64,000 nucleotides of DNA from assembly GCA_041665885.1 (NCBI GenBank), contig JBAYHY010000001.1:5715-69714 (forward strand). The letters run 5' to 3'. Both the position numbers and the translations under genes were made by a program. The notes under the pieces were generated by a model. It made no database searches. It had not been told where the DNA came from and was given only the letters and a program-made list of their open reading frames with translations. This document shows positions 1 to 64,000 of the stretch, piece after piece. Numbering within the stretch: the first letter of the stretch is position 1; each line of letters opens with the position of its first letter. The DNA comes from Minisyncoccota bacterium. GTDB lineage: Bacteria > Patescibacteriota > Minisyncoccia > Phycocordibacterales > UBA9973.

Positions 1-9307: not shown

Positions 9308-10384
9308 ATGCAAAACATCGTTTGGATAATAATTGGAATAGTCGTTGGAGCTGTCGTCGTCTATATAATTTTGAATAAGAAGAAAAAGACAGACAATAGT
9401 GACAACCCATTTTCGTTGCTTCAACAGCAGATATCGGAACTTACTCGTCAGCTTGATTCAAAACTTACTGAATCACGTAGAGACATGCAAGATGCGGTAC
9501 GTACCCAGTTTTCTGAATCACAAAAACTCTTAAAAGATATTAATGAGCAAATGAGTAAAAATCTGATTGATGTCGCACGGGAACAAACAAAAACGAACGA
9601 AGCAACTAGAGAATTTGTAACCATTGCAGAAAAACTTAGCAATCTTGAAAAGACTCTCAAACACCAAAAACAGCGAGGCAACTGGGGCGAAGCATCGCTT
9701 GAGCTTATTCTTTCAAATACCTTGGCCCCAGGACAATATAAAATGCAATATGAATTTAAGAACAAAGAAACCGTGGATGCAGTGATAATTACTAAGGAAG
9801 GAATAATTCCGATAGATGCGAAGTTTTCTTTAGACAATTACGATAGGGTTGTGCATGCTATCGACGACCGACAACGTGAAGAGCTTGAAAAAGAATTTAA
9901 AAATGATTTAAAAAAACGGATTGATGAAACTGCAAAATATGTTCGACCGGAAGAAAATACACTCCCTTTTGCTTTTATGTATATCCCCGCTGAAGCAATT
10001 TATTATGATCTGCTTGTCAACGAAGTTGGTTCAATAAAAGTTAACACAAGAAATCTAATTGATTATGCTTACAACGAAAAAAAGGTCATTATCATTTCCC
10101 CCACTACTTTTATGGCATATTTACAGTCGGTTCTATACGGTTTCAAGGCATTTAAAATTGAAGAATCTGCAAAAGAAATAATTAAAAAAGTGAATGATTT
10201 AGGTAAACACTTAGGTGCATATTCTGAATACCACGTTAAATTAGGTAATGCGATTAATACTGTTGCAAATCATTATGATAAATCAAATAAGGAATTAAAA
10301 AAAATAGATAAAGATGTGCTCAAAATCGCCGGCACCTCGCCAGAACTTTCTCTTCTTGAGATAGATAAACCAAAACTAGAATAA
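9308..10384 (+). CDS. rmuC: DNA recombination protein RmuC
   Basis: 358 aa with an N-terminal TM, a coiled coil, and the RmuC C-terminal domain (FAFMYIPAEAIYYDLL). Confidence 0.85.
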   Translation: MQNIVWIIIGIVVGAVVVYIILNKKKKTDNSDNPFSLLQQQISELTRQLDSKLTESRRDMQDAVRTQFSESQKLLKDINEQMSKNLIDVAREQTKTNEATREFVTIAEKLSNLEKTLKHQKQRGNWGEASLELILSNTLAPGQYKMQYEFKNKETVDAVIITKEGIIPIDAKFSLDNYDRVVHAIDDRQREELEKEFKNDLKKRIDETAKYVRPEENTLPFAFMYIPAEAIYYDLLVNEVGSIKVNTRNLIDYAYNEKKVIIISPTTFMAYLQSVLYGFKAFKIEESAKEIIKKVNDLGKHLGAYSEYHVKLGNAINTVANHYDKSNKELKKIDKDVLKIAGTSPELSLLEIDKPKLE

Positions 10385-10395
10385 AATTTATTATG

Positions 10396-10436
10396 TAAAA
10401 ATAAAAACGGCTAGCAGTCGTGTGAACTGCGAGCCG
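10396..10436 (-). terminator. Intrinsic terminator (CGGCTaGCAGT-loop-ACTGCgAGCCG plus U-tract on the minus strand) at the left edge of the GC-rich island
   Basis: The hairpin lies at 10408-10436. On the minus strand it is followed by TTTTTATTTTT (complement of 10397-10407). Confidence 0.6.
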
Positions 10437-10461
10437 TTGCCTGAATCCGTCAGGTGCGGGT

Positions 10462-11037
10462 TTAGTCGTAAAACCAATGGTGTCGATCACATCGGTGACA
10501 CCATCCATATCTCGTGTGATGGTGCGGATGACTAAGAGCTATTATGAGCCCTCCCGCCGCCATACTCGCCATAAATAAAAGCAACACGAGTGCTATGAAC
10601 CCCAGACAACCCCAGAAGGAAAGGTCGCCCAACCACCATGCCAAGGATATGGTCCACGGCACGTGCTGCTCTTGGCAGACCTGGGATGGAGGTAGCGGAT
10701 CGAGCGGCCTGGGTTCTGGGGTCAGCGTTGCCAAGCGATTGCCGCATGATGCTTTGTATCTCATGATGCCGTCAATGTCGACAAGAACAACCTCGCCAGC
10801 GTTCACGGTAGTCAACTCGAAAACATTTCGAGCCCGGTTGTAATTCAGAAAGTCCGTGGTAATGGCAAGCCGAGTGGGCCTGAGGCCCATGTCCGCCATC
10901 TGTCCCGCACTTAACGGACCGGACATGATCGGAAACTGATCCAAGTTAGCGCCAGCTGGAACTGTGCCAGCCACCAGCGGTGTTGCTACCGCGAGTAGCA
11001 TCATAGTCAATGCGAGAACCACCATACCGTTTTTCAT
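10462..11037 (-). CDS. Hypothetical secreted / single-pass membrane protein encoded in the GC-rich island (signal peptide, Pro-rich linker, C-terminal TM, His/Cys-rich tail)
   Basis: 191-aa ORF with a signal-peptide-like N-terminus (MKNGMVVLALTMMLLAVATPLVAG), a C-terminal hydrophobic helix and an HPHHHTRYGWCHRCDRHHW tail. It is preceded by a consensus promoter (TTGACA-18-TATAAT) and an SD (AGGAG-7-ATG) and followed by the terminator above. GC is far above the genome background. Confidence 0.5.
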   Translation of the reverse strand: MKNGMVVLALTMMLLAVATPLVAGTVPAGANLDQFPIMSGPLSAGQMADMGLRPTRLAITTDFLNYNRARNVFELTTVNAGEVVLVDIDGIMRYKASCGNRLATLTPEPRPLDPLPPSQVCQEQHVPWTISLAWWLGDLSFWGCLGFIALVLLLFMASMAAGGLIIALSHPHHHTRYGWCHRCDRHHWFYD

Positions 11038-11107
11038 CCCATTCTCCTGTCAACGTGCGAGACATTCTTTTCCCTTATTGGGATCAGCAACGCTCACCTC
11101 TCTTTAT

Positions 11108-11137
11108 ATTATATCACACTATTTACCATTTTGTCAA
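11108..11137 (-). promoter_or_regulatory. Sigma70-like promoter (TTGACA-18-TATAAT) for the island protein gene; back-to-back with the plus-strand promoter of RNA unit 1
   Basis: Minus-strand TTGACA is the complement of 11132-11137. TATAAT is the complement of 11108-11113. Confidence 0.6.
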
Positions 11138-11142
11138 GTTAT

Positions 11143-11383
11143 TGACTTTTCATTAAATCCGAATTAATGTACATTTGAACACACATCGACTTGGAAACGG
11201 ACGACATAGCCCACCTCGATAAAGACGAGAAGGACGAGGCGGAGTAAGGGCTCCCAGGGCTTCCGGTCCGCAGATGGACAACCCGCTCTAGCGTGAGAGC
11301 AACCGTTATCCTAATCTGATCGGGATTCCAAGTCATCGAACGGGCCGGCCTGCAACACGCAGGCCGGCCCATCATCATTTTTA
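11143..11383 (+). ncRNA. Candidate structured sRNA, unit 1 (promoter TTGACT-16-TAATGT, 9-bp closing stem GACUUGGAA/UUCCAAGUC, GC-rich core, intrinsic terminator)
   Basis: The -35 is at 11143-11148 and the -10 at 11165-11170. The terminator hairpin GGGCCGGCCTGC-aacac-GCAGGCCGGCCC lies at 11342-11370 and is followed by CATTTTT. The 5' and 3' ends are shared with unit 2. Confidence 0.5.
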
Positions 11384-11401
11384 ATAAATTTATTAACATT
11401 C

Positions 11402-11673
11402 TTGACTTTTTTTTAAATCCGAATTAATGTACATTTGAATATACATCGACTTGGAAGCGGGGCAGAGAATGGGAAGAATTTCCCGCCCCTCACGACGAAA
11501 CTTGTCGGCCTCTCACACGGAACACGCCGGATAGTGTCTCACGGGAAGGAATTAAATACTCTCCTTTCGGGGAAGAGAGATCGCCCGTGAATGACCTCCA
11601 ACGGTCGAAATCGTGGATTCCAAGTCACCGAATGGGCCGGCCTGCAACACGCAGGCCGGCCCACTTCATTTTT
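11402..11673 (+). ncRNA. Candidate structured sRNA, unit 2 (same promoter, closing stem and terminator as unit 1, unrelated GC-rich core)
   Basis: The -35 TTGACT is at 11402-11407 and the -10 TAATGT at 11425-11430. An identical terminator hairpin lies at 11634-11662, followed by a TTTTT tract. The core contains a GGGGCaGagaaTGGGAAgaaTTTCCCgCCCC hairpin. Confidence 0.5.
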
Positions 11674-13201
11674 ACGCAAAACCAGGGAAGAAATCGGTTT
11701 TAATATTTTTTCTTGATACTCCGATAGATTTCAAGGTATTTTCAAACGCGTCAACCATCCCCCTCGGACCGGAAATATAAAAAGTTTTATTTAAATAATT
11801 TGGAATTTCTTTCTCTATCATCCTCGCATCGATTGAACCTTTTTGCATTGATTCTTCAAATACCGCCTCCCCCTTGCCGGTAATGACATAAACTGTTTTT
11901 ATCCCTAGTTCGGCTCGCGCCCTATCGAAAACCTCCTTATAAGCAATATCCTTGGTCGTTTTATTCGAGTAAAGCAAAGTGATAGTCCTTTTTTGTTTTT
12001 TATCTAGCAAATATTTTATCATGCTACGAAATGGCGTGATACCGATACCCCCGGCAATAAACACCAAATCTTTTTCCGAGTCTTCCGGTAAAACAAAATC
12101 ACCGGATTTTTGGGCTGCGATTATTCCCCCGCCCTCCGGCATGGCAAGCAGGTGATTCTTGAAACTGCTCGGCTCCGGATAGAATTTTACTCCGAGGTGT
12201 ATTTCATCTTCTGTCGGAGATGAAGCCAGAGTAAAATATCGTCTATTCCCTCTCGTATCCGGGCTACGATGTTTGAGGGTCCACTCCATATATTGTCCGG
12301 GGCGGAAATTAAAATTTTTGTCTTTTTCAAAAATAAAATCGTAAGTGTCCACGCCGACCTTGATGCGGTCCTTCAATTTCAAAAATAATTTTTCCTTGGG
12401 GCTCACGATGTAAGCGAAAATATTTCCGATTACTAGGGCAAGCTCTGGCGTTGAATAAAATATTCCAAAATGTAGCGCTGGCGCAAATAAGAAACCGACT
12501 AGTGCACCGAAGGCGATCCGAAGCCATTTCGTGGTCGGAGCCGTCAAGGGCTCTGTGAGCATTACAAAAGCAAAGAAAAAGAACGCGGAATCCGTCATGG
12601 TCCTCATGAGAGTGGTCATGATATCCGAGCCCCTAAACATTGCCAAAACGGAAATAGTAGTGAAAGCAGAAATCAGAAAAGCAAAAAACAAGTCTGCCCG
12701 ACGAATTTTTCTGATTATCAAAAACCCACCGATCAGGACAAAAGGCAACATGTTCGGCGTCCCTATCCACCAACTAGCGGATTGATTAATCGTCAGGGCC
12801 GTGAGTGCCACCGCGAAAGCGGCGGGATTAAAAATATGTTTACCCTTGATGGCCAGAATATATTTAGACGCCATAGCCCAAACTGAAGCCCAAAAAGCAA
12901 ATGGCAAAAATTGCGAATATATCCCACTCTGAATCGGGGTAATGAGAAAAAACAAAATTAGCGCAGTTATATAAATAGATTCTGTGTTGGTAGGCGCGTC
13001 ATAAAAGAAAGAAAAAATAATATTTGTTATCCAGGATATCAACAAAATAATAAGCAGAGAGGAAATAAGATCCGTCGGACTATAGGGCAAAAAACCAAAC
13101 AATGAAAGAACCAGGGACGCACCGAAAAAAAAGATGAGGACGTATAGAACCACCCGGTACATGGTCGTTTTATTTAAAAAATTATCTACAAAATTAAGCA
13201 T
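11672..13201 (-). CDS. Membrane-bound oxidoreductase: N-terminal NqrB/RnfD-like polytopic domain fused to C-terminal ferredoxin-NADP+ reductase-like FAD/NAD(P)-binding domain
   Basis: 509 aa. The N-terminal ~300 aa are hydrophobic (HIFNPAAFAVAL, MLTEPLTAP). The C-terminus carries the RYFTLASSP (RxY[ST] FAD) motif and the GGIGITP NAD-binding motif. Confidence 0.7.
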   Translation of the reverse strand: MLNFVDNFLNKTTMYRVVLYVLIFFFGASLVLSLFGFLPYSPTDLISSLLIILLISWITNIIFSFFYDAPTNTESIYITALILFFLITPIQSGIYSQFLPFAFWASVWAMASKYILAIKGKHIFNPAAFAVALTALTINQSASWWIGTPNMLPFVLIGGFLIIRKIRRADLFFAFLISAFTTISVLAMFRGSDIMTTLMRTMTDSAFFFFAFVMLTEPLTAPTTKWLRIAFGALVGFLFAPALHFGIFYSTPELALVIGNIFAYIVSPKEKLFLKLKDRIKVGVDTYDFIFEKDKNFNFRPGQYMEWTLKHRSPDTRGNRRYFTLASSPTEDEIHLGVKFYPEPSSFKNHLLAMPEGGGIIAAQKSGDFVLPEDSEKDLVFIAGGIGITPFRSMIKYLLDKKQKRTITLLYSNKTTKDIAYKEVFDRARAELGIKTVYVITGKGEAVFEESMQKGSIDARMIEKEIPNYLNKTFYISGPRGMVDAFENTLKSIGVSRKNIKTDFFPGFA

Positions 13202-13964
13202 ATTGTTTGTTATTATTGTTTGTGTAATTTTGAAAACCAGTCGTCATCGTGGCAATCCCCTTTTTATCAATAGAATATCCTTCAAAACCCTCCAACCCCT
13301 CAATAAAGAAAATTCCGTCCTTTCCCATGGCGAATGAAGCTGTGGCATAACGATCTGCCTCAAAAATGTTCGGCCCGATTACGGTCATACTCACGATCTC
13401 TTCCAGTTTGTCATTTTTATCTTTCGGATTATATATATGTGCGCCTCGAACATAGCTTCCCGAAGTCGCAATACCTTCATCTTTCGGTAAAAATACTTTT
13501 TTTATTACTTCTCTTTTTTTGTTGAATGGATTTTGAATGCCGATACACCACGGTTCTCCTTTCTCATTTCTTCCCATCGCTTGAATATCCCCGCCCGCCT
13601 CCACATAAAAATTCTTTATTCCCCTTTTCCTTAAAATTTTACCCGCATTCCAGATAGACCATCCCTTGACCAAGCCGGAAGTGTCATAACTTCCGTTCGG
13701 GGTCACAATATCAAAATATCCATTGGTTAATTTTTTTGTTTCCTCGGAAAGTTCGAATATTTCTCTCATGTCTTCACTCATTTCTTTCTCTTTAATTTGC
13801 TTTTTGTTTATCTTTGTTATTTCGCTATCCTCCTTATAGGTACTGAATTTCTGATCCACGTACTTGAAATAATCAAACACCTCATCAAAGAGTTCCTGTT
13901 TCGCTTCCCCACTGGAAATTTCAACAATGACCGGAGTTCCCATGATTATCTGTATCTGTTTCAT
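13194..13964 (-). CDS. apbE: FAD:protein FMN transferase (ApbE/Ftp family)
   Basis: 256 aa showing ApbE-family similarity (GSYDTSGLVKGW, ATSGSYVRG, ATASFAMG). Confidence 0.8.
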   Translation of the reverse strand: MKQIQIIMGTPVIVEISSGEAKQELFDEVFDYFKYVDQKFSTYKEDSEITKINKKQIKEKEMSEDMREIFELSEETKKLTNGYFDIVTPNGSYDTSGLVKGWSIWNAGKILRKRGIKNFYVEAGGDIQAMGRNEKGEPWCIGIQNPFNKKREVIKKVFLPKDEGIATSGSYVRGAHIYNPKDKNDKLEEIVSMTVIGPNIFEADRYATASFAMGKDGIFFIEGLEGFEGYSIDKKGIATMTTGFQNYTNNNNKQYA

Positions 13965-13967
13965 CGC

Positions 13968-14528
13968 TTATATCATTGCCTGCGACAGAGCGGAAGAGAG
14001 TGATTCCCGAAAAGCAGCGCTTGTAAATGAAGCCCCGGAAACAGTATCTACGTTCGAATCCTGGATAGAAATGGCCTCACTTGTAAGTCGAGGCATTGCG
14101 TATGAATTAATTCGAACGGAGTTTTGTCTATCCTGCGGATAATCCAAAAATTGCACGTCGGTTATTTTTCCACCGGCAATGACCGCTTTTACCTGCACAT
14201 TGCCATAGTACGCATCGACTGCTGTACCAGTGTAGCTTCCATTTTTATATTTACCGATATCAACTACCGGAGGTGGCGGCACCGGAGTAGAAGGCGCGGA
14301 GTTATTTTGCGTCGGAGGACGGGCGGGAGAAGGACTGGCAGTTGTCGGTTTTGGTTTGGGGCTTGCTGTCTGGGTATTTGTGTTGTACTGGGGCAGTGAT
14401 AATGCTACGCTCGTTTTGCTTGATTGGGGAGCCAAAAAAGCCGGCGCCTCTGCTCCAAGGATTCGTACATGTAAAACATACGCAATGAACACAAATATCA
14501 ACGATGATGATAATAGGGCTTTTTTCAT
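13968..14528 (-). CDS. Membrane-anchored FMN-binding domain protein (NqrC/RnfG-like FMN_bind domain; likely flavinylation target)
   Basis: An N-terminal anchor and a Pro/Thr/Ser-rich linker are followed by an FMN_bind domain carrying the flavinylation-type motif DTVSGASFTSAAF. Confidence 0.7.
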   Translation of the reverse strand: MKKALLSSSLIFVFIAYVLHVRILGAEAPAFLAPQSSKTSVALSLPQYNTNTQTASPKPKPTTASPSPARPPTQNNSAPSTPVPPPPVVDIGKYKNGSYTGTAVDAYYGNVQVKAVIAGGKITDVQFLDYPQDRQNSVRINSYAMPRLTSEAISIQDSNVDTVSGASFTSAAFRESLSSALSQAMI

Positions 14529-14575
14529 AGGATTATTATACTATAATCTATGAACTATGAAGTTCTCATGATTGA

Positions 14576-15802
14576 CTAATCGTGCTCAGTGCCTGAATTT
14601 CCCTGCCCAGAATCATCGAAGTTGTTGGGCGTATTTGAATTTTGTCCACCCTGATTTTGATTTATATAATCATTATCCTCTTCGAAGTTATCATCCTCTA
14701 TCTCCTGGCCATCGTCGTCCTCAATGCCCATATCGTCTTCTATGTCTCCCTTGATGGTATTAGAGAGGAGTAACAATCTCGCTGCGTCCGTCAGACTCAT
14801 GGCTGATTGAAATTTGCTTGCAGCCCCATTGAAATCAGATGAAGCAATTAAGGCCTCGCCTGCTTTGAACGTTGTCTCGATTTCCGCGAGTTTGCCATCT
14901 ATGCTATTTTGCGTTTTTATGGATAAACTATTCCTTTCTCTCTGGTAGAGAAGCTTCATGGAGTTCAACAAATCTGATGCTGTTTTTTGTTTTTCCTGAG
15001 CAAGAGCGAGGCCGGTCGAGGTCGTAGTAGGCGTAGCGTTTTCCTCCGACGAAGTTTCTGTAGTTGATTCTGAATCAATTGAGGATTCCAGGTCATCATA
15101 GCCATTCCTTACTCTATTCTGAGATTCCGCGAGCGAAGAGAGCAATCGGTCCGTTTCTTGTTTTGTTTCAGCATTGACATCTTTGCCGTTTGACACAGCC
15201 AGAAGAACATCTTGATGCGCAGCAAGGGCCGCTTGCAATCTGATATTTATGTCGGAGGATTTGGTGGATTCATTATTTTGTTTAGCCAATTCTTCAGCGC
15301 TGGCATTAAAATCGTCAATTTGTCTTTGGATGGCGCCTTCTAGGTAAAGTCGGCCCTCTTCATCGAGGCTATTCGCAGAAACAAGTTTCTGTGCTTCATT
15401 CAACCTGCGTTCCACCAATCTTTCTCGCCACTCTGTTTTCTCTTCCTTGGTGAAAGCGAACAATCCAGCGACGGGCTCATTTACCGACACTTTCACTCCG
15501 TACAACAAGTCCCCGGGAACAGCCATTTCGGCGAAAGCGGAAGTGCCCCCGAGAAGAATAACAATCAAGAATACTGCGACAATGGGTATAAATTTATATT
15601 TATTGTTCATGAAATAATAATTTTTAATGTTCTGATAATGCCTATATAGACGGACGGCAAACGTATTTGTTACATGATTATTCTGTTCAAATTTAGCTGA
15701 TTGAATTTTCTCCAATATAAAAGTACGCATTTTTTCCTTCTCGGCGCTAGCGAGTTTGATATTTTTTACCGCGTTCTTTATTTGTTCAAATTCGTTATTC
15801 AT
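14576..15802 (-). CDS. Putative anti-sigma factor (cytoplasmic N-domain, one TM, acidic extracytoplasmic domain)
   Basis: The gene lies immediately downstream of, and overlaps, the ECF sigma factor gene. A single TM (IPIVAVFLIVILLGG) separates the N-domain from a coiled-coil, acidic C-terminus. Confidence 0.5.
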   Translation of the reverse strand: MNNEFEQIKNAVKNIKLASAEKEKMRTFILEKIQSAKFEQNNHVTNTFAVRLYRHYQNIKNYYFMNNKYKFIPIVAVFLIVILLGGTSAFAEMAVPGDLLYGVKVSVNEPVAGLFAFTKEEKTEWRERLVERRLNEAQKLVSANSLDEEGRLYLEGAIQRQIDDFNASAEELAKQNNESTKSSDINIRLQAALAAHQDVLLAVSNGKDVNAETKQETDRLLSSLAESQNRVRNGYDDLESSIDSESTTETSSEENATPTTTSTGLALAQEKQKTASDLLNSMKLLYQRERNSLSIKTQNSIDGKLAEIETTFKAGEALIASSDFNGAASKFQSAMSLTDAARLLLLSNTIKGDIEDDMGIEDDDGQEIEDDNFEEDNDYINQNQGGQNSNTPNNFDDSGQGNSGTEHD

Positions 15803-16313
15803 TTTTGTTTCCTATTTTATCAAACAAGTTTTTAAGCTTTTCTTTTGCTCGACTAATCCTCACCAATACAGTGTTCTCCCGCTCTCCGAGCAACTCTGCC
15901 ATATCTTTCGAACTCATGTCCTCGATAAACCTTAGAATAATTACATCTCTGTCGGACGGGGGCAACTTATCAAGCAGAGAAAGGAAAATTGAATAATCAA
16001 TATTGTTCTCTGTGTTATCCTTTTCCGCGATTGATTCGAAAAATCCTTCCGGTAATTGGCTCTCCACCACGCTTTTCTTCTTTCTCCAATAATCGATGAC
16101 AGTATTCTTCGCAGTAATGTAAATAAAACTCTTGGCGTTCTGTGCCTCGCTATTCTTCAGATAATTGAATACCTTGATAAAAGTATCTTGCGCCAAATCT
16201 TTTGCCACTTCCCTGTCTCCGGTCTTAAAATAGCAAAAACGAAAAATAGCGTCTGCGTGTGCGTCATATAATTCAACGAACAATTCTTCTATTTTATCAT
16301 CACCGTTATTCAT
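15795..16313 (-). CDS. ECF-type RNA polymerase sigma-70 factor
   Basis: 172 aa. Region 2 (DLAQDTFIKVF, YITAKNTVIDYWRKK) and region 4 (DRDVIILRFIEDMSSKDMAELLG) are both present. Confidence 0.85.
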   Translation of the reverse strand: MNNGDDKIEELFVELYDAHADAIFRFCYFKTGDREVAKDLAQDTFIKVFNYLKNSEAQNAKSFIYITAKNTVIDYWRKKKSVVESQLPEGFFESIAEKDNTENNIDYSIFLSLLDKLPPSDRDVIILRFIEDMSSKDMAELLGERENTVLVRISRAKEKLKNLFDKIGNKNE

Positions 16314-16390
16314 GTTTAATGACGTATTGCCTCTTGTTTTTATTACAAAAAATAACTATTAAATCGGAACAAAATTCTTTTTTCTACGTG

Positions 16391-16462
16391 TGACCCTACC
16401 GGGAATCGAACCCGAATTTTATCCTTGAGAAGGATACGTCCTAACCGTTAGACGATAGGGCC
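16391..16462 (-). tRNA. tRNA-Glu (anticodon CUC)
   Basis: The reverse complement folds as a cloverleaf: GGCCCUA acceptor, anticodon loop UUCUCAA, T-loop UUCGAUU. Confidence 0.85.
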
Positions 16463-16565
16463 AACGAGAAGAATATAACATTTTTTAAAGAAAATTAAAA
16501 ATATTAATATTCTAATAAACACCCAAATATTATCGGACGGCCAACGTCTGTGGCCACAAATCTTG

Positions 16566-16800
16566 ATTAATTTTTTATCCAATTCAAAATATCCTTTATC
16601 GCAGTTTCGTTTTCTAAGTAAAAAATTGGTAAAGAATGTTTCGTTACATTTTCTATTTCCATCTTTGTCACACTTGATGTTTCCCATCCAGGCAAAACAG
16701 CCAATCCGTCACAACGGCGCAAAAACTCGGCATTCATATCCCAGGCTAACTTACTCGCCTCTTCTCCTAGAGAAATAATTTCTTGGTCAATATTTAAATG
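16566..16800 (-). pseudogene. Fragment of a DUF4406 / nucleoside 2-deoxyribosyltransferase-like gene (C-terminal ~78 aa, no start codon)
   Basis: The minus-strand frame translates ...LAWDMNAEFLRRCDGLAVLPGWETSSVTKMEIENVTKHSLPIFYLEN.... The LPGWExS...E...PI motif is characteristic. The frame is open upstream only to a stop, with no initiator. Confidence 0.35.
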
Positions 16801-16843
16801 AGCTAAGCAAGAACCGTTCTTGCTTAGCTGTTCTTGCTTAGCT
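16801..16843. repeat. Near-perfect 14-bp-arm palindrome (AGCTAAGCAAGAAC-c-GTTCTTGCTTAGCT) with a tandem duplication of the right arm, followed by a T-rich tract
   Basis: The palindrome is seen directly. The second copy of GTTCTTGCTTAGCT lies at 16830-16843. Confidence 0.6.
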
Positions 16844-16871
16844 TGTTATTTTATAAATTCCCCCACAAACG

Positions 16872-17388
16872 AAAAAAGCCGTCGAGAAACTCGACAGGCC
16901 TTTGGTGATAATTTGGGTGGGGAGGTTTCCTAGTGGAAACCTCCCCTAACCCTTTTGGTCACGATGTGGCTGTGGGGGATTGATTTTTGTTTTTGCCCCG
17001 TTAGCCCGACATGGCGACCGATGTGAGAGAGCAAGTTCGCGTCCTAGACGCCATGCTCTCACGACTCCAGAAAAACAACTAATTTTTTTCAAACAGGAGC
17101 TTTTACGACCTTCCTGGGGTCAAGTTGACCCGAGCTCCTTGGTCGCCGCCGAAGCCCTCAGGCTTCGACGAAACTGGCAGTGTCGCGCGCGTTTATCACG
17201 ACTCCCTCCCTTCTAATTCTTTCTTGGGCGCTGGTTAGCGGCCCATGCCGTCGGGCTTGCGGGCGGTGGCGAAGCCGGCGATCTTGGTCTTCTTCTTCGA
17301 ATTTTCCATCTTCTCGAGGAACCGGGGGGAACCGCGAATCATGCGAGCCTCCTACCGTGATAACCAGGGACCTCCCCCAGCTATCTTC
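16872..17388 (-). ncRNA. Candidate large (~515 nt) GC-rich structured RNA of unknown class, bounded by a consensus promoter and an intrinsic terminator
   Basis: The minus-strand promoter is TTGACA(comp 17417-17422)-16-TATACT(comp 17395-17400). The terminator on the minus strand is GUCGAG-uuu-CUCGAC-GGC-UUUUUU (16877-16895). Perfect hairpins are dense throughout, e.g. GGGGAGGTTTCC-tagt-GGAAACCTCCCC, GGGTCAAGTTGACCC, AGGAGCT...AGCTCCT and GTGAGAGAGC...GCTCTCAC. GC is far above background. Confidence 0.5.
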
Positions 17389-17394
17389 CCACAC

Positions 17395-17422
17395 AGTATA
17401 GCACTACTACAAAAAATGTCAA
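17395..17422 (-). promoter_or_regulatory. Consensus sigma70-like promoter (TTGACA-16-TATACT) driving the GC-rich RNA candidate
   Basis: The -35 and -10 hexamers are seen directly as complements of tgtcaa (17417-17422) and agtata (17395-17400). Confidence 0.6.
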
Positions 17423-17490
17423 GCAATCCCCTTTTTTATTTATTAATGCAATTATCTTGCAACCAGGCGGGTATTATCACTCCTTTTTGC

Positions 17491-18456
17491 CTATATAATC
17501 GCATTGAATAGATATCCCGTAAGAATAATCCCGGTAGCCACTATCCCGGCGAAAATCAAAATCAATTTAATCTTCATTACTTTCTTTAAAATCATAAACT
17601 CCGGCAAAGATAAGGCGGTCACGGACATCATAAATGCAAGCGTAGTTCCGACTGAAACTCCCTTTTCAGTCAAAGCGGAAACAAGCGGGATAACTCCAGC
17701 AGCATTCGAATATAAAGGAATACCGATAAGCACAGCGAGCGGCACTGCATACCATTTATCACTTCCGGCATATTGGGCCAAAAAATCAGCCGGAACATAG
17801 CCATGTATCCAGGCTCCGATTCCAATCCCGATTAAAATATATATCCAAACTTTTTTCAATATATCCAGAGTGTACTCTTTTGCATAAGCGATTCTTTCCT
17901 TTCCCGTCATTGTCGGTAGGTCGATATTCCCATTCAATGTATTTTGATAGACAAAGGGTTCAACCAAGCCCTCTACCTTCATTTTACCGATAATTATTCC
18001 TGAGAGAATGGCAATAATAAGTCCACTGACTATATACATGAGAGCGATTTTCCAGCCAAACATTCCGAGAAGTAAAACAAGTGCCACCTCATTTATCATC
18101 GGAGAAGCGATAAGGAATGAAAATGTAGTTCCAAGAGGAACACCTGCTTGAACAAATCCTAAAAATAGTGGGATGGCGGAACAAGAGCAAAAGGGAGTAA
18201 TAATTCCTAGAAGTGAAGCAATCACATTCCCCAGGTACTTATTTTTGTGAGATAAAATCGCTCGTATTTTCTCCGGTGGTAAATATGAGCGAATGATAGA
18301 AACAAGGAAAATAATAACAGCTAGTAAAATAAATATTTTAAGTGTGTCAAAAATAAAAAAATTAACGGCGCCCGCTAAAAGAGTTTTGGGAGTAATATTA
18401 AAAACCGCATAGGTCAACCAGTCAGCAAATAATTGAATGGGATAAAAAATGCTCAT
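17491..18456 (-). CDS. DUF318/ArsP-family permease (TPFCSCS motif)
   Basis: 321 aa polytopic protein with the ITPFCSCSAIP motif characteristic of the ArsP/PF03773 family. Confidence 0.7.
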   Translation of the reverse strand: MSIFYPIQLFADWLTYAVFNITPKTLLAGAVNFFIFDTLKIFILLAVIIFLVSIIRSYLPPEKIRAILSHKNKYLGNVIASLLGIITPFCSCSAIPLFLGFVQAGVPLGTTFSFLIASPMINEVALVLLLGMFGWKIALMYIVSGLIIAILSGIIIGKMKVEGLVEPFVYQNTLNGNIDLPTMTGKERIAYAKEYTLDILKKVWIYILIGIGIGAWIHGYVPADFLAQYAGSDKWYAVPLAVLIGIPLYSNAAGVIPLVSALTEKGVSVGTTLAFMMSVTALSLPEFMILKKVMKIKLILIFAGIVATGIILTGYLFNAII

Positions 18457-18458
18457 AA

Positions 18459-18698
18459 TTACATATTTTCTTCTATTATTTTTTTGATTTTTTCAATATC
18501 CGAAGTAAAGCCAACCAAAACCGGTTTTTCATTTATCACCAAAACGGGACTCTGCATCAAACCCATGGCAATAATCTTTTGCACGTCGGTAATGTATTCA
18601 ACATTTTCTTTTAAGCCCAAAGTGGCAACCGCCTTTTGAGTAATTTCAAACAACTTTTTACATGTTGCGCACCCCGAACCCAATACTTGTATTTTCAT
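18459..18698 (-). CDS. Thioredoxin-fold redox-active disulfide protein 2 (CxxC)
   Basis: 79 aa with a GCATC motif. This family is commonly paired with PF03773 permeases. Confidence 0.7.
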   Translation of the reverse strand: MKIQVLGSGCATCKKLFEITQKAVATLGLKENVEYITDVQKIIAMGLMQSPVLVINEKPVLVGFTSDIEKIKKIIEENM

Positions 18699-18885
18699 AT
18701 AATTTATTTTGTTAGTTCTGACCTCGCGACGCTTAAACAGTTTAGCATATATTTAAAATGAATTTACTAAACAAAAATTACATTAATTATTTTCAAAAAA
18801 ATTAATTTGACTTTTCCCATGTGTGTTATATATTGATAAATGAATTGTTCTGGCGGGGATTACACTATTTGGATAGGAGGCTCGA

Positions 18886-19134
18886 ATGAACACAACCACG
18901 GGAAACATCGTTGTGTGCGTCGTTGAAACAAGAAGACTGGTTAATCTTTTGTCCTTGGTTAGAAAATCAAACTCCGGGTCTTTTGATCTCATCAGCCAAT
19001 CCCTCGATAGGAACCTCAAGGTCATCGAGGAAAAACTCAAAGAAATACAGATGGCAAACATGAGAACCAGAGCCTTCTACGTCGACAAGGCCATTAAAGA
19101 GAACGTTGAATTTGAGTCAAAAGATACCTTCTAG
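18886..19134 (+). CDS. Hypothetical small protein
   Basis: 82 aa with a strong SD (AGGAGG-N5-ATG), a TTGACT-type promoter upstream (18818-18848), and an intrinsic terminator downstream. Confidence 0.45.
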   Translation: MNTTTGNIVVCVVETRRLVNLLSLVRKSNSGSFDLISQSLDRNLKVIEEKLKEIQMANMRTRAFYVDKAIKENVEFESKDTF

Positions 19135-19165
19135 GGCCAGTCTGGGCAAATAATCAGAAAACACA

Positions 19166-19191
19166 GGGAGGCCATGTGCCTCCCTTTTTTT
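19166..19191 (+). terminator. Intrinsic terminator GGGAGGC-catgt-GCCTCCC + T7
   Basis: Seen directly. It may act bidirectionally for the convergent gene at 19211-19858. Confidence 0.7.
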
Positions 19192-19210
19192 ATAAAAACT
19201 AAAATTTAAA

Positions 19211-19858
19211 TTACTTCGCCAAGTATGCCTTCAACAATATCATCAGGGTGACAATTATTGTTACGATTAAAATATTTATAGTTTTAGATTTTGGTGATTT
19301 ATTGCCTCTTTGCATGATAAAAATATCCTCACCTCCTGCCCGAACAGTGTGTATGGGCATTTCTATCCCCCGCTCAAGCATTTTTCCCCTGACAACTTCA
19401 CTAATCTTATGGTCTAAATGCCCGGCTTTAAGCATTTCAACAAAAACAGGATAGCGGGAAATATATTTGTTGGGATTTTTTAAATAATCAATAGCTGTTC
19501 TCGTTATAATTTCTGTATTTATATATTCATCTACTAAATAATCAATGGCACCAAGCTTGATTCCCATGTCGATATCTTCAACTGTGCTTTTTCTATTCTC
19601 AAAGACAACCGGAATATTTTTGGTGCGGGCATCAGCTTTTAGCAAACGAAGCGCCTCAAAACCACTTCTGCCGGGCAGGACAATATATAGATAAATCATA
19701 TCCGGCATTATCCCCACCACTTTTTCAACAAAATTATTGTTGGCATCCTCAAGCGAATAGACGTCAAAATTATCTTGCCTTAGGCGCAGAGAATAACTCT
19801 CCAAGAGGAAACTATATCCGCTGACAAAAAGTATTTTCTTCTTTTTCATCGCCTTCAT
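19211..19858 (-). CDS. Atypical (pseudo-)receiver domain protein with C-terminal TM anchor
   Basis: The N-terminal CheY-like fold (KILFV...PDMIYLYIVLPG...IPVVF...GAIDYL) has a Tyr in place of the phospho-acceptor Asp and SG in place of the acidic pair. A hydrophobic segment (ILIVTIIVTLMILL) follows at the C-terminus. Confidence 0.5.
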   Translation of the reverse strand: MKAMKKKKILFVSGYSFLLESYSLRLRQDNFDVYSLEDANNNFVEKVVGIMPDMIYLYIVLPGRSGFEALRLLKADARTKNIPVVFENRKSTVEDIDMGIKLGAIDYLVDEYINTEIITRTAIDYLKNPNKYISRYPVFVEMLKAGHLDHKISEVVRGKMLERGIEMPIHTVRAGGEDIFIMQRGNKSPKSKTINILIVTIIVTLMILLKAYLAK

Positions 19859-19860
19859 AA

Positions 19861-20682
19861 TTATATTGTAATATTTATTTCAGCTCTCTCCAAAAAACCA
19901 GAAAAGGTTTCGGACATTATTTTTACCGCATTGTGGACAGTATTGTGATCTACGCCGGGAATACTGACAAATTTAGAATTTTTTATCTCTTTAGACATTC
20001 TAATAGCATTTCTCATTGGTATCAATGTATCTTTCTCCCCATGCATTATGAGCGTCGGCACATTTATTTTTTCAAGAGCATAGTCTTCCCGGCAAAGAAA
20101 AGATTGCCGAAGAGCAAAAAAATGAACACGAAAAGAAGTATTCCTCATGTCGGCAAAGTTCCTTCCGATGTCCCAATCTGTAGAATTGATGTGCTTGGTA
20201 TAATCCACATGCCCACGAGGCCTAGGATCAAACGGAAAAATACCGATAATCATACTGACTAATTTAAGAACAGGCAAAGCAACTTTTGCCAATATCCCTT
20301 CTCCTAAATATACTTCCGGTGAAGTAAAAATATTAGCGACCACTGTGTCTCTCCGAATTTTAAGATATTCGAGGGCTATTAGTGCGGCAAAAGAATTGCT
20401 AATCAAAACAAATTTAGAAATCTTCAAATAAGACACGAGAGCATCTAAATCATTAACGAAATTCTCTACCTCATAGTCCTCAAAATTAGAATACTTTTTC
20501 GACATTCCGTGACCACGAATATCATAGGTTAAAATATTATATTTATTTTCAAATATTTTCTCATACGGTAACCAAGCAGAAGAAGAGCCTGAAATTCCAT
20601 GCACAAATACCAAAGTCAATCTATCGGGCTTAAATTCATTCGTCCTGTAGTAAATCTCGTCATTTAAATAATACTCTTTCAT
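19861..20682 (-). CDS. Alpha/beta-fold hydrolase
   Basis: 273 aa with an HGxxxS-type motif (VFVHGISGS), a nucleophile elbow (ISNSFAA), and a C-terminal His. Confidence 0.7.
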   Translation of the reverse strand: MKEYYLNDEIYYRTNEFKPDRLTLVFVHGISGSSSAWLPYEKIFENKYNILTYDIRGHGMSKKYSNFEDYEVENFVNDLDALVSYLKISKFVLISNSFAALIALEYLKIRRDTVVANIFTSPEVYLGEGILAKVALPVLKLVSMIIGIFPFDPRPRGHVDYTKHINSTDWDIGRNFADMRNTSFRVHFFALRQSFLCREDYALEKINVPTLIMHGEKDTLIPMRNAIRMSKEIKNSKFVSIPGVDHNTVHNAVKIMSETFSGFLERAEINITI

Positions 20683-20749
20683 TTAAATAATATAACACAT
20701 GCTCGTTTTTATGCTATGATTTGAATTATTATATTTAAAGTTAAATTTT

Positions 20750-21148
20750 ATGCTAAAAGAATTTAAACAATTTTTGCTTCGTGGAAATGTTATTGACCTC
20801 GCAGTCGGTGTCGTAATCGGCGCTGCTTTTGGGGCGGTCGTCACCGCCCTAGTGTCCGACATCCTTACTCCGTTTATCGCAGCCATAGCGAAAGTGCCGG
20901 ACTTTAGCAACCTTACTTTTACAGTAAACGGAAGCAAATTCATGTTGGGCCATTTTATTAACGCCCTAATTTCATTCATCCTGGTTGCTTCCGCTGTATT
21001 CTTCTTTGTAATTAAACCGATAAATATGCTCGTGGCGCGTAATAAAAAAGGTCCACCGATAGATCCGACAACGAGAGACTGCCCTGAATGTTTAAGCGAA
21101 ATACCGATAAAGGCAAAGCGATGCTCGCACTGCGCTCAAGTGGTTTAA
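20750..21148 (+). CDS. mscL: Large-conductance mechanosensitive channel MscL with C-terminal Cys4 zinc-ribbon extension
   Basis: The MscL N-terminus and TM1 (MLKEFKQFLLRGNVIDLAVGVVIGAAFG) are present. The C-terminus reads CPECLSEIPIKAKRCSHC. Confidence 0.85.
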   Translation: MLKEFKQFLLRGNVIDLAVGVVIGAAFGAVVTALVSDILTPFIAAIAKVPDFSNLTFTVNGSKFMLGHFINALISFILVASAVFFFVIKPINMLVARNKKGPPIDPTTRDCPECLSEIPIKAKRCSHCAQVV

Positions 21149-21163
21149 TCATTAAATAATTTA

Positions 21164-21409
21164 ATGAAAAAAACAAAAAAAATTATTATTTTTACTGTTG
21201 GGATTTTTTTTATAATTTTGGGGCTCCTCGGCCTAGTACTTCCTTTTTTACAAGGTATTCTTTTTTTGATTATCGGAATTTTTCTTTTATCTTTTAGTTT
21301 TCCGAAATTCAGAAATTGGATTCAAAATAAAGCTGAAAAATCCTCCTCCTCTCTAAAAATAATAAAAAAAATCGAAAAATGGATTGAAATTATTTTAGGA
21401 GAGGTTTAG
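21164..21409 (+). CDS. DUF454 (YbaN-like) small inner-membrane protein
   Basis: 81 aa. The LGLLGLVLPFLQGILFLIIG pattern resembles the DUF454 LGxxGxxLPxLP core. Confidence 0.5.
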   Translation: MKKTKKIIIFTVGIFFIILGLLGLVLPFLQGILFLIIGIFLLSFSFPKFRNWIQNKAEKSSSSLKIIKKIEKWIEIILGEV

Positions 21410-21450
21410 TCCAACTTGACTATCATTGACATTTTTGATAATCTTCATTA

Positions 21451-22746
21451 TTATTTTTTCCTTTTCCATTCCTCGTCCTGGCGGACCAAGAATTTTTCTT
21501 TATTTTCAGAATCTTCGAGAATTGCTTCTACCACCCGCTCCATTCGCATTCCCTGTGAGCCCTTAATCAAAATGACGTCATTTTTTTGGATAAATGTTTT
21601 TATAAAATTTCCCGTTTCTGTTGAATTTGAAAATTCAAAAATATTTTCTCCCGCCATACCGAAATCGATCGCACCTTCTTTTATAGATTTTGCCCGCGGT
21701 CCGACGACGACGAGCACCTTCGCATTTTCCCTAGCGATTTTTCCAATATTTTTATGCGCCTCGACGGTGTGCTTACCAAGTTCTAGCATATCGCCCAAAA
21801 TAGCAATTTTTCTACCCTCGGACTTAACCTCGTGTAGAGTTTTAAGCGCAAACTCGCAGGCAAGCGGAGAAGAATTATAGGTATCATCAATAATATAAGT
21901 TTCCATAATTCCCCGAAGTAGTCGCATCCTTCCGGGAGGAACATCATAATTTTTAAGAGCATTTATCGCTGTCACCATGTTAAATTTTAGTCCAGAGGAT
22001 AAAGCCAATGCGGCCAGAGAGGCATAAACATGATTCCTGCCGAACACTCCCTCGATAGTAACCGGCATACTGCTACCCTCCTCGTCTGCTCTGAAAATTA
22101 TTCCTTCCGGCTCATTTTTGTCATTATATAAAATAGTATCACCAGACCCTATAATATTCGCCTCCCTGGAAAATCCAAATGTTATGAGACGATGCTTATC
22201 TTTTGCTTTCATTCCGAGCACCGCTTCATCATCGGCATTTAATACCAAGAGCCCATCGGGTTTTAGTGTTTTGATAAGTTGACTTTTTTCATCTACCAGA
22301 TGTTTATATGAATTAAAAAATTCTATATGCGCCGGAGTTTCTCCGATTGCGGTCACGATAACTGCATCAGTCTTAAGCCAGGCTGCGGTGTTTTTCATGT
22401 CATTTGGTTTACCTATACCAACTTCGAGCACTAGCCAGGCGGGATATTCATGTGGCCAAATAAATAACCAAAAACCCTTCAGGATGTTCTCAAACCATAT
22501 TACCGGATTATTCCAACCGTTTGGACACGCTAAAATAGTAAGAGGCAAACCTATTTCACTATTAAAACTTTTTTCACTTTTACGAACATATGCGATCTTC
22601 GAAAGCACCGCATAAACAGCATCCTTTGTGGAGGTCTTCCCGACAGAACCAGTAATCGCAATAATTTTGGGCTTATATTTCCACAATACGAGTCGTGACT
22701 CGATTTTTAGAATATAAGCTACGATTTTTTTTAAATTTGTTTTCAT
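21451..22746 (-). CDS. murF: UDP-N-acetylmuramoyl-tripeptide--D-alanyl-D-alanine ligase
   Basis: Mur ligase motifs are present (ITGSVGKTSTK, DTYNSSP). The start was set at the internal Met (MKTNLKK) to avoid overlapping ftsI; the track ORF extends to 22776. Confidence 0.85.
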   Translation of the reverse strand: MKTNLKKIVAYILKIESRLVLWKYKPKIIAITGSVGKTSTKDAVYAVLSKIAYVRKSEKSFNSEIGLPLTILACPNGWNNPVIWFENILKGFWLFIWPHEYPAWLVLEVGIGKPNDMKNTAAWLKTDAVIVTAIGETPAHIEFFNSYKHLVDEKSQLIKTLKPDGLLVLNADDEAVLGMKAKDKHRLITFGFSREANIIGSGDTILYNDKNEPEGIIFRADEEGSSMPVTIEGVFGRNHVYASLAALALSSGLKFNMVTAINALKNYDVPPGRMRLLRGIMETYIIDDTYNSSPLACEFALKTLHEVKSEGRKIAILGDMLELGKHTVEAHKNIGKIARENAKVLVVVGPRAKSIKEGAIDFGMAGENIFEFSNSTETGNFIKTFIQKNDVILIKGSQGMRMERVVEAILEDSENKEKFLVRQDEEWKRKK

Positions 22747-22756
22747 ATGATAAGCC

Positions 22757-24472
22757 TCATCTATCCGGCGGAACATTGTAATAATTCAACAAAAATTTAG
22801 TAATATCCAAAAATGGATCCGTCCAAGTAGTAGACGCATAGGGCACCCCTTTAGGATTTATGGCATAAAGAAAAACAATAAATTTGGGATTATAAGCTGG
22901 AAAATATCCGAAGAAGGAATGATTGTGCCTATCTGCATAATATCCTCCGTTCACATTATCCGCAACCTGCGCTGTCCCGGTCTTTACGGCGACGCTAAAA
23001 TGGTCCAACTTTTTTGCCCCCTCGGAAATTCCTTTGTCCAAGACATTCACCAACATTCTGGTTATCTCCTGGGATGTTTCCTTTGAAATTTTTGTAGGAG
23101 TTGTAGGATAAGTCATTATTTTTGACAGACCAGTGTCATATTTTATTTCCTTCACAACATGTGGCACGACCAAATTCCCTCCATTCCCGAGTGAGGCAAG
23201 CGCCCGCACTAATTCGATCGGAGTAAAGGCGACCCCCTGGCCAAAAGCCGCGTTGGCGTATTCAATTTCGCGAGGACTATTTAATATGCCAGACACGAGA
23301 CCACTCGTCTCATTCGGTAAATCAATTCCGGTTTTATTTTTAAGGCCATATGATAACAAATAATCACGTAATTTTGTTTTTCCTAATTTTTGTTCTACAA
23401 AAACCATCCCCGTATTCAACGATTGGCTCAATACTTCTTGCATGCTCGTACCGGGGCCCCTGCCCTTTTTGTCAAAATTAAATATCTCGTGTTTTTCAAC
23501 CATAACAGAACCCTTGTCATTATAAGTAGTGTCAGCCGTGACAACTCCCTCATTCAAAGCCCCCGCCATTATTAATGGTTTTACCACCGAGCCAAACTCT
23601 AAAACATTTTCTACCAACGAATTTGTAAAAATAGATACTGAATCCACCTGAGAATAATTATTCGGATCAAAATCCGGCTTTACTGACATGGCATAGAGTG
23701 AGCCATCTGTCGGATTCATAATTATTCCACCCACAGAATCAATCTGATATCTATTTTTTACTTCATTCAACTTTTTTTCCAAAAAACCCTGCACCTGAGG
23801 TTCAATGGTGGTCACAATATCCCCTTCCGGTGCAACATTTTCAAACAAACTTTTTTTAACATTGGAAAAAACTTCAGCAAAAAAATTGATATACGGGTTA
23901 TCCACGTTCCGGGCGAGCAGTGAATTATATTGTTTCTCCAAACCATATCGTCCGCTCAATTCATCCCCACTGAAACCGACAAAACCCAAAATATGCGAAG
24001 CGAGATTGCCACCGGAATAAAAACGCCACTTTTCTTTAAAAATACTTACCCCGGGCAATTTTAATTTTGAAATGACATCAGCTTTTTCTTTGGTAAGTTC
24101 ATGGGCTATCTCTTCATACGGATCATTTTTTTGTCCCGCCTTCCCGATAAAATAATCATGATCTAAAACTATAATTTTTGACAGTTTTTGAAAGGTATCC
24201 TCCGCATCAATGATCTTCCCGGCATTGATCGCCACCTTAAAACCGGCAATCTGCGTCGCAGCTGAAATCAACGCTCCATCCTTACGCTCAAAATATATTG
24301 TGCCTCTTTCGTAAATATTCGTGGCTGGTGTGGCATACTGACGATTGGCGGTTTCGGAATAAACATTCCCTCGTACGACTTGCACCCAAAAAAGCCTTCC
24401 GAGAAGGATTAAAGCAAAAGCAATAATAAATATAATAATTATTCTGGATCTGAGAAGAAAACTAGATTTCAT
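22757..24472 (-). CDS. ftsI: Peptidoglycan D,D-transpeptidase FtsI (class B penicillin-binding protein)
   Basis: 571 aa with an N-terminal TM, a PBP dimerisation domain, and a transpeptidase domain (SxxK-type SVVKP, SLN, KTGT). Confidence 0.9.
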   Translation of the reverse strand: MKSSFLLRSRIIIIFIIAFALILLGRLFWVQVVRGNVYSETANRQYATPATNIYERGTIYFERKDGALISAATQIAGFKVAINAGKIIDAEDTFQKLSKIIVLDHDYFIGKAGQKNDPYEEIAHELTKEKADVISKLKLPGVSIFKEKWRFYSGGNLASHILGFVGFSGDELSGRYGLEKQYNSLLARNVDNPYINFFAEVFSNVKKSLFENVAPEGDIVTTIEPQVQGFLEKKLNEVKNRYQIDSVGGIIMNPTDGSLYAMSVKPDFDPNNYSQVDSVSIFTNSLVENVLEFGSVVKPLIMAGALNEGVVTADTTYNDKGSVMVEKHEIFNFDKKGRGPGTSMQEVLSQSLNTGMVFVEQKLGKTKLRDYLLSYGLKNKTGIDLPNETSGLVSGILNSPREIEYANAAFGQGVAFTPIELVRALASLGNGGNLVVPHVVKEIKYDTGLSKIMTYPTTPTKISKETSQEITRMLVNVLDKGISEGAKKLDHFSVAVKTGTAQVADNVNGGYYADRHNHSFFGYFPAYNPKFIVFLYAINPKGVPYASTTWTDPFLDITKFLLNYYNVPPDR

Positions 24473-24818
24473 TGTTCGTTGTTTTTATCTGGCCGAGGGC
24501 TTTTCGAGTAGCGAAGGTTGCCTTCGCTTCCCTAAACCCCATAGAAGCAGAAAGGTCCATATCCACACTATTGGAAACATTGAGGTATGCTAGCTCTAGT
24601 CCACCCACTTCACTTGTTAAAGTTAGCATTTCCTTTTCTAGGGCCTTCCTCTCCACAATATCAAAAACCATATTTCCTAAAATCAAAACATACAAGAAAG
24701 CGAGCCCAGCCAAAGTTGCGAGCATGGTGTTCAAAATAACTCTTGGAGCTTCAAAATTACTGTTCGTGATATTTACATTTTTGATTCTGCTTTTCAGTTG
24801 TAATGTAGCTTGTCTCAT
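24462..24818 (-). CDS. ftsL: Cell division protein FtsL-like
   Basis: 118 aa single-TM protein located between rsmH and ftsI in the dcw cluster. Confidence 0.6.
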   Translation of the reverse strand: MRQATLQLKSRIKNVNITNSNFEAPRVILNTMLATLAGLAFLYVLILGNMVFDIVERKALEKEMLTLTSEVGGLELAYLNVSNSVDMDLSASMGFREAKATFATRKALGQIKTTNNEI

Positions 24819-25693
24819 GATTTTTCTATAATTCTCAACTTTGCGCTCCTGGACCTTGGATTATTTTTTATTTCTGACTCTTCCGCTTTTATTGGCTTTT
24901 TATTTATTAAAAATGCTAATCCCATTTTTTCTTTCTCTTTAAAAAATCTCTTGGTGATTCTGTCTTCCAAACTATGAAAAGAAATCACCGTCATTCTTCC
25001 TCCCCCCTTCAGTCTTTCAAATCCTTTTTCTAAACCCTTTTGAAGAACTCCCAACTCATCATTCACCGCGATTCGTAATGCTTGAAAGGTCCTTGTGGCA
25101 AAATGAATTCTCCCCCTCCTATATACTCCTGGCACTGCCCCCTCAATTATTTTTACTAAATCCTGGGTAGTATTTATCTTTGCGTTTTCCCTGGCTATTA
25201 CAATCGCTCGGGCTATTCTTCTTGAATATTTTTCTTCTCCATAACCATAAATGATATCCGCTAAATTTTTCTCCTCCCAAGTATTCACGATATCTTCCGC
25301 AGTGACATCTTCCGAAGAAGGATTTTCCTTCATGGTCATGAGTAGTGGTTCATCCTTCATAAAAGAAAATCCTCGTCCGGAATTCTCCAACTGGTCTGAA
25401 CTCAAACCAAGGTCAAAGATTATTCCATCCACTTTTTCATTACCCAAAACTTTGTCCAAATCGGAAAAATTTTCGTTGAAAAATGAAATCCTTATATCGT
25501 TTTGTTTCCACACGTTCTTGTCTTGATCTAAGGCAATGATTTTTACTTTTGGAAATCTTTTTAGGATTTCAATGCTGTGCCCTCCTCCTCCAAAAGTGCA
25601 GTCGAGAACAACGAGTTTCTCCTTCCCCGCCTTCTGCGGGGCAAGCAAACCTTCTATTGTTTCATTTAAAAGAACTGTCTTGTGAATACTCAT
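24815..25693 (-). CDS. rsmH: 16S rRNA (cytosine1402-N4)-methyltransferase RsmH (MraW)
   Basis: The HKTVLLNE start, DCTFGGGGHS SAM motif and GLSSDQL motif are present. Confidence 0.9.
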   Translation of the reverse strand: MSIHKTVLLNETIEGLLAPQKAGKEKLVVLDCTFGGGGHSIEILKRFPKVKIIALDQDKNVWKQNDIRISFFNENFSDLDKVLGNEKVDGIIFDLGLSSDQLENSGRGFSFMKDEPLLMTMKENPSSEDVTAEDIVNTWEEKNLADIIYGYGEEKYSRRIARAIVIARENAKINTTQDLVKIIEGAVPGVYRRGRIHFATRTFQALRIAVNDELGVLQKGLEKGFERLKGGGRMTVISFHSLEDRITKRFFKEKEKMGLAFLINKKPIKAEESEIKNNPRSRSAKLRIIEKS

Positions 25694-26118
25694 AACCTTT
25701 CTGCTAATTCTCCCGCCTGCTTTTCAACCAATTCTTGATTCTTTAACCATTCTTTGTCGTTCCAAATTTCCACCCTATCCTCTACTCCGATAATCGCCGC
25801 CTTGTCTTTGAGTCCAATTCTATCTTTCAAAAAATCAGGGATTAACATTCTGCCAATCGAATCTATTTCTACTTCCGCTGCCCGGCCAAACATGTATCGA
25901 TTGAAACTTCTTTGATCCGCCTTTAGAAAAGACAAGTCATTGTTACTGTTGGAAAGTCTCTCTTTTACCTTCACCCATTCCTTGGAGGTGAAAACGAACA
26001 AACAAGAATCGAGTCCGGGGGTAATAATAATTTTCTTGCCCATTTCTTTTCGGAATTTTACCGGAAGCGAAATGCGATTTTTTTCATCTATGGTGTGTAT
26101 GTATTCGCCGATGAGCAT
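25690..26118 (-). CDS. mraZ: Transcriptional regulator MraZ
   Basis: 142 aa. The duplicated MraZ fold shows DEKNRISLP and IDSIGRMLIP motifs. Confidence 0.9.
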   Translation of the reverse strand: MLIGEYIHTIDEKNRISLPVKFRKEMGKKIIITPGLDSCLFVFTSKEWVKVKERLSNSNNDLSFLKADQRSFNRYMFGRAAEVEIDSIGRMLIPDFLKDRIGLKDKAAIIGVEDRVEIWNDKEWLKNQELVEKQAGELAERL

Positions 26119-26158
26119 TTTAATTACGAAAATTATTAAAATTACTTATAAACAGATT

Positions 26159-26200
26159 TCCCACTTTTTCCCACTTAGTTAACATTATAAACCACTGTTA
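26159..26200 (-). promoter_or_regulatory. Putative MraZ operator: direct GTGGG/GTGGT repeats with ~10-bp periodicity upstream of mraZ
   Basis: The minus strand reads GTGGT-(21)-GTGGGaaaaaGTGGG (complements of 26192-26196, 26171-26175, 26161-26165). This matches the known GTGG[GT] direct-repeat architecture of MraZ boxes. Confidence 0.5.
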
Positions 26201-26300
26201 AAAATAACACCAAGCCAAATATGTGGATAACTCTAGCCCCGCCTAAAATTGACTAATATCATGAAATATGGCATATTCCATATCGGAAAGGAGGCGTTCG

Positions 26301-26498
26301 ATGAAAACACCGATTCTGGCTACCGGATGGGAAGAAGGAAAGGATATACACACGGTGGTAAAACACTTCGGAAACCGTGTCTCGCACCTTGGGACTACCA
26401 ACCACCCCTCCCATTTTGATCTCATGGACTGCACAGATGAGGACATTCAAAAGCTCAAGAAGATCGGCGTCACTGCGACAATAATCAAAGGGAGCTAG
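26301..26498 (+). CDS. Hypothetical small protein
   Basis: 65 aa from the ATG preceded by AGGAGG (MKTPILATGWEEG...). GC is elevated. The track ORF starts earlier, at 26268. Confidence 0.45.
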   Translation: MKTPILATGWEEGKDIHTVVKHFGNRVSHLGTTNHPSHFDLMDCTDEDIQKLKKIGVTATIIKGS

Positions 26499-26500
26499 CT

Positions 26501-26692
26501 GTGATGAAAGTGCGAATCAAAATTACCAGCCCCAAAAACGTAAGCCTCGAAGAACTCAAAACTATCTTCGGAGAATCGGTCTCCCGTGATGAAAAGGAGA
26601 AAGATATCTTCTCGGTTACCGGGAAAAAGATAAAGGAGATCACCGAAGGCTTGCGAGCCGCGGAAGTCGGTTTTCGGATCCTTTACCTGTAG
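26501..26692 (+). CDS. Hypothetical small protein
   Basis: 63 aa with a GTG/ATG start immediately after the previous stop (MKVRIKITSPKNVSLEEL...). GC is elevated. Confidence 0.4.
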   Translation: MMKVRIKITSPKNVSLEELKTIFGESVSRDEKEKDIFSVTGKKIKEITEGLRAAEVGFRILYL

Positions 26693-26713
26693 GGAGAACG
26701 ACGAAACACTGGG

Positions 26714-26890
26714 TTGACTTTCTACGTCAAATTTTGTATACTGTAATTCCTCCTTTCCGTGGATCCCAACCAGCCATTAGGGGATAAAGGTTTTGTCCTT
26801 AAGCCTCTTAGCCCAAAGCGTGGGCAGAGGGACCTCCTCGAAAACTGGTTGGGATCCACACCCACAATTTGTTCTTTGTTTTAATTTCAT
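26714..26890 (+). ncRNA. Candidate sRNA: consensus promoter (TTGACT-17-TATACT) + 15-bp perfect inverted repeat enclosing ~70 nt + U-rich tail; carries two CCUCCU (anti-SD-like) motifs
   Basis: The -35 is at 26714-26719 and the -10 at 26737-26742. The inverted repeat GTGGATCCCAACCAG (26759-26773) pairs with CTGGTTGGGATCCAC (26845-26859). The T-rich tract 26860-26890 follows. The predicted 5' end reads UUCCUCCUUUCC and GGACCUCCUCG is internal. Confidence 0.4.
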
Positions 26891-26910
26891 CAATCCGGCG
26901 CTCAGGCGCC

Positions 26911-26940
26911 ATAAAAATACCCCGGCTTCAATGCTGGGGT
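26911..26940 (-). terminator. Intrinsic terminator of lysS (ACCCCAGC...GCCGGGGT + U-tract on minus strand)
   Basis: The hairpin lies at 26919-26940. On the minus strand it is followed by AUUUUUAU. Confidence 0.6.
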
Positions 26941-26961
26941 ATCGTTCGTTTTGGGAAATTT

Positions 26962-28425
26962 CTATTCTAAATTTTTCGGTCGCATTAAAGGAAAAAGTTG
27001 AGTTTCTCGAACCGGCTTATCTACAAGAAACGCAAAAAATCTTTCTCCGAAGCCGAAACCGAAACAAGGGGGCATTCCATATTCAAGCATCTCCACAAAT
27101 TCCATGTCCGGCATCATTGCCTCCTCATCCCCTTCCATAATTAATTTCTTTTGTACTAGAAAACGCTCTTCCTGATCTAAAGGATTGTTGAGTTCTGCGT
27201 GCGCTCGGCCGATTTCACTTCCGGCGATTATGACTTGGAACATTTCTGTTTTTCTCTCATCATCTTTATTTTCCTTGGAAAGCGGGGCCACGAGCTTCGG
27301 ATGGTTTATGAGATAAACTGGGCCGGAAATATTCTTGCGACAATATTTCCAAAGTGAATCAGTCATCCTTTCTCTATTTTTGCCCTCAAACTCTACGCCT
27401 AATTTTTTAAGCGCCTGCTCCATTTTATCTTCCGAATCCTCGAGCACATCGATACCGGTTTGTTTTTTTACCTCTTCCACATAATCTACATCTTTCCAAT
27501 CATCAGCTAAATCAAACTTATGCCCCCTGGTTTCAAATGCTGTTTTGCCGAAAACATCCTCCGCTATTTTTATGTACAAATCTCTTACCAATTTTTTACC
27601 TTCTTCCGTATTCATGTATGAAGCATAAAATTCCATATTGGTAAATTCTTGGAGGTGTTCTGCACTTCCTCCTTCGTTTCTATACACTCTACCTATCTCA
27701 AAAGTTTTTGGGAATCCTGCCGCCATCAATCTCTTCTGCCACAACTCCCCGACAGAGATTCGAAGAAAAACATTAATATCAAAATCATTATGGTGTGTTT
27801 TAAATGGTCTAGCCTCCGCCCCCCCGGTGGTAATCTCTAAAGTGGGGGTTTCAACTTCCATAAACCCTTTGTCCTTTAAGAAATTTCTGGTTGTCGTCCA
27901 AAATTTCTCTTTTTTCTCAAAAATTTCCTTGAGTTCTGAATCCATCAACATATCCAAATAACGTTTTCGAAACCTTTCCTCTACGTCGACTAACCCATGC
28001 CATTTCTCAGGCAATGGGCGCAGGCTCTTCGCAAGCATACGCCAATCTTTCATTTCTACTGTTCTCTCTCCTCTGTTGGTTTTGAAAAAGGATCCTTGTA
28101 TTTCTACAAAATCCCCAATATCGACGACCTCATTCCAAAAATCGAATTTCTCATCCCCGATGACATCTTTCTTGAGAAGTCCTTGAAAAGTTCCCGTACC
28201 GTCGTTTAAGGTAATAAAAACAATCGCCCCTTGGCCACGGATAGACATGATTCTTCCGGCAACCCATTTTTCTCCTTTATTCTTTTCCAAGTCGTCAAAA
28301 ATACTTACGGCTTCCCGTAAAGTTATTTCCCTTTTTGAATCCGAGGGATATGGATTCATCCCCTTATCTTTTAAGAGTTTGAGTTTTTCTATTCTAGTGT
28401 CCCTAATTTCATCAATTGAAGACAT
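26962..28425 (-). CDS. lysS: Lysine--tRNA ligase (class II)
   Basis: 487 aa with an N-terminal OB anticodon-binding domain and class II motifs (FEIGRVYRNEG, GGSAEH..., GFGFGERF). Confidence 0.9.
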   Translation of the reverse strand: MSSIDEIRDTRIEKLKLLKDKGMNPYPSDSKREITLREAVSIFDDLEKNKGEKWVAGRIMSIRGQGAIVFITLNDGTGTFQGLLKKDVIGDEKFDFWNEVVDIGDFVEIQGSFFKTNRGERTVEMKDWRMLAKSLRPLPEKWHGLVDVEERFRKRYLDMLMDSELKEIFEKKEKFWTTTRNFLKDKGFMEVETPTLEITTGGAEARPFKTHHNDFDINVFLRISVGELWQKRLMAAGFPKTFEIGRVYRNEGGSAEHLQEFTNMEFYASYMNTEEGKKLVRDLYIKIAEDVFGKTAFETRGHKFDLADDWKDVDYVEEVKKQTGIDVLEDSEDKMEQALKKLGVEFEGKNRERMTDSLWKYCRKNISGPVYLINHPKLVAPLSKENKDDERKTEMFQVIIAGSEIGRAHAELNNPLDQEERFLVQKKLIMEGDEEAMMPDMEFVEMLEYGMPPCFGFGFGERFFAFLVDKPVRETQLFPLMRPKNLE

Positions 28426-28455
28426 TTTAATTTATCCGCCTCGAGCGGAAAATTT

Positions 28456-28923
28456 TTATGAAACGTTTATTATTTTATAATCGACAACACCATTGGGAGT
28501 TTTGAAGGAAACATCGTCTCCTTTCTTTTTTCCGAAAAGAGCCTTGCCAAAAGGTGAGCGATTCGAAATATTTCCTTTTGCCATGTCGGCCTCTTCAGAT
28601 CCTACTATAACATAATTTTTTTGTTCTTGAGAGCCCTTCTTCTGCACCACAACCTTGGACCCGACCTCAACCGTATCTCCGCCACCTCCTTTCACCACCT
28701 GAGATGATTGCAAAATTTTCTCAATTTTAATAATCCGCTCTTCGAGCTTACCCTGATCCTCCCTAGCTTGATGATATTCGGCATTTTCTGATAAATCACC
28801 CAGCGACTTCGCGTACTCTAAAGTTTTCAGAATCTCTTTCCTCTCTGGGCCCTTTAAGTTCTTGAGTTCCGCCAAAAGGGCTTCTTTCTTTTCTTCAGTT
28901 ATATAATCTCCTGATTGGTTCAT
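28456..28923 (-). CDS. greA: Transcription elongation factor GreA
   Basis: 155 aa with an N-terminal coiled coil and a C-terminal FKBP-like domain (YVIVGSEEAD). Confidence 0.9.
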   Translation of the reverse strand: MNQSGDYITEEKKEALLAELKNLKGPERKEILKTLEYAKSLGDLSENAEYHQAREDQGKLEERIIKIEKILQSSQVVKGGGGDTVEVGSKVVVQKKGSQEQKNYVIVGSEEADMAKGNISNRSPFGKALFGKKKGDDVSFKTPNGVVDYKIINVS

Positions 28924-29085
28924 TTTGCTTCAATATTCGAAAATGATAATAAAAAACGACTAAATCCCGTCGATAAGACAAACGGGATTCATAACTTCAT
29001 CTTACTTTTTTTTATGAAAAAGTCAACAAAAAGTCATCCAAAAAGACAATGAACTTCTCTGGACATCGTCTTAGACAAAGTTAAT

Positions 29086-30000
29086 TTAGTAGTAATTTTT
29101 CGATAAATAGGCTCGTCCGGAATCTGCAAAAATCACTACAGCCAAATCATCTTTGGTAAGTTTATCTGCGTAAGTTGAAATTGCGTGAGCGACTGCCCCG
29201 CCACTTGTGCCCAAAAAAAGACCATATTTAGAAGCCATTATTTTGAGCATAGCAAAGCTCTCTGCATCAGAAATTGGAATGAATTCATCAATGACAGATT
29301 CGTTAAGACAGGGAGTTTCAAAATCAATTCCGATACCTTCCATTTTGTATGGTTTCGGATTTCCTTTTGTAGAATGAAAAGAATTATCCACATCGACGGC
29401 GATAACCTTAATTTGAGGATTTTTTTCTTTCAAAAACTTCCCCACTCCGCTAATTGTCCCTCCCGTTCCGGCAGCCGCAAAAAAATGGGTTATCTTTCCC
29501 TTGGTTTGTTCCCAAATCTCTGGCCCCAGGGTCTCATAATATGCTTCCGGGTTAGAAAGGTTAAAATATTGATTCGGCACAAAAGAGTTCGGAATTTCTT
29601 TTTGTAAAACGAATGGTCGCGTGTGATAATTTTCCGGATCATCTAGCGGAACGTTCGGGCAAACAATAGCCTCCGCCCCATAGGCTTTTAGGGTTTTTAT
29701 TTTCTCTTCACTTACTTTATCTGAAACTGTGATAATAACTTTATAACCCTTCACAGCTCCGATCATCGCTATCGCGACACCCTGGTTGCCAGACGAGGCT
29801 TCGATGATGGTTCCACCCGGTTTCAATAATCCATTTCTCTCCGCTTCTTCAATCATAAATAAAGCTGAACGATCCTTTACGCTTCCTCCGGGATTCAAAT
29901 ATTCCAATTTGGCAAAAATCCGACCCGGAGCATCAAAAGGAATTTTTACCAAAGGCGTATTGCCAATAAAATCAAGTACGTTGTTTGTCGATTTTCTCAT
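29086..30000 (-). CDS. cysK: Cysteine synthase / O-acetylserine sulfhydrylase family PLP enzyme
   Basis: 304 aa with the PLP-lysine motif (GGSVKDR), the Gly loop (AAAGTGGTISG), and an SGNQG motif. Confidence 0.75.
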   Translation of the reverse strand: MRKSTNNVLDFIGNTPLVKIPFDAPGRIFAKLEYLNPGGSVKDRSALFMIEEAERNGLLKPGGTIIEASSGNQGVAIAMIGAVKGYKVIITVSDKVSEEKIKTLKAYGAEAIVCPNVPLDDPENYHTRPFVLQKEIPNSFVPNQYFNLSNPEAYYETLGPEIWEQTKGKITHFFAAAGTGGTISGVGKFLKEKNPQIKVIAVDVDNSFHSTKGNPKPYKMEGIGIDFETPCLNESVIDEFIPISDAESFAMLKIMASKYGLFLGTSGGAVAHAISTYADKLTKDDLAVVIFADSGRAYLSKNYY

Positions 30001-30093
30001 TTTTTAATTATCTTTTGTTTTTAAGTAAGTGTGAAGTTTTTTAACGTTTATATTAAAATTTGGACATTTTGTAAAATCTGTTAAAATTATACA

Positions 30094-30759
30094 ATGATCA
30101 AAATCCAACCCATCGTGAGAAATATCATTTTAGGAGAGTTCGAAGCATATTTCTCCCTGACAAACGGTTATATGAACATGAGTAGTTATGCACACCGCAT
30201 TCGTCCGCGGGTGGAATTGCTCACCAAGAAACAGGTAACCATCACTAGCCTGGTGGTTTCTCTATCTCGCCTAAAAAAAGAATTCAAAAAAGAAAAGCCC
30301 CTCATCCGCGAAGTATCCATAAAAAACATTACCACCAAACTCCCCCTCTCGGAAATTGTTTATGAAAATACCGAGAAGTTTATGGAAAAATTTGAATCAC
30401 TTCATAAAAAGATTGCCATCGCCCATGAGGATTTTTTTATTGCTACTATCGGCACGAATGAAATAAACATAATTATCTCATCGAACCTAGTCACTAAAAT
30501 AATGAAACACCTCGAAGTAAAACCAAAAATCACCAACCACAACTTTGCGGCAGTGGCAATTTCCCTGAGCCCTGAACACTTCAGCATACCGAATACTTTT
30601 TTCTCTCTTTTATCAGTAACCGCTCGGGCCCAAATAAATATCGAGGAATTGGTCTCTACTTCTACCGAACTCATCTTTGTTGTCGCGGAAAAAGACTTCG
30701 GTAAAACGGTTGCCCTTTTTTCGGATTTACACAGAGAAAACAACGCAAAAGAATCTTAA
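30094..30759 (+). CDS. Hypothetical protein
   Basis: 221-aa ORF upstream of rpsU-ybeY-ftsA-ftsZ with no recognisable motif. Confidence 0.4.
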   Translation: MIKIQPIVRNIILGEFEAYFSLTNGYMNMSSYAHRIRPRVELLTKKQVTITSLVVSLSRLKKEFKKEKPLIREVSIKNITTKLPLSEIVYENTEKFMEKFESLHKKIAIAHEDFFIATIGTNEINIIISSNLVTKIMKHLEVKPKITNHNFAAVAISLSPEHFSIPNTFFSLLSVTARAQINIEELVSTSTELIFVVAEKDFGKTVALFSDLHRENNAKES

Positions 30760-30801
30760 ACAACTTGCTTTAAAAAGAAAATATGATATTCTTTGAAACA
30801 T

Positions 30802-31035
30802 ATGGCAAAAACAGTAATAGAAATTAGAAAAAACCCAAACGAAAATAATGCGAGCGTTTTACGCCGTTTTTCACGACGAATCCAGGAATCCGGCATCATC
30901 CGCAAAGTTAAGGGTTCTCGCTACAACATCCGAAAAGAATCCAAGCTCAAAATTAAGAAAAGCGCGCTAAAGAAGATGGGAAGAAGAAAAGAAATAGAGA
31001 AACTTCGCAAGCTGGGCAAAATGGCGTCCAGATAA
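30802..31035 (+). CDS. rpsU: 30S ribosomal protein S21
   Basis: The S21 pattern is present (MAKTVIEIRKNPNENNASVLRRFSRRIQESGIIRKVKGSRYNIRKESK...). The track ORF starts 9 nt earlier, at 30793. Confidence 0.75.
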   Translation: MAKTVIEIRKNPNENNASVLRRFSRRIQESGIIRKVKGSRYNIRKESKLKIKKSALKKMGRRKEIEKLRKLGKMASR

Positions 31036-31039
31036 AACC

Positions 31040-31492
31040 ATGGAGGAATCTTTTTTTTTAACAAACACTACTCGGGGCAAGCTTCCAAACTTGCCTTTTA
31101 AGGTAATAAAGAAGGATATTCTAGGGGAAAAATATTATTTATCTATCGCCTATGTCAATGAGAAAACTTCTCAGAAAATAAATAAACTTTACAGAAACAT
31201 AAACAAACCGACAAACATACTGTCGTTTCTTTTGCGCAAGGATCAGGGTGAAATAATCCTTTGTCCACGCGTTATTAAGAAAGAGGCTAAAAATTTTGGA
31301 AAAACCCCACGGTTATTTTTGGGCTTTTTAGTTATTCACGGGATGCTTCATTTGAAAGGTTTCGAACATAGTAGTAGAATGGAGACAGCGGAAAAAAAAT
31401 ATTATGAGAAATATTTCTGTCGGGATAGATGTCGGATCATCCACCACCCGGGTGGTGGTAGGAGAATTTTTAAAAGGAGAAAAAAATCCTAA
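31040..31492 (+). CDS. ybeY: Endoribonuclease YbeY (rRNA maturation factor)
   Basis: The H3 motif HGMLHLKGFEH is present. The 3' end overlaps ftsA by 89 nt, which is unusual; the last ~25 aa are low-complexity. Confidence 0.75.
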   Translation: MEESFFLTNTTRGKLPNLPFKVIKKDILGEKYYLSIAYVNEKTSQKINKLYRNINKPTNILSFLLRKDQGEIILCPRVIKKEAKNFGKTPRLFLGFLVIHGMLHLKGFEHSSRMETAEKKYYEKYFCRDRCRIIHHPGGGRRIFKRRKKS

Positions 31493-32564
31493 AATTATTG
31501 GCGTGGGAGAAAATGCCACTCGCGGGGTAAGACATGGCTACGTCATCAACGAAACCCAGGCGGCAAATTCTGTAAAGGAAGCCGTCCTGCTAGCTGAAAA
31601 ATCTTCAGGCATAAAAATCAAAAGGGCTTTTGTCTCCCTCTCTGGCACAACCCTGCGGGGGGAAATAAGCTCCGGGGAAACCATTGTCTCAAAAGCAAAT
31701 AGCGAAGTTACCGCCCTAGATGTCAACAAAGCACTACAGGATTGCGAAGATAATTTAAGCCTTGGAAATAAGAAAATTATACATGTGTACCCCCTCTCCT
31801 TTCGCCTGGACGGAAAAGAAACACAAGGTCGCCTCGAAGGCCTGCGCGGAACAAAACTTGAAGCGAAAGCCTTTTTTGTTACCTATTCTATCGTCCATTT
31901 GGAGGATTTACTTGGAGTAATAGCAGAAGCCGGAGTAGAAACGATAGACGTAATCGCCTCCCCGGTAGCTTTGAGTAATCTTGTTTTATCCGAGAAACAA
32001 AAAATCGTCGGGGTGGCGCTAGTCAACATCGGAGACCAAACTACTTCCCTTTCCGTCTTCGAAAACGGTACCTTAGTGTCAATTCACGCTTTTTCCATCG
32101 GTTCCGGAGAAATCACCAATGACATTGCCCTGGGATTTAAAATACCACTTGAAAAAGCCGACACCCTAAAACTTGGAAACCTCACCGAAGAATTTTCAAA
32201 GAAAAAACTCGACGAAATAATCGACGCCCGCCTCTGCGATATTTTTGAATCGGCTGAAAATAATTTAAAAAAGATAAAGCGAGCAGAACTTCTGCCGGCT
32301 GGTATCGTTTTTACCGGCGGTGGAGCAAATACCCCGGGAATAGTAGAACTGTCAAAATCAATTTTGAAACTTCCCTCGAGCATCGGGACGACCGATTTTT
32401 TTAACAACAACAAAACCAAACTCCGCGACCCTGCTTGGTTCACAGCCCTCGGTTTATTAATCTCCGGCAAAGACGGCGAAAATTACTCGGACGGTTCTCT
32501 CAAAAATATTTTTAAAGATGTAAAAAACACAATAAAATCAAGCCTAAAACAACTGATGCCATAA
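31404..32564 (+). CDS. ftsA: Cell division protein FtsA
   Basis: 386 aa actin-like ATPase with an N-terminal VGIDVGSSTTRVVVGE motif. Confidence 0.9.
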   Translation: MRNISVGIDVGSSTTRVVVGEFLKGEKNPKIIGVGENATRGVRHGYVINETQAANSVKEAVLLAEKSSGIKIKRAFVSLSGTTLRGEISSGETIVSKANSEVTALDVNKALQDCEDNLSLGNKKIIHVYPLSFRLDGKETQGRLEGLRGTKLEAKAFFVTYSIVHLEDLLGVIAEAGVETIDVIASPVALSNLVLSEKQKIVGVALVNIGDQTTSLSVFENGTLVSIHAFSIGSGEITNDIALGFKIPLEKADTLKLGNLTEEFSKKKLDEIIDARLCDIFESAENNLKKIKRAELLPAGIVFTGGGANTPGIVELSKSILKLPSSIGTTDFFNNNKTKLRDPAWFTALGLLISGKDGENYSDGSLKNIFKDVKNTIKSSLKQLMP

Positions 32565-32702
32565 AATAATATCTTCGTTCAAAAACAACGCAAAGAGATA
32601 AACTTTGCTTTTTTTCATCCTAGTGTTAGTATGATTTCATACAAGTCCTGACCAAGAGTTGGGATCCCGAACGTAGTCGAGGGATTAATATTTTTTTTAA
32701 TT

Positions 32703-33902
32703 ATGCCAAAAATAAATCAAGAGATACAAAGCTTCGCTCGCATTATGGTAATCGGAATCGGTGGGTCTGGAAAAAATGCCGTAAACCACATGATAAATTC
32801 CAAAGTAAAAGGTGTCTCTTTTATTTGCATGAATACCGATACCCAGGACTTACATCACTCCTTGGCAGAAAAAAAGATTCATATAGGAAAAAATTTAACT
32901 AAAGGTCTCGGTGCCGGTATGGATCCGGAGGTTGGAAAAAAGGCCGCCGAAGAAACTAAATCCGAAATCCAAGATGTCGTAAAAGGAGCAGACATGATTT
33001 TCCTTGCTTGCGGAATGGGAGGAGGCACAGGAACAGGAGCAGCCCCGATTGTCGCGAGAGCAGCCAGAGAGCAAGGAATACTTACTGTCGCTGTTACCAC
33101 CAAGCCTTTCTTCTTTGAGGGTAATCATCGAATGAAAATCGCCGAAAAGGGTATTGAAGAGTTGGCCAAAGAAGTCGACGCGATTATTGTCGTTCCGAAT
33201 GACAAATTACTTCAATTGGCTGAACAAAACACCAATTTCAAAGATGCCTTCGCTAAATGTGATGACATTTTACGTCAAGCCGTTGAGGGCATTTCCGATC
33301 TAATCACTACCCCGGGAGTAATAAATGTTGATTTTGCTGATATTAAAGCGGTAATGGCTAATGCGGGTTCGGCCCTAATGGGCATCGGCAGCGCCTCGGG
33401 AGAAAAACGCGCTGAGACAGCCGCCTTGGCCGCCATCAATTCCCCACTGCTCGAAGTTTCGATTCACGGTGCCAAGGGGGTACTTTTCGCTATCTCCGGC
33501 GGAGATGATTTAACGATTAACGAAATCCAAGAAGCAGCAAAAATAATTACCGAGTCAATCGACAAGGACGCGAAAGTAATTTTCGGTACGATTCGTGACG
33601 AAAAATTGAAAAAAGGAGAAATCAAAGTTACCGTCATCGCCACCAACTTCCCTGCTGATTTGCCTCGCAAGAATCTTTTCAGTGGAACGATTGGAGGGCA
33701 ACTTTTAAAAGACGAAAGTCCAGCGGTGATAAAAAAAGAAATAAATAATAGTTTACAAAATGGAAATACGAGTAATGGAAATGTGAGCAGTAGCGATTTT
33801 ATAAAAAGAGTTGAAAAAAAGGAAATCAAAGAAGACATCATAGAAGATGATGGCGACGACTGGAGCGCGGTGCCGGCTTTTTTAAGACGCAACAAAAAAT
33901 AA
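32703..33902 (+). CDS. ftsZ: Cell division protein FtsZ
   Basis: The tubulin signature GGGTGTGAAP is present, with IGIGGSGKNAV at the N-terminus. Confidence 0.95.
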   Translation: MPKINQEIQSFARIMVIGIGGSGKNAVNHMINSKVKGVSFICMNTDTQDLHHSLAEKKIHIGKNLTKGLGAGMDPEVGKKAAEETKSEIQDVVKGADMIFLACGMGGGTGTGAAPIVARAAREQGILTVAVTTKPFFFEGNHRMKIAEKGIEELAKEVDAIIVVPNDKLLQLAEQNTNFKDAFAKCDDILRQAVEGISDLITTPGVINVDFADIKAVMANAGSALMGIGSASGEKRAETAALAAINSPLLEVSIHGAKGVLFAISGGDDLTINEIQEAAKIITESIDKDAKVIFGTIRDEKLKKGEIKVTVIATNFPADLPRKNLFSGTIGGQLLKDESPAVIKKEINNSLQNGNTSNGNVSSSDFIKRVEKKEIKEDIIEDDGDDWSAVPAFLRRNKK

Positions 33903-33933
33903 TAAAACTTGACACCTAGTGTATAATAGAGAG

Positions 33934-34860
33934 ATGACATACGATTTAATTATTATCGGTGGTGGACCGGCTGGTAGCGCAGCCTCTGTTTATGCTGCCC
34001 GCAAAAGATTAAAAACACTATTTATTACCTCGGAATGGGGAGGACAAAGTGTCGTCTCGGAACAGATTTATAACTGGATTGGCTCCCCTTCCATCTCTGG
34101 TAATGATTTGGCCTCAAATTTTAAAAAGCATGTATTAGCTAATGTGGGCGAGAGCTTGGAGGTAAAAGAAGGCCAAAGAGTAAATACCATTGCGAAGTCG
34201 GGTGAAGAATTTTCTGTAAAAACGGATACCGGAGAAGAATTTTTAACTAAAACAATTTTGATTGCTACCGGTAGCGGGCGCAGAAAACTCGAAGCAAAAA
34301 ACGCGGATAAATTTGAGAACAAAGGACTCACCTATTGCGCCACCTGCGATGGCCCTCTTTTTGCAGACATGGACGTAGCTGTCATCGGTGGAGGCAATGC
34401 CGCTTTCGAAAGCGCCGCCCAACTCCTGGCTTACTGTAAATCTGTCACCCTTATAAATAGAACAGATACTTTTCGTGCGGATGCGATAACAGTTGAAAAA
34501 GTTTTAAAAAATCCCAAAATGTCGGCATTAAAAAATATAGACATTTTAGAGATAAAAGGCGACAAATTTGTAGAAGGAATTATTTATAAAGATAAGGCTA
34601 CCAGCGCTGAAAAAGAGCTCAAGGTTTCTGGTATATTTGTAGAAATCGGACAAATTCCAAACACTGCTTTCGTTAAAGACATATTACCTCTTGATAAAAT
34701 AGGCAGAATTAAGATCGACGCTTGGAACCAAAAAACAGAAGTTCCGGGTATCTGGGCAGCCGGAGATTGCACCAATGTCTTGTATCATCAGAACAACATT
34801 GCCGCCGGCGATGCTGTTCGCGCACTCGAGGACATCTACCTGGCAATCCATACGAAATAG
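33934..34860 (+). CDS. trxB: Thioredoxin-disulfide reductase
   Basis: FAD (DLIIIGGGPAGSAA) and NAD (AVIGGGNAAFE) motifs and the redox-active CATCDG are present. The start was set at MTYDL; the track start at 33919 includes a TATAAT box. Confidence 0.85.
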   Translation: MTYDLIIIGGGPAGSAASVYAARKRLKTLFITSEWGGQSVVSEQIYNWIGSPSISGNDLASNFKKHVLANVGESLEVKEGQRVNTIAKSGEEFSVKTDTGEEFLTKTILIATGSGRRKLEAKNADKFENKGLTYCATCDGPLFADMDVAVIGGGNAAFESAAQLLAYCKSVTLINRTDTFRADAITVEKVLKNPKMSALKNIDILEIKGDKFVEGIIYKDKATSAEKELKVSGIFVEIGQIPNTAFVKDILPLDKIGRIKIDAWNQKTEVPGIWAAGDCTNVLYHQNNIAAGDAVRALEDIYLAIHTK

Positions 34861-34964
34861 TTTATAAACCTATCGTATTTGACTTAATTAGCATATGCGT
34901 GTTAAGGTTTTTTAAATCACAAGTAGTTCTGTTCGACCTGACCCAACAAACGAAGGAGGGGTAA

Positions 34965-35204
34965 ATGATAACGGAAATGCGTTGGCAAAAGTTAGTGCCT
35001 GGGGAGAAAATCCTTGATGTTTCGTTAGAAATTTGGGTGGTCATCCGAGGAGTCACTCACCGCGAGCCCGCGACCATCGTCGCGCGTTCTCCTCACAATG
35101 GAGAAGAAATCCGCCTAACCTGGAGCGAAGATTGGATCTATTATGGATTGGATCCAGTCAGGGTCCTGGAGACCAATTGCATCGCGGTCGTCCAGGTGAG
35201 ATGA
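34965..35204 (+). CDS. Hypothetical small protein (GC-elevated, self-contained expression unit)
   Basis: 79 aa with a strong SD (GAAGGAGGGG-N4-ATG) and a terminator immediately downstream. It abuts the 3' end of tRNA-Ser. Confidence 0.5.
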   Translation: MITEMRWQKLVPGEKILDVSLEIWVVIRGVTHREPATIVARSPHNGEEIRLTWSEDWIYYGLDPVRVLETNCIAVVQVR

Positions 35205-35225
35205 AAAGAAATTCGCATCGGAGCT

Positions 35226-35257
35226 AGGCCCCCTGGGGCCTGGCTCTTTTATTTTTT
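35226..35257 (+). terminator. Intrinsic terminator AGGCCCC-ct-GGGGCCT + T-tract
   Basis: Seen directly. Confidence 0.7.
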
Positions 35258-35269
35258 ATATCCAAAAAG

Positions 35270-35351
35270 CGGAGGGTACAGGGCTCGAACCTGTAAGGGC
35301 TTTCGCCCGCTGGTTTTCGAAACCAGTGCATTACCATTCTGCCAACCCTCC
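35270..35351 (-). tRNA. tRNA-Ser (anticodon CGA), class II with long variable arm
   Basis: The reverse complement reads GGAGGGU...CUGGU-UUCGAAA-ACCAG, with variable arm GGGCGAAAGCCC, T-arm ACAGG-UUCGAGC-CCUGU and discriminator G. Confidence 0.8.
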
Positions 35352-35376
35352 ATGTTCTCATGTTAAAACATATTAA

Positions 35377-36552
35377 TTATTTCTGCAAAATTTTGGGCTG
35401 TAAGAAAATAAAAGTTCCCATTGCGATGAGTGCAATGAAGGCCGCGAAAATAAAAGCGTAAATAGGATTGAAAATCCACAAGAGACCGGCAATAGCTGAA
35501 GCAGGGAGATAAACGAGGCCGGTGACAAAATTATACATGCCGATGGCCGTCGCCCGCCTGTCTTGCTCAATATCAGAAATATAGGCTTTGCTTTGCGCCT
35601 CGTCGATAGCGTAGAAAAAACCAAACAAGACAAACAAAACAATTATTTCCCACCTGGCCTTCACAAAAATAAAGCCCAAAGACATTACTATATAAATTAA
35701 ATATTCCAAAACAATAATATACTTTCTACCTATCCAGTCCCCGAGTTTGCCGATCGGCACCGAAAATGCCACAAAGGAAATATTAAAGAGAGCATAAAGC
35801 AACACCACATCTTTTATGGAGAAGCCCACGTCATAAGCCCGAAGCAATAGAAAACTAAAACTAAAATATGCCAAGGAAAAAATCCCAGCCGGAATAAGAA
35901 AAAGCTTGAAGCCTTTACTCAAGGCCCCCCAAGCCTTAAATATATTCTCCCTTTCATGTGGAGTGCCCGGCCGATCCTTCATTAAACAAAGAACCGCCAC
36001 CGCTGCTACGGCGCCAACAACGGCGATAATAAAAATTATACGAAAAGTACCCACGCTCTGACCCAAATACAAAAGAATGAAATAGGCAATAAGTGGTCCG
36101 ACGACAGCTCCTGCTTTATCCATGGCCTTATGGAGACCAAAGGTGTATCCCCTGTTGGATTCTTCCGCCACGGCAGAAAGCCAGGCGTCTCTCGGAGGCC
36201 CTCGAAAGCTTTTTCCCAAACGCTCTATCACCCTAAATAAGGCAAGAGCAAAAACAGAACTCCCTAGAAGCAACATTGTTTTTGCTACCGTCGAAAAACC
36301 GTAACCGGTCATGGCCAATGGTTTTCTTTTTCCTGATTTATCAGACAACCAACCCGCAAAATAATCCAAGGAAGAAGCGGAAAAGTCCGCCATACCCTCA
36401 ATCAAACCAAGGAGCGAAGCGGAGGCGCCTACTATCACCGTAAAAAAAATCGAAAAAACAGAAAAGACAGATTCCGAACTTATGTCCGTCAAAAAACTGA
36501 CAAGGCCTAATTTCAAAACGTCCGGATCAACATTCAAAAATCTTTTTTTCAT
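35377..36552 (-). CDS. MFS transporter
   Basis: 391 aa with 12 predicted TM segments and MFS loop motifs (GWLSDKSGKRKP). Confidence 0.8.
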   Translation of the reverse strand: MKKRFLNVDPDVLKLGLVSFLTDISSESVFSVFSIFFTVIVGASASLLGLIEGMADFSASSLDYFAGWLSDKSGKRKPLAMTGYGFSTVAKTMLLLGSSVFALALFRVIERLGKSFRGPPRDAWLSAVAEESNRGYTFGLHKAMDKAGAVVGPLIAYFILLYLGQSVGTFRIIFIIAVVGAVAAVAVLCLMKDRPGTPHERENIFKAWGALSKGFKLFLIPAGIFSLAYFSFSFLLLRAYDVGFSIKDVVLLYALFNISFVAFSVPIGKLGDWIGRKYIIVLEYLIYIVMSLGFIFVKARWEIIVLFVLFGFFYAIDEAQSKAYISDIEQDRRATAIGMYNFVTGLVYLPASAIAGLLWIFNPIYAFIFAAFIALIAMGTFIFLQPKILQK

Positions 36553-36719
36553 CTTTTAATTATAACAAGAAATAATGAGTGCGGATAGATTTATATATTT
36601 ATAAATTTTTTGTCTCCTTGACGTTAACTTCCGATGTGTGCATAATATACATACTAAGTTCTTTCCAACGAGGTTCTGCGGATCTAAGGGTCCTTAAAAC
36701 AGGAAAAAAGGAGGAGACG

Positions 36720-37088
36720 ATGCTGCTAACGTCAGAGGTTCTTAGAACATTCAAGGAAGGTACCATGGTGATGGAAAACAAGAAGAACGAGTACTTCGCT
36801 CGAGGCAAGGTGATGAACCTCACAGTCACCGGCAATAAACTCGAGATAACCTTCCTTCTTTTTGCCTTCGGGTGGACCACGGGGAGGATTGACTTCCCCA
36901 CAATGCCACAAGAATGGGTCCTGGCCGTCGACAAGCGCTTTCTTTCGTGGGTGGTGGACCTAAACAACTACACGTCCAAGGACACCGACCCTCTGTCGGG
37001 GGATATTTCCTTCGACGAAGAAGGAAATTTCACGATGGTCTCCCTAGACCACAATCAAAAAATCTTGTTTCGCCCACTAGCCAAGTAG
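36720..37088 (+). CDS. Hypothetical small protein (GC-elevated, own promoter/SD/terminator)
   Basis: 122 aa from the ATG preceded by AAGGAGG-N6. The promoter TTGACG-17-CATAAT lies at 36626-36654 and a terminator follows. The track ORF starts at 36579. Confidence 0.45.
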   Translation: MLLTSEVLRTFKEGTMVMENKKNEYFARGKVMNLTVTGNKLEITFLLFAFGWTTGRIDFPTMPQEWVLAVDKRFLSWVVDLNNYTSKDTDPLSGDISFDEEGNFTMVSLDHNQKILFRPLAK

Positions 37089-37117
37089 AGCTATCGGGCC
37101 AAACAAAAATGACAAAA

Positions 37118-37148
37118 CCCCCGCCAACCCAGGCGGGGGATATTTTTT
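37118..37148 (+). terminator. Intrinsic terminator CCCCCGCC-aaccca-GGCGGGGG + T7
   Basis: Seen directly. Confidence 0.7.
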
Positions 37149-37388
37149 GGGACCCTACCGGACTTCTTTCCCTACGGGAACAGTATACCTTTTCAAATAG
37201 TTAATTTTGTATGCTTCGCATTCTGAATTTATGTGGTCACAAGTTACTAAATAAAATTTTTCGATATCCTCAAATTTTATGTAAGTACTTGCCGACCCCA
37301 GCTCGGCTATTCGCGTACTCGCGAATTATGCCTGTGCCTTCACAAACGGCTCGCAAATAAAGCAGTTTATTTGGCTTTGCGCCGTTTG

Positions 37389-37460
37389 TGACCCTACCGG
37401 GAATCGAACCCGAATTACCGGCTTGAAAAGCCGATGTCCTAACCGTTAGACGATAGGGCC
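37389..37460 (-). tRNA. tRNA-Glu (anticodon UUC)
   Basis: Identical to the tRNA-Glu(CUC) at 16391-16462 except in the anticodon arm. The anticodon loop is UUUUCAA. Confidence 0.85.
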
Positions 37461-37494
37461 AATTTCACACACACAAATATCTTACTCCTCTATT

Positions 37495-37556
37495 CTATTC
37501 AGCTTTTCAAAAAGCCGATGTCCACTATGTTCTAACTTGGTTAGACGATAGGGCCA
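37495..37556 (-). repeat. tRNA-Glu 5'-half pseudo-copy directly upstream (same strand) of tRNA-Glu(UUC)
   Basis: The minus strand reads GGCCCUAUCGUCUAAC..ACAUCGGCUUUUUGAAAAGC, with the first 16 nt identical to the tRNA 5' end. The upstream flank AATATAACATTTTT is also shared with the tRNA-Glu(CUC) locus. Confidence 0.6.
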
Positions 37557-37615
37557 ATACAAAAAATATAACATTTTTAAACTTAAATGCAAAACTTAAA
37601 AAAATATAAAATCTA

Positions 37616-38389
37616 GTGTATAATCATGAGCACATGAACAAAAAAGATACAATAAAAATAATCATCCTGGCAGCAGGCAAGGGTACGAGGATGAAAAGCG
37701 AATTACCAAAAGCTCTAGTAAGAGTCAAAGGCAAGGCAATGATTAGACACCTACTTGATTCTATTGATAAATCCAAAATAAATAGTAAGCCGGTGATCGT
37801 TGTTGGTTTCGAAAAAGAAAAAATAATGGCCGAGCTCGGTCCGAATTATGATTATGCTGTGCAAAAAGAGCTACTGGGAACGGGGCACGCTGTCCAAAGC
37901 GCAGAAGAATTACTCCGGGACAATTCAGCTCATGTGCTCGTCTTGTATAGCGATAGTCCATTTGTAAGCCCGGAAACCATTGATCGTTTGATGGATAAAC
38001 ACCTCGCATCAAATAAAAAAATAACAATGGCCACAATCAAACTTGAGAATTTTGACGACTGGAGAGCCTTTTTTTACAAAAGTTTCTCTCGGATTATCAG
38101 AAACGAAAATAACGAAATCGTGCGCGATGTCCAATTCCGAGACACCAATATGGAAGAAAAGACGATTACGGAAGTTAACCCATGCTACTTTATCTTTGAG
38201 TCCGGATGGCTTTGGAAAAAATTAAAAACCCTAAAAACAGACAACGACCAAAATCAATATTACCTTACCGATTTAATCAAAATAGCCATGGAAGAAGGAG
38301 AAAAAATAGAATCCGTAAACATTGATCCCTTGGAAGGTCTTTCCGTGAACTCAAAAGAAGAGCTTGAACTACTGGAAAAATTAAAATAG
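37616..38389 (+). CDS. Sugar-phosphate nucleotidyltransferase (GlmU N-terminal domain-like)
   Basis: The IIILAAGKGTRMKSELPKAL motif is present. The likely true start is MNKKD at 37634. Confidence 0.7.
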   Translation: MYNHEHMNKKDTIKIIILAAGKGTRMKSELPKALVRVKGKAMIRHLLDSIDKSKINSKPVIVVGFEKEKIMAELGPNYDYAVQKELLGTGHAVQSAEELLRDNSAHVLVLYSDSPFVSPETIDRLMDKHLASNKKITMATIKLENFDDWRAFFYKSFSRIIRNENNEIVRDVQFRDTNMEEKTITEVNPCYFIFESGWLWKKLKTLKTDNDQNQYYLTDLIKIAMEEGEKIESVNIDPLEGLSVNSKEELELLEKLK

Positions 38390-38432
38390 AAAATTACTTG
38401 ACAAAGAAAATGAACAGGTATATCATTCAAAC

Positions 38433-38705
38433 ATGCGCTTGAATGATTTAGCCAAACTTATGCGAATAGCAGGAGATAAAAGCAGGCTCAACATCCTGTG
38501 CGTTCTTTTCAGCAATAAAAAGGTCTGTGTATCTGATATTGCGAAAGACCTAGACATGAGCGTCGCCACCGCCTCGCACCACCTGCGCGTTATGTCCAAG
38601 GAAAAACTAGTCATTCCTGTCAGAGAAGGCAAAAGAGTGTGTTATGCCCTACCCCAGAAACCCTTTGCCCAAGATTTAAAAAAATTCGTTTGTAAATATA
38701 AATAG
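38433..38705 (+). CDS. ArsR/SmtB family transcriptional regulator
   Basis: 90 aa with a wHTH (VSDIAKDLDMSVATASHHLRVM). Confidence 0.8.
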   Translation: MRLNDLAKLMRIAGDKSRLNILCVLFSNKKVCVSDIAKDLDMSVATASHHLRVMSKEKLVIPVREGKRVCYALPQKPFAQDLKKFVCKYK

Positions 38706-38745
38706 CGTCGAAATATTAGCAGTTAACATTAATTAAAATAAATAT

Positions 38746-38985
38746 ATGGAGAATAAAAAAGTTATAATATATTCAACCACCACTTGCCCATATTGTGTAA
38801 TGGCAAAGGATTACTTTAAGAAAAAGGGCGTGGCCTACGAAGACAAAAATGTCGGCGTGGATAGAGCGGCCGGACAAGAAATGGTAACAAAAAGCGGACA
38901 AATGGGTGTCCCCGTTATCGACATAAATGGTGAAATTATAGTTGGGTTTCAACCAGAAGTATTCGAGGAATTATTAAATAAATAA
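38746..38985 (+). CDS. Glutaredoxin-like protein (CPYC)
   Basis: 79 aa with a TCPYC motif and the C-terminal GVPVIDINGEIIVGF. Confidence 0.8.
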   Translation: MENKKVIIYSTTTCPYCVMAKDYFKKKGVAYEDKNVGVDRAAGQEMVTKSGQMGVPVIDINGEIIVGFQPEVFEELLNK

Positions 38986-38993
38986 AAATAAAT

Positions 38994-40214
38994 ATGCAAA
39001 ATCCTTTTCAAAATGCAATGGCGCAGTTAGACAAGGTCGCAAAGATTAAAGACTTTGGCAATGAATATATCTCCCGTTTTAGGCAACCAAATCGTGACAT
39101 TAGAATATCTATCCCAGTAAAAATGGACGATGGTTCGTTGAAGATATTCGAGGGATATCGAGTGGAATACAATGATGCCCTGGGCCCCTACAAAGGAGGA
39201 ATCCGCTATCATCACGACACCGAAATAAATGAGGTGAAGGCACTCGCTTTCTGGATGACAATAAAATGCGCCGTCGCAGGAATCCCTATGGGTGGAGGCA
39301 AGGGAGGAATCACCGTCGACCCAAAAGAATTATCTAAAGGTGAACTGGAGAGGCTTTCTCGCGGCTGGGTGCAAGGACTTTCTGATATATTGGGCCCCCA
39401 CAAAGACGTTCCTGCTCCGGATGTAAACACCACCCCAGAGATAATGGCTTGGATGTCTGACGAATTTGAAAAAATTACCGGAGACAAGACTAGAGCAACC
39501 TTCACGGGCAAGCCAATAGAAAATGGCGGTTCGGAGGGACGTGGCGCAGCTACGGGGCTCGGAGGATTTTATGTTTTTGATTCATTGCGTGAACAAATCG
39601 GGCTACCGGTAAAATGTAAGGTCGCGATTCAGGGTTTTGGAAATGTCGGCAGCAATGCCGCCCGCATCTTTACGGAAAACGGGCATACTGTTATCGCTGT
39701 TTCTGATTCAAAGAGCGCAATCGTGAAAGAAGATGGGCTTAATTTAGAAGAAGTTGAGGCACACAAAAAAACTACCGGTAGTTTGAAAGACTTTCCGGGA
39801 GCAAAAAATATTACAAACGCTGAGTTGCTTGAGCTCTCCTGCGACCTCTTGGTACCGGCTGCATTTGAAAACGTAATAACTAGTGAAAATGCCGATAAAA
39901 TCAAGGCTACGGCGATTATGGAGCTCGCCAATGGCCCGATAAACCCTGAGGCAGACGAGGTTTTGTTCAAGAAAAACATCGCCGTCATCCCAGACGTTTT
40001 AGCTAATTCGGGCGGAGTCACTGTTTCCTATTTCGAGTGGGATCAAAATCTTAAAAATGAATCCTGGACGGAAAAAGAAGTAAACGAAAAACTATTGCCA
40101 ATGATGGACGCCGCTGCCCAAAAAATATTCGACAAGGCAAAAGAAAACAATACACATTTGCGTATGGGTGCTTTCATCCTAGCCCTTGAAAGAATTAAGG
40201 AAAAAATGCTATAA
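38994..40214 (+). CDS. gdhA: Glutamate dehydrogenase (Glu/Leu/Phe/Val dehydrogenase family)
   Basis: The catalytic region PMGGGKGG and the NAD(P) motif GFGNVG are present. Confidence 0.9.
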   Translation: MQNPFQNAMAQLDKVAKIKDFGNEYISRFRQPNRDIRISIPVKMDDGSLKIFEGYRVEYNDALGPYKGGIRYHHDTEINEVKALAFWMTIKCAVAGIPMGGGKGGITVDPKELSKGELERLSRGWVQGLSDILGPHKDVPAPDVNTTPEIMAWMSDEFEKITGDKTRATFTGKPIENGGSEGRGAATGLGGFYVFDSLREQIGLPVKCKVAIQGFGNVGSNAARIFTENGHTVIAVSDSKSAIVKEDGLNLEEVEAHKKTTGSLKDFPGAKNITNAELLELSCDLLVPAAFENVITSENADKIKATAIMELANGPINPEADEVLFKKNIAVIPDVLANSGGVTVSYFEWDQNLKNESWTEKEVNEKLLPMMDAAAQKIFDKAKENNTHLRMGAFILALERIKEKML

Positions 40215-40224
40215 ATATATAGCG

Positions 40225-40366
40225 GCGCGGTTAGCTCAGTTGTAGCGACGCCTGAAATACGCTGTAATTTTCATTTTATGATAAGATGAAAATTTGCGCG
40301 GTTAGCTCAATTGTAGCGACGCCTGAAATACGCTGTAATTTTCATTTTATGATAAGATGAAAATTT
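40225..40366 (+). repeat. Two tandem 71-nt repeats, each a degraded copy of the tRNA-Val 5' half plus a 9-bp-stem hairpin (AATTTTCAT...ATGAAAATT)
   Basis: Each unit (40225-40295 and 40296-40366) starts with gcgcggttagctca(g/a)ttg, which is identical to the tRNA-Val 5' end. Confidence 0.7.
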
Positions 40367-40439
40367 GCGCGGTTAGCTCAGTTGGTAGAGCGACCCCTTG
40401 ACGTGGGGTAGGCCACAGGTTCGAATCCTGTATCGCGCA
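40367..40439 (+). tRNA. tRNA-Val (anticodon GAC)
   Basis: The acceptor stem is GCGCGGU, the anticodon loop UUGACGU, and the T-loop UUCGAAU. The 3' trailer is ACCCA. Confidence 0.85.
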
Positions 40440-40465
40440 CCCACAAGATAAGGTAGAATTTATTT

Positions 40466-41620
40466 ATGAAAATTTTAAGCATAGAAACATCTTGCGATGA
40501 CACGGGAATAAGCATAATAGAAGCAAAAGGAGGCATTGAAGATGCTTCTTTTAAAGTTTTGGCAAATAATGTATCTTCACAAATTGACATTCACATCCCC
40601 TACGGAGGGGTATTTCCGGCGCTTGCCAAAAGAGAACATATAAAAAACTTACCTATTATTTTAGAAAAAACTCTTAAGGAGGCAAAACTAAATAAAAAAA
40701 CAAAACCTGTCGATCTTATCACGGTGACTTATGGTCCGGGTCTAGAGCCGACCCTCTGGACCGGGATAACTTTTGCGAAAGAACTTGCACAAAAATGGAA
40801 TGTGCCGGTAATGCCTGTGAATCATATGGAGGGACACATATTTTCTGTCTTTGTAAATAATAAAAAAACTTTCAAAATTCCAAAAATAAAATATCCGGTT
40901 CTTTCCTTGCTCGTATCTGGGGGCCATACGGAACTTGTCCTAACAAAAAAATGGATGAATTATGAAATCATCGGGCAAACCCTAGACGATGCTGTTGGTG
41001 AAGCTTTTGACAAGGCTGCAAGGATGCTCGGCCTCCCCTATCCGGGCGGACCACAAATTTCCATGCTGGCAGAATTGCTAAGAAAAAAAGGAAAACAATC
41101 TTTAGGGGGTGTCTCGCAGGCTGGCGAGCCGAGAGGCAGCGCTCCGCGAGCACGCGGAGACAGCGACCCCAAAAAGATTGATTTTTCTTTTTCTCTCCCC
41201 CGCCCGATGCTGCACAGCAAAAATTTTGATTTTTCTTTTTCCGGACTCAAAACAGCAGTTCTATATTTAGTGAGAGACCTTGGCTCTGTGGAAAAACTAA
41301 GCAAAAAGACAAAAGCGAAAATAGCCCTTGAGTTCGAGAATGCTGCGATAGAATCCCTGGTCCACAAGACAACCAAGGCGATTGAGAAATACAAAATCAA
41401 AACCCTTATCGTCGCAGGCGGAGTTTCGGCAAACAAATATTTAAGAGATGAGATGCAAAAAATTACCGACAAAAATGTAAAACTTTTATTACCTCAAAAA
41501 GAGCTCACCGGAGATAACTCCTTAATGATAGGTGTCGCTGGATATTTAAATTATATAAAAAACAAAAAAAGGGTTCCTCCGGCAAATAACATAAAAGCGA
41601 CTGGTAATTTAAGGCTATAA
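40466..41620 (+). CDS. tsaD: tRNA N6-adenosine threonylcarbamoyltransferase TsaD, carrying an in-frame GC-rich ~30-codon insertion
   Basis: The TsaD N-terminus (ILSIETSCDDTGISII), the HMEGH motif and DFSFSGLKTAV are present. An extra GKQSLGGVSQAGEPRGSAPRARGDSDPKK lies between GGP and the FPRPM-equivalent. Confidence 0.9.
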   Translation: MKILSIETSCDDTGISIIEAKGGIEDASFKVLANNVSSQIDIHIPYGGVFPALAKREHIKNLPIILEKTLKEAKLNKKTKPVDLITVTYGPGLEPTLWTGITFAKELAQKWNVPVMPVNHMEGHIFSVFVNNKKTFKIPKIKYPVLSLLVSGGHTELVLTKKWMNYEIIGQTLDDAVGEAFDKAARMLGLPYPGGPQISMLAELLRKKGKQSLGGVSQAGEPRGSAPRARGDSDPKKIDFSFSLPRPMLHSKNFDFSFSGLKTAVLYLVRDLGSVEKLSKKTKAKIALEFENAAIESLVHKTTKAIEKYKIKTLIVAGGVSANKYLRDEMQKITDKNVKLLLPQKELTGDNSLMIGVAGYLNYIKNKKRVPPANNIKATGNLRL

Positions 41621-41637
41621 TGTGATAATATTGAAAG

Positions 41638-43779
41638 ATGAATGAGAAGCTGCTTAAACCCTATGACCCAAAAACAACCGAAGAAAGAATCTATAAGCTT
41701 TGGGAGGAAAGTGGTTTTTTTAACCCAGACACATGCATAGAAAATGGAATAACCAAAACGGACGCCGAACCTTTCTCGATAATAATGCCACCGCCAAATG
41801 CTAATGGCAGATTACATGCAGGTCACGCCCTGTTCGTAACTCTTGAAGATATTATTACCCGATACCACCGCATGAAAGGTGATCGCACGCTTTGGGTTCC
41901 CGGAGCGGATCACGCAGGCTTTGAAACTCAAATAGTTTACGAACGTAAACTGGAGAATGAAGGAAGATCTCGATTCGACATGAAACCTGAGGATCTGTAT
42001 AAAGAGATTTATGATTTTACCATTGCCAATAAAAAATTCATGGAAGATGACGTTCGCAGACTCGGGGCCTCCTGCGACTGGTCCAGAGAGAAATTTACTC
42101 TAGATCCGGAGATTGTTAAAACGGTTCAAATTACTTTTGATAAAATGTTCAAAGACGGACTGGTTTACCGTGGAGATCGGATCGTCAACTGGTGCGCTAA
42201 ACATCAAACTTCCCTCTCTGAAGTTGAAACAGAATTCAAAGAACGAATAGAACCATTTTATTATCTCCAATACGGTCCATTCGTCATAGGGACGACCAGG
42301 CCCGAAACAAAATTTGGAGATAAATATGTCGTCATGCACCCAAAGGATGAAAGATACAGTGAGTATAAAGACGGACAAAAAATATCCCTGGAATGGATTA
42401 ATGGTCCTATCACGGCCGCCATCATTAAGGATGAAAGTATTGATATGGAATTCGGCACAGGGGTGATGACGATTACTCCCTGGCACGACCAGATTGACTT
42501 CGACATCGCAGAAAGACACCATCTGGAAAAAGAACAAATTATAGACTGGAAAGGAAAGCTCCTCCCGGTGGCGGGAGAATTTGAGGGTCTCCACATTTCC
42601 AAGGCACGCCCTAAAATTATAGAAAAACTAAAAGAAAAAGGGCTTCTGGTAAAAATCGATGAATCCTACAAGCACAATGTGAAAGTGTGTTTTAAGTGCA
42701 ATACTATCATAGAGCCACAAATTAAGGACCAATGGTTCGTCAAAATGCGCCCACTCGCGGATAGGGCGCTCGAAGCAGTGGCCAGCGGAAAAATAAAGTT
42801 TTATCCGGAAAACTATAAAAAGATATTCCAGTATTGGATGAACAACACAATTGACTGGAACATCTCAAGACAAATCGTCTGGGGTATTCCCATTCCAGCA
42901 AAAATATGTACGACCTGCAAGAAGGGATATTCTGACTTGAAGGATGAAGTAAAGAAATGTACTTGCGGAGGAGAGCTCCGAAAAGACACAGACACCTTTG
43001 ATACCTGGTTTTCATCAGGACAATGGACTCTTTTAGCTTTAGGGTATCCGGAAACGAAAGATTTAAATATTTATCATCCGACCAACGTCATGGAAACGGG
43101 GCGGGATTTGATTTTCAAATGGATTCCGAGAATGGTTATCTTTGCCTTATATCTTCGCGAAGAGATTGCTTTTAAAAATGTCTATCTTCATGGTCTAGTC
43201 AACGATGAGAAGGGCGAGAAAATGAGTAAATCCAAGGGTAATGTAGTCAATCCAATCGAGCTTATAGATGTCTTTGGCGCCGACGCCCTACGCATGGCAC
43301 TCGTCGTAGGAAACACCCCGGGCACCGATTTATCCCTCTCTCGAGATAGAATTAAAGGATATAAAAATTTTACAAACAAAATTTGGAATGCTACTCGTTT
43401 CGTATTACAAAATACTGAGGGTTTTGAGGTTAAAGATAACCCTGATTATGACGAGGAAGATAAAAAATCAAACGAGGAATTGCAAAAACTAATCAACGAA
43501 ATTACTAAAGAAATGGATGAATACAAATTTTATATTGTATCGGAAAAACTTTATCATTATTTCTGGCATATTTTCGCTGATATCATTATCGAAAGATCGA
43601 AGAAAAAAATATCAGAGAACAATAATGCTGATTCCGCAAAAGCGTTATTGTATACACATCTTGTTACCCTCCTCAAGGTCCTGCATCCTTTTGTTCCATT
43701 CGTCACAGAAGAAATCTGGTCGATATTGCCTGAAAAAAATAAAAAACATTTAATGGTTGAAAAATGGCCCCTGTTATAG
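41638..43779 (+). CDS. valS: Valine--tRNA ligase (short form lacking long C-terminal coiled coil)
   Basis: The HIGH motif (PNANGRLHAGH), the KMSKS motif, and a CP1 editing domain are present. Confidence 0.9.
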   Translation: MNEKLLKPYDPKTTEERIYKLWEESGFFNPDTCIENGITKTDAEPFSIIMPPPNANGRLHAGHALFVTLEDIITRYHRMKGDRTLWVPGADHAGFETQIVYERKLENEGRSRFDMKPEDLYKEIYDFTIANKKFMEDDVRRLGASCDWSREKFTLDPEIVKTVQITFDKMFKDGLVYRGDRIVNWCAKHQTSLSEVETEFKERIEPFYYLQYGPFVIGTTRPETKFGDKYVVMHPKDERYSEYKDGQKISLEWINGPITAAIIKDESIDMEFGTGVMTITPWHDQIDFDIAERHHLEKEQIIDWKGKLLPVAGEFEGLHISKARPKIIEKLKEKGLLVKIDESYKHNVKVCFKCNTIIEPQIKDQWFVKMRPLADRALEAVASGKIKFYPENYKKIFQYWMNNTIDWNISRQIVWGIPIPAKICTTCKKGYSDLKDEVKKCTCGGELRKDTDTFDTWFSSGQWTLLALGYPETKDLNIYHPTNVMETGRDLIFKWIPRMVIFALYLREEIAFKNVYLHGLVNDEKGEKMSKSKGNVVNPIELIDVFGADALRMALVVGNTPGTDLSLSRDRIKGYKNFTNKIWNATRFVLQNTEGFEVKDNPDYDEEDKKSNEELQKLINEITKEMDEYKFYIVSEKLYHYFWHIFADIIIERSKKKISENNNADSAKALLYTHLVTLLKVLHPFVPFVTEEIWSILPEKNKKHLMVEKWPLL

Positions 43780-44483
43780 GTAATCCTCAAATTTTAATTT
43801 TAGCTTTTGCCCTAGGGATTATTCCTTCTCTTTTGTGGTTGTGGTTCTGGTTAAAAGAGCAAGAGGATCCGGAACCAATGGGGCTACTCACTGCCACGTT
43901 TATTATGGGGATGATTGCTGTTATTTTCGTTTTACCTGTCCAAAAATTTATACAAAGCAGTGTAAGTTCTGCCAATGTTGATCTCGTCCTCTGGGCCGGA
44001 ACAGAGGAAATATTCAAGTATCTAGCCGTTTTGGTTGTTCTTTACAAAACAAATTATGCCGACAGGCCCATAGATTGGCCCATTTATCTTATCACCGCTG
44101 CCCTTGGCTTTGCCACCCTTGAAAATGCCCTATTTTTAATCAAACCCCTTTCTACCTTAAATGAAACCACTAGTCTGCTTACCGTAGCCTCACTCGGGCA
44201 ACTCCGTTTTTTGGGCTCCACCCTACTGCACACCATCTCAAGCGGAACAGTCGGCATCGCAATAGGAATTTCTTTTTACTTGGAGGGGTGGAAGAAAAAA
44301 TGGTATCTTTTTGCCGGCTTTGGCGTGGCTATCGCCTTGCATACTGTCTTTAATTTTTTTATAATAAGAAATAATGGCAATGATTTTTTGAAGGTGTTTG
44401 CCTTTCTGTGGGTAATCACAATTATCATTATGTTGCTTTTTGAAAAAGTAAGAAGGATGAATGAACAATTATTAATTAACTAA
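43764..44483 (+). CDS. PrsW-family intramembrane metalloprotease
   Basis: Polytopic protein with EEIFKY (EExxK), FATLEN, and HTVFNFF (HxxxN) motifs. Confidence 0.6.
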   Translation: MAPVIGNPQILILAFALGIIPSLLWLWFWLKEQEDPEPMGLLTATFIMGMIAVIFVLPVQKFIQSSVSSANVDLVLWAGTEEIFKYLAVLVVLYKTNYADRPIDWPIYLITAALGFATLENALFLIKPLSTLNETTSLLTVASLGQLRFLGSTLLHTISSGTVGIAIGISFYLEGWKKKWYLFAGFGVAIALHTVFNFFIIRNNGNDFLKVFAFLWVITIIIMLLFEKVRRMNEQLLIN

Positions 44484-44490
44484 TTAAATT

Positions 44491-44979
44491 ATGGGAAATA
44501 AAAAAAGAAGTTTTTTTGAAAGATTAACGGGAAGCGTCGACGCCGAAGAAGAACAAATCGATCCAAAGAGGGACTATTTACTAAAAGGAATCCGGGGCGA
44601 GAAGGATGATAAAAAACCCGGCAGTGAATGGGAAGAGGAAGAAAACGAGGAAGCAGAACTATCAATTGACGTTTTTCAAACTCCAACAGATATTATTATT
44701 CAGACAATGGTCGCAGGAGTAAAGCCAGATGATCTAGAGCTATCTGTCGCCCGTGACACCGTCACCATTCGTGGTAAAAGAGAAGAATCCAGAACCATTG
44801 ACGAAGATAATTATTTTGTAAAAGAACTTTATTGGGGTAAATTTTCCCGCACATTGTCGCTACCGGCAGAGGTGGAGCCAGAAGAAGTGGAAGCGACAGA
44901 AAGACATGGCCTACTCACCATAAAGATTAGAAAGGTAGATAAAGAAAAGAAAAGCACAGTAAAAATAAAATCTATCTAG
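44491..44979 (+). CDS. Hsp20/alpha-crystallin family small heat-shock protein
   Basis: The ACD core (LSIDVFQTPTDIIIQ...GLLTIKI) is present. Confidence 0.9.
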   Translation: MGNKKRSFFERLTGSVDAEEEQIDPKRDYLLKGIRGEKDDKKPGSEWEEEENEEAELSIDVFQTPTDIIIQTMVAGVKPDDLELSVARDTVTIRGKREESRTIDEDNYFVKELYWGKFSRTLSLPAEVEPEEVEATERHGLLTIKIRKVDKEKKSTVKIKSI

Positions 44980-44994
44980 TATAAAAATAAAAAA

Positions 44995-45018
44995 TACCTC
45001 ACAAGGAGGTATTTTTTT
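44995..45018 (+). terminator. Intrinsic terminator TACCTC-acaag-GAGGTA + T7
   Basis: Seen directly. Confidence 0.7.
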
Positions 45019-45019
45019 G

Positions 45020-45091
45020 TGCCTGGGGGGTGAATCGCACACCCGACCTGTCCCTCTTCAGGGGAACGCTCTACTACTGAGCTACCCAGGC
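45020..45091 (-). tRNA. tRNA-Phe (anticodon GAA), slightly atypical (G55, terminal anticodon-stem mismatch)
   Basis: The reverse complement reads GCCUGGG...CUGAAGA...GGGUG-UGCGAUU-CACCC-CCCAGGC-A. Confidence 0.7.
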
Positions 45092-45094
45092 AAT

Positions 45095-45352
45095 CTAATT
45101 TTTAAAATTTTGGAACAAAGAACCTGCGTTGTCTAAATTTACTTTAACCTCGTTATATACCTTCATCGCTTGGTCCATATATGGCTGAATAAAGTAAAAA
45201 GCCCCAACAGAAATGCCCAAAATCAGTATCCAATATATCACACTCATAACTTTAGACCAAAGCATGGAGCGCCTTAAGGAATGCAACATCCTATTGTTTT
45301 CCTCCTCAAGAGCATAGGTGTCTTCAAGTAACTTTTTGGATTCAGGATCCAT
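45095..45352 (-). CDS. Hypothetical small membrane protein
   Basis: 85 aa with one TM (VMSVIYWILILGISVGAFYF). Confidence 0.4.
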   Translation of the reverse strand: MDPESKKLLEDTYALEEENNRMLHSLRRSMLWSKVMSVIYWILILGISVGAFYFIQPYMDQAMKVYNEVKVNLDNAGSLFQNFKN

Positions 45353-45425
45353 GGATATAATTTAACATATTTTCTAAAAAATACCAATTCCAAATAAGCT
45401 TTTTATGTGTTAGATTATAGACATA

Positions 45426-45497
45426 GCCCTCATAGTTCAATGGATAGAACAGTTCCGTCCTAAGGAATAGATCCCCGTTCGATTCGGAGTGAGGGCA
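45426..45497 (+). tRNA. tRNA-Arg (anticodon CCU); one C-A mismatch in T-stem
   Basis: The sequence reads GCCCUCA...GUUCC-GUCCUAA-GGAAU...UUCGAUU...UGAGGGC-A. Confidence 0.65.
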
Positions 45498-45501
45498 CAA
45501 A

Positions 45502-45762
45502 CTATTTGTTTTTATATACTAAGGCTAAAATTAATACCGCCCAAGCGCCAATAACACCGAGAGTGAAACTTAAAATTATTGGTTTATCGCTTAGGACAAT
45601 TCCATACACCAGCCAAGTTAGGGTTCCTAAAGAAAAAATAACAAATGTCGGTATGGAAATATTTGTAGATGTTTTGTTTTTCCAAATCTTGTATGCCTGG
45701 GGATAATACCCCAATGACATAATAATCCCCATTATTGTCACAAAAATTTTAAACGCTTCCAT
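45502..45762 (-). CDS. SemiSWEET / PQ-loop family sugar transporter
   Basis: 86 aa with 3 TM segments and the PQ motif (GYYPQAYKIWKNK). Confidence 0.65.
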   Translation of the reverse strand: MEAFKIFVTIMGIIMSLGYYPQAYKIWKNKTSTNISIPTFVIFSLGTLTWLVYGIVLSDKPIILSFTLGVIGAWAVLILALVYKNK

Positions 45763-45764
45763 GT

Positions 45765-46367
45765 TTATTTTTTATTTCTCGTTACCCACCATTCATTTTT
45801 TTTGTCACTAAACCACCAATCATCCGAATCTATCTTTATAATCTTTTCTCCTAAAATTTTACCCTCCTTCGTCTTTAACCTCTTTATCGCTGACGGTATC
45901 CAAGTCTTCGCCCTTTCATTTCCTATATCAAACTGTTCTTTAAGGGACATTATAAATTCAAGGTTGTCAGCATCCTTCGCGAGTAATGATTCTTTGGTCT
46001 TTCTCGCTTCGTATTCCCTCACGACAGAAGCGATTTTATTTCCAAAAGGAAGTGTCGCGAGAAGATCCGCCAGTGCTTTGTTTTCATCTGACTTAACATA
46101 TTTCTGATGAACGTAATTTAAATCGGAAGTTCTCGCTTCTGCAAAATCATGGAACATGCACATTTGTAGTACCTTTGATACATCCACGTCTCCAGCCATT
46201 TGTGCCAGGGAAAAACCGATATAACTGACACGATTTAGGTGCTCAGCGATGCTTTGATTGCCACTACCTAAAAAGAAAAAACCACTCCTTGGAGTTTTTG
46301 CCAGCATTCCAGACTCAAATAGAAAGTTAACTACTGCATCCACTTCTTTTGTTTGAAGTTTTTTCAT
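45765..46367 (-). CDS. HD-domain phosphohydrolase (YfbR-like 5'-deoxynucleotidase family)
   Basis: HD-domain motifs are present (SIAEHLNRVSYIG ... HDFAEARTSDL). Confidence 0.7.
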   Translation of the reverse strand: MKKLQTKEVDAVVNFLFESGMLAKTPRSGFFFLGSGNQSIAEHLNRVSYIGFSLAQMAGDVDVSKVLQMCMFHDFAEARTSDLNYVHQKYVKSDENKALADLLATLPFGNKIASVVREYEARKTKESLLAKDADNLEFIMSLKEQFDIGNERAKTWIPSAIKRLKTKEGKILGEKIIKIDSDDWWFSDKKNEWWVTRNKK

Positions 46368-46400
46368 GTCAGATATATCAAAACTATTATTCGTAAAAAA

Positions 46401-46634
46401 TTACAAACCCAGCAATTTTTCAATTCTTTGTTTATCAAAACCTACTGTTAGCTCTCCGTCAATGATGATAACTGGCACCCCCATTTGGCCGCTCTTCTCT
46501 ATCATTTCCTTCCTTTTTTCAAGGTCGCTGGCAACGTCATGGTCCGTAAAGACAATGCTATTGGCAGTGAAAAAATCTTTTGCCATATGACAAAAGTGGC
46601 AGGTTGGGGTTGAATAAATTGTTACGTTTTTCAT
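46401..46634 (-). CDS. Glutaredoxin-like protein (NrdH-like, CHFC)
   Basis: The VTIYSTPTCHFCHMAKDFF motif is present. The start was set at MKNV; the track ORF extends to 46667. Confidence 0.75.
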   Translation of the reverse strand: MKNVTIYSTPTCHFCHMAKDFFTANSIVFTDHDVASDLEKRKEMIEKSGQMGVPVIIIDGELTVGFDKQRIEKLLGL

Positions 46635-46715
46635 AATACTTTTATGATTACTTTTTAATATCTTCATTATAGCATGCTTGTCAAGCAGACAAATAAGCGA
46701 TATATTTCATTATAT

Positions 46716-46781
46716 GCGGTCGTAGTTTAGTGGTAGAATGAGTATTTCTAAGTCTGTGAAGGTAGTTTGAAAACAGTGCTT
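46716..46781 (+). repeat. tRNA-Gly 5'-half pseudo-copy directly upstream of tRNA-Gly(CCC)
   Basis: The stretch gcggtcgtagtttagtggtagaatgagt matches the tRNA-Gly 5' end gcgggattagtttagtggcagaatgagt at 24 of 28 positions. No complementary 3' acceptor strand follows. Confidence 0.6.
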
Positions 46782-46852
46782 GCGGGATTAGTTTAGTGGC
46801 AGAATGAGTCCTTCCCAAGGATTAGGCGGGGTTTCGATTACCCCATCCCGCA
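46782..46852 (+). tRNA. tRNA-Gly (anticodon CCC)
   Basis: The sequence reads GCGGGAU...AGUCC-UUCCCAA-GGAUU...GGGGU-UUCGAUU-ACCCC-AUCCCGC-A. Confidence 0.8.
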
Positions 46853-46860
46853 CAAAATAA

Positions 46861-49275
46861 TTAATTACTTTTTTTCTCGCCCAACGCCATTATTATTTTG
46901 ATGACCGTGTCAGGATTGAGCGACATGCTTTCTATGCCTTCATCTACGAGAAATTGCGCAAATTCTGGATAGTCGGACGGCGCCTGACCACAAATACCAA
47001 TATATTTATTTTTTTCCTTACACTTGTGAATGATTTGAGCTACAAGTTTTTTAAGCGATGGGTTATTTTCGTTGGCAATGTGAGTGACGATTCCTGAATC
47101 ACGATCGAGACCCAAGGTAAGCTGAGTCAAGTCGTTGGACCCGATAGACATCCCGTCAAAAATTTCAAGAAATTCGTCCGCCAGAAGAATATTGGAAGGA
47201 ATTTCGCACATTACATAAACCTTCAAACTTTCATCTTTCGCGCGATCCAACCCATATTCCTTCATTACCTCTATCACCTGTTTCCCCTCTTCTGGAGTTC
47301 GACAAAATGGAATCATCGGGATTACATTCGAAAGTCCCATATCTTCTCGGACAATTTTCATCGCTTTGCACTCGAGGCCAAAGGCAGTTTTGAATTTCGG
47401 ATCATAATATCTAGATGCTCCACGCCAACCCAGCATTGGATTCTCCTCATGTGGTTCATACATTTCTCCGCCTATGAGTGTGCGATACTCGTTCGTCTTA
47501 AAGTCAGAAAAACGAATGATAACTTTTTTCGGATAAAAAGAAGCACCAATTTTTGCAATTCCCAAAGCAAGCTCATCAACATAAAATTGTGTCTTGTCTT
47601 TGTAGAGAGGAGTATGCGCATCAATCTCTTTTAATAATTTTATTATTGTCGGAGTCTTTTTACCATCCTTCAGCTTTTTATAATCAATCAGCGCGTTCGG
47701 ATGAAAGCGAACGTATGAAGCAATGATGAATTCCAATCTGCCTAAACCGACACCATCAGCCGGAAGATTAAAGTTTTTAAATGCATCATCCGGTGAACCG
47801 ATATTTACCATAATACTTGTCGCCACCTTGGGCATTTTGTCCAAATGGTGCTCTTTTACCTCAAAAGGAAGAATCCCCTCATACACATTGCCTACTTGCC
47901 CCCCTGAGGCGTCTACGGTCACACCCTGCCCATTTTTAAGCATTTTGGTTGCATCGCCTGATCCTACTATACAAGGGATCCCGAGCTCGCGAGAAACAAT
48001 CGCGGCATGAGAAGTGCGTCCACCTTCGTCTGTCACGATGGCACTCGCAATTTTCATAATTGGTTCCCAGTCCGGATCAGTAATCTCAGTCACCAATACT
48101 TCCCCCTTCTGGAAGGAATTTATACTTTTTGCATTGTGTAAAACACGAACCTTCCCAGCACCGATTTTTGATCCAACGGCAATACCTTTTACTAAAATTT
48201 TGCCCGTTTCATGTAATTTATATTCTCTTAAAATATTTTTATCTGCTCCAGAAACGACTGTTTCCGGTCGTGCCTGCACTATAAACAACTCACCAGTCTT
48301 ACCATCTTTCGCCCACTCTATATCCATCGGTTGATAACGATTGTGTTTCTTGGAAAAATATTTTTCTATTTGATAACACCATTTTGCCATTTTCACGACT
48401 TCCTCATCAGTAAGAGAAAATTTTTGTTCGTCTTTAGGCGATACTTTCTCCTGCTTGGTACCGTCTTTCGCATAAACAAGCTTAATTTTTTTCTCGCCAA
48501 TCTTTTTACCGATAATCGGATTTTTCCTATCATCATCCAAGCTTGGTTTAAAAACGACAAATTCATCGGGAATGACTTTCCCTTGCACGATAAATTCACC
48601 AAGACCGTATATGCTAGTCACCACGACAACTTTATCAAAACCAGTTTCTGTATCTATGGTAAAGGCTACCCCGGAAGAAGCGAGATCCGAACGAACCATG
48701 CATTGGATACCCACAGATAGGGCAGCATCAAAATGCGAAAATCCCTTATCGGCTCGATAGGAGATGGCGCGGTCGGTGAAAAGAGAAGCGGTGCATTTTT
48801 TGGTAGAGATAAGAATATTCTTAATCCCGTGCACGTTCAAATATGTTTCCTGTTGACCGGCAAAGGAAGCTCCGGGAAGATCTTCGGCAGTAGCTGACGA
48901 ACGAACAGCGACAACAGTGTCCTTGCCATATTTTTCTCCAAGCTTTTGGTACGATTCCGTGATAGCATCCTGCAAATCCTGGGGCAAGGAGGCCTTGAGA
49001 ATGGCTTCACGGACTTTTTTGCCACGAACTTGCAAATTACGAATATCCTTGGTATTCAAATCAGAAAGAATCTTTTTAATTTGCTCATCCAGCCCGGTTT
49101 CCTTAAAAAAATGTCGATAAGCATCGGCCGTCAGGGCAAAACCATTCGGCACGTTGACCCCAAGCGGTACGAGATTAGAATACATTTCCCCGAGAGCTGC
49201 ATTTTTACCACCAACCACCGGGACATCATCAATACCCACTTCACTAAACCACTTCACAAAATTTTTCTCTGCCAT
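46861..49275 (-). CDS. ppsA: Phosphoenolpyruvate synthase (pyruvate, water dikinase)
   Basis: 804 aa with a PPDK N-terminal domain, the phosphohistidine region (GGRTSHAAIVSRELGIP), and a PEP-utilising C-terminus. Confidence 0.9.
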   Translation of the reverse strand: MAEKNFVKWFSEVGIDDVPVVGGKNAALGEMYSNLVPLGVNVPNGFALTADAYRHFFKETGLDEQIKKILSDLNTKDIRNLQVRGKKVREAILKASLPQDLQDAITESYQKLGEKYGKDTVVAVRSSATAEDLPGASFAGQQETYLNVHGIKNILISTKKCTASLFTDRAISYRADKGFSHFDAALSVGIQCMVRSDLASSGVAFTIDTETGFDKVVVVTSIYGLGEFIVQGKVIPDEFVVFKPSLDDDRKNPIIGKKIGEKKIKLVYAKDGTKQEKVSPKDEQKFSLTDEEVVKMAKWCYQIEKYFSKKHNRYQPMDIEWAKDGKTGELFIVQARPETVVSGADKNILREYKLHETGKILVKGIAVGSKIGAGKVRVLHNAKSINSFQKGEVLVTEITDPDWEPIMKIASAIVTDEGGRTSHAAIVSRELGIPCIVGSGDATKMLKNGQGVTVDASGGQVGNVYEGILPFEVKEHHLDKMPKVATSIMVNIGSPDDAFKNFNLPADGVGLGRLEFIIASYVRFHPNALIDYKKLKDGKKTPTIIKLLKEIDAHTPLYKDKTQFYVDELALGIAKIGASFYPKKVIIRFSDFKTNEYRTLIGGEMYEPHEENPMLGWRGASRYYDPKFKTAFGLECKAMKIVREDMGLSNVIPMIPFCRTPEEGKQVIEVMKEYGLDRAKDESLKVYVMCEIPSNILLADEFLEIFDGMSIGSNDLTQLTLGLDRDSGIVTHIANENNPSLKKLVAQIIHKCKEKNKYIGICGQAPSDYPEFAQFLVDEGIESMSLNPDTVIKIIMALGEKKSN

Positions 49276-49313
49276 AAATTATTCTCTTATTTGCCCACCA
49301 AGGTGGAAAAAAT

Positions 49314-50534
49314 TTATAATAAATTACTAATGCGTATTAACCTCTTATACTTTAGCATTCTTTCCATTTTTGTGGGAGCTCCCGCTTTTAATCCAAAGCA
49401 ATTGAAAGCAAAAGCGAGGTCTGCAATAAAATCGTCATCTGTTTCTTCGCCCCTATGGCTGACGATCAACTCAATATCATTTTCTCGCGCCAACCTCATC
49501 GTCTCGAGAGTTTCCGTCAGAGTGCCGATTTGATTCGGCTTGATAATCATCGCATTAATGCTGTTATTTTCTATCGCTTTTTTCAGCAATATTTTATTAG
49601 AGACAGTTAAATCGTCCCCCACAACAAAAAGATTTTTATATTTTTCTTTAAATTTACAAAAGCTGTCAAAATCTTCTTCATCAAATGGATCTTCAACAGA
49701 AAACAAGTTAAATTCGGTAATTAGGGAATCATAAATACTCAATAATTCTTCTTTGGAAATATTCTTACCATCAACTTCGTACCTTCCGTCAGAAAAAAAC
49801 GACGAAGCAGCCACGTCCAAAGCCAATCTCACTTTATTTTCTAAATTATTTTGTTTTATTGCTTCAGTTAAGAGCTTTAACGGTTTTCTTATGTCGTTTA
49901 TCTTTGTAGCAAAACCACCTTCATCACCGAGAATAATAGAATCTTCCCCTAATTCTTTTAAGATTATTTCTTTTAATGAATTTTGTATTTTGATTCCGAG
50001 GTCAACAGCCTCTTCAACATTTTCAGTATCAGAAACAAGAAGATATTCTTGAAAAGCAAGCTTGCTACTTGTGTGCTTGCCACCTTCAAGTAAATTCATT
50101 AATAGATGTGGAACCTTACGGGACGGTTTTATCTCCGCTAGCTCTTGCAAATATTCGAAGATTTCTTTCCCAGAGACTATAGCTGCAACTTTCACGCAGG
50201 CAATGCTAACCCCAATCGTGGAATTGCCACCTAAATTGTCTTTATTCTGGGTTCCATCCAATTCAATCATTATCTCATCTATCTCTCTTTGATTCAGAAT
50301 ATTCTTGCCGATTAATGCTGGAGCAATAACATTGTTCACTTTATCAATTGCATTTTTCACTCCTTTACCATCCGCATCTCGAAGCTCGTGCGCCTCATGC
50401 GCACCGGTTGACGCCCCCGAGGGCACAGAAAAACTTCCTTCACTTTCTCCAGCCCACACCGTCACTTTAATGGTCGGATTTCCTCGCGAATCTTTTATTT
50501 CATCTGCTAAAATTTTAATAATTTTATTTTCCAT
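49314..50534 (-). CDS. eno: Enolase
   Basis: Enolase motifs are present (SGASTGAHEA, IKPNQIGT). Confidence 0.95.
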   Translation of the reverse strand: MENKIIKILADEIKDSRGNPTIKVTVWAGESEGSFSVPSGASTGAHEAHELRDADGKGVKNAIDKVNNVIAPALIGKNILNQREIDEIMIELDGTQNKDNLGGNSTIGVSIACVKVAAIVSGKEIFEYLQELAEIKPSRKVPHLLMNLLEGGKHTSSKLAFQEYLLVSDTENVEEAVDLGIKIQNSLKEIILKELGEDSIILGDEGGFATKINDIRKPLKLLTEAIKQNNLENKVRLALDVAASSFFSDGRYEVDGKNISKEELLSIYDSLITEFNLFSVEDPFDEEDFDSFCKFKEKYKNLFVVGDDLTVSNKILLKKAIENNSINAMIIKPNQIGTLTETLETMRLARENDIELIVSHRGEETDDDFIADLAFAFNCFGLKAGAPTKMERMLKYKRLIRISNLL

Positions 50535-51804
50535 TTTTTGTGAGTAGTATCATAAGATCTGATACATTGGCCCCCGTGGGGCCGGTCATAATCATATCGT
50601 CTGTTTTTTGAAAAAAAGAATATGAATCAAAATGCTCATAATAATCATCGATGTTTAAAAGCATATCTTTCGCTTTTTTGATTGTGTTTATATCGACTAC
50701 TGCTCCGGCCGAGTCACTATTGTCCATTCCATCTGACGCATAAGAAATAAAAACAGAACCACTTTCTAAAGATTTCTTTTTAATCATTGAAATACCTAAA
50801 TGCAAATTTCTTCCTCCTTTTCCCCCTCCTTTGGGGACCACAATCCGGGGCTCACCAGCAGCCAAAACAACCGTTCCATCTTCCCTGGCTGAAAATAATT
50901 TTTCCACCACTGTGTCAATTTCATCATACAATTCTGTAGAAATTATTTTTGCCAATAATCCGAGTTCCTGTGCCTTCTTCGCCATAGCATCTGCTGCAAT
51001 CTTATTAGAGACTAAAACAAAATTAGTAACTTTTTCGAAGTACTTATCTTCCTTAGGTGTTTCAATAAGATCAAATATACCGAGATTGTTTTCTTTGACA
51101 ATTTTCTCGGCGTCAGCCACGGTCGTTATGTCTTTATAGGTCGGGCCAGAAGCCACATTCTCAACGTCATCCCCCGGAATGTCCGAAAAAACGAGGCCGA
51201 TAACAGTCGCCGGATATGCTATCTTTGCCAACCCCCCACCCTTGAGTGATGAAATATGTTTTCTCACCGTATTAATTTCGGCGATGGTTTTGTTTGACCC
51301 CAAGAACGCATCATAAAGCTTAATCCCCTGTTCGCACTCGACTTCAGTAGAGCACAAAAGAGCTGAGCCCCCACCAGAAACAAGGACAATTATTAAATCG
51401 TCTTCTTTTGAATCTTTTGCTATCTCATATATTCTTTTGCTTGCTTCAGTGTTAGCTGTGGACGGTCTTGGGTGCGTGCCCGCAAAGGTTTCTATATATT
51501 CGCAAGTAGTCGCACTGAGTCCAATAACTGCACCTTCATCTATCTTCGAGCCTAAAATTTTTTCTAGTGCCAGAGCGGCCTCGCAAGAAGACTTTCCAAA
51601 ACCGACAATCTTAATATTTTTAAAATTGGAAAGATTATATTCTTTTCCTTTTACTATTAAAATATTTCCAACAAGAGAAATGGATGATTCAATAACTTTT
51701 TTTGTACTAATCGCCTCTAGCCCAGATTCCATTATTTCTAACGCGATTTTGCGATTGTCGGTCGTAGCCAATTTGTCAAAATTTTTAATAAAGCCTTCGC
51801 TCAT
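50524..51804 (-). CDS. Glycerate kinase (MOFRL/GckA family, glycerate 2-kinase)
   Basis: 426 aa with DUF4147 and MOFRL domains (VSGGGSALL, GGGKGGRNLH). Confidence 0.7.
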   Translation of the reverse strand: MSEGFIKNFDKLATTDNRKIALEIMESGLEAISTKKVIESSISLVGNILIVKGKEYNLSNFKNIKIVGFGKSSCEAALALEKILGSKIDEGAVIGLSATTCEYIETFAGTHPRPSTANTEASKRIYEIAKDSKEDDLIIVLVSGGGSALLCSTEVECEQGIKLYDAFLGSNKTIAEINTVRKHISSLKGGGLAKIAYPATVIGLVFSDIPGDDVENVASGPTYKDITTVADAEKIVKENNLGIFDLIETPKEDKYFEKVTNFVLVSNKIAADAMAKKAQELGLLAKIISTELYDEIDTVVEKLFSAREDGTVVLAAGEPRIVVPKGGGKGGRNLHLGISMIKKKSLESGSVFISYASDGMDNSDSAGAVVDINTIKKAKDMLLNIDDYYEHFDSYSFFQKTDDMIMTGPTGANVSDLMILLTKNGK

Positions 51805-51807
51805 ATT

Positions 51808-52815
51808 TTATTTAACTAGATTTTGCAAATTTCCTGAAACGAAGCCATTGATGTTTTCGATGGTTGTTTTAGTAATTTCTCCTTCAGCTTCCTTGGAATA
51901 AAAAGCAATATGGGGGGTAACAATCACCTCGGGCATATCTATCAAAACTTGATCTTCCACGATAATTTTATAATCTATTTGTGAAGAGTTGCCTGAGCCG
52001 GTAATCTCTTTTTGTATTTTTAAATCTCTTTCTCCTTCTAAAACATCAAGTCCCGCCCTGGCGATAATGCCCTCCTTAATTCCCCAAATTAATGCCTCCG
52101 TATCCACCAATGCGCCACGTGCGGTATTTATAAGATAAATTCCTTTTTTCATTTTAGAAATATTATCCCTATTAATCAAATGATGGTTTTCTTTTGTGTA
52201 CGGAGCATGAATAGTGACAATGTCAGCTTCTCCAAGCACTTCCAATAAACTCTTATAGGTAAAATTATTTTCTTTAGCAAAAACCGCATCAGGAAATGTA
52301 TCATAAGCAACGACGTTCATTCCAAAACCCCTAGCAATCTTTATGGCATTTTTACCAATTTTACCCGTACCGATAACCCCGAGAGTCTTGCCAAATAAAT
52401 CGAAACCCTTCAAGGAAGAATAAAAATTAAAATCCATAGTATCCCGCAAATGATTGTTCGCGTTTATAACATTCCTCGAAAGATTCAAAATTAAGGAAAA
52501 AGCAAATTCGGCCACGGTGTGAGGGCCGTAAGCTGGCACGTTAGAAACCTTTATCCCTTTTACGGCGCAATATTCTAAATCAATGTGCTCAAAACCAGTT
52601 GAGCGGGTTGTAATGAATTTTAAAATGGGTAAAGAATCAATGATATTTTTACTAATCACAGAATTAATAAAAACAGAAATTATCTCGGCGTCCTTAATCT
52701 TGAGAGCCGTCTCTTCGTTTAATTTTTCTTCGTAAAAAGAAATGTCGGCGTCGCCAAAAGATTGCGAAAAAAGAGACTGTTCTATTTTAGGTATTTCAAA
52801 AAATGCTATTTTCAT
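51808..52815 (-). CDS. D-isomer-specific 2-hydroxyacid dehydrogenase (hydroxypyruvate/glycerate/D-lactate DH family)
   Basis: The NAD fold (GVIGTGKIGKNAIKIARGFGM) and a catalytic His region are present. Confidence 0.8.
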   Translation of the reverse strand: MKIAFFEIPKIEQSLFSQSFGDADISFYEEKLNEETALKIKDAEIISVFINSVISKNIIDSLPILKFITTRSTGFEHIDLEYCAVKGIKVSNVPAYGPHTVAEFAFSLILNLSRNVINANNHLRDTMDFNFYSSLKGFDLFGKTLGVIGTGKIGKNAIKIARGFGMNVVAYDTFPDAVFAKENNFTYKSLLEVLGEADIVTIHAPYTKENHHLINRDNISKMKKGIYLINTARGALVDTEALIWGIKEGIIARAGLDVLEGERDLKIQKEITGSGNSSQIDYKIIVEDQVLIDMPEVIVTPHIAFYSKEAEGEITKTTIENINGFVSGNLQNLVK

Positions 52816-52835
52816 ATGTCTCTAGTATAACATAT

Positions 52836-53216
52836 TTATCGTCTAAACAAATTTGTAAAAAACGAAAAAAAACCACCGGAAGTCTTCTTTTCGCCATCTT
52901 TTGGGGAATTTTTGTCCTCCACGACCACGATCATGTCTTCCCCCTCCTTTACCAAACCAAAATTTTCTCTAAAAAACTTCTCTTTGCCCTCTTCTGTATT
53001 GAGGCTGTCTATATCGGACGACAATTTCTCTTTCTGTTGTTTAAGTTCGGCGATCTTGTCTTCCACTATTCTCTTATTCCTACTTGTTTCCTGCATTTTA
53101 TTCCAAAAACCAAGAACACTATAAGCAAAAACTAAAATCAAAATACCCAGAAAAATCAAAATGGGCTTTGATTGCATCACTTTTCTCCATATTTTTTTTT
53201 GTTCCAAATTTTTCAT
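52836..53216 (-). CDS. Septum formation initiator (FtsB/DivIC-like)
   Basis: 126 aa with a single TM, a coiled coil, and ENFGLVKEGEDMIVV. Confidence 0.6.
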   Translation of the reverse strand: MKNLEQKKIWRKVMQSKPILIFLGILILVFAYSVLGFWNKMQETSRNKRIVEDKIAELKQQKEKLSSDIDSLNTEEGKEKFFRENFGLVKEGEDMIVVVEDKNSPKDGEKKTSGGFFSFFTNLFRR

Positions 53217-53365
53217 ATTTTGAGGAATATGTTATACTATTCTAGTATATGCTTTTCAATAAAAAACATCAAAAGAAAATACAAATAGCCTGGGCGGTGG
53301 TAAGCATTTTGATTATCATTAGTATGATATTGCTTTACTCTCCTATTTTTAGATTAAAATAATCT

Positions 53366-55201
53366 TTAGTTGTCGTTGCCGGTTCGCATCATTTTCAAAA
53401 ACACATCTTGCGAGATGTTTACTTTTGCATTTTCTTTCATCTTGGCCTTACCTCTCTTTTGTTTTTCCAAAAGTTTCTTCTTCCTGCTAACGTCCCCGCC
53501 TCCGACCACTTTACTACCATGCATTAAAACATCTTTCCGAAAAGCGGAAACGGTTTCTGAGGCAATTATTCTCCCCAGGGCCTTGCCCTGAATCTTAAAA
53601 GCGAACTGATGACGAGAAATAACCTTTTTCAGTCTTTCAACCTGATTTCTGGCCTCCTCCTCCACCCGACGACGAGAAACCACTCGGCAGAAAGCCATGA
53701 CTGGTTCATCGGCTACTAAAATATCTAAACGAACCACATCCGCCTCTCTATATTCTCCGATTTCATAGGAGATAGAACCATAACCAGAGGTAATACTTTT
53801 CAAATCATCAAAAAAATTACGCATCAGCTCGCGCAGGGGCATTTCCAGACTTATGGCTGAACGGTTGTCTCCGAAATTCTCCGTCACGTGAACCTCTGCT
53901 TCGTGGTCAAAAAGGAAAGGCATCAGCACGCTCGTGTATATTTGCGGAGTAATAATTTTCACCTTCACCCACGGTTCATAGACTTTTGCTATCTGGCTGT
54001 CCTCCGGGAAAAAATGGGGCGAATAAACTATCTGCTCCTTTTGGTTTTTTAAAACAACTTTATAGGTGATAGACGGCATGGTGACGACAAGGTGCAGTCC
54101 GAATTCCCTCTTCAGGCGCTCAGTAATTATCTCAAGATGAAGCATTCCCAAAAAGCCACAACGAAATCCTTTACCCAACGTCCCAGAGGCCTCCTCCTCA
54201 TATGAAAAAGCAGAATCAGACAAACGAAGTTTCCCCAAGGAAAGCTTTAGGTCAGGGAAATCATCAGCGTCCTCCGGATATACCGAGGCCCATACTACGG
54301 GTTTTGGATTCATATACCCCGGCAGAGCTGGCAACGGTCTTTTGCTAAAAGTAATCGTATCTCCGACGGAGGCAATACCCGGTCTTTTTATTCTGGTAAC
54401 GATGTAGCCGATCTCTCCGGCACTGATTGATTCCCTCGATTCTTCTTCTGGGGAAAATGTACCGACTTCCAAAGAAATAAATTTTTCTCCGGAAACAGAA
54501 AAAATCAAAGAATCTCCTTTTTTGACGGAGCCGTCGAACACTCGAACATACACGATAACCCCACGATGGTTGTCATATTTAAAATCGAAGACCAAAGCCT
54601 GACTACTGTCTTTTGTTTCTTGAAATTTTTCCGGTGGTGGAATTCTTTTTATTATTTCTGCCAGAAGATGTTCCACCCCTTCTCCTGTTTTTCCTGAGAC
54701 CTCCAAGATGCTATCGGGATCAATATCGAGCAATAAAGCGACTTCCATTTTTATCTCATCCACCCTGGCAAGGGGTGAGTCAATTTTAGACAATACTGGG
54801 ATAATTACCAAACCACTTTCTTTGGCCATTTCTAGGGTAGTGAGTGTCTGAGCCTGTACTCCCTGAGTCGAATCTACCAACAGGATAGAGCCCTCTACGG
54901 CCTTCAGCGCCCTTGAAACCTCATAAGAGAAGTCTATGTGCCCGGGGGTATCAATAAGGTTCAAAACGTATTCTTGCCCCTCGCTTTGCTCGGGGCCGTA
55001 AGGATGGTAAACCATCCTTACGGGCTGCATTTTTATGGTTATCCCCCTTTCACGCTCTAGATCCATGGAGTCCAGCACCTGTTCACGCATTTTACGAGAC
55101 TCAATCGTGTGTGTAATTTCAAGCATCCTATCTGCCAGGGTGCTCTTGCCATGGTCAATGTGCGCGATTATACTAAAGTTTCGTATATTTTCTAGTTTCA
55201 T
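53366..55201 (-). CDS. lepA: Elongation factor 4 (LepA)
   Basis: The G-domain motifs AHIDHGKSTL, DTPGH and the LepA C-terminal domain are present. Confidence 0.9.
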   Translation of the reverse strand: MKLENIRNFSIIAHIDHGKSTLADRMLEITHTIESRKMREQVLDSMDLERERGITIKMQPVRMVYHPYGPEQSEGQEYVLNLIDTPGHIDFSYEVSRALKAVEGSILLVDSTQGVQAQTLTTLEMAKESGLVIIPVLSKIDSPLARVDEIKMEVALLLDIDPDSILEVSGKTGEGVEHLLAEIIKRIPPPEKFQETKDSSQALVFDFKYDNHRGVIVYVRVFDGSVKKGDSLIFSVSGEKFISLEVGTFSPEEESRESISAGEIGYIVTRIKRPGIASVGDTITFSKRPLPALPGYMNPKPVVWASVYPEDADDFPDLKLSLGKLRLSDSAFSYEEEASGTLGKGFRCGFLGMLHLEIITERLKREFGLHLVVTMPSITYKVVLKNQKEQIVYSPHFFPEDSQIAKVYEPWVKVKIITPQIYTSVLMPFLFDHEAEVHVTENFGDNRSAISLEMPLRELMRNFFDDLKSITSGYGSISYEIGEYREADVVRLDILVADEPVMAFCRVVSRRRVEEEARNQVERLKKVISRHQFAFKIQGKALGRIIASETVSAFRKDVLMHGSKVVGGGDVSRKKKLLEKQKRGKAKMKENAKVNISQDVFLKMMRTGNDN

Positions 55202-55254
55202 AAAATTTCTAATACCTGTCCCGTAGTGAGCTTGCTCTACTACTGGGATGTTTT

Positions 55255-57030
55255 CTATATTCTATTCTTAAATCCTCCAGCTTGTAAATCCCATAATTTT
55301 TTATAAAGTCCACCTTTTTTATTTGCTAATTCGTCATGCTTGCCATCTTCCACAATTTTTCCTTTTTCAATTACAATAATTCTGTCCATCTCTCGAATGG
55401 TGGAAAGTCTGTGCGCAATCACAATAGTGGTTTTTCCCTTAATGAGATTATGTAAAGCATCCTGAATTAAGGATTCAGAATGTGAATCAAGGGAGGATGT
55501 CGCTTCGTCCAAAATAAGAATCGGGGAATTTTTTAGAATTGCTCGGGCGATGGCTACTCGTTGCCTTTCGCCACCCGAGAGTTTTATCCCGCGCTCACCG
55601 ACGTAGGTATCATATTGGTTCGGTAGCGCATTGATAAATTCGTCACAATGAGCTAAATGGGCCGCGGCCAACACTTCTTCGTCCGTCGCATTCCTTCTGC
55701 CATAACGAATATTTTCCATCAAAGTGCGATGAAAAAGCACAGGGTCCTGCGGAACAAAGGCGATTTGCTCACGAAGATTTTTTTGCGAAATATTTTCAAT
55801 ATCGACTCCATCAATAGTAATTTTTCCGGAAGTAAGATTAAACAATCTCATCAGAAGACGCACAAAAGTGGTCTTCCCCGCACCCGACGAACCGACCACC
55901 GCGACCTTTTGCCCGGATGGAATCATCAAAGAAAAATCGTCCAATACCTTGTTATTATTGTTCTCGTAAATATATGTCACCTTATCAAAAACGACTTCTC
56001 CTTTTGTGTTATCCAAGTGCTGCGTTTCTTTATCAACAATTTCATAAGGAGTGTTCAAGACAGTCACCATCTCATAAGCATCGGCAAAACTTTCATAATA
56101 GGCGCGAACAATCGCACCGAAACTCCATAAATTATCTACTAAACGTACAAAATAACCCTGCAATAAAACAATCACAGGCAAAGTGATTAAACCAAACCTC
56201 CAGTCCCCGACGATTACCCAAAAAATAATAAACTCAGTACAAAATATATAAATAGTTTGAATGGTTCCAAGCCCCTCCCATAAATACCAATTAAATGCTA
56301 TTTTATTTTTTTGGTCCTGGACTATCTCACCCAAGTATTCTTTTTCATATCCGTGTCCGGTGAACAACTGTACCGATGAATGATTGCCGACCGAGTCAGA
56401 CAAAACACCCGTCGTTCTCGAATCAGCCTCCGCGGCGATAACATCATATTTTAATTTTAAACGAATATATATAAATGCTGTGAACAAAAATACAACACAA
56501 AAAACTGCCAGAATGTAAGAGTATTTTGGCACCAATGCATAGAAAGCAATAATTATTCCAACCCCCCGAACCAAAAGTGGCAACCCGTCTGAAGCCATCC
56601 TGTCGGTTAATTTTTCAAAAGCATTAGCATATTTATTTATTTTTCTCACCAAGGATCCACCGAAATTATTTGCAAAAAAAGAATGCGAATGACCAATCAT
56701 ATAAGAGAACGCCTGCTTGCGCAGGCCTGCCATCGTATTGGCCTCAAAGTAAACGAGAGAAAATGCGGAAATTCTGCGAAATATCCAGCGGATTATATTC
56801 AGTAAAAGAATCATGACTATTATTGATCTAGCGGCTGAAACTACAGAAAAATCATTGGCGCTTAAAACATTCCAGAGCTTTAAATATTGAAATGGTATGT
56901 AAACATCAAGACCGGAGCCGATTATTGTAAAAAAAATAATAGAAAAAAATGACAATTTATAATGTCTGATGACTTGCCAATAATATTTGAGGACTAGGCC
57001 TCGACGTAAATTTTTATAATCTCTTTCCAT
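55255..57030 (-). CDS. ABC transporter, fused permease/ATP-binding exporter (MsbA-like)
   Basis: Six TM segments are followed by an NBD with Walker A (GSSGAGKTT), the signature LSGGERQ, and Walker B (ILILDEAT). The start was set at MERDYK, downstream of an extended -10; the track ORF extends to 57081. Confidence 0.8.
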   Translation of the reverse strand: MERDYKNLRRGLVLKYYWQVIRHYKLSFFSIIFFTIIGSGLDVYIPFQYLKLWNVLSANDFSVVSAARSIIVMILLLNIIRWIFRRISAFSLVYFEANTMAGLRKQAFSYMIGHSHSFFANNFGGSLVRKINKYANAFEKLTDRMASDGLPLLVRGVGIIIAFYALVPKYSYILAVFCVVFLFTAFIYIRLKLKYDVIAAEADSRTTGVLSDSVGNHSSVQLFTGHGYEKEYLGEIVQDQKNKIAFNWYLWEGLGTIQTIYIFCTEFIIFWVIVGDWRFGLITLPVIVLLQGYFVRLVDNLWSFGAIVRAYYESFADAYEMVTVLNTPYEIVDKETQHLDNTKGEVVFDKVTYIYENNNNKVLDDFSLMIPSGQKVAVVGSSGAGKTTFVRLLMRLFNLTSGKITIDGVDIENISQKNLREQIAFVPQDPVLFHRTLMENIRYGRRNATDEEVLAAAHLAHCDEFINALPNQYDTYVGERGIKLSGGERQRVAIARAILKNSPILILDEATSSLDSHSESLIQDALHNLIKGKTTIVIAHRLSTIREMDRIIVIEKGKIVEDGKHDELANKKGGLYKKLWDLQAGGFKNRI

Positions 57031-57090
57031 ACAAAAAAAGGCAATTTTTGCCCTTTTTTTATTATAACACACAAAATTCAAATTATAAAA

Positions 57091-60000
57091 CTAGGGCGCT
57101 GGTTCCGTCGGGGGTTCCGGGGCTGGGTCAGCAGGGGCTGGGTCAGCGCAAACATTATTTACAAGTACCTGTGGAGCAACACATGTCGGGACGACTGGCG
57201 CGGGATCAGTGCAGGCGCCATCTACCAGGATTTGTGGAGCGGTGCAAACAGGCACTTCGGGAGCTGGGTCTACACATACATTGTCCACCAGGACTTGTGG
57301 AGCAACACAAGCAGGGGTGATAGGGACAACGCTTCCACCACCAGCACCCACCATCGCCTCAAGGGTGTCACCATTTGCGCAGAATTCCGTACCATCCGCT
57401 TTTGCCACACAAAGCTCTTTCGTATGAACACGATTGGCAAAGAAGTCCCCTATCCCATTCGTAGCATCTGCGAGCCAGGTACCCATGTTGGCAAAGAAAG
57501 CTGTCACGAAAGATTCGGAAGTGGAACCGGGTTCAGGGATAACTGTTCCGGCAATTCCTTCCAAGTTCAAATTGAGTTCCTTCACGGCATTAACGGTCGT
57601 GGCTAAAATAGCGTTTGTATCTAGGCCATAAGGATTCCCCAAGGAGTCATGGGTGGCCAATTCCGGAGCGACGGAATTTACTTCTTCAGAAATAAATCCG
57701 AAATGAATCGCATCGCCCATATTCATGTCCGGTTTGAATGTATACGAAACAGGACGAAGAGCCATCAGATTCGCCAAGCTGTCGGACAAATCATCGATGC
57801 TGTCCTTGAAACGTTCCGATGAAGGAGTACAAATAATGTTCCCGGAAACATCCACCGAGATAGTCCCGGCCGTGGTGCATCCCGCTTGTTGGATTACTCC
57901 CGCATTCGTCACACTAAACTTACTTACCCCTCCTACCTGTGCATCAATTAAATTCCCGCTTGTCTTTGCGGTAGGGTTGATTAAAAAATCTGTGAGAGCG
58001 GAAGAATCTGCTTTTACTAAATGCAATTGTGCTGTCGGTGCTGTTATCCCGATACCGACACTGCCGTTGTTTAGAATCGTCATCGCTGTCGTTCCAGCAC
58101 TTTCTCCCACCTTTAAAATAAGGTTTGCATTGGTCAAAGTATTTCCGGTAGTATTGTTGCCCTGTAAGGTCAGGGTGCCGTTCGCCACCGTTGAACCATT
58201 GACCAATGGGTCAGTAATTGACGTCGTAAAGGTCGGAGAATTTAGACGGACAAAATTCCCAGTCCCCGTGCCCGTGTATTCCGCCGAAGTGAGGTGGTAA
58301 TATTGATCCGCACTCCCTCCCTGCAACCCTACGAGTTGATTATGACGAACAACCATCGGAGTGTGAAAGTGAGTATAATTGGCTGTTCCATTATGTACTA
58401 GGCTAACTGTCGTATTCGATGTCCTTGTTGTTCGTCCATAAAATTTAACCACCAACCTGTCTGTAGGATTAATAGCAAAGGCCGGCTGCACGGTTGTGAC
58501 TGAAGCCAAAAATACTGAGGTAGAATTAATATCTGGAGTCTCTGTCGTAAACAAAAGCGTTTCCACTCCTCCCGAGTCTCTCTTGTAAACCTCTGCCCTG
58601 ATGACTGATATTTGGACTGTGCTACTTAAATATCCATAGATGTCAAATTGCCACACTCCAGCCTCTATGGAAGTACTTCCCAACCCGAGAGGTGAAGAAG
58701 CATATGATTCAATCAACGCTGTGCTGTTGTTCACAACAACAGAATCGACAATTTGAGGAAGACTAGTCGGGGCGGGGGTCAGGGTAACGTACGACGGAAT
58801 ATCGGAGGCAGTATCGTCTAAATAAAAACTGACTCCGGCGCCACCACTTACCGTATCTGGATTTACATTCACCCAGGTACTGCCATTATATGCCAAGACC
58901 TGGTTTGCGGTGGGTGTCAGTGCCCCAACGTCGGAAAGGTTCGCTAGTCCTATTTGTGTGCCATCAATTCTAAACAAGGACCCTGACGATAAATTCAAAT
59001 CCCCCGCTACGTCTAATTTATACCCGGGTACAATTGTTCCAATCCCGACTCTATGATTTACTGAATCCACAAAAAGAGAATTAGTGTCCACCGTTAAACT
59101 ATGAGCTCCTAAATCTACATTTGAAGTTCCCCCAGTAAAAGGAACATACGAGGAGAGACTACCCGTCGTTGCGAATGCACTCGCATGATTGCCATCCAAC
59201 ATATCTGCATTAAGATTAGAAACAAGGGTAGTCGAGGCGATAGACAATGGAGCCGTACCTGTCGCTATTGCAGACTTCAAAGTATTCCCGCGCACTTCAC
59301 CAGTATCTCCATCGAGCCAGGCTGAAGAAGTAGAGCCATTGTTTGTCTCAATATGACTCGGAGTGATGAGAGAGAGATGCCCTGTCCCATCTGTATAATT
59401 CATACCGCCAAGAAAGCCCCCCAACATGAACGAAAGGTTTTGATTTTGTGTAGGATCAGATGAATCGTTGTAAGAAAGACTAATATTGTTCGTGGCTACT
59501 GTCGTAGCTTGTGTAACCGTACCAATCGTCTGTAAAAAAGTTAAATTATTCTGAGCAAGAGAAGTGTAGTCGGTACTTGGAGTTCCGAAAAATACATTGC
59601 CGGGCTTGATTGACCCGCTGGTTGTTAAATCATTTACTCCCAAATCCACATCCCCCGTCGCCCCGGTGTAAGGCACCAGGCCAGACAAATCAGGAATACT
59701 GCCAACTGGTCCCCAGGCTGTACCATTAAAATATTTGTAAGTATTGGTAGTGGTGTCGTAAGAGAGATCTCCGGCCACTCCTGTAGGCAGTGAAGCAGTA
59801 GGAAAACCTGTGCTGTTGAAATATTTTGCCGTTAGTTTGTTTCCACCCAAAGCGACATCCCCCGTCGCCCCAGTGTAATGTAAAACATCATCAGATAAAT
59901 CATGTATCGTGTCATTGATTGAATCATATATTGCAGCCACTTGATTATCAAAGAAAGATTTAGAAACAAAAGAAGATGTGTTGATGCTCCCTCCCCCCGA

Positions 60001-60339
60001 TGAACCTTGAGGGCCTGCTGGACCTACGGGACCCTGCGCGCCAGTCGGGCCGACTGGACCACGGGGACCTGTTGGACCTGAAATTCCTTGAGAACCCTGC
60101 GCGCCAGGAGCAGCAACTTGAATCACCGGAGATGGGACATTTGTTTTTATGGGCGCTATACTTGAGGGAACGACCACTTCAAACACAAATGGAGAAATGA
60201 GATTTTTATATGCATCGACTAAATATGTAAAAGGATTGAAAGCTAGGGCTGGAGTGGCAAAAGAAAAAGTGGCCGATAGAAAGAATATCGAGATTAAAAA
60301 CTTTTTTATAAATAATATAAAACTTTTCTTTTTTAACAT
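57091..60339 (-). CDS. Large secreted fibre protein: signal peptide, collagen-like GXY repeats, long beta-rich Gly/Thr/Ser/Asn stalk, C-terminal intramolecular-chaperone (peptidase S74-like) domain and Cys-containing C-terminal repeats
   Basis: 1082 aa. The N-terminus is MLKKKSFILFIKKFLISIFFLSATFSFATPALA. A GXY run follows (GAQGSQGISGPTGPRGPVGPTGAQGPVGPAGPQG). Near the C-terminus, SSERFKDSIDDL...LRPVSYTFK...HFGFISEEV matches the tail-fibre/endosialidase chaperone signature. Three C(V/T)APQ(V/I)LVD..C.DPAP repeats follow. Confidence 0.65.
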   Translation of the reverse strand: MLKKKSFILFIKKFLISIFFLSATFSFATPALAFNPFTYLVDAYKNLISPFVFEVVVPSSIAPIKTNVPSPVIQVAAPGAQGSQGISGPTGPRGPVGPTGAQGPVGPAGPQGSSGGGSINTSSFVSKSFFDNQVAAIYDSINDTIHDLSDDVLHYTGATGDVALGGNKLTAKYFNSTGFPTASLPTGVAGDLSYDTTTNTYKYFNGTAWGPVGSIPDLSGLVPYTGATGDVDLGVNDLTTSGSIKPGNVFFGTPSTDYTSLAQNNLTFLQTIGTVTQATTVATNNISLSYNDSSDPTQNQNLSFMLGGFLGGMNYTDGTGHLSLITPSHIETNNGSTSSAWLDGDTGEVRGNTLKSAIATGTAPLSIASTTLVSNLNADMLDGNHASAFATTGSLSSYVPFTGGTSNVDLGAHSLTVDTNSLFVDSVNHRVGIGTIVPGYKLDVAGDLNLSSGSLFRIDGTQIGLANLSDVGALTPTANQVLAYNGSTWVNVNPDTVSGGAGVSFYLDDTASDIPSYVTLTPAPTSLPQIVDSVVVNNSTALIESYASSPLGLGSTSIEAGVWQFDIYGYLSSTVQISVIRAEVYKRDSGGVETLLFTTETPDINSTSVFLASVTTVQPAFAINPTDRLVVKFYGRTTRTSNTTVSLVHNGTANYTHFHTPMVVRHNQLVGLQGGSADQYYHLTSAEYTGTGTGNFVRLNSPTFTTSITDPLVNGSTVANGTLTLQGNNTTGNTLTNANLILKVGESAGTTAMTILNNGSVGIGITAPTAQLHLVKADSSALTDFLINPTAKTSGNLIDAQVGGVSKFSVTNAGVIQQAGCTTAGTISVDVSGNIICTPSSERFKDSIDDLSDSLANLMALRPVSYTFKPDMNMGDAIHFGFISEEVNSVAPELATHDSLGNPYGLDTNAILATTVNAVKELNLNLEGIAGTVIPEPGSTSESFVTAFFANMGTWLADATNGIGDFFANRVHTKELCVAKADGTEFCANGDTLEAMVGAGGGSVVPITPACVAPQVLVDNVCVDPAPEVPVCTAPQILVDGACTDPAPVVPTCVAPQVLVNNVCADPAPADPAPEPPTEPAP

Positions 60340-60425
60340 CCTTTTTCCTTGCTACCACTCTCTATTATTATACAACAATTTAACACACCAAGAAAGAAAA
60401 TACGAACAAGATATGCTTATTATTT

Positions 60426-62105
60426 CTACAGCTCTTCTTGTTGGGGAGCGATAATTCTGGCTCGCCAGAACTTCGTCTTAAGCGCCTTGATTAGTTCGTT
60501 CAATTCTTCATTCTTCAACAAATACAAAACCACCACCGCAGAAATTATGCCTAAAATTCCGGAAATAAAACCCTGCAGAAAAACACCCCAGAAAGTCGTC
60601 GTGCCGAAAACCGGAGAAAGAATATTTAAACTCAAATAGCCGACCAATCCCAGGAAAAAAGAGGCACCTAAGCTTTGGAAAAAAGTCTTGGTGATAAAGG
60701 ATTCTTCCGGCATAAAATCTTTTTTCACGAAAATCCAGTGCAGAACAAAATTTAAAATGGTACCCACAGAATACGCGAGTGGGAGCATGAGCACCTCTGT
60801 ACCAGAGATGTCACTCACCTTGAGGAGGGACTCAATAAAATATCGGAAGAAAAGCCAATTTTGAAAGAGATGAATGAAGAAAAAAGATAAAATAATAATC
60901 AAAACAGAACACAGGAGGTTTACTGTGAGCGGACGCTTCGTATTGCCCGTCGCATAATACGAACGAGATAAAAGCGTAATCATCCCCTGGGCCAAGATCG
61001 AAACAGAAAATATCGCCAAACAAGCAGCGACTAAACGAGTATCATCCCAGGAAAAAGAACCGGAGCCTAAAATCACGCGCACGATTTGAGCCCGAAGCAC
61101 AATAAAAAGAAAAATAACAGGTAAGGACCAAAAAACAATCGCCCTCGATGCTTCTTTTAGGTGTATTTTGAATTCCTCTTTTTTTCCGCCACTAAAAGAT
61201 TTCGCTAACGTCGGAAAAGCGGCGACCGCATAAGATATTCCGATAATATTCAATGGAACAGACTGAAGATTGAAAGAAAAATTAAAAATCGAGATAGACC
61301 CGCTTTTCAAAAAGGAGGCGAGCGCGATAATACAGATAAGGGCAATATTGTTGAAAGCAAGCCCCATCGTTCGCGGGAGTGAAGTCATAGCAACACTTTT
61401 AATATCCTTGAAATTAACAGCAAGGGAAAATCTGGGAGTAAAACCACAGCGATGAGAAGAAAATGCCTGAATACCGAAATGCATGAGGGCGCCTAGCGCC
61501 ACCCCCATGGCCAAGCCGGAGATTCCGAAAATCGGATAGAGCAAAATAACTCCGACAATAATTCCCACATTATAAAAAATCGGACTTAAGGAATAAATAA
61601 AAAATTTGTGGAAAAGCTGAGTGACCGTCCCGAAAAGATTCGAAAGTCCCATCAATATCGGGGAAAGAAGCATTATGCGGGAAAGCAAGACGACTTTCGC
61701 TTGATAAAATGGAGTGAAACCAGGGGCAATCAAATCCGCCAAATATGGCATCAGAAAAAAAGCGAGAAGAGCAACCAAAACCATTAGAGAAAAGAAAACG
61801 GTGAAAACATCGTTCAAATATTTCCGTGCCTTGTCGGTCACCTTGTCCCCATCCATCCGAGCAACGATAAAAGGAATAATTACCGTTATCGAAGCGAGAG
61901 AAGCGATAGAAATAAAAATTAAATCCGGCACTCGAAAAGCCGCATAATAAGCATCGAGTGCGGGCGAAGGACCGATGATGTGAGCAAAAGCCCGATCACG
62001 GAAAAGTGCCAGAACCTGAGACAAAAGAGTAAAAGAACCCAAAAGAAGTGCCGCCTGATTTATGCTTCCGGATTCTTTTGTAAAAATTCTCAGTATTTTC
62101 TCCAT
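60426..62105 (-). CDS. murJ: Lipid II flippase MurJ (MviN)
   Basis: 559 aa with 14 TM segments and MurJ N-terminal motifs (ALFRDRAFAHIIG, AFRVPDLIF). Confidence 0.85.
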   Translation of the reverse strand: MEKILRIFTKESGSINQAALLLGSFTLLSQVLALFRDRAFAHIIGPSPALDAYYAAFRVPDLIFISIASLASITVIIPFIVARMDGDKVTDKARKYLNDVFTVFFSLMVLVALLAFFLMPYLADLIAPGFTPFYQAKVVLLSRIMLLSPILMGLSNLFGTVTQLFHKFFIYSLSPIFYNVGIIVGVILLYPIFGISGLAMGVALGALMHFGIQAFSSHRCGFTPRFSLAVNFKDIKSVAMTSLPRTMGLAFNNIALICIIALASFLKSGSISIFNFSFNLQSVPLNIIGISYAVAAFPTLAKSFSGGKKEEFKIHLKEASRAIVFWSLPVIFLFIVLRAQIVRVILGSGSFSWDDTRLVAACLAIFSVSILAQGMITLLSRSYYATGNTKRPLTVNLLCSVLIIILSFFFIHLFQNWLFFRYFIESLLKVSDISGTEVLMLPLAYSVGTILNFVLHWIFVKKDFMPEESFITKTFFQSLGASFFLGLVGYLSLNILSPVFGTTTFWGVFLQGFISGILGIISAVVVLYLLKNEELNELIKALKTKFWRARIIAPQQEEL

Positions 62106-62117
62106 TAGCTATGCAAT

Positions 62118-64000
62118 TTATCTTTTAGGAGCAACTTCAGCAGGAGTGGGCTCGGGGGTAGAATTAGAATTTTTTAGAGAGTCTACGTATTGAATTAAGT
62201 TCTTGTCGGTCGGCACAAGCGAAAGAGCTTTTTGCGCATAAGTAAGCGCCTCCCCGCTATTCCCTTGTTTTTTTGCTATTTGAGAAAGAATAACCAAAGC
62301 ATCGACATAATCACCCTTCAAAGACAAAGCTGCCAATGCATAATCTTTCGCTTCCTGTGTTTTCCCATCAGAAAATGCGGCGCTTGCTTGAGCAAGTTTG
62401 ATGCCCGGATTTAATGGATTAAGAAGTGACGCTGCCCCATAGGCGACAACGGCATTGCTATAAGCATCCTTGACCCCTAGGGCTCCGACTTCTTCATACA
62501 TTGAACCAAGCAATTGAGAGTTCAAATAATTTAACGGATTATAATTCACCGCCCCCTGCGCCCCGCTGATAACTTGATCAAAACTCGTCTGCAAACTTGC
62601 CTTATCCTCGTCAGAAAGATCTGCCCCCTTGTTCACTACAGATTTCAACTTCAAAAGATATATTTGAGAATATGTACGTAAGTATAAATCATTTTGATAT
62701 AGTCCAAGGGCTTTCCTTATGTTCGTTTCAGCATTGGCTTCTGTCGACGCAGACAGGGCCTTGCCGAAATACGAAACAGAAGCAAATTTTTCTATATATT
62801 TGAATGAAATGGCAATAGAAAAAACAACTAAAAGAATAAGCACCAGGATAGAGAAGAAACTTTTTCGATGATCGTTCAAAAATAGAATCGACACTTCTCG
62901 GCCAGAGCTGGAAGCGATTAATCCGATGAACACTCCGATCAGAGCGAAGGACAATAAAAACATCGTTACTCCGGTAAAATAAAAGAATGAAGAAATCAAA
63001 AGATAAATCGATAAAACAAAGAACACCATCACATCCCAATTTACTCCATTTTTTATATTAGAAAAAATTGATTTTATTCCAATAAACAAAAACAGAATAA
63101 AAAATACTAGCCAGGAAAGAATCCCAAGGCCTCCGGTCGTGGCAAAAAAGGTCGTCAATAATCCTGAACCCGAATTGAATGAAACATCCCAGAATTGGGT
63201 ATCATTAATGGAGAGTGGTTTATACATTGACCATGCTTCACTAAATCTATTTGGACCAATACCCAAGAGAGGATGTTTGACAAGTACTCCCTTCGTAATA
63301 GACATCGTCGCCCCCAAGGATGGACTTATCTCCGTATTTGAAGTGTGCAAAAGACTTGGAACAACGTCACCGAGATATCCCATACCGACTGTCGGAATAG
63401 GGACTAATGGATTTAGGAAAAATAACAGAGCGATAATAACCACCACAAAAGAAATTACCGGGAAATTTTTTCTCTTCTCTCCTCCTTCTTCATTTTTGTG
63501 AACAGTAATTGAAACTTTGTAAACAAAAATAATTAAACTGGAAATTCCAAGAAGAATCCAGACCAAAGGAAAATTCACCGCTGCCGCCAATAATATCGAA
63601 GTTAAAATAAATATTTCTAACAAAATCTTTTCTATTTTAGTAACTGAAAAAACCTCTATCACTAAAAGGAACATCAATCCGGAAAAACCCGCAAAAAGAC
63701 CCAGGGCATTCCAGGACCCGAGGACATTTCCCGTCTTATCAGCCAAAATTCCCAAGGATAAAATCTTGGGCATAAATAGATGAAATCCCTGAAAAATCAA
63801 AACGAGGGCGGAAGACAATATCGTTCCGAATAACACGATTCTTGCTTGTTTGAGAGTTCGAAAAACCACCGCAGACATAAACATCAAGACAAAACCAGAA
63901 AAAATAAACCAAAAACTCCCAATATCAAACATTGTACCAAACAGCGAAACTCCGGGTCTTCCCGAAAAAAGAGCGGACAGCAATAGAACTAAAGACACGC
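62118..64000 (-). CDS. O-antigen ligase-like (Wzy_C) polytopic membrane protein with C-terminal TPR repeats; 5' end probably beyond window
   Basis: At least 626 aa with many TM helices, then TPR-like repeats (ALGLYQNDLY..., AYGAASLL..., YALAALSL..., ALTYAQKAL). The frame is open to the window edge. Confidence 0.55.
   Translation of the reverse strand, partial: VSLVLLLSALFSGRPGVSLFGTMFDIGSFWFIFSGFVLMFMSAVVFRTLKQARIVLFGTILSSALVLIFQGFHLFMPKILSLGILADKTGNVLGSWNALGLFAGFSGLMFLLVIEVFSVTKIEKILLEIFILTSILLAAAVNFPLVWILLGISSLIIFVYKVSITVHKNEEGGEKRKNFPVISFVVVIIALLFFLNPLVPIPTVGMGYLGDVVPSLLHTSNTEISPSLGATMSITKGVLVKHPLLGIGPNRFSEAWSMYKPLSINDTQFWDVSFNSGSGLLTTFFATTGGLGILSWLVFFILFLFIGIKSIFSNIKNGVNWDVMVFFVLSIYLLISSFFYFTGVTMFLLSFALIGVFIGLIASSSGREVSILFLNDHRKSFFSILVLILLVVFSIAISFKYIEKFASVSYFGKALSASTEANAETNIRKALGLYQNDLYLRTYSQIYLLKLKSVVNKGADLSDEDKASLQTSFDQVISGAQGAVNYNPLNYLNSQLLGSMYEEVGALGVKDAYSNAVVAYGAASLLNPLNPGIKLAQASAAFSDGKTQEAKDYALAALSLKGDYVDALVILSQIAKKQGNSGEALTYAQKALSLVPTDKNLIQYVDSLKNSNSTPEPTPAEVAPKR

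Follow-up and report, generated by a model that had tools for sequence, protein, structure and literature searches.

Does the GC-rich block at 10396-11675, wedged between housekeeping genes of a Candidatus Paceibacterota (Patescibacteria) chromosome, encode a single system, or does it hold neighbors that merely share a site? An earlier note on the window (the whole 64-kb stretch of DNA analyzed here) had proposed a surface protein plus dedicated RNAs on horizontally acquired DNA. Patescibacteria live as ultra-small episymbionts, and it is probably their surface proteins that determine attachment to hosts and susceptibility to phages. On balance, we lean toward a foreign islet of three autonomous promoter-to-terminator cassettes at a hot spot, cassettes that are neighbors and not an obligate system.

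Base composition and surroundings of the block

The block lies between two convergent host genes, rmuC and a gene for an RnfD/FNR-like flavoprotein. Its GC content is 50.7%, against a window mean of 40.3% (standard deviation, 3.1%; 1,280-nt windows), the highest of all 1,280-nt windows in the 64 kb, and the 300-nt windows flanking it have 31 to 38% GC. By part, GC content is 53.8% in the open reading frame (ORF) for a 191-residue protein, 57.1% in RNA unit 1, and 54.4% in RNA unit 2. The windowed calculation bears out the GC-rich island described in the earlier note, but its estimate of 55 to 60% is true solely for 10500-11100. Third-position GC (GC3) of the 191-residue gene is 0.59, more than 4 standard deviations above that of 41 long ORFs of the window (0.39 ± 0.045). 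Block GC and gene GC3 are both outliers, and this foreign composition supports horizontal acquisition.

The surrounding genes (rmuC, an exonuclease gene, and those for the flavoprotein, ApbE, a sigma factor, Obg, and GatB) are housekeeping genes. rmuC itself can be classed as such because it is conserved with its exonuclease partner in all 80 related genomes. As the earlier note had stated for mobile elements, no integrase, transposase, or prophage genes were found within ±10 kb of the block, nor was a reverse transcriptase gene. Direct repeats flanking the block did not exceed chance, the closest tRNA is ∼4.7 kb away, and searches of phage and viral collections gave no match. The RNA units are 100% identical in two independent assemblies (L001 from Logan and L003 from JGI), and we therefore judge the block to be real.

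The minus-strand gene and its protein family

The 191-residue protein is encoded on the minus strand (10462..11037), a frame supported by the ORF list, an ortholog, the alignment, and an AlphaFold2 (AF2) model. Its predicted promoter (11108..11137, minus strand; TTGACA-18-TG-TATAAT) is the sole 12/12 sigma-70 match in the 64 kb and is kept at L002, a related locus where the ortholog likewise lies next to rmuC. Its −35 box (11132-11137, minus) stands back to back with that of the first RNA unit (11142-11147, plus), the paired arrangement that had been noticed before. The 5′ untranslated region (UTR) of ∼64 nt (11038..11101, minus) is 86% identical to that of L002, contains a conserved hairpin (tip CCC-AAUAA-GGG) that is predicted alike in the window and L002 (z = −2.2 and −2.6), and has an AGGAG Shine-Dalgarno sequence 8 nt ahead of the ATG. 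Downstream, a 22-nt 3′ UTR block, CCGCACCTGACGGATTCAGGCA (10438..10459, minus), folds into a small 5-bp hairpin and is 100% identical to L002, whereas the coding sequence is only ∼60 to 70% identical. The intrinsic terminator (10396..10438, minus) has a 13-bp stem with one mismatch, a 7-nt loop, and a U-run. Its inverted repeat (10406-10418/10426-10438) is 92% complementary, the T-run is directly readable, and the element folds as a terminal hairpin that is conserved in L002. Promoter, Shine-Dalgarno sequence, and terminator are as the earlier note had described them.

The frame is a genuine gene and not a chance ORF. The window protein and its L002 ortholog are 57% identical, and the differences fall mostly in third codon positions (55/47/93 for positions 1/2/3). 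Within the domain, the changed codons comprise 27 synonymous and 21 nonsynonymous cases, a substitution pattern indicating purifying selection on a conserved protein frame.

From its amino terminus, the protein has a predicted Sec signal peptide (residues 1 to 24), a β-rich ectodomain of ∼85 residues (25 to 108) with invariant Y94, C98, and N100, a Pro-rich linker, an amphipathic helix followed by a transmembrane (TM) helix (128 to 169), and a cytoplasmic β-hairpin tail, RYGWCHRCDRHHWF, with a conserved CxxC..HH motif. AF2 modeled the full protein confidently, with a pLDDT of 87, and the domain alone with one of 92.7. The domain weakly resembles an SH3-like β-barrel; SH3-like (SH3b) cell wall-binding domains of NlpC/P60 enzymes and endolysins are among its nearest known counterparts. 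The tail probably binds zinc. A reading of this His/Cys tail as read-through into the 3′ UTR hairpin was rejected, as relatives share the peptide motif WCxxCxxHH[WY]F. Taken together, these features suggest a type I membrane protein that is expressed from a consensus promoter: after cleavage of the signal peptide, the barrel would stand outside the cell on its Pro-rich stalk, anchored by the one TM helix, with the CxxC..HH hairpin on the cytoplasmic side. Such a protein may serve in envelope binding or recognition; it might bind the cell wall, the surface of a host cell, or phage.

The family search matched 169 representatives, 74 of them with E values below 1e-10, and all sampled members lie in Patescibacteria-like contexts. 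The protein matched no Pfam or NCBIfam family and no PADLOC model, and a PDB sequence-profile search with the domain returned nothing. The nearest Pfam entry is DUF6777 (PF20568), which 14 of 40 family members match over the conserved ectodomain at E ≤ 0.01 (best, 3e-6), all below threshold; four relatives with listed scores reach 17.8 to 21.1 bits, under the gathering score of 27 bits. The window protein does not match it at E ≤ 0.1. DUF6777 has no known function, and we found no mention of it in the literature. A metagenome scan with the protein family yielded two loci; the source sample was not among the data scanned.

Each of the family members examined forms a complete cassette of its own, from promoter through gene to terminator. 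In ten other contexts each locus has its own TTGACA/TATAAT-type promoter and its own terminator, and gene GC is 0.50 to 0.67 versus 0.34 to 0.47 for the host; at L108, in a GC-rich host, the values are 0.62 and 0.55. Silent sites of family genes are clearly GC-richer than the AT-rich host, with one exception. So lasting a GC excess in many hosts could stem from selection instead of repeated transfer.

Two plus-strand units with a common scaffold

Two tandem promoter-to-terminator units are present on the plus strand, as the earlier note had claimed, but the promoters that it called consensus are not. The putative promoter of unit 1 (11142..11170) reads TTGACT-17-TAATGT, an 8/12 match with 3/6 in the −10 box, and is duplicated almost exactly at unit 2 (11402..11430). 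We consider these promoters plausible but not consensus, given the 8/12 match and the fact that the promoter scan did not call them. A palindrome, AATGTACATT (11166-11175), overlaps −10 and +1 of the unit 1 promoter, recurs at unit 2, and is a possible operator.

Folds and repeats predict a unit 1 transcript of ∼205 nt (11177..11381, plus). Behind a single-stranded 5′ leader, a 9-bp closing stem (11188-11196 with 11326-11334) encloses a 129-nt GC-rich interior, and a 7-nt linker leads to a 12-bp GC terminator (11342-11370) and a U-run. The predicted unit 2 transcript (∼237 nt; 11437..11673, plus), whose terminator (11633-11663) was also called by the scan, has the same leader, a closing stem of 11448-11456 with 11618-11626, and a 161-nt interior; its U-run overlaps the stop codon (11672-11674) of the convergent flavoprotein gene. 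In both units the closing stem is GACUUGGAA paired with UUCCAAGUC. Identity between the units is 85% over a 73-nt 5′ block and 96% over a 49-nt 3′ block, while the similarity of their interiors is no higher than that of shuffled sequences. Fold z-scores are −5.5 (unit 1) and −4.8 (unit 2) with the terminator but a modest −2.5 and −1.6 for the RNA bodies alone, so that the description of these RNAs as structured was overstated.

Searches for homologs of the units were uniformly negative. Rfam searches of the block (by E value), of the window (at the gathering threshold), and of two other loci gave nothing beyond a subthreshold terminator match: the best hits, to PtaRNA1 (RF01811), scored 30.9 and 21.7 bits, short of the gathering score of 47, and the alignment spans essentially just the GC terminator hairpin. 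Two scans of IMG/VR with exact and gapped DNA patterns from the RNA block had zero matches; an arm-gap-arm pattern had 19, all by chance inside coding DNA. Nothing turned up when the RNA region was compared by blastn with phages and plasmids, when the units were run (blastn, nhmmer, and tblastx) on 1.3 Mb of related loci and family loci, or when antisense ORFs spanning the conserved 3′ block were searched for among 5.8 billion proteins. Complementarity of the units to the window sequence is at chance level, and enrichment of GGA (CsrA-type) motifs is not convincing (P = 0.12 and 0.02).

We take the two units to be probable paralogous noncoding cassettes with identical promoters, probably under repressor control through the palindrome over −10/+1. 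Each transcript would carry the common 9-bp 5′-3′ clamp and the same strong terminator around an unrelated GC-rich interior and may act in trans as a small RNA. A comparable case is OmrA/OmrB, tandem small RNA paralogs with conserved 5′ and 3′ ends and divergent centers. The window units resemble them as adjacent duplicates that keep their ends, differ in their centers, and have a promoter and terminator each. Unlike OmrA/OmrB, they form a clamp by pairing of the conserved ends and are two to three times as long; no residual homology is left in the interiors, and neither unit has a known Hfq context or known targets.

A hot spot downstream of rmuC and the alternatives weighed

GC-rich islets occur within 1.2 kb downstream of rmuC at 15 of 72 loci in related genomes, compared with 17 of 436 background blocks (3.9%; odds ratio, 6.5; P = 4e-6). 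Their cargo varies between genomes and consists mostly of small secreted or TM proteins. Neighboring islets in relatives carry small GC-rich protein genes (54 to 99 residues) with their own promoters, and at L032 the same rmuC/flavoprotein junction holds another cassette, for a 149-residue secreted protein. The 3′ side of rmuC is a recurrent insertion/replacement hot spot in this clade.

Are the three cassettes, then, one co-transferred functional system, in which the RNAs regulate or serve the surface protein? The parts adjoin, the divergent promoters have a common 20-bp core, GC content is alike in all three (54 to 57%), and at L084 a stand-alone structured RNA directly follows a family member, though it has no sequence in common with the window units. 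The distribution of the parts makes such a system improbable. L002 keeps promoter, UTRs, coding sequence, and terminator of the ortholog, but from ∼15 nt upstream of the −35 box its sequence is AT-rich and host-like with a short reading frame, and this stretch occupies the place expected for the RNA units. The units are likewise absent at the same-site homologs L042 and L019 and at seven family loci elsewhere (L084, L087, L108, L109, L111, L112, and L113). For RNA-mRNA duplexes, shuffled sequences give energies just as good. The earlier proposal that the block forms one system of surface protein and dedicated RNAs is therefore not upheld, and the cassettes are probably independent inserts at the hot spot.

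The units themselves might not be functional RNAs at all: they could be promoter/terminator shells duplicated during cassette turnover or two MITE-like insertions, with the arms ACTTGGAA/TTCCAAGT as terminal inverted repeats and the flanking CATCG as a target-site duplication. The near-identical flanks around unrelated interiors fit this reading, as do the weak z-scores of the RNA bodies, the lack of homologs in any collection searched, and a degenerate copy of the divergent −35 box at unit 2, which points to segmental duplication. CATCG directly flanks the arms of unit 1 on both sides, and CATCG and CACCG flank those of unit 2, a single observation since the units are paralogous. We nevertheless hold it to be unlikely, if well worth keeping in mind. 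No further copies of arms, blocks, or interiors occur in the 64-kb window or in 1.3 Mb of related loci, as dispersed MITEs would lead one to expect; transposase genes are absent within ±10 kb; the interiors hold 54 to 57% GC inside a 40% GC genome; and both copies have kept promoter, palindrome, stem, and terminator, an argument for selection on expression. Very improbable is a coding role for the short frames in the units (TTG-started frames of 18 and 27 residues from the 5′ arm or a 21-residue ATG frame in unit 2): despite the small protein genes in nearby islets of relatives, the units carry no coding signal, all candidates lack a Shine-Dalgarno sequence, the frames of the two units have nothing in common but "ME," and tblastx and protein databases gave no match. 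The least probable reading that we weighed makes the units templates or guides, that is, a retron-like msr/msd with an a1/a2 stem, a guide RNA, or invertible segments bounded by the 9-bp inverted repeats. A retron noncoding RNA has a 5′-3′ closing stem enclosing a structured insert, and both units show such a1/a2-type pairing, here around 130 to 160 nt, but the feature is not retron specific; their inverted arms look like those of invertons, but the orientation is the same in three assemblies. Genes for reverse transcriptase (RVT family), Cas, TnpB, IscB, and recombinases are all absent within ±10 kb, the 3′ end of the convergent flavoprotein gene follows unit 2, and each unit has its own terminator. 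The PADLOC "RTasRmuC" match of rmuC reflects generic RmuC homology of a housekeeping gene.

The preferred reading, independent cassettes at a hot spot, has partial precedents. Morons are defined by their own promoter and terminator and by deviant GC content (PMC3594210), and those of phages (e.g., HK97 gene 15) are arguably the closest analogy. The islet cassettes resemble them in having a sigma-70 promoter, an intrinsic terminator, and GC content far from that of their neighbors, in being wedged between conserved genes, in carrying small membrane or envelope cargo, and in varying in presence among related genomes. They differ in lying outside any prophage, amid housekeeping genes of a Patescibacteria chromosome; two of the three are noncoding, and the protein family recurs as a GC-rich cassette at many unrelated chromosomal sites. 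Flexible genomic islands or hypervariable regions of streamlined bacteria, including Patescibacteria islands (PMC12455944), are similar as hot spots between core genes with genome-specific, envelope-related cargo and no integrase, but the islet is tiny (0.6 to 2 kb), GC-richer and not AT-richer than its host, and built of single-gene, self-contained transcription units. With classical genomic islands it shares deviant composition and presence/absence polymorphism among relatives, both observed here, but not mobility genes, tRNA adjacency, or flanking direct repeats. Horizontal transfer among Patescibacteria is frequent, chiefly inside the phylum (PMC12455944), and the islet may have been gained by recombination from GC-richer Patescibacteria.

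A broader generalization, which we offer as decidedly speculative, is that Patescibacteria chromosomes harbor a so far undescribed class of moron-like mini-cassettes, which lack mobility genes, keep a high GC content in AT-rich genomes, and are swapped at hot spots such as the 3′ end of rmuC, along with an exchangeable RNA "expression scaffold." Each mini-cassette would then pair its cargo with a consensus promoter and a strong terminator, and the class as a whole would diversify the cell envelope. The scaffold would set an identical promoter, operator, clamp, and terminator around unrelated GC-rich inserts of ∼130 to 160 nt, a noncoding cargo that could be exchanged and would act sequence-specifically, for example as guide, decoy, or memory. 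The analysis identifies an uncharacterized envelope protein family in Patescibacteria, a self-contained GC-rich cassette in nearly every context examined, that has landed time and again at certain junctions of housekeeping genes. It offers a concrete, testable way into the question of how surface repertoires are renewed in streamlined genomes that lack obvious mobile elements. The two RNA units, orphans with an identical scaffold around unrelated interiors, are a genuine oddity but count as a lead and not yet as a discovery. In their 90%-identity clusters, RmuC and the flavoprotein have no other members. Judging by protein-accession numbering, the public MAG records appear to leave the whole block without annotation.

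An insertion hot spot downstream of rmuC

The most fitting description of the block at window positions 10396-11675 is a set of three moron-like cassettes, side by side at an insertion hot spot of Patescibacteria: one encodes a member of an uncharacterised envelope-protein family, so far found only in Patescibacteria-like contexts, and the other two are orphan putative non-coding units. NCBI names on the RmuC and flavoprotein sequences place the source of the window in a Candidatus Paceibacterota (Patescibacteria) MAG, and the 80 nearest RmuC loci among GTDB genomes all belong to Patescibacteria (labels Paceibacterota, Nomurabacteria, Lloydbacteria, and Kaiserbacteria). The block consists of ∼1.29 kb of compositionally foreign DNA bounded by the 3' ends of rmuC (9308-10384, plus strand) and of an RnfD/FNR-type flavoprotein gene (11672-13201, minus strand), host genes that run toward each other. 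At 50.7% GC, compared with 40.3% for the window as a whole (sd 3.1% for 1280-nt windows), it is the top-ranked 1280-nt window for GC in the 64 kb, and its flanks are at 31 to 38%. The GC3 of its 191-amino-acid (aa) open reading frame (ORF) is 0.59, compared with 0.388±0.045 (maximum, 0.463) for the 41 window ORFs of at least 200 aa. The calculation bears out the GC-rich block that an earlier note had picked out by eye, and the horizontal origin proposed there is supported.

The block is not an assembly artefact, because two contigs from other data sets (L001 from Logan and L003 from JGI) carry the same sequence joined to rmuC, with plus-strand units that are 100% identical; L001 ends precisely at the repeated terminator. 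No integrase, transposase, reverse transcriptase, or phage gene was found within ±10 kb of the block. The islet abuts the convergent flavoprotein gene without a spacer: at 11663-11674, the U-run behind the terminator hairpin of the second plus-strand unit takes in that gene's stop codon (11672-11674). Since the RmuC and flavoprotein accessions are consecutive in two MAG records (MFA6300968/67 and MFA6510859/60) and the sources of the 191-aa protein are limited to JGI and ENA, the block is probably unannotated in NCBI records.

The junction after rmuC is a hot spot for such islets. Of 72 related genomes, 15 have a GC-rich one no more than 1.2 kb beyond the 3' end of the gene, a frequency above that in background blocks (17 of 436; odds ratio, 6.5; p = 4e-6). 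The cargo varies by genome: contigs L002, L042, and L019 hold members of the 191-aa protein's family, other genomes hold unrelated small secreted, lipoprotein-like, or transmembrane (TM) proteins, and contig L032 has the same rmuC/flavoprotein junction with a different 149-aa secreted-protein cassette inside. [quoted passage not shown] The islet cassettes share these properties but sit in the chromosome. In Patescibacteria, frequent horizontal transfer, mostly within the phylum, has been reported (PMC12455944). Upstream, a DEDDh exonuclease and RmuC pair (8587-10384) is kept in the relatives in which the upstream gene was read (L003 and L042). PADLOC assigns the two proteins to its models "DEDDh (Cas-associated)" and "RTasRmuC (DRT)", apparently through generic domain similarity; we do not read these matches as evidence of a defence system.

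A family of envelope proteins carried as cassettes

The minus-strand gene has the predicted promoter TTGACA-18-TG-TATAAT (11137 to 11108), the sole site scoring 12/12 in the 64 kb, followed by a 64-nt leader with a hairpin and an AGGAG Shine-Dalgarno sequence, the 191-aa ORF, a short 3' untranslated region (3'UTR), and an intrinsic terminator. The frame is conserved in the orthologue P0002 on contig L002, which is 57% identical and likewise convergent to rmuC. Nucleotide differences between the two genes number 55, 47, and 93 at codon positions 1, 2, and 3, and the changed codons of the conserved domain comprise 27 synonymous and 21 nonsynonymous cases; judged by this pattern, the ORF is a real gene. 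The 22 nt between stop codon and terminator (10438-10459) are 100% identical to those of L002, in spite of 57% protein identity, and fold into a 5-bp hairpin (CCUGA/UCAGG), which may be a 3'UTR regulatory site. At positions 718-765 of L002, the orthologue has an in-frame TAA at which the window has TAT (Tyr), directly followed by an intact, still in-frame GWCHRCGRHHWF tail. Possible explanations are a sequencing error, read-through, and recent mutation to a nonsense codon.

When 1.84 billion cluster representatives were searched exhaustively with HMMER, 169 relatives passed a cutoff of E ≤ 1e-3, and 74 of them also passed E ≤ 1e-10. In the family alignment, a signal peptide is followed by an ectodomain of ∼85 aa, a low-complexity Pro-rich linker, a TM segment, and a predicted cytoplasmic tail; Y94, C98, and N100 of the ectodomain are invariant, within the motif RYKxxCGNR. 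The His/Cys-rich tail remarked on earlier holds up as a conserved and probably metal-binding motif, because proteins of the closest subgroup share the ending [RY]xWCxxCxxHH[WY]F; the same conservation led us to reject read-through into the 3'UTR as its origin. AlphaFold modeled the full protein with a pLDDT of 87 and the domain alone with 92.7, predicting a short helix and then six strands for the domain, a TM helix at residues 141-169, and a C-terminal beta-hairpin.

In its genomic settings, the family behaves like a mobile cassette. On the contigs read, all members lie in Patescibacteria-like housekeeping context, each at a different place: between KhpA and S16 (L112), immediately upstream of TrmD in an S16-KH to TrmD cluster (L109), and after UvrB (L111), UvrC (L113/L114), UvrD (L108), or L21 (L087). 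Every one of these genes comes with a TTGACA/TATAAT-type promoter and a hairpin terminator of its own, and its GC content exceeds that of the host in every case (0.50-0.67 versus 0.34-0.47; in the GC-rich L108, 0.62 versus 0.55). GC3 is 0.59-0.77, versus 0.29-0.42 for the host, in the rmuC-adjacent genes and L087, and is near host values in L084, L108, and L109. Further small GC-rich genes of 54 to 99 aa, each with its own promoter, Shine-Dalgarno sequence, and terminator and several with a TM helix, lie near the family gene in L042 (5640-5920, 6960-7190, and 8726-9025) and L087 (8955-9118). Directly downstream of the L084 member is a stand-alone promoter-to-terminator RNA (9019-9250). Its predicted fold (z = −6.5), a rod closed by a 5'-3' stem and opened in the middle by a large bubble, resembles 6S RNA in shape. 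Rfam has no match for it, and it has no sequence in common with the window units.

Two orphan units with shared ends and unrelated interiors

On the plus strand, RNA unit 1 (about 11177-11381) and RNA unit 2 (about 11437-11673) have a 5' block of 73 nt (85% identity) and a 3' block of 49 nt (96% identity) in common. In the 5' block lie a putative promoter (TTGACT-17-TAATGT), a palindrome over −10/+1 (AATGTACATT), a leader of 10 nt, and one arm (GACUUGGAA); in the 3' block lie the other arm (UUCCAAGUC), a linker, and a 12- to 13-bp GC hairpin with a U-run. The arms form a 9-bp clamp in all predicted folds. The interiors between them (129 nt and 161 nt) have no detectable homology to each other, with alignment scores below the shuffle mean, and this combination of identical flanks and unrelated interiors is the one truly unexplained feature. 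No homologues of the units were found in Rfam, viral contigs, phages and plasmids, or 1.3 Mb of related loci. A search of 5.8 billion proteins for reading frames annotated by mistake over the conserved block gave no match either, and the units contain neither a Shine-Dalgarno-led ORF nor a peptide common to both.

The earlier note had described these units as structured RNAs with consensus promoters. The promoters match at only 8/12 positions and were not called by the promoter scan, so "consensus" was an overstatement. Folds are more stable than those of shuffled sequences when the terminator is included (z = −5.5 and −4.8 for units 1 and 2), and the bodies alone reach −2.5 and −1.6; the folding signal is mostly terminator, and "structured" goes too far for the rest. 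Nor did the proposal of one undescribed system, a surface protein with dedicated RNAs, find support. L002 retains the whole protein cassette (promoter conserved, 5'UTR 86% and 3'UTR 82% identical), and AT-rich, host-like sequence with a short opposite-strand reading frame starts ∼15 nt past the −35 box. In L042 and L019 the family gene has other neighbours, no related RNA units were found at the family loci examined, and duplex prediction between units and mRNA was no better than with shuffled targets. On these comparisons, the answer to whether the RNAs are partners of the protein is no.

We prefer to regard the units as lineage-specific trans-acting sRNAs with a common stabilising scaffold, because both copies retain the promoter, the operator-like palindrome, the clamp, and the terminator, and because the interiors are kept at 54 to 57% GC despite a 40% GC genome. 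A less likely explanation is that they are nonfunctional promoter/terminator shells or MITE-like inserts. In unit 1, CATCG directly adjoins the arms ACTTGGAA/TTCCAAGT on either side; in unit 2, one side has CATCG and the other CACCG. No further copy was found in the 64-kb window or the 1.3 Mb of related loci. Retron-like, guide, or inverton elements are an unlikely alternative, one that would have to do without any partner enzyme within ±10 kb.

Other GC-rich spots in the window

A second GC-rich (about 52%), gene-poor islet lies on the minus strand at 16870-17422, with tRNA-Glu on one side and an ArsP-like permease gene on the other. Its promoter (TTGACA-16-TATACT, at 17422) scores 11/12, and its terminator is at 16897-16879; GC-rich islets therefore account for two of the window's four best promoters. 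The predicted transcript of about 500 nt has no Rfam match and includes a Shine-Dalgarno-led 35-aa ORF (MIRGSPRFLEKMENSKKK...). The third GC-rich spot holds the gene for a 1082-aa protein (57091-60339, minus strand) with a signal peptide, a collagen-like GPxG repeat stretch, and a Pro/Ala-rich C terminus with repeated C(T/V)APQ(I/V)LV(D/N) units.

Follow-up and report, generated by a model that had tools for sequence, protein, structure and literature searches.

What kind of gene keeps its two ends nearly constant while its interior is exchanged altogether? The question is raised by two segments arranged head-to-tail on the plus strand (sequence 11120-11690) of the window, that is, the whole 64-kb stretch of DNA analyzed here, which has a GC content of about 40% and whose proteins carry the source names Candidatus Paceibacterota and Nomurabacteria and hence point to CPR bacteria. 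A sequence-only reading of this stretch had described the segments as tandem sRNA-like units, and the tandem units are indeed present, delineated by two families of repeats (D5 and D10):

About 11142-11382, plus strand: unit 1, with promoter and leader, closing stem P1, core A and terminator
About 11402-11673, plus strand: unit 2, with promoter and leader, P1, core B and terminator

The 5' modules (11128-11200 and 11388-11460; D5) are 85% identical over 73 nt, and the 3' modules (11323-11371 and 11615-11663; D10) are 96% identical over 49 nt. Pairwise alignment of the interiors stays at the noise level, and no 7-mer common to cores A and B, which are 129 nt and 161 nt long, respectively, was found, so that the description of the cores as completely different stands.

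Putative promoters, terminators and the closing stem

Each unit is equipped with its own putative transcription signals. The promoter-like regions are as follows:

11142-11170, plus strand: unit 1, −35 TTGACT at 11142-11147, 17-nt spacer, −10 TAATGT at 11165-11170, identified by eye
11402-11430, plus strand: unit 2, −35 TTGACT at 11402-11407, 17-nt spacer, −10 TAATGT at 11425-11430

The hexamers are those originally proposed, and the spacer, for which 16 or 17 nt had been given, is 17 nt in both units. The −10 element matches TATAAT at three of the six positions, and neither of the two promoters was called by a consensus promoter scan. A comparable −35/−10 pair is found at an equal distance in all homologues (the loci are described below): the unit 2 promoter is unchanged in L009 and L098 and reads TTGATT/TAATAT in L017, and the third RNA, L100 X, has TTTACT/TAAGAT. 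Transcription of unit 1 would be expected to start at about 11177-11180, and in each unit about 17 nt separate TAATGT from the 5' arm of P1.

The 3' modules have the following composition:

11335-11382, plus strand: unit 1, linker AUCGAAC, 12-bp hairpin at 11342-11370, 7-nt spacer, U-run at 11378-11382
11627-11673, plus strand: unit 2, linker ACCGAAU, hairpin at 11634-11662, U-run at 11669-11673 (terminator scan, D10)

The terminator is a perfect 12-bp hairpin in both units, GGGCCGGCCTGC-AACAC-GCAGGCCGGCCC, also written GGGCCGGCCUGC-AACAC-GCAGGCCGGCCC. Thus, of the perfect hairpin and adjoining U-tract that had been assigned to both units, the hairpin holds throughout and the U-tract is displaced by 7 nt in unit 1. 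Because of this displacement, the terminator scan called unit 2 only, and transcription of unit 1 may run on into unit 2. The U-run of unit 2 and the stop codon of the convergent 509-aa gene (ORF end 11672) overlap.

The core of each unit is enclosed by a stem, P1, that is 9-11 positions long and is formed by these arms:

11188-11198, plus strand: unit 1, 5' arm, GACUUGGAA, then A (mismatch) and C
11324-11334, plus strand: unit 1, 3' arm, G-A-UUCCAAGUC
11448-11458, plus strand: unit 2, 5' arm, GACUUGGAA, then G (mismatch) and C
11616-11626, plus strand: unit 2, 3' arm, G-A-UUCCAAGUC

The 9-nt arm GACTTGGAA accordingly lies at 11188-11196 and 11448-11456, and its complement TTCCAAGTC at 11326-11334 and 11618-11626, in agreement with the 9-bp closing stem that had been predicted for both units. 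Within the window, the two-arm pattern matches units 1 and 2 only, and it is matched in none of 100 shuffles. The arm sequence alone occurs seven times in the window compared to the expectation of 0.7; the further GACTTGGAA sites at 27232, 28285 and 63353 are located inside coding sequence and were dismissed as chance matches. P1 and the terminator are predicted by folding in every member of the family.

Structure and conservation of the two cores

The two cores differ in their conservation:

11199-11323, plus strand: core A of unit 1; together with P1, a predicted three-way junction; this strain only
11459-11615, plus strand: core B of unit 2; also conserved in L009, L017 and L098

Whole-unit folding energies correspond to z-scores of −5.3 for unit 1 and −5.8 for unit 2, largely due to the terminator. 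When the terminator is left out, P1 plus core yields −2.2 and −1.5, respectively, within about 2 standard deviations of the shuffles, and sense and antisense strands are about equally good at folding, so that the additional claim that both cores are individually rich in hairpins fares less well than the claim that they differ.

No ORF is conserved across the four unit-2 homologues, in which reading frames are not kept. The possibility that the repeated ends are simply a duplicated promoter and terminator around coding sequence, which had been raised together with the original observation, meets with the lack of a conserved small ORF in the units. A type I toxin mRNA with a 5'-3' fold-back (hok-like) was rejected on the same four homologues, since no ORF is kept and no hydrophobic peptides are encoded. 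The evidence supports the view that units 1 and 2 are probably non-coding and sRNA-like.

For unit 2, several lines of comparative evidence are available. The four versions of this unit share 81-93% of their nucleotides, compared to 74-81% for the adjacent gene; more specifically, unit 2 is 87-93% identical to its counterparts in L098 and L009, whereas the adjacent gene is 81% identical and its third codon positions only 59% (window versus L098). Unit 2 thus appears to evolve under purifying selection. In the consensus fold, P1 closes a three-way junction, with a branched domain on the 5' side and a long hairpin on the 3' side. Across the four sequences, this fold includes 71 predicted pairs, with 97.5% of the cells paired and five compensatory pairs; the observed covariation is reached in none of 500 column shuffles, and sliding the partners by one column reduces the pairing to 46-54%. 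The homologues score 194-220 bits with the covariance model, and several invariant G-U pairs fit the plus strand. Taken over these four close sequences, the data are supportive of unit 2 being a conserved structured RNA.

For unit 1, in contrast, no homologues were identified among the relatives, with the exception of identical copies in L003 and L005, and therefore nothing shows selection on core A. Its flanks are about 92% identical to the unit 2 flanks of the window and of L098, a level compatible with partial gene conversion as well as with a local duplication of greater age.

Distribution among relatives and a third core

In a synteny survey, the 509-aa gene was followed into 80 GTDB loci and 12 metagenome contigs. 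The content of the interval that separates the 509-aa gene from rmuC, or from what has replaced rmuC, is given below, along with the identity of the 509-aa protein to the copy in the window:

Window, 100%: ORF5, unit 1, unit 2
L098, 89%, same sample: unit 2 only, beginning 7 nt past the rmuC stop
L009, 509-aa gene cut by the contig end: purN-like gene, then unit 2
L017, 83%: ORF5, unit 2
L097, 88%: empty interval, both genes abut
L099, 80%: empty interval, both genes abut
L100, 79%: RNA X, followed by a second GC-rich element that carries a promoter of its own

Units are present only in relatives with a 509-aa protein that is at least 79% identical; at protein identities of 78% or less, the neighbors are different and no unit was detected (blastn, regex and the unit 2 covariance model over 629 kb). 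Because RNA-free lineages are nested among RNA-bearing ones in the identity matrix, the units appear to have been lost or gained repeatedly. A search of metagenomes for additional units, which had been proposed at the outset, was partly rewarded: among the 11 matches to the two-arm pattern, L009 is a true homologue carrying unit 2, and the other 10 are chance matches in coding sequence, in a scan that demanded exact arms and hence is blind to covaried members. Viral contigs yielded chance matches only with the arm, terminator and core patterns.

The L100 locus contains a third RNA, L100 X, in the same position, with a 204-nt core unrelated to either A or B. Its parts are:

Promoter: TTTACT, 17-nt spacer, TAAGAT, at the same distance as in units 1 and 2
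Leader: ends in AUC
P1: GACCUGGAAAC pairs with GUUUCCAGGUC
Linker: UCCACC
Terminator: GGGCCGG-UUC-GCAACUCGC-GAA-CCGGCCC

The discovery of L100 X implies that a constant scaffold with different cargo is a trait of a small family and not the outcome of one duplication alone. In an alignment of the scaffold only (six sequences from one narrow clade), 94% of the cells are paired, and a one-column slide lowers this value to 45%. The covariation sought in the closing stem amounts, among the six sequences, to one compensatory change in L100, from U-A to C-G; in the same RNA, the internal A·A or G·A mismatch of P1 becomes an A-U pair. Three pairs of the terminator show compensatory changes around a conserved loop. 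With a homologous leader, P1, linker and terminator around a third core, and compensatory pairs in both P1 and the terminator, the notion of a conserved scaffold with swapped cargo is borne out. L100 X folds with a z-score of −3.4 in the sense orientation versus −0.65 in antisense, which fits the strand of its promoter and terminator. The members of the family have a sigma-70-type promoter, a short leader, an 11-position P1, a short linker and a GC-rich intrinsic terminator, and three core types are seen.

These observations bear on an alternative interpretation under which only unit 2 is functional, and unit 1, possibly along with L100 X, is a by-product, that is, a duplicated promoter/terminator cassette whose interior was replaced by unrelated GC-rich DNA via illegitimate or homologous recombination and which is transcribed without a function of its own. 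Such an origin would be compatible with the strain-specific occurrence of unit 1, a fold that is no better than that of the antisense strand, the displaced U-run and the propensity of this hotspot to take up other GC-rich DNA (ORF5 and the second element of L100). However, P1 of unit 1 is intact and the junction nucleotides are kept, the compensatory P1 change in L100 argues for selection on the stem around a core other than B, and L100 X folds much better than its antisense; we consider the by-product scenario unlikely, albeit deserving of attention.

The genomic neighborhood and the case for mobile DNA

The units are located in a GC-rich patch between the divergent ORF5 and the convergent 509-aa gene. 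The features upstream of unit 1 are:

10462-11037, minus strand: ORF5, 191 aa, predicted secreted or membrane protein, GC-rich, with a His/Cys-rich tail
11108-11137, minus strand: ORF5 promoter, perfect sigma-70, TTGACA-18-TATAAT with TG, back to back with the unit 1 promoter

The ORF5 product contains a signal peptide and a C-terminal membrane segment, has no Pfam match, and has only two homologues among 5.8 billion proteins. The same back-to-back promoter layout recurs in L017, there with unit 2. We nevertheless treat the ORF5 promoter as context only: an obligatory link was rejected given that unit 2 occurs without ORF5 in L098 and L009, and ORF5 is probably independent of the RNAs because it is their neighbor in two lineages only. 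On the other flank, the 509-aa RnfD-like/NAD-binding protein is encoded by the last gene of a cluster that also includes an ECF sigma factor, DUF5667, FMN_bind and ApbE; rmuC and an ExoX-like exonuclease gene are found on the opposite side of the units. The second GC-rich element of L100 and the 16.9-17.4 kb island show no similarity to any sequence compared.

It had been remarked that no RT, Cas, TnpB/IscB or IS110-type recombinase is encoded nearby, and this holds for the entire 64-kb window, where the Pfam search also detected no transposase, integrase or Ro/TROVE genes. The search covered all ORFs of the window of at least 110 aa, together with the precomputed Pfam annotation of the identical JGI contig L005 (20-kb locus), and recovered housekeeping genes only.

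The combination of a 9-bp inverted repeat flanking a variable interior with the precise presence or absence of whole units between two conserved genes suggests a further possibility, namely, that the units are mobile or derived from mobile elements, with the inverted repeat acting as DNA, as in a MITE or IS remnant, a retron-like msr-msd or an integron-like cassette. In the msr-msd of retrons, the a1/a2 inverted repeats close a structured variable interior, and the ncRNA is co-transcribed with the adjacent RT. P1 is similarly a terminal inverted repeat around a variable interior, and the overall size is similar. Whereas retron ncRNAs continue into the RT gene, each of the units is followed by a strong terminator of its own; moreover, the downstream gene is the convergent RnfD/NAD-binding one, and the window contains no RVT domain. 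One could add, on the side of mobility, what may be the start of a transposase-like gene beside the ORF5 homologue in L004. Against it, the arms and the terminator motif are confined to this locus, with no further copies either in the window or across the 629 kb of related loci and with chance matches only in viral contigs; the flanks (promoter and terminator) recur in direct orientation rather than as terminal inverted repeats, and there are no target-site duplications. We reject a mobile element or a retron, because there are no dispersed copies, no RT or transposase in the window, and a separate terminator in each unit; an origin of this kind seems very improbable.

Comparison with known RNA families

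At the gathering threshold, Rfam 15 contains no family that matches unit 1 or unit 2, and detects only seven tRNAs in the window; the Rfam comparison proposed in the sequence-only reading thus came out negative, OmrA-B included. When matches with E up to 10 are considered, the best is PtaRNA1 (RF01811), at 30.9 and 21.7 bits compared to the gathering score of 47. Membership in this family was rejected because the alignment spans the terminator only and skips most of the remaining model; the likeness consists in a GC-rich terminator hairpin of similar sequence (GCCGGCC...GGCCGGC). The L100 locus, too, has no Rfam match at gathering, and relaxing E to 10 adds nothing beyond matches that are terminator-like or due to chance. 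A relationship with 6S RNA was rejected as well, the predicted consensus being a three-way junction and there being no Rfam match. A full-text literature search found no sRNAs described for CPR/Patescibacteria.

The closest analogy in terms of gene organization is with OmrA and OmrB, which are encoded by adjacent genes and have almost identical 5' and 3' ends and a distinct central region (PMC2588501). Units 1 and 2 are similarly adjacent on the same strand, each with its own terminator and, judging by the hexamers, its own promoter, and similarly combine near-identical ends with a distinct center; the shared type of promoter implies co-regulation. OmrA/B, which are enterobacterial sRNAs of about 80-90 nt, leave their conserved 5' end free as a seed for Hfq-dependent pairing with target mRNAs. 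The RNAs described here differ in being 190-280 nt long, with GC-rich, unrelated cores of 129-204 nt, and in that every predicted fold places the conserved 5' segment in P1, where it is paired rather than available as a seed; there is also no sequence similarity between OmrA/B and the units and, as indicated above, no Rfam match. PrrF1 and PrrF2, which are tandem sRNA paralogs, are also comparable.

Another parallel is with Y RNAs and vault RNAs (including bacterial YrlA-type RNAs), in which the paired ends are conserved, the interior is variable and the paralogs are often clustered. The units share with these RNAs the conserved paired ends and varying interior; the differences are that Rfam offers no match and that the window lacks a Ro/TROVE gene, and we take the conserved helix of the units to be unrelated in sequence to the Ro-binding helix.

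This parallel brings up the possibility that a common protein encoded elsewhere in the genome reads the shared ends, with the cores as exchangeable modules for specificity or cargo; the result would be an RNP resembling those of guide RNAs, Y RNAs or RNA scaffolds, bound by the protein at P1 and at the conserved nucleotides of the junction and linker. Conservation that goes further than pairing demands is seen around all three cores, in the leader, in P1, in the outermost 3-4 nucleotides at either end of the core, in the linker and in the loop of the terminator (GCAAC-N-CGC), and the patchy accessory distribution of the units is typical of conflict systems. Yet no gene for an RT, Cas, TnpB/IscB, IS110, Ro/TROVE or other RNA-guided protein is present in the 64 kb, the recurrent neighbor ORF5 is missing at two unit-2 loci, and recent duplication or gene conversion would equally explain the identity of the ends. 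Furthermore, matches of the cores to target-like sequence within the 64-kb window are at the chance level, and the cores are likewise no more complementary than by chance to one another, to the window at large or to the regions around translation starts, a comparison in which the duplex method is uninformative for GC-rich targets. On balance, a common reader protein appears decidedly unlikely. Among the resemblances suggested originally, guide or bridge RNAs, whether of the CRISPR/tracr, omega/reRNA (IscB/TnpB), IS110 bridge RNA (DEDD recombinase) or TIGR (Tas) kind, find no partner gene, no target match in the window and no hallmarks of mobile elements, and an array of RNA paralogs comes closest to what is observed.

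A different role for the conserved end is conceivable if P1 mimics a tRNA acceptor-type minihelix, such that processing by RNase P and RNase Z, perhaps with CCA addition, would free an end-clamped RNA without leader and terminator. The CCA that this model brings to mind is missing in four of the six sequences, there is no T-arm-like element, and neither an ARAGORN tRNA or tmRNA nor a tRNA-like Rfam match was detected at the locus. The similarity comes down to the linker that follows P1, which has the form N-YCR in all six sequences (A-CCA in L009, U-CCA in L100, A-CCG or A-UCG in the others), and to the length of P1, which, with the C-G pair included, extends over 11 positions, close to the 12-bp acceptor/T stack. 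We find tRNA mimicry hardly credible.

A probable family of sibling sRNAs with a constant outer module

The explanation that we favor, with moderate confidence, is that units 1 and 2 are independently transcribed, non-coding sibling sRNAs of about 190-235 nt each, which are members of a small family, restricted to a lineage of CPR bacteria that resemble Nomurabacteria/Paceibacterota, and consist of a shared outer module around different functional cores. The family is new, although clustered sibling sRNAs are known as a general type; unusual here are the end-to-end clamp, the long, wholly unrelated cores and the turnover at a single CPR hotspot.

Under this scenario, siblings with the same promoter would be co-expressed, and P1 and the terminator hairpin, by tying up both ends of the RNA, would protect it from exonucleases. 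Insulated by P1, each core would fold alone as a three-way junction and would be the working part of the molecule that binds a sibling-specific protein or another RNA. The family could diversify as entire units are duplicated at a single hotspot, located between the rmuC and RnfD-like genes, and homologous recombination through the conserved ends may replace cores and homogenize the flanks of tandem copies; whole units would be frequently lost. The conserved ends, acting as recombination homology, would explain core replacement, the homogenized flanks and the precise presence or absence of units. A bolder version, which we regard as quite a long shot, is that the leader, P1, linker and terminator form a modular RNA chassis that is read either by the processing machinery or by a host factor whose gene lies elsewhere, and carries cargo domains swapped by recombination, in what would be an RNA-gene cassette system at a dedicated CPR hotspot, possibly involved in defense or host interaction.

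CPR bacteria are episymbionts with very small genomes, and for this reason a conserved, structured accessory RNA is likely to do something specific. The family described here would be a very clean case of an sRNA gene that keeps the parts responsible for expression and stability while the functional core is wholly replaced. If the clamp is not a recognition handle, these are tidy but ordinary sibling sRNAs; if it is, they may represent a natural RNA scaffold with exchangeable cargo.

The linker of the RNA family

In all six members of the RNA family (units 1 and 2 of the window, which are tandem sRNA-like genes, the homologues of unit 2 in L009, L017 and L098, and RNA X of L100, which has a third core type at the same locus), P1, the stem that pairs the two RNA ends, is directly followed on its 3' side by a linker of the form N-YCR, represented by A-CCG, A-UCG, A-CCA and U-CCA:
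11335-11341 and 11627-11633: N-YCR linkers of the window, with equivalent positions in L009, L017, L098 and L100

In two of the six members (A-CCA and U-CCA), the linker is similar to the discriminator base and CCA end of a tRNA.

The divergent gene adjacent to unit 1

The neighbor of unit 1 is a divergent gene, ORF5, for which a perfect promoter, TTGACA-18-TATAAT, is predicted from the sequence:
10462-11037, minus strand: ORF5, 54% GC, compared to about 40% for the window

The GC3 values of ORF5 and of a neighboring gene are 0.59 and 0.45, respectively. The ORF5 product, predicted to be either secreted or located in a membrane, has a C-terminal tail rich in His and Cys; a Pfam search yielded no match, and only two homologues were detected among 5.8 billion proteins. 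ORF5 may be a recent acquisition. The homologue in L004 is 57% identical and, beyond its promoter, positions 1-110 (minus strand) contain no RNA unit; a gene start (MYTTNPHMPKVRRDA...), possibly akin to transposase or HTH N-termini, is found there, where the contig ends.

Additional elements in the window and in L100

The window contains a second GC-rich island, with GC content up to 0.64, located in a gap of about 1 kb that lacks long ORFs, between tRNA-Glu (16390-16462) and an ArsP permease gene:
16860-17420, minus strand: GC-rich island
about 17418-17390, minus strand: promoter-like TTGACA-17-TATACT

This promoter-like element is followed, on the same strand, by AGGAGG with a 36-aa ORF (MIRGSPRFLEKMENSKKKTKIAGFATARKPDGMGR) and then by several GC-rich hairpins. 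The island has no Rfam match at the gathering threshold, and no homologue was found among the related loci that we fetched.

Two tandem repeats lie immediately upstream of tRNA-Val (40366-40443):
40225-40366: two repeats of 71 nt each, 99% identical

Each starts with the initial 17 nt of this tRNA (GCGCGGTTAGCTCAGTT), beyond which its sequence diverges, and has an AT-rich hairpin at its end; judging from the sequence, the repeats look like truncated 5' tRNA copies.

In L100, a second GC-rich element is located immediately 3' of RNA X:
4500-4960, minus strand: element of about 430 nt

This element combines a TTGACT-17-TATAAT promoter with strong hairpins, shows no relationship to unit 1, unit 2 or X, and has no match in Rfam; its longest minus-strand ORF is at most 52 aa. 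It may be another RNA of unknown type, at the same hotspot as X.

Follow-up and report, generated by a model that had tools for sequence, protein, structure and literature searches.

Two six-subunit membrane complexes, Rnf (RnfABCDGE) and Na+-NQR (NqrABCDEF), combine a membrane subunit of the RnfD/NqrB fold with an NqrF-like FAD/NADH domain, depend on ApbE, and carry an FMN_bind subunit (RnfG/NqrC) with a single N-terminal helix. They also have Fe-S clusters, RnfA/E, RnfB, RnfC/NqrA and the ferredoxin domain of NqrF, and their electron flow is semicircular. The cofactors of RnfD/NqrB are a riboflavin towards the cytoplasm and an FMN towards the periplasm, 8 Å apart (PMC12174285). The NQR/RNF-like flavinylation-associated system was defined from genomes, including those of the candidate phyla radiation (CPR), by Méheust et al. 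(2021, eLife; PMC8238504); it was reported there from 127 genomes. For this architecture, two papers put forward the hypothesis that electrons from NAD(P)H are moved to the extracytoplasmic side (PMC8238504; PMC10979944). An AlphaFold-multimer model of 2024 places the flavin site of the NqrC-like subunit at the flavin pocket of the RnfD-like domain, with the subunit docked on the outside and the Thr not conserved (PMC10979944). In the searchable literature we found no experimental study of any member of the system.

A shared functional idea comes from the flavin-based extracellular electron transfer (EET) of Listeria/Firmicutes (Ndh2, EetA/EetB, PplA, FmnB). There, electrons from NADH pass by Ndh2 and a quinone step to an ApbE-flavinylated, surface-tethered FMN_bind protein and on to external acceptors; FmnB acts outside the cell and requires FAD export (PMC9973259). 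NAD(P)H oxidoreductases of the NOX/FRE type, such as SpNOX, have a six-helix di-haem ferric-reductase domain.

The locus described here lies within the 64-kb stretch of DNA that was analyzed (the window), which is part of a Candidatus Paceibacterota MAG and so of a CPR bacterium with a very small genome. A three-gene flavinylation module had been predicted at positions 11672-14528; all three ORFs are present, each on the minus strand, and every domain assignment was verified. The features of the module and its upstream neighbors are as follows.

13968-14528, minus strand: gene 1, membrane-anchored FMN_bind subunit (ORF of 186 aa, PF04205)
14466-14519, minus strand: N-terminal signal-anchor helix of gene 1 (residues 4-21, preceded by MKK; maximum 19-aa hydropathy 1.96)
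13986-14210, minus strand: FMN_bind domain proper (residues 107-181; Pfam profile positions 2-76 of 77)
14028-14048, minus strand: motif for flavinylation, DTVSGAS (residues 161-167), with FMN predicted to be attached at Ser167
13194-13964, minus strand: gene 2, FAD:protein FMN transferase of the ApbE type, compact and without a leader (256 aa, PF02424)
11672-13201, minus strand: gene 3, fusion of an RnfD/NqrB-like membrane domain and an FNR-type reductase (509 aa, PF03116 and PF00175)
12398-13201, minus strand: membrane domain of the RnfD/NqrB fold (residues 1-268), predicted to have 10 helices and both termini inside
12767-12784, minus strand: truncated outer loop QSASWW (residues 140-145), at the site of the ~70-residue loop of RnfD with the flavinylated Thr
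11675-12394, minus strand: FNR-type FAD/NAD(P)H domain on the cytoplasmic side (residues 270-509), resembling NqrF but without the 2Fe-2S domain
15795-16313, minus strand: ECF sigma factor, a possible regulator (Sigma70_r2/r4 matches), directly upstream of the module
14576-15802, minus strand: DUF5667 membrane protein, a possible regulator (DUF5667 match), directly upstream of the module

The genes are tightly packed: the FMN_bind and ApbE genes are 3 nt apart (a TAA stop, a single GCG codon, then the ATG of ApbE), and the ApbE and fusion genes overlap by 8 nt.

NCBI holds a protein with the same sequence as the fusion protein (100% identity), from a MAG of Candidatus Paceibacterota. PF03116 matches residues 152-265 of the fusion at 33.5 bits (cut-off 27.7), covering just positions 176-285 of the 296 in the profile. 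The RnfD/NqrB fold was confirmed across the entire membrane domain, with a profile match to E. coli RsxD at 93.7% probability, and the proposal that this N-terminal domain is NqrB/RnfD-like thus held up. The positive-inside rule favored the predicted topology by 8 against 1, and a single-chain AlphaFold model was of moderate quality (pLDDT 78.9, pTM 0.67). In the alignment to RsxD, the FNPA...TSW region is colinear in the two proteins. The RsxD loop containing DGISQAT(187)PLD has no counterpart in the fusion, which runs from ...QSASWW straight into the next helix; the deleted loop maps to the predicted outer face, and the covalent FMN site (S/T-x-A-T) is absent from the D/B-type domain. The original prediction named both the FMN_bind domain and NqrB/RnfD as targets of ApbE. 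The first can be kept, its motif being retained, but the second cannot be applied here, because the loop with the flavinylated Thr is deleted. We also considered QSASWW as a vestigial flavinylation site and rejected it: it is colinear with VQMTSW at the end of the preceding helix of RsxD rather than with DGISQAT, and lacks the upstream Asp.

The C-terminal half has the two-domain organization of FNR-like reductases, with an FAD-binding barrel (R-x-Y-[ST]) and an NAD(P)H-binding domain (G-x-G-x-x-P). PF00175 matches residues 381-486 (E = 6e-17), and both motifs named in the original prediction were located, RRYFTLASSP at residues 320-329 and GGIGITP at residues 384-390. RYFTLASSP was examined as a flavinylation-like motif and rejected; it is the standard FNR FAD-binding R-x-Y-[ST] motif and is invariant in the aligned homologues.

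The product of the first gene matches PF04205 (E = 8e-8). Its domain is of the compact ~85-aa type; among solved structures it comes nearest to 8p2a_A, a compact FMN-binding domain (E = 2e-14), and NqrC/RnfG gave no match at E ≤ 1. The expected target motif was found, DTVSGAS aligning with DAVSGAT of the flavinylated domain 8p2a_A, and the S-G-A-[ST] columns are kept among homologues. The N-terminus consists of MKK and an 18-residue hydrophobic segment, with no Cys. A Pro follows the AEA site, and the whole resembles a signal anchor that is not cleaved. The pattern MKK..LS...I..F..Y is conserved in 54 homologues, which suggests specific packing of the anchor helix against the membrane domain. 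By the positive-inside rule the anchors are N-in/C-out in 59 of 65 homologues, and none of the homologues checked has a twin-arginine motif. A variable Pro/Thr/Ser-rich linker (residues ~27-90) follows the anchor.

The middle gene was correctly named as ApbE (PF02424, E = 2.6e-41). It also matches solved ApbE structures at E~1e-19, with GAHIYNP aligned to YSHIIDP of V. cholerae in the catalytic His region, and its EADRYAT fits D-x-x-x-T. These correspond to the catalytic His and the metal-binding motif of ApbE enzymes. Between 66 and 70 of 71 homologues retain the motifs TSGxY, H[ILVM]x[DN]P and ADxxxT, and the protein encoded here has no counterpart of approximately residues 106-156 of E. coli ApbE. 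It begins MKQIQIIMGT, 7 residues ahead of the conserved MG[TM]; a longer N-terminus is excluded by a TAA stop that lies in frame, two codons before the ATG. We found no signal peptide, lipobox or hydrophobic segment in this ApbE, and no leader or hydrophobic segment in the cassette ApbEs of ~70 loci (median of maximum 19-aa hydropathy 1.07). Across the system the enzyme is uniformly compact (~248 aa) and leaderless. One related locus has a second ApbE beside the module, which is leaderless too and is uninformative as a leader-bearing contrast. An alternative genetic code or read-through that fuses FMN_bind to ApbE, and so supplies a leader, was rejected: the ORFs are in frame here, but the stop is TAA, and in relatives the junction varies from -4 to +10 nt in all frames.

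These results present a puzzle: the cassette ApbE is predicted to be cytoplasmic, whereas its target, the FMN_bind domain, is predicted to face outward. Because the enzyme lacks a signal peptide and lipobox, simple extracytoplasmic flavinylation has a topology problem, and the leaderless ApbE conflicts with an outward FMN_bind domain unless flavinylation comes before export. The predicted location of ApbE suggests that flavinylation precedes export, or else puts the assumed topology in question. If the topology is wrong, the flavinylated domain would be cytoplasmic and the module would be a membrane-anchored NAD(P)H oxidoreductase, passing electrons from FAD to the covalent FMN, the membrane-domain flavin and a membrane or outer acceptor, with no outward flavin shuttle. 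The uniform absence of a leader and the excluded extension of ApbE fit this arrangement, as does the fact that the leaderless ApbEs described so far flavinylate cytoplasmic enzymes (PMC12052999), and supplying FAD in the cytoplasm would be simple for a reduced genome. We nevertheless regard it as unlikely. The FMN_bind anchor has its conserved MKK and is N-in/C-out in nearly all homologues, the variable linker is typical of extracytoplasmic stalks, and the loop deletion falls on the side predicted to be outer. The RnfG/NqrC domains and the covalent-FMN pocket of RnfD/NqrB are periplasmic, by homology (PMC12174285), and the published multimer model docks the subunit outside (PMC10979944). Instead, the dedicated leaderless ApbE may install the covalent FMN in the cytoplasm, ahead of export of the subunit; if true, no FAD would have to be exported.

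We then compared the module with the described systems. Judged from its sequence, the locus belongs to the NQR/RNF-like flavinylation-associated system. A single protein has PF03116 at its N-terminus and PF00175 at its C-terminus, and its gene lies within five genes of ApbE and FMN_bind, both being immediately upstream. Occurrence in the CPR, the loss of the flavinylated Thr and the absence, within the 64-kb window, of other Rnf/Nqr subunits are likewise shared, and the core architecture does not differ and is not new. Since this type of system is already in the literature, the locus adds a confirmed member and not a discovery. With Rnf and Na+-NQR the module shares the RnfD/NqrB fold, the NqrF-like FAD/NADH domain, the dependence on ApbE and the FMN_bind subunit on a single helix. 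It has two subunits instead of six within the window, however, and lacks the Fe-S clusters, RnfA/E, RnfB, RnfC/NqrA, the NqrF ferredoxin domain and the covalent-FMN loop. Its reductase is fused directly to the D/B-type subunit, its compact FMN_bind domain is by sequence not NqrC/RnfG-like, and its electron flow is presumed to be one-way outward. When the E. coli Rsx proteins and the module's own three proteins served as phmmer queries, the window yielded no other Rnf, Nqr, ApbE or FMN_bind homologue; among all its ORFs, the fusion protein was the sole match to RsxA, B, C, D, E and G, via RsxD (E = 2.5e-5).

The likeness to Gram-positive EET that the original prediction noted stands as a functional idea, of NADH electrons reaching a tethered, ApbE-flavinylated FMN_bind protein and external acceptors, but not for the quinone-dependent components, which are not involved: the module has an RnfD-like domain, presumed to hold flavin, in place of Ndh2 and the quinone step, and its ApbE is leaderless whereas FmnB works outside the cell. 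Pfam scans of the module's neighbors revealed no Ndh2 or EetA/EetB. The membrane domain, with its RnfD/NqrB fold and presumed flavin, is also unrelated to the ferric-reductase domain of the NOX/FRE type, and the Pfam scan gave no PF01794 match.

On balance, we consider it probable that the module is a minimal, all-flavin, two-subunit transmembrane conduit with its own flavin transferase. The earlier suggestion, in which a self-contained conduit takes electrons from NAD(P)H to a flavin outside the cytoplasm, is supported; this putative function equals the hypothesis published for this exact architecture. NAD(P)H would reduce the FAD of the FNR domain on the cytoplasmic face. The electron would then pass to a presumed non-covalent flavin in the membrane domain, near the cytoplasmic side at the position equivalent to the riboflavin of RnfD/NqrB, and ~8 Å onward to the FMN covalently held by Ser167. 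Because the flavinylated loop of RnfD is deleted, the outer pocket that it vacates would be where the tethered FMN subunit docks. On its long flexible Pro/Thr/Ser linker, the FMN_bind domain would hand electrons to an extracytoplasmic acceptor, for which ferric iron, free flavins, oxygen and a host or cell-wall component are candidates. NAD(P)H would thereby be reoxidized in an organism without a respiratory chain. Installation of the FMN by ApbE is the least certain step; since the enzyme is leaderless, it most likely takes place in the cytoplasm, either while the subunit is being exported or earlier.

Electrons flowing through the NqrB/RnfD-like domain might in addition drive the export of Na+ or H+, a coupling already proposed for NqrB/RnfD in NQR and RNF; the module would then be a minimal ion pump driven by redox reactions. 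Such a property could exist alongside the conduit, yet we hold it to be improbable. The RnfA/E-NqrD/E pair and the two-partner switching on which current pump models centre are absent, as judged from the 64-kb window; our reading of a pairwise alignment puts Met in the fusion at the protonatable Glu219 of A. vinelandii RnfD; and the driving force depends on the acceptor. The ion path in RNF itself is disputed (PMC12174285). If the pump existed, an iron-free, all-flavin complex would give CPR bacteria a respiration-like membrane energization beyond NAD(P)H reoxidation.

To place the conduit in its wider family, we examined the 80 closest related loci, which come from Patescibacteria and Chloroflexota. 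The order FMN_bind, ApbE, fusion occurs in ~65 of the 80, with stop-to-start gaps of -4 to +10 nt, and the FMN_bind gene is upstream of ApbE in most. Intact ORFs of the three-gene cassette are conserved in many CPR classes and in Chloroflexota. The membrane domain was found in 368 protein clusters at E ≤ 1e-30, mostly of ~500 aa; the fused architecture is uniform over hundreds of clusters, and many residues are invariant among 24 sequences at 57-83% identity. The very remote idea that the locus is a piece of an Rnf/Nqr operon that has strayed or is decaying, in which an RnfD paralogue has accidental neighbors and no function of its own, could draw on the NCBI protein name ('RnfABCDGE type electron transport complex subunit D') and the partial PF03116 match, but is already contradicted by this conservation and by the absence of other Rnf genes from the 64-kb window.

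When the neighbors at the 80 loci were clustered, neither a terminal reductase nor a VIT1 transporter nor any other partner proved to be conserved. The ECF sigma cluster lies upstream in 16 of them and the DUF5667 protein in 7, and we link these two genes (14576-16313) only weakly to regulation of the module. The 47-nt gap before gene 1 has weak promoter-like matches. On the other side, as originally described, a GC-rich stretch (~10400-11670; 50-58% GC against ~38-40% in the surroundings) directly adjoins the fusion gene. The ORF it contains at 10462-11037 was considered as a partner or acceptor, but we rejected a core role for it: with two matches among 5.8 billion proteins the ORF is an orphan, and it occurs in only one of the 80 loci. 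Separately, we noted two GC-rich structured-RNA candidates beside the module. Rfam searches of both patches returned nothing above threshold. Metagenome scans for the sRNA-like element gave zero loci with a first pattern and 8 with a second, 7 of which were chance matches in coding DNA.

Relatives are present in at least 567 species genomes; the family is far larger than first reported. Compared with the published descriptions, in their accessible portions, this number, the compact leaderless ApbE and the origin of the 80 closest loci in Patescibacteria and Chloroflexota are the points added here. With two structural subunits and no metal clusters, the module is a compact target for biochemistry and cryo-EM. 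The usual picture of CPR bacteria/Patescibacteria is of fermentative symbionts that lack electron-transport chains. A widespread, strongly conserved cassette that could carry electrons from NAD(P)H through the membrane is relevant to their redox balance, iron acquisition or interaction with hosts.

Three minus-strand genes make up the cassette (coordinates are window positions):

13968-14528, minus: FMN_bind protein, 186 aa; PF04205, E = 8e-8
13194-13964, minus: ApbE, 256 aa; PF02424, E = 2.6e-41
11672-13201, minus: fusion protein, 509 aa; PF03116 and PF00175

The genes are packed like an operon: one codon lies between the TAA stop of the FMN_bind gene and the ATG of ApbE, and the ApbE and fusion genes overlap by 8 nt. 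All three minus-strand ORFs lie exactly where the original prediction had placed them. The motifs it had quoted were all located: the FMN_bind protein has DTVSGAS at residues 161-167, and the fusion has RYFTLASSP (within RRYFTLASSP, 320-329) and GGIGITP (384-390). Profile searches recovered the domains it had assigned to each protein.

The N-terminal domain of the fusion protein had been read as RnfD/NqrB-like, and two results bear this out. PF03116 (NQR2_RnfD_RnfE) scored 33.5 bits against a cut-off of 27.7, with only profile positions 176-285 of 296 aligned, and the family profile matched RsxD, the E. coli RnfD, over residues 156-262 (93.7% probability, E = 1.9e-7). The reductase half matched PF00175 at E = 6e-17, and residues ~283-505 matched the NCBIfam reductase modules of flavohaemoprotein, BenC, PaaE and NqrF. 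RsxD carries a ~70-residue periplasmic loop with DGISQAT(187)PLD, followed by WLAGGVWLLWQKAIRW. At the same position in the fusion protein, FNPAAFAVALTALTINQSASWW is joined directly to IGTPNMLPFVLIGGFLIIRKIRR and there is no loop; pairwise and profile alignments agreed in pairing fusion residues 113-130 with RnfD 110-127 and residues 147-261 with RnfD 215-328. The membrane domain therefore lacks an ApbE target of its own, which leaves the FMN_bind subunit with the sole flavinylation motif of the cassette. An NCBI protein from a Candidatus Paceibacterota MAG matches the fusion protein with 100% identity and bears the name 'RnfABCDGE type electron transport complex subunit D'.

The FMN_bind subunit begins with MKK and an 18-residue hydrophobic helix, followed by a variable linker rich in Pro, Thr and Ser and a compact FMN_bind domain of ~85 residues, with the motif D-x-x-S-G-A-[ST] ~19 residues before the C-terminus. 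The positive-inside rule predicts N-in/C-out anchoring for 59 of 65 homologues, and none of the 65 has a twin-arginine motif. Conservation of the pattern MKK..LS...I..F..Y in the anchor helix suggests that it packs specifically against a partner. The closest solved structure was 8p2a_A (E = 2e-14), a flavinylated single domain of a multi-flavinylated protein, and no NqrC or RnfG chain among solved structures matched at E<=1. The subunit is therefore NqrC/RnfG-like by role and Pfam family, not by close sequence similarity.

Typical ApbEs are secreted lipoproteins, and known leaderless ApbEs act on cytoplasmic proteins (PMC12052999). The cassette ApbE is leaderless: its N-terminus, MKQIQIIMGT, starts 7 residues before the conserved MG[TM], and two codons upstream there is a TAA stop. 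A leader is likewise absent in ~70 related loci, where ApbE has a median length of 248 aa, begins -4 to +10 nt from the preceding stop and contains no hydrophobic segment (median maximum 19-aa hydropathy 1.07, versus 1.96 in the FMN_bind anchor). Relative to E. coli ApbE, the enzyme lacks roughly residues 106-156; the catalytic His region and D-x-x-x-T motif are kept. We favour cytoplasmic attachment of FMN, either ahead of export of the FMN_bind subunit or while it is being exported, because the topology evidence from the anchor agrees with that from the deleted loop. Possibly the enzyme is instead exported by some other way, or the FMN_bind domain is not outside; that the whole module is a cytoplasmic flavoprotein system seems unlikely to us.

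RnfD and NqrB hold riboflavin towards the cytoplasm and covalent FMN towards the periplasm, about 8 A apart (PMC12174285). Transposed to the cassette, the most likely path would start with reduction of FAD in the fused FNR domain by NAD(P)H. The next carrier would be a flavin in the membrane domain, in the riboflavin-equivalent site, followed by FMN at Ser167 of the tethered FMN_bind subunit, which would dock where the deleted loop formerly placed RnfD's own FMN. From there the electron would be delivered to an external acceptor. A minimal ion pump would be compatible with such a path, and we consider it improbable: the RnfA/E-type partner is missing, and the position of Glu219 in A. vinelandii RnfD appears as Met in the aligned fusion protein.

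When one genome was scanned for each species, at least 567 genomes proved to have relatives, and the best 80 of these came from many CPR lineages and Chloroflexota. About 65 of the 80 keep the order FMN_bind, ApbE, fusion. Searched alone against 1.84 billion representatives, the membrane domain retrieved 368 protein clusters at E<=1e-30; the majority have lengths of ~490-510 aa, so the domain is fused in them. Such conservation contradicts a decaying Rnf fragment, to which we give hardly any credence. Several loci (L004, L006, L012, L055 and others) are close relatives of the Paceibacteria-type cassette, with 52-75% identity among those named; record titles of such contigs ('uncultured Candidatus Saccharibacteria', 'uncultured Gammaproteobacteria') look unreliable, as automated MAG submissions. 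One Anaerolineae contig (L034) has a distant second ApbE homologue just downstream of the cassette (3920-4861, minus, 313 aa), likewise without an N-terminal leader.

The 80 loci have no further neighbour generally in common. Directly upstream of the module in the window are two genes that overlap by 8 nt:

15795-16313, minus: ECF-type sigma factor, 172 aa
14576-15802, minus: DUF5667 membrane protein, 408 aa, with an acidic low-complexity tail

Their layout is like that of a sigma/anti-sigma pair. A comparable sigma factor precedes the cassette in 16 of the 80 loci and may thus be its regulator in this sub-lineage. The 64-kb window holds no other Rnf, Nqr, ApbE or FMN_bind gene; the scanned neighbours of the module are housekeeping or thiol-redox genes, and none points to the identity of the electron acceptor. 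A small pair of membrane and thiol-redox genes lies a few kb from the module (17491-18698, minus): an ArsP_1-family permease (321 aa, E = 6e-82) and, directly after it, a Thioredoxin_3 protein of 79 aa.

The GC-rich island said to adjoin the module is present, with tandem sRNA-like units and an orphan ORF; a second GC-rich patch lies further along:

about 11176-11385 and 11436-11675, plus: a tandem pair of GC-rich sRNA-like units in convergent orientation to the fusion gene
10462-11037, minus: orphan ORF, 191 aa, 55-58% GC
16875-17422, minus: second GC-rich promoter-to-terminator unit, 55-58% GC

Each sRNA-like unit is preceded by TTGACT-N17-TAATGT, has conserved complementary ends (5' CGACUUGGAA pairing with 3' UUCCAAGUC) around a branched interior that differs between the two, and finishes with a GC hairpin, GGGCCGGCCUGCAACACGCAGGCCGGCCC, and a T-run (U-run in RNA). 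Their MFE z-scores were -6.0 and -5.6. Rfam returned no family, only sub-threshold PtaRNA1 matches on the hairpins. Single homologues occur in two related loci (L003, 9528-9775; L084, 646-888), both convergent with the fusion gene 3' end, and the four sequences show double changes at only 6 pairs. The orphan ORF has a perfect sigma-70-type promoter (TTGACA-18-TATAAT, 11137-11108), and its product combines a signal peptide with a membrane helix at the C-terminus and a tail rich in His and Cys (SHPHHHTRYGWCHRCDRHHWFYD). It matched nothing in Pfam or NCBIfam, and besides itself a single protein, 57% identical, was found among 5.8 billion sequences; L003 has a syntenic copy (9939-10457). This lineage probably acquired the ORF as foreign DNA. 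The second GC-rich patch runs from a strong promoter-like site, TTGACA-16-TATACT with TG, to a terminator-like hairpin. Its ~514-nt transcript would fold with a z of -6.2, and it includes a 35-aa ORF (17235-17342) after AGGAGG; Rfam gave no match for it, and none of the 80 related loci has it.

The NQR/RNF-like system goes back to Méheust et al. (2021), whose definition is a fusion of PF03116 with PF00175 within a flavinylation gene cluster (PMC8238504). The Ktedonobacter complex was modelled in a 2024 study, whose authors observed that its RnfD-like subunit does not conserve the Thr and suggested that the covalent flavin of the NqrC-like subunit samples the flavin pocket there (PMC10979944). 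The searchable literature yielded no experimental study of any member. The present locus has the structural features of this system, namely the fusion, its place beside FMN_bind and ApbE genes and the missing Thr loop, and, judged by sequence, is a further member of it. The earlier reading of the cassette as a probable conduit from NAD(P)H to extracytoplasmic flavin is supported.

Follow-up and report, generated by a model that had tools for sequence, protein, structure and literature searches.

A GC-rich, hairpin-dense element next to tRNA-Glu in a CPR genome: not a GOLLD/ROOL-type RNA, and possibly an acquired moron-like unit with a small open reading frame

What is encoded by a GC-rich island situated between an ArsP permease gene and a tRNA-Glu gene in an AT-rich CPR (Paceibacterota) genome? 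The original prediction interpreted it as a discrete minus-strand transcription unit encoding no convincing protein and reminiscent of the large ornate RNAs of the GOLLD/ROOL type. We analysed this element within a window of 64 kb, that is, the whole stretch of DNA considered here. Features of the element and its surroundings are listed in the table.

The existence of a separate minus-strand unit is backed by transcription signals, composition and folding energy, the transcript itself being predicted. The textbook promoter is indeed present, with a TG extension of the -10 box, in the AT-rich spacer past the ArsP stop codon, and so is the intrinsic terminator, with its stem followed by CTTTTTT; both were called by consensus matching. 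The predicted unit between them is approximately 520 nt long, with transcript ends expected at about 17388 and 16875. Its GC content is 58-64%, compared to the window mean of 40%, in agreement with the GC-richness relative to the flanks that had been reported, and the tRNA-Glu gene is indeed located nearby, on the downstream side. There are only four sites with at least 11 of 12 promoter matches in the 64-kb window, and block shuffles have 2.3 such sites on average. Two of these four sites have the extended -10 box, and each of the two precedes one of the two GC-rich islands of the window. No promoter-like sites were observed on the plus strand within 16872-17425. Three further assemblies, two of them from separate Logan runs (SRR18595301 and SRR6484324) and one a JGI metagenome contig (3300037810), contain the element base for base together with both AT-rich junctions, and thus it is not an assembly chimera.

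Table. Features of the GC-rich element and of its neighbourhood (window coordinates)
Feature	Position	Strand	Details
Trx3 gene	18459-18698	(-)	directly upstream of the element together with ArsP_1; pair missing from the same locus in relatives
ArsP_1 permease gene	17491-18456	(-)	see Trx3
RBS and ATG of orf82, TAGGAGGCTCGAATGA	18874-18889	(+)	15 of 16 positions match TAGGAGGCTCGCATGA at 17354-17339 (-)
Candidate sigma-70-type promoter, TTGACA-16 nt-TATACT	17422-17395	(-)	11 of 12 matches; extended -10 (TG)
5'-terminal hairpin GAUAGCUGGGG-GAGGU-CCCUGGUUAUC	17359..17385	(-)	in MFE and centroid structures; 11 bp, 3 of them G-U
RBS and start codon, TAGGAGGCTCGCATGA	17339..17354	(-)	AGGAGG 17353-17348, N5, ATG at 17342
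35-codon ORF	17342-17235	(-)	stop codon (TAA) included; product MIRGSPRFLEKMENSKKKTKIAGFATARKPDGMGR
Hairpin-rich untranslated 3' region	16915..17202	(-)	6 independent stem-loops: 17202-17182, 17170-17147, 17146-17105, 17060-17027, 17019-16957, 16952-16915
Candidate intrinsic terminator, GGCCUGUCGAG-UUU-CUCGACGGCU and U6	16872..16903	(-)	stem 16897-16879; DNA: CTGTCGAG-TTT-CTCGACGG, then CTTTTTT
14-mer AGCTAAGCAAGAAC	16801..16847	(+) and (-)	16801-16814 once (+); 16816-16843 twice in tandem (-); perfect 14-bp palindrome
DUF4406 gene remnant	16567..16800	(-)	profile positions 48-91 of 91; C-terminal part only
tRNA-Glu(CTC) gene	16390-16462	(-)	approximately 410 nt downstream of the terminator

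The minus-strand RNA of 519 nt has a predicted folding energy of -217.5 kcal/mol against -176.8 +/- 6.9 kcal/mol in dinucleotide shuffles (z = -5.9), and the opposite (plus) strand of the element has z = -4.6. The 5' 156 nt, comprising the 5'UTR and an ORF considered below, have no excess structure (z = +0.9), and the 3' 363 nt past the stop codon (16872-17234) have z = -5.4. The centroid fold of this 3' part is a chain of seven separate local stem-loops of 6-18 pairs each with few or no mismatches, the seventh being the terminator. An A/U-rich spacer at approximately 17100-17065 divides the hairpin region in two. As three of the eleven pairs in the 5' hairpin are G-U, it can form on the minus-strand RNA only, and a few further G-U pairs in the stems of the element likewise favour the minus-strand RNA. 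The helices GCGACC/GGUCGU and AGGAGCU/AGCUCCU around 17146-17094 are mutually exclusive or pseudoknot-compatible. All hairpins named previously were recovered: the 12-bp stem GGGGAGGUUUCC/GGAAACCUCCCC, GGGUC..GACCC within AGGAGCU/AGCUCCU, GUGAGAG..CUCUCAC, and GAAGCC/GGCUUC. Some of them had been written in the plus-strand orientation.

Comparison of the whole window with all 4227 models of Rfam 15 (cmscan, gathering scores) produced seven tRNAs and nothing else. When the region 16300-17700 was scanned with permissive filters (E <= 10), the only matches were the tRNA and noise far below the threshold, such as miRNA, lncRNA and plastid UTR models. No match to GOLLD (RF01998), ROOL (RF03087), OLE, raiA, HEARO, RNase P, tmRNA, SRP, 6S, RNAIII, group I or II introns or ribozymes was observed in this region, and ARAGORN found no tmRNA. 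Thus the absence of tmRNA, RNase P and SRP RNA, which had been noticed by eye, was confirmed, and the comparison with Rfam that had been suggested along with it revealed no housekeeping or large-RNA family. The element does resemble GOLLD and ROOL in its length of several hundred nucleotides, in being richer in GC than the host and in its location near a tRNA gene in an accessory region. However, those RNAs have conserved multi-stem junctions, whereas here the centroid fold consists of independent local hairpins following a coding-like 5' third. There is no covariance-model match at E <= 10, no homologue family was found, and the closest relatives lack the element. The proposed likeness did not hold, and the element is neither a GOLLD/ROOL-type RNA nor a housekeeping RNA. 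A self-splicing intron or ribozyme was rejected together with housekeeping RNAs, given the Rfam and ARAGORN results and the absence from related loci, although for such RNAs a location elsewhere in those genomes is possible.

The coding-like part is an ORF of 35 codons starting approximately 46 nt past the expected transcription start. The original prediction had placed a Shine-Dalgarno box with ATG at 30 nt and derived a 42-aa Arg/Pro peptide from it. The predicted product is instead Lys/Arg-rich, with ten K/R against three D/E residues and a net charge of +7, hydrophilic and devoid of hydrophobic stretches. The GC content at the three codon positions is 0.47/0.47/0.86. The GC content at third positions (GC3, 0.86-0.89) is far above that of neighbouring host genes (0.33-0.45), which suggests codon usage of a high-GC organism, that is, foreign origin. 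The periodicity statistic is 0.414 compared to 0.24 +/- 0.047 in dinucleotide shuffles of the element, a level reached by none of the 500 shuffles, although an antisense ORF of 88 aa (17245-17511, plus strand), sharing the third positions, would give an equal signal. The three-base GC periodicity is bounded by the ORF, as its onset and end coincide with the start and stop codons. Codon-position bias between start and stop, together with a ribosome-binding site 5 nt ahead of the ATG, is what is expected of a small coding gene. As the periodicity is significant, the statement that no convincing protein is encoded was too strong.

Strong Shine-Dalgarno sites are mostly missing in this CPR window: the pattern AGGAGG-N4-9-ATG occurs at 11 sites. 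At least four other such sites head short ORFs (82, 65, 79 and 122 aa) with raised GC3 (0.56-0.67). Thus the 35-codon ORF fits a local class of Shine-Dalgarno-led accessory small genes, of which it is the extreme member. The 16-nt motif covering its ribosome-binding site and start codon has two matches in the window, compared to 0.02 expected by chance, the second one being the start region of the divergent gene orf82. The spacing from the -35 box to the ATG is the same in the 5' regions of both ORFs. Being in opposite orientations, the two copies enclose Trx3-ArsP and both outward-facing promoters as an inverted repeat; orf82 with its promoter and ribosome-binding site is ancestral.

No relatives of the 35-aa peptide were found other than itself. 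A word-indexed search of 5.8 billion proteins, with the query padded to 40 aa, returned only the identical JGI protein, and a full HMMER search of 1.84 billion cluster representatives returned only the identical sequence; in both cases it should be kept in mind that gene finders seldom call ORFs shorter than 40 aa. There was no match by tblastn in plasmid records, and ORFs of the element in all six frames had no significant matches in Pfam, NCBIfam, PHROGs or PDB. Hence no conserved homologues under purifying selection were found, and the element is new only in the weak sense of being an orphan. Type I toxin-antitoxin loci also combine a tiny ORF, a strong ribosome-binding site and a highly structured RNA in an accessory region. 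However, the peptide considered here is strongly basic and lacks a hydrophobic helix, and there is no internal antisense promoter within 16872-17425, so this candidate was rejected.

Searches at the nucleotide level gave a similar picture. No relative of the element was found in phage and plasmid records by blastn in the 'distant' setting. Viral contigs contained no match to DNA patterns derived from the 12-bp hairpin and from two back-translated peptide stretches, exact or degenerate. We also translated the whole element in two frames, with stops set to X, and scanned with six spaced degenerate 8-codon patterns per frame. In viral contigs (frame 1 and a 78-aa ORF) there were pattern matches, none of which was confirmed, and in JGI metagenome contigs, a collection without the source contig itself, none of the matches to the 12 degenerate patterns (frames 1 and 0) was confirmed. 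None of 80 CPR loci with an ArsP permease contained the element (blastn and nhmmer), and neither did any orthologous locus found via sigma-factor homologues. GC-rich islands past ArsP do occur in other CPR loci; one of them (L036) is a protein gene, and two (L082, L070) have no Rfam match there. Clusters at 90% identity of ArsP, Trx3, orf82 and the DUF4406 remnant have one member each, and thus provide no strain-level variants from which dN/dS or compensatory changes could be estimated. The collections searched yielded no donor sequence, and the window contains neither a second copy of the element nor significant complementarity to it.

The origin of the locus can be considered by comparison with relatives, whose database names put the organism in Candidatus Paceibacterota within CPR/Patescibacteria. 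The neighbouring genes encode MscL, a hydrolase, a response regulator or similar protein, Trx3, ArsP, the DUF4406 remnant, tRNA-Glu and an ECF sigma factor, with DUF5667 also present. The gene order in the window is RR-orf82-Trx3-ArsP-element-DUF4406 remnant-tRNA-sigma. In the closest relative (L084; sigma factor 95% identical at the protein level, flanks 81% at the nucleotide level) it is RR-orf81-orf85-DUF4406-tRNA-Glu-sigma, with a full DUF4406 gene (121 aa) and without Trx3, ArsP and the element. Hence the 5' 132 nt of the DUF4406 gene were lost from the window copy, and Trx3-ArsP with the element appear to have replaced the 5' half of this gene in an accessory block. That relatives with flanks as similar as 81% at the nucleotide level lack the element speaks against an RNA gene of long-standing conservation. 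In two further relatives (L085, L086), which lack the element, the position is taken by different cargo, namely a Hint-domain or a NUDIX gene. In streamlined relatives (L089-L096), DUF454 and a small ORF are followed by the sigma gene, and the accessory genes including the element are missing; in those scanned, the tRNA precedes the sigma gene. A perfect 14-bp palindrome lies exactly at the right-hand breakpoint, and nucleotide homology to the closest relative resumes at 16800. Hundreds of CPR genomes encode a Trx3-ArsP pair, in unrelated contexts and with 77-90% amino acid identity; at the nucleotide level, the similarity between these copies and the one in the window does not extend past the ArsP stop codon. 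No recombinase or transposase was found in the accessory block, and no tRNA-derived att-like repeats near the locus. Among PHROGs, the ORFs of the element and orf82 had no significant matches, and the DUF4406 remnant matched only the nucleoside 2-deoxyribosyltransferase family.

Given these observations, we tentatively read the element, as the most economical explanation, as a strain-specific, recently and horizontally acquired, self-contained unit composed of a promoter, a small ORF, hairpins and a terminator, similar to a moron. What is predicted in this reading, namely that the unit is transcribed, that the ORF is translated, how the hairpins act and that the DNA is foreign, connects features that were observed or computed. 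The strong sigma-70-type promoter would start an RNA of approximately 520 nt, capped by the 5' hairpin. The consensus Shine-Dalgarno box would drive translation of the highly basic orphan peptide, with the codon usage of a high-GC donor, and the remaining 360 nt or so would fold into the seven mutually independent GC-rich stem-loops, ending with the terminator. The hairpins would most likely stabilise the mRNA and terminate or insulate transcription. They would also stop read-through from Trx3-ArsP and from the strong promoter before it reaches the tRNA-Glu and sigma-factor genes; since there is no terminator between ArsP (17491) and 17425, transcripts of ArsP probably end at the terminator of the element as well. 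Several observations count against this reading. The peptide has only 35 aa and neither homologues nor profile matches, the antisense ORF would account for the periodicity equally well, and the searches revealed no donor sequence. Moreover, seven strong hairpins in 360 nt exceed the usual need for termination or stabilisation.

Morons of prophages are autonomous promoter-gene-terminator units inserted between conserved genes, for example in lambdoid phages HK97 and HK022. Like them, the element has its own candidate promoter and factor-independent terminator, deviating base composition and a single small gene of unknown function, and it is present in one genome and missing from the same position in close relatives. 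Unlike them, it resides in a CPR host outside any prophage, and has a gene of only 35 codons with a multi-hairpin tail of approximately 360 nt. As there are no phage genes nearby, 'moron' is an analogy only: the element would work like a moron, and is not classed as one.

A rival explanation is that the element is non-functional filler, a high-GC foreign fragment captured in the rearrangement that brought Trx3-ArsP and deleted the 5' half of the DUF4406 gene. Its promoter, ribosome-binding site and terminator would then be fortuitous or borrowed, and its hairpins would be intergenic terminators or REP-like stems of the donor. The element does lie at an exact rearrangement breakpoint adjoining a truncated gene and a palindrome, it is confined to one species with no relatives in any search, its un-ameliorated composition points to a recent arrival, and its ribosome-binding site resembles a copy of that of the neighbouring orf82. 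However, a promoter, a correctly spaced Shine-Dalgarno box, an ORF matched by periodicity and a terminator are unlikely to occur by accident in the right order on one strand, and the other GC-rich island of the window, with the same promoter style, is conserved in a relative. We consider filler unlikely, though a serious rival. The array of palindromes and the 16-nt inverted repeats might instead constitute a DNA-level element serving recombination, inversion or mobilisation of Trx3-ArsP. The repeats do flank Trx3-ArsP with both outward promoters (segment 17355-18873), the perfect 14-bp palindrome lies at the breakpoint, and the gene pair occurs in many unrelated CPR contexts. This is very improbable, as the block encodes no recombinase or transposase, other Trx3-ArsP loci lack comparable flanks, the inverted repeat coincides with two ribosome-binding sites, one of them ancestral, and the G-U pairs of several stems would not match in DNA.

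The excess folding energy of the 3' 363 nt could also reflect an orphan structured or dual-function regulatory RNA acting via its 3' hairpin domain, whether or not the ORF is translated. RNAs with both coding and regulatory functions include RNAIII, SgrS/SgrT and SR1/SR1P; RNAIII of S. aureus is 514 nt long and combines the 26-codon hld ORF with a 3' domain of multiple hairpins. The predicted transcript is similar in size and layout, as a strong promoter is followed by a tiny 5' ORF, a 3' part with many hairpins and an intrinsic terminator, and the 5' hairpin, the preference of G-U pairs for the minus-strand RNA and the exclusive or pseudoknot-compatible helices are consistent with such a role. 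The promoter may be among the strongest in the region. On the other hand, there is no sequence or covariance-model similarity to these RNAs (RNAIII is represented in Rfam), no target complementarity in the rest of the window, and no conservation, so that covariation is lacking. The near-perfect independent helices look like young inverted repeats or terminators, not like a conserved tertiary fold, and the absence from close relatives does not fit a housekeeping role. A regulatory RNA with an RNAIII-like layout is therefore improbable in our assessment, and a little more so in the specific form of a lineage-specific, foreign-acquired dual-function or purely structural RNA with a possible pseudoknot at approximately 17146-17094. 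As for a divergent member of a known large or housekeeping family (GOLLD, ROOL, OLE, raiA, HEARO, RNase P, tmRNA, SRP, 6S, group I or II introns), the size, the GC-richness in an AT-rich genome and the proximity to a tRNA would fit. However, none of the 4227 Rfam models matches the element at gathering score, none of these families appears at E <= 10 in 16300-17700, ARAGORN reports no tmRNA, the 5' third is coding-like, and relatives do not conserve the element. On these sequence comparisons, such a membership has hardly any probability left and appears effectively refuted.

If the element is indeed an acquired unit with a small gene, it represents ordinary genome plasticity: an orphan mini-gene that arrived recently at an accessory hot-spot of a CPR genome. 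It would be one more example of high-GC DNA and small Shine-Dalgarno-led genes reaching such genomes by horizontal transfer. Its main value, however, would be cautionary. In AT-rich genomes, the classic signature by which new structured RNAs are sought is a long, GC-rich intergenic region that folds well and has a promoter and a terminator, and here the same signature would be produced by un-ameliorated foreign DNA composed of a mini-ORF with high GC3 and of hairpins resembling terminators. These situations can be told apart by two simple tests, namely the folding z-score computed separately for parts of the element and codon periodicity. A lineage-specific dual-function or structured RNA, if real, would be of moderate interest, given that the host is a CPR bacterium (an episymbiont).

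The second GC-rich island of the window (10462-11680) has a perfect promoter TTGACA-18-TATAAT and encodes an orphan membrane protein of 191 aa. This gene is retained in one relative (57% amino acid identity), where it also has a high GC content in an AT-rich genome.

The genes for Thioredoxin_3 and the ArsP_1 permease upstream of the GC-rich, hairpin-dense element form a pair found in many CPR classes with protein identity of 77-90% (comparison loci L004-L083). The records containing this pair are named Nomurabacteria, Gribaldobacteria, Doudnabacteria, Moranbacteria, Saccharibacteria and others, and its flanks are otherwise unrelated among these loci. High protein identity across classes together with unrelated flanks suggests that the two-gene cassette is often transferred horizontally. 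No recognisable mobility gene was observed with the cassette.

The pair and two outward-facing promoters are enclosed between inverted copies of a 16-nt repeat, TAGGAGGCTCGMATGA. One copy contains the ribosome-binding site and ATG of the 35-codon ORF of the GC-rich element, and the other contains those of orf82, a divergent 82-aa gene beyond the pair. The distance from the -35 box to the ATG is equal on both sides. The repeat could be a result of copying of the ribosome-binding site, or the region could be an invertible or mobilisable segment.

Compared to its counterpart in L084 (4651-5016), the closest relative, the DUF4406 gene is truncated by 132 nt at the 5' end. The break coincides exactly with a perfect 14-bp palindrome and a third tandem copy (AGCTAAGCAAGAAC), and this 14-mer has no further occurrence in the window and none in the 96 loci. 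The ECF sigma-factor gene adjoins a tRNA gene, which in the window is tRNA-Glu. The two genes share a strand in the window and in L084 (tRNA at 5121-5192), whereas in the orthologous loci L085 (tRNA at 9869-9940) and L086 (tRNA at 8675-8746) they are on opposite strands. Therefore, the tRNA-proximal region has been repeatedly inverted or rearranged in this lineage. One end of the tRNA-Glu(CTC) sequence recurs as an identical 16-nt stretch approximately 80 nt away from tRNA-Glu(TTC), the second tRNA-Glu gene. This stretch may be what is left of a site of integration or duplication.

Features of the window, with coordinates
Feature	Position	Strand	Comment
Thioredoxin_3 + ArsP_1 pair	17491-18721
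DUF4406 gene	16567-16847		range includes the palindrome at the break
tRNA-Glu(CTC)	16390-16462	-
16-nt inverted repeat	17339-17354	-	35-codon ORF
16-nt inverted repeat	18874-18889	+	orf82
Copy of tRNA-Glu(CTC) end	37540-37555
tRNA-Glu(TTC)	37388-37460
Second GC-rich island	10462-11140	-	54-61% GC; counterpart in the compared locus L088, 92-1344
Promoter of second island	11137-11108	-	perfect TTGACA-18-TATAAT, with TG
Two tandem non-coding modules	11128-11663		spacing ~260-290 nt
SD-led small ORF	26301	+	65 aa
SD-led small ORF	34965	+	79 aa
SD-led small ORF	36720	+	122 aa
SD-led small ORF	18886	+	82 aa

The second GC-rich island encodes an orphan ORF of 191 aa with an N-terminal hydrophobic segment, another hydrophobic stretch, and a C-terminus rich in His and Cys. 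Its only homologue among 5.8 billion proteins searched (57% amino acid identity) adjoins RmuC in a related AT-rich genome, and both the promoter and the high GC content are retained there. Upstream of this ORF there are two tandem non-coding modules. Both contain the hairpin GGGCCGGCCTGCGTGTTGCAGGCCGGCCC with TTCGxTGACTTGGAATCC (copies 96% identical) and a 73-nt block, ...CCAAGTCGATGT.TTCAAATGTACATTAATTCGGATTTAA... (85% identical). The modules have no match in Rfam.

Perfect AGGAGG-N4-9-ATG sites are few in the window and often precede small ORFs with raised GC3 (0.56-0.67). By crude start-codon calls, even a 4-mer of the Shine-Dalgarno core is present at only 6 of the 50 window ORFs of at least 150 aa. 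Subject to these crude calls, accessory small genes led by Shine-Dalgarno boxes may form a class in a genome otherwise using such boxes poorly.

A LOOT RNA (RF03000), unrelated to the GC-rich element, was found by Rfam in L070, a Moraniibacteriota MAG from the ArsP comparison (10749-10871, minus strand; score 77 bits, gathering score 46).

Follow-up and report, generated by a model that had tools for sequence, protein, structure and literature searches.

Between the second of two small open reading frames and the convergent lysS gene, the 64,000-nt stretch of DNA analysed here (the window) contains a long, perfect inverted repeat directly behind a promoter-like sequence. This raises the question of whether the repeat belongs to an RNA gene of its own, to the 3' end of the small-ORF operon, or to an element that acts as DNA. 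A preliminary description of the site had pictured a promoter-driven RNA with a long stem and two anti-SD-like CCUCC motifs, and had offered an sRNA regulator, a 3'UTR-derived RNA and a MITE-like palindromic insertion as its possible natures. The features referred to below are listed here by their window coordinates.

Locus and architecture of the predicted RNA

25690-26118, − strand: mraZ
26284-26294, + strand: RBS of ORF1, CGGAAAGGAGG, a possible target within the locus of the window-specific leader
26301-26498, + strand: ORF1, 65 aa
26504-26692, + strand: ORF2, 62 aa
26301-26692, + strand: ORF1 and ORF2 together, a rare paralogous family with a predicted ferredoxin-like fold, upstream of and co-oriented with the RNA
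26714-26742, + strand: predicted sigma-70-type promoter (-35 TTGACT at 26714-26719, 17-nt spacer, -10 TATACT at 26737-26742)
26749-26758, + strand: 5' leader UCCUCCUUUCC with the first CCUCC, not kept in relatives
26759-26859, + strand: HP1, 101 nt, a 15-bp perfect outer stem with a branched 71-nt interior
26860-26896, + strand: pyrimidine-rich linker ACCCACAAUUUGUUCUUUGUUUUAAUUUC..., mostly single-stranded
26871-26877, + strand: family-invariant GUUCUUU, within the linker
26897-26910, + strand: HP2, a small hairpin (GGCGC-UCAG-GCGCC), part of CM R2
26917-26953, + strand: predicted terminator, hairpin AUACCCCGGCUUCAAUGCUGGGGUAU (26917-26942) and U-rich run; bidirectional, ending the convergent lysS too
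26962-28425, − strand: lysS, convergent with the RNA

The ORFs around the locus comprise PBP, ftsL-like, rsmH, mraZ, lysS, greA and cysK-like genes. The two small ORFs are GC-elevated, as had been remarked, to a modest degree (0.44-0.49 against about 0.40), and both are near-orphans, with one homologue apiece among 5.8 billion proteins. Scans of metagenome and genome collections with ORF1 and ORF2 returned zero further relatives, and neither ORF had a match in Pfam or NCBIfam. A profile of the small-ORF family yielded 8 clusters, to which an exhaustive HMMER search with the family added only repeat-protein noise. The AlphaFold models of the small ORFs were confident and predict a generic ferredoxin-like fold.

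The RNA family described below is located within an island of tiny lineage-specific proteins. Next to it, where the cell-division cluster begins, are a conserved mraZ promoter, MraZ boxes and a DnaA box. A reading of this DnaA box as a mark of oriC was rejected, the gap containing one perfect box with no surrounding cluster and no skew switch. The sole other perfect DnaA box of the window is found at 29384-29392.

Promoter and terminator calls in this analysis are consensus matches and are to be read as predictions only. The near-consensus promoter TTGACT-17-TATACT, already pointed out in the preliminary description, scored 10/12 and was the best promoter-like site in 25600-27400. The predicted transcription start of the window RNA lies at about 26749, and the leader UCCUCCUUUCC represents about 10 extra nt in the window copy, the predicted start in relatives being the base of the stem. 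An own promoter, as looked for in a bacterial sRNA gene, is thereby predicted for the locus, and the same holds for a Rho-independent terminator on the same strand.

The 15-bp stem was found exactly as described, with GTGGATCCCAACCAG at 26759-26773 and its exact complement at 26845-26859; the interior is indeed long, but measures 71 nt between the arms and not the 70 nt that had been given. This stem is the longest 100%-complementary spaced inverted repeat of the window. The fold had an MFE of -53.8 kcal/mol (z = -3.98 against dinucleotide shuffles), and 1/200 shuffles was as good. The 41-aa and 47-aa ORFs in the hairpin were rejected as coding sequence, the indels in relatives not being multiples of three and no frame being common to them.

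The transcript had also been said to end in a U-rich tail. A U-rich tract is present at 26868-26887, but an end at 26890 probably truncates the unit, which, from comparison with relatives, runs on past 26890 through a small hairpin and then a terminator hairpin. The terminator scan called a terminator-like hairpin at 26917-26942 on the + strand, with the tail CGTTCGTTTT. HP1 with its own tail was considered as a canonical intrinsic terminator and discarded, because an 8-nt spacer, ACCCACAA, precedes the U-rich tract; the scan called 26917-26942 and not HP1. In full-length folds HP1, HP2 and the terminator formed, and most of the linker stayed unpaired. The conserved linker reads UUGUUCUUU with C-rich flanks, and GUUCUUU had an unpaired probability of 0.77 in the window copy and was mostly unpaired in the full-length folds.

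HP1 is kept by compensatory substitutions

Related loci, numbered here with the prefix L, were gathered via LysS from species-representative genomes and metagenomes. The order greA-lysS-gap-mraZ is conserved, and the gap is hypervariable, ranging from 138 to about 2600 nt. A single contig, L001, was homologous via ORF1 and ORF2, with the same gene order. Third-codon-position identity between the window and L001 was 0.58-0.66 in lysS, mraZ, greA and rsmH, so that heavy divergence is to be expected of DNA under no constraint. The two sequences are identical as far as TTGACTTTCTACGTC, after which L001 has a different long stem, GGGAACCTCAGCAGG...CCTGACTGAGGTTCCC, around a short interior; the ACCC...TTTGTTCTTT tail that follows is again that of the window, and the terminator is similar. 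Divergence of the stem is close to the third-position rate, with its pairing kept.

The module recurs in the lysS-mraZ gap, always co-oriented, in L001, L003 (two copies), L005 (two copies), L006, L083 and L103. Its anatomy comprises a -35/-10 promoter, a long hairpin with the base G(U)GGGGAAYCCC, a variable interior and the closing strand, followed on the 3' side by NCNCCAA, UUGUUCUU, a small GGCGC-type hairpin and a terminator. CM R1 scored the homologues at 22-81 bits, with six of its own training copies at 57-81 bits and the non-training loci L103 and L083 at 28.5 and 22.1 bits, respectively. CM R2, which covers the linker, HP2 and the terminator, gave 37 matches in 160 loci, 36 of them in the orientation of the RNA (counts that include a few duplicate contigs), and a single match in the window, at 26881-26955.

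Promoters scoring at least 9/12 were found no more than 60 nt upstream of the stem in 6/9 copies, whereas only 4.5% of random 60-mers drawn from the window attain that score (copy scores: window 10, L083 10, L006 11, L003a 9, L005a 9 and L103b 9). In L001 a 5-nt insertion spoils the spacing between -35 and -10, and the two copies in L003 are tandem, L003b directly following L003a with no promoter of its own. The -10 ends only 6-8 nt before the stem in L003a, L005a and L083, which puts the predicted 5' end of the transcript on the first base of the helix. The conserved DnaA box directly precedes the L006 and L103b copies, upstream of which there is no ORF on the + strand; each copy has its own terminator, and a role purely as a 3'UTR or terminator does not easily account for this. 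In L006 the same terminator travels with the module, far from lysS.

Across an alignment of seven copies, 98.6% of the cells of the outer helix were paired and 5/11 pairs had changed on both sides; the family alignments are small (7-9 sequences) and their members phylogenetically related. The covariation score of the outer helix was reached by 0/500 shuffles, and the signal collapsed when the partner was slid by one column. Folds of the + strand were better than those of the − strand by 3.7-10.4 kcal/mol in 7/9 copies, with G.U pairs on the + strand, and the window copy is a tie between strands because its stem is perfect. The length of HP1 ranges from 51 to 101 nt across copies with differences that are not multiples of 3, and the interior is therefore not constrained and holds no shared reading frame. 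Paired changes are also seen in HP2, where GGCGC/GCGCC becomes GGCAU/AUGCC in L005b and L103a. HP1 is kept by compensatory substitutions, while its sequence and its interior drift at about the neutral rate. A covariation-backed, non-coding structure is a further property looked for in a bacterial sRNA gene, and no ORF is common to the copies.

Comparison with known RNAs returned tRNAs and chance matches. At the gathering level, Rfam 15 matched only tRNAs in the window and nothing in 17 related loci; at E<=10, the window, L001, L005a and L005b copies gave only chance hairpins, such as miRNA precursors. ARAGORN reported 7 ordinary tRNAs and nothing else. Most likely, the RNA represents a previously undescribed, lineage-specific family in the lysS-mraZ island of Nomurabacteria-like Paceibacterota (CPR).

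An sRNA gene or the 3' end of the small-ORF operon

We consider HP1 to be, on balance, probably the 5' domain of an independently transcribed, structured sRNA gene of about 205 nt (approximately 26749-26953, + strand) that belongs to a new lineage-specific family. The promoter-driven structured RNA of the preliminary description is thus the most likely of its proposals: promoter, helix and terminator are kept in relatives, the helix by compensatory changes, and two copies have no ORF upstream. The predicted RNA would be transcribed from the promoter through HP1, a single-stranded pyrimidine-rich linker with GUUCUUU, and HP2, and would end at the Rho-independent terminator. A shorter species of about 125-140 nt might arise if transcription stops in the U-rich tract past HP1. 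HP1 may act as a stabilising 5' structure, as suggested by the several relatives in which the predicted start is the first base of the stem. The working surface would then be the exposed pyrimidine-rich segments, namely the GUUCUUU linker in all copies and C/U-rich leaders or loops such as CCUCCUUUCC in the window, and these segments could base-pair with purine-rich regions of mRNAs (in the window, possibly the ORF1 RBS) or bind a protein.

To our knowledge, the regulatory RNAs of the Candidate Phyla Radiation (Patescibacteria) are almost unexplored. The locus provides a comparatively supported sRNA family whose architecture is clear, whose single-stranded heptamer is invariant and whose hairpin co-varies rapidly. 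If expressed, it would be among the first testable riboregulators of reduced, episymbiotic bacteria and would offer a handle on the role of the small-gene island; should it prove to be no more than a 3'-end structure, it would be an ordinary finding.

That second outcome, in which the module is a cis-acting 3' end of the small-ORF operon, appears unlikely to us and deserves to be weighed. HP1 would then be an exonuclease barrier or RNase III site and the promoter-like sites incidental; with the U-rich tract and the terminator, HP1 would make up a double terminator or insulator protecting the convergent, essential lysS. Evidence for it comes from more distant relatives (L016, L018, L012, L046, L047, L088, L055, L021, L027, L039 and L040), in which a simpler module without promoter is placed after the last small ORF. 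The simpler module is made up of a perfect GC-rich hairpin, whose sequence is unrelated, a spacer of 0-15 nt, GTTCTTT, an A-rich stretch and a terminator, and in L016, L018, L012, L046, L088, L055 and others it begins directly past the stop codon. From these promoterless modules, the ancestral role may have been that of a cis-acting 3'UTR element. The earlier suggestion of a 3'UTR-derived RNA is thereby partly borne out. L055 ends two successive operons with the same 120-nt 3' module, and in the window and L001 the 36 nt past the ORF2 stop are identical, with predicted pairing to the GUUCUUU tail if transcription reads through.

Several observations on the closer copies argue against a 3'-end module. 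Sites close to the promoter consensus are strongly over-represented shortly before the stem, and a promoter directly before a terminator would serve no purpose. The L006 and L103b copies are not preceded by an ORF whose transcript they could end. HP1 lies 4-15 nt from the U-rich tract and was left uncalled by the terminator scan. It resembles intrinsic terminators in being GC-rich with a U-rich tract after it, and differs from them in its 101 nt, its branched interior, its distance of 8 nt from the U-rich tract and the promoter immediately before it. The hairpin at 26917-26942, in contrast, looks like a textbook bidirectional terminator, with an A-tract upstream and a T-tract downstream, between convergent units.

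Among known systems, a close parallel is provided by promoter-bearing 'type I' 3'UTR-derived sRNAs such as DapZ and MicL. Like these, the window RNA is downstream of and co-oriented with a protein-coding operon, and the predicted promoter lies at the end of the last ORF or past it, with the -35 overlapping the stop codon in L003 and L005. Further likenesses are a Rho-independent terminator, at which mRNAs reading through from the operon would also end, and a conserved single strand between hairpins. Unlike DapZ and MicL, with which it has no homology in sequence or structure, the family includes the free-standing L006 and L103b copies, its host is a CPR bacterium, and the RNA here is predicted.

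The heptamer was further examined over the lysS-mraZ gaps. On their + strand, 122 gaps contained 40 occurrences of GTTCTTT, about 4-fold the expected 9.7 ± 3.2, and the hairpin+GTTCTTT module, under a fixed criterion, was present in 24/122 distinct gaps, with 29 occurrences on the + strand versus 6 on the − strand. Across the window at large GTTCTTT was not enriched, and a second hairpin+GTTCTTT module was absent from it. In the gaps of L066, L082, L120 and L144 HP1 is missing and the heptamer comes after a consensus promoter; the heptamer is thus the common denominator of the + strand RNAs at the locus, and HP1 is its frequent, structurally selected companion. The RNA module was found in 8/10 gaps positive for the small-ORF family versus 16/112 negative gaps (Fisher p = 3e-5), an association that is confounded by phylogeny. 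The complement AAAGAAC was absent near the starts of mraZ, lysS and greA (112-159 loci). In rsmH, a same-sense GTTCTTTTAAAT codes for VLLN and was judged coincidental.

Anti-SD pairing and DNA-level readings

The preliminary description had placed its emphasis on two CCUCC motifs, and both are present, at 26749-26753 in the leader and at 26833-26837 inside the interior of HP1. On this basis, the RNA could be an anti-SD regulator whose CCUCC motifs occlude GGAGG RBSs, such as that of ORF1, or mimic the 3' end of 16S rRNA. We regard such a function as doubtful. In its favour, the leader CCUCCUUUCCG is complementary to the ORF1 RBS CGGAAAGGAGG over 11 nt without a mismatch, a length that 1.5% of shuffles equalled or exceeded, and exposed CCUCC-like loops are found in L083 (apical, UUCCUCCCCCC), L041 (GUCCUCCGAAG) and L003b (UUCCCCCC). 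However, CCUCC is missing from most of the family and from its closest homologue, L001, although the ORF1 RBS is the same there; this does not support the motifs as a defining feature. Enrichment of CCUCC across the family was marginal (8 occurrences against 4.0 ± 2.0 in shuffles, p ~0.05). The other six copies tested had no above-chance complementarity to their own operons, the window copy alone being significant. The interior CCUCC is paired in the MFE structure, and the sole invariant motif, GUUCUUU, is no anti-SD. A scan of 74 translation-initiation regions of the window gave results no better than shuffled linkers and yielded no target. It is plausible that anti-SD pairing is a private feature of the window copy and does not define the family.

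A parallel to such pairing is found in RsaE/RoxS (RF01820) of Firmicutes, whose C-rich motifs, one in a loop and one between two stems, bind SD regions rich in G (PMC6158497). The present family also shows pyrimidine-rich motifs in a loop and in the unpaired stretch between stems, and these could pair with such SD regions. It differs in having no Rfam match at E<=10 in the four copies searched, in C-rich parts that are not conserved and in its invariant GUUCUUU, and its phylum and genomic context are different. Tails such as that of L001, CCCCCCUUUGUUCUUU, resemble the CCCCUUUGUUU motif of RsaE. The RNA was also considered as the antitoxin RNA of a type I toxin-antitoxin system and rejected in this role: the window ORFs are soluble and ferredoxin-like, and 6/7 copies were without above-chance complementarity to their operons.

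Much less probable than an RNA function of either kind is that the strand-specific hairpin and the conserved heptamer act as DNA, as an attC-like or IS200/IS605-like signal for recombination or ssDNA transposition of small-gene cassettes at a lysS-mraZ hotspot. The hypervariable gap (138-2600 nt) and the duplicated 3' module in L055 would suit such an element, and folded ssDNA also tolerates G.T wobbles. The gaps of L007, L103, L119 and L120 hold IS200-like Y1 transposase genes and REP-like hairpins, and these keep the DNA-level cassette hypothesis alive at low probability. Several features speak against it. The spacing from hairpin to heptamer varies (0-15 nt), a matching left-end structure is absent, the REP hairpins of the Y1 elements differ in sequence, and the gap of the window has neither a recombinase nor a Y1 gene. 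The attC core RYYYAAC/GTTRRRY does not fit the GTTGGGA of the window or the GTTCCCA of L001, and the promoters and terminators mark a transcription unit. Compared as a class with REP/RAYT, IS200/IS605 ends and attC, the family is alike in being conserved in structure and variable in sequence, in its short motif near the hairpin foot, and in its position in a variable gene island with Y1 transposases in the same gap of other genomes; it is unlike them in that the window element is single-copy, spacing is variable, attC cores are not matched, no cognate recombinase is nearby, and the unit is bounded by a promoter and a terminator.

An integron attC was rejected as a candidate, TCCCAAC/GTTGGGA in the window matching 6/7 each in a perfect stem without bulges, and L001 having GTTCCCA. 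No intI/attI context was found, as there is no recombinase among the ORFs round the locus. A viral or mobile origin was likewise rejected, a stem-pattern scan of IMG/VR giving 10 stem-only chance matches with no tail. As a broader and highly speculative proposal, the lysS-mraZ gap might be a cassette hotspot, integron-like with no integrase, in which hairpin and heptamer define or exchange small-gene/sRNA cassettes via Y1/HUH ssDNA or via RNA, with the HP1 interior being guide-like on a conserved scaffold.

Finally, a MITE- or REP-like palindromic insertion without function of its own, a kind of insertion that the preliminary description had also listed, has in our view almost no chance of being correct: it would explain a perfect 15-bp inverted repeat in non-coding sequence, but the element is single-copy and syntenic across species, its arms carry compensatory changes, and its flanks (...CTTTCC/GTGG and CCAC/ACCCAC) form no direct repeat and thus no target-site duplication. 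CM matches outside the lysS-mraZ gap were absent from the 160 related loci. A pattern search allowing up to 3 mismatches found one copy of the inverted repeat in the window, and an unfiltered CM search of the window gave one match, at 68.3 bits, the next being its own reverse strand at 15 bits.

Synonymous-site conservation of the two small ORFs

The two small plus-strand ORFs upstream of the putative sRNA were compared with their counterparts in L001, the closest homologous contig. Across 26301-26692 of the window and 4798-5189 of L001, third-position identity was 0.80-0.84 in ORF1 and ORF2, compared with 0.58-0.66 in the flanking housekeeping genes. Non-synonymous differences between the two ORF pairs were about as numerous as synonymous ones. 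Synonymous sites are far better conserved in the two ORFs than in the housekeeping genes, and the pattern as a whole suggests either that lineages exchanged the island recently or that an additional constraint acts on this mRNA at the nucleotide level.

The segment between ORF2 and the putative sRNA

Beyond the coding sequence, L001 and the window agree at each of the first 36 nt past the ORF2 stop codon (region 26693-26730). In a read-through transcript, the tail UUGUUCUUU (26869-26877), which includes the family-invariant heptamer GUUCUUU of the linker, is the predicted pairing partner of GGAGAACGA (26694-26702). Such pairing would mask the heptamer in the read-through mRNA but not in RNA started at the promoter. 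The predicted sRNA promoter has its -35 element within a small inverted repeat, TTGAC-N7-GTCAA, that is maintained in L001 via G.U pairs.

The upstream region of mraZ

At the mraZ end of the lysS-mraZ gap, two kinds of element were found at 26150-26230 of the window:
two MraZ-box-like repeats, TTTCCCAC-N5-CCCAC on the plus strand and GTGGGAAAAAGTGGGAAA on the mraZ strand
26222-26230, perfect DnaA box, TGTGGATAA

Nearly every one of the 160 related loci has kept both the repeats and the DnaA box. The first plus-strand promoter of the gap, whether of an sRNA or of a small-ORF operon, lies 3-20 nt downstream of the DnaA box. A TATAAT sequence lies directly upstream of the two repeats. No oriC-like cluster of DnaA boxes was found at the mraZ upstream region, the sole other perfect box in the window being at 29384-29392, and there was no skew switch at the DnaA box near mraZ.

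Variable content of the gap and other features of the window

The gap (26119-26961 in the window) is a hypervariable hotspot, ranging from 138 to ~2600 nt across L003-L162. In some species it is nearly empty, and in others it holds sRNA-like units, small-ORF operons or transmembrane peptides of 35-45 aa. The L007 gap carries an inserted IS200-like Y1 transposase gene (Pfam Y1_Tnp, E = 3e-5) at ~172-855 of its reverse complement, and similar insertions were present in L103, L119 and L120. Several REP-like hairpins (CCCCGAAGAcc/ggTCTTCGGGG or CCCAAAAGACCGTCTTTTGGG) lie on the flanks of the transposase gene; in L103 the DnaA box and sRNA promoter are duplicated, with the copies flanking the insertion.

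Two non-coding units of ~230 nt each were seen in the reverse-complemented L144 gap (~121-365 and 1408-1640), and likewise in L091. Those of L144 lie on either side of a block of minus-strand genes and both begin with GAUCGUUCUUUU; each has a consensus TTGACA-17-TATAAT-type promoter at its start and a terminator at its end, and neither had an Rfam match. In L055, two successive plus-strand operons close, at ~640-770 and 1850-1980, with almost the same 120-nt 3' module, made up of a hairpin, GTTCTTT, a terminator and the spacer behind it; the module looks like a duplicated cassette end.

Elsewhere in the window, codons ~5-10 of the rsmH mRNA (25670-25690, minus strand) contain a same-sense AGUUCUUUUAAAU, encoding TVLLN, similar to the heptamer region of several gap RNAs; the likeness is probably a coincidence of coding constraint in an AT-rich genome. 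A perfect 14-bp hairpin, AGCTAAGCAAGAAC/GTTCTTGCTTAGCT, was located at 16801-16843, ~340 nt from tRNA-Glu (16390-16462), and has two alternative pairings because its 3' arm is duplicated in tandem.
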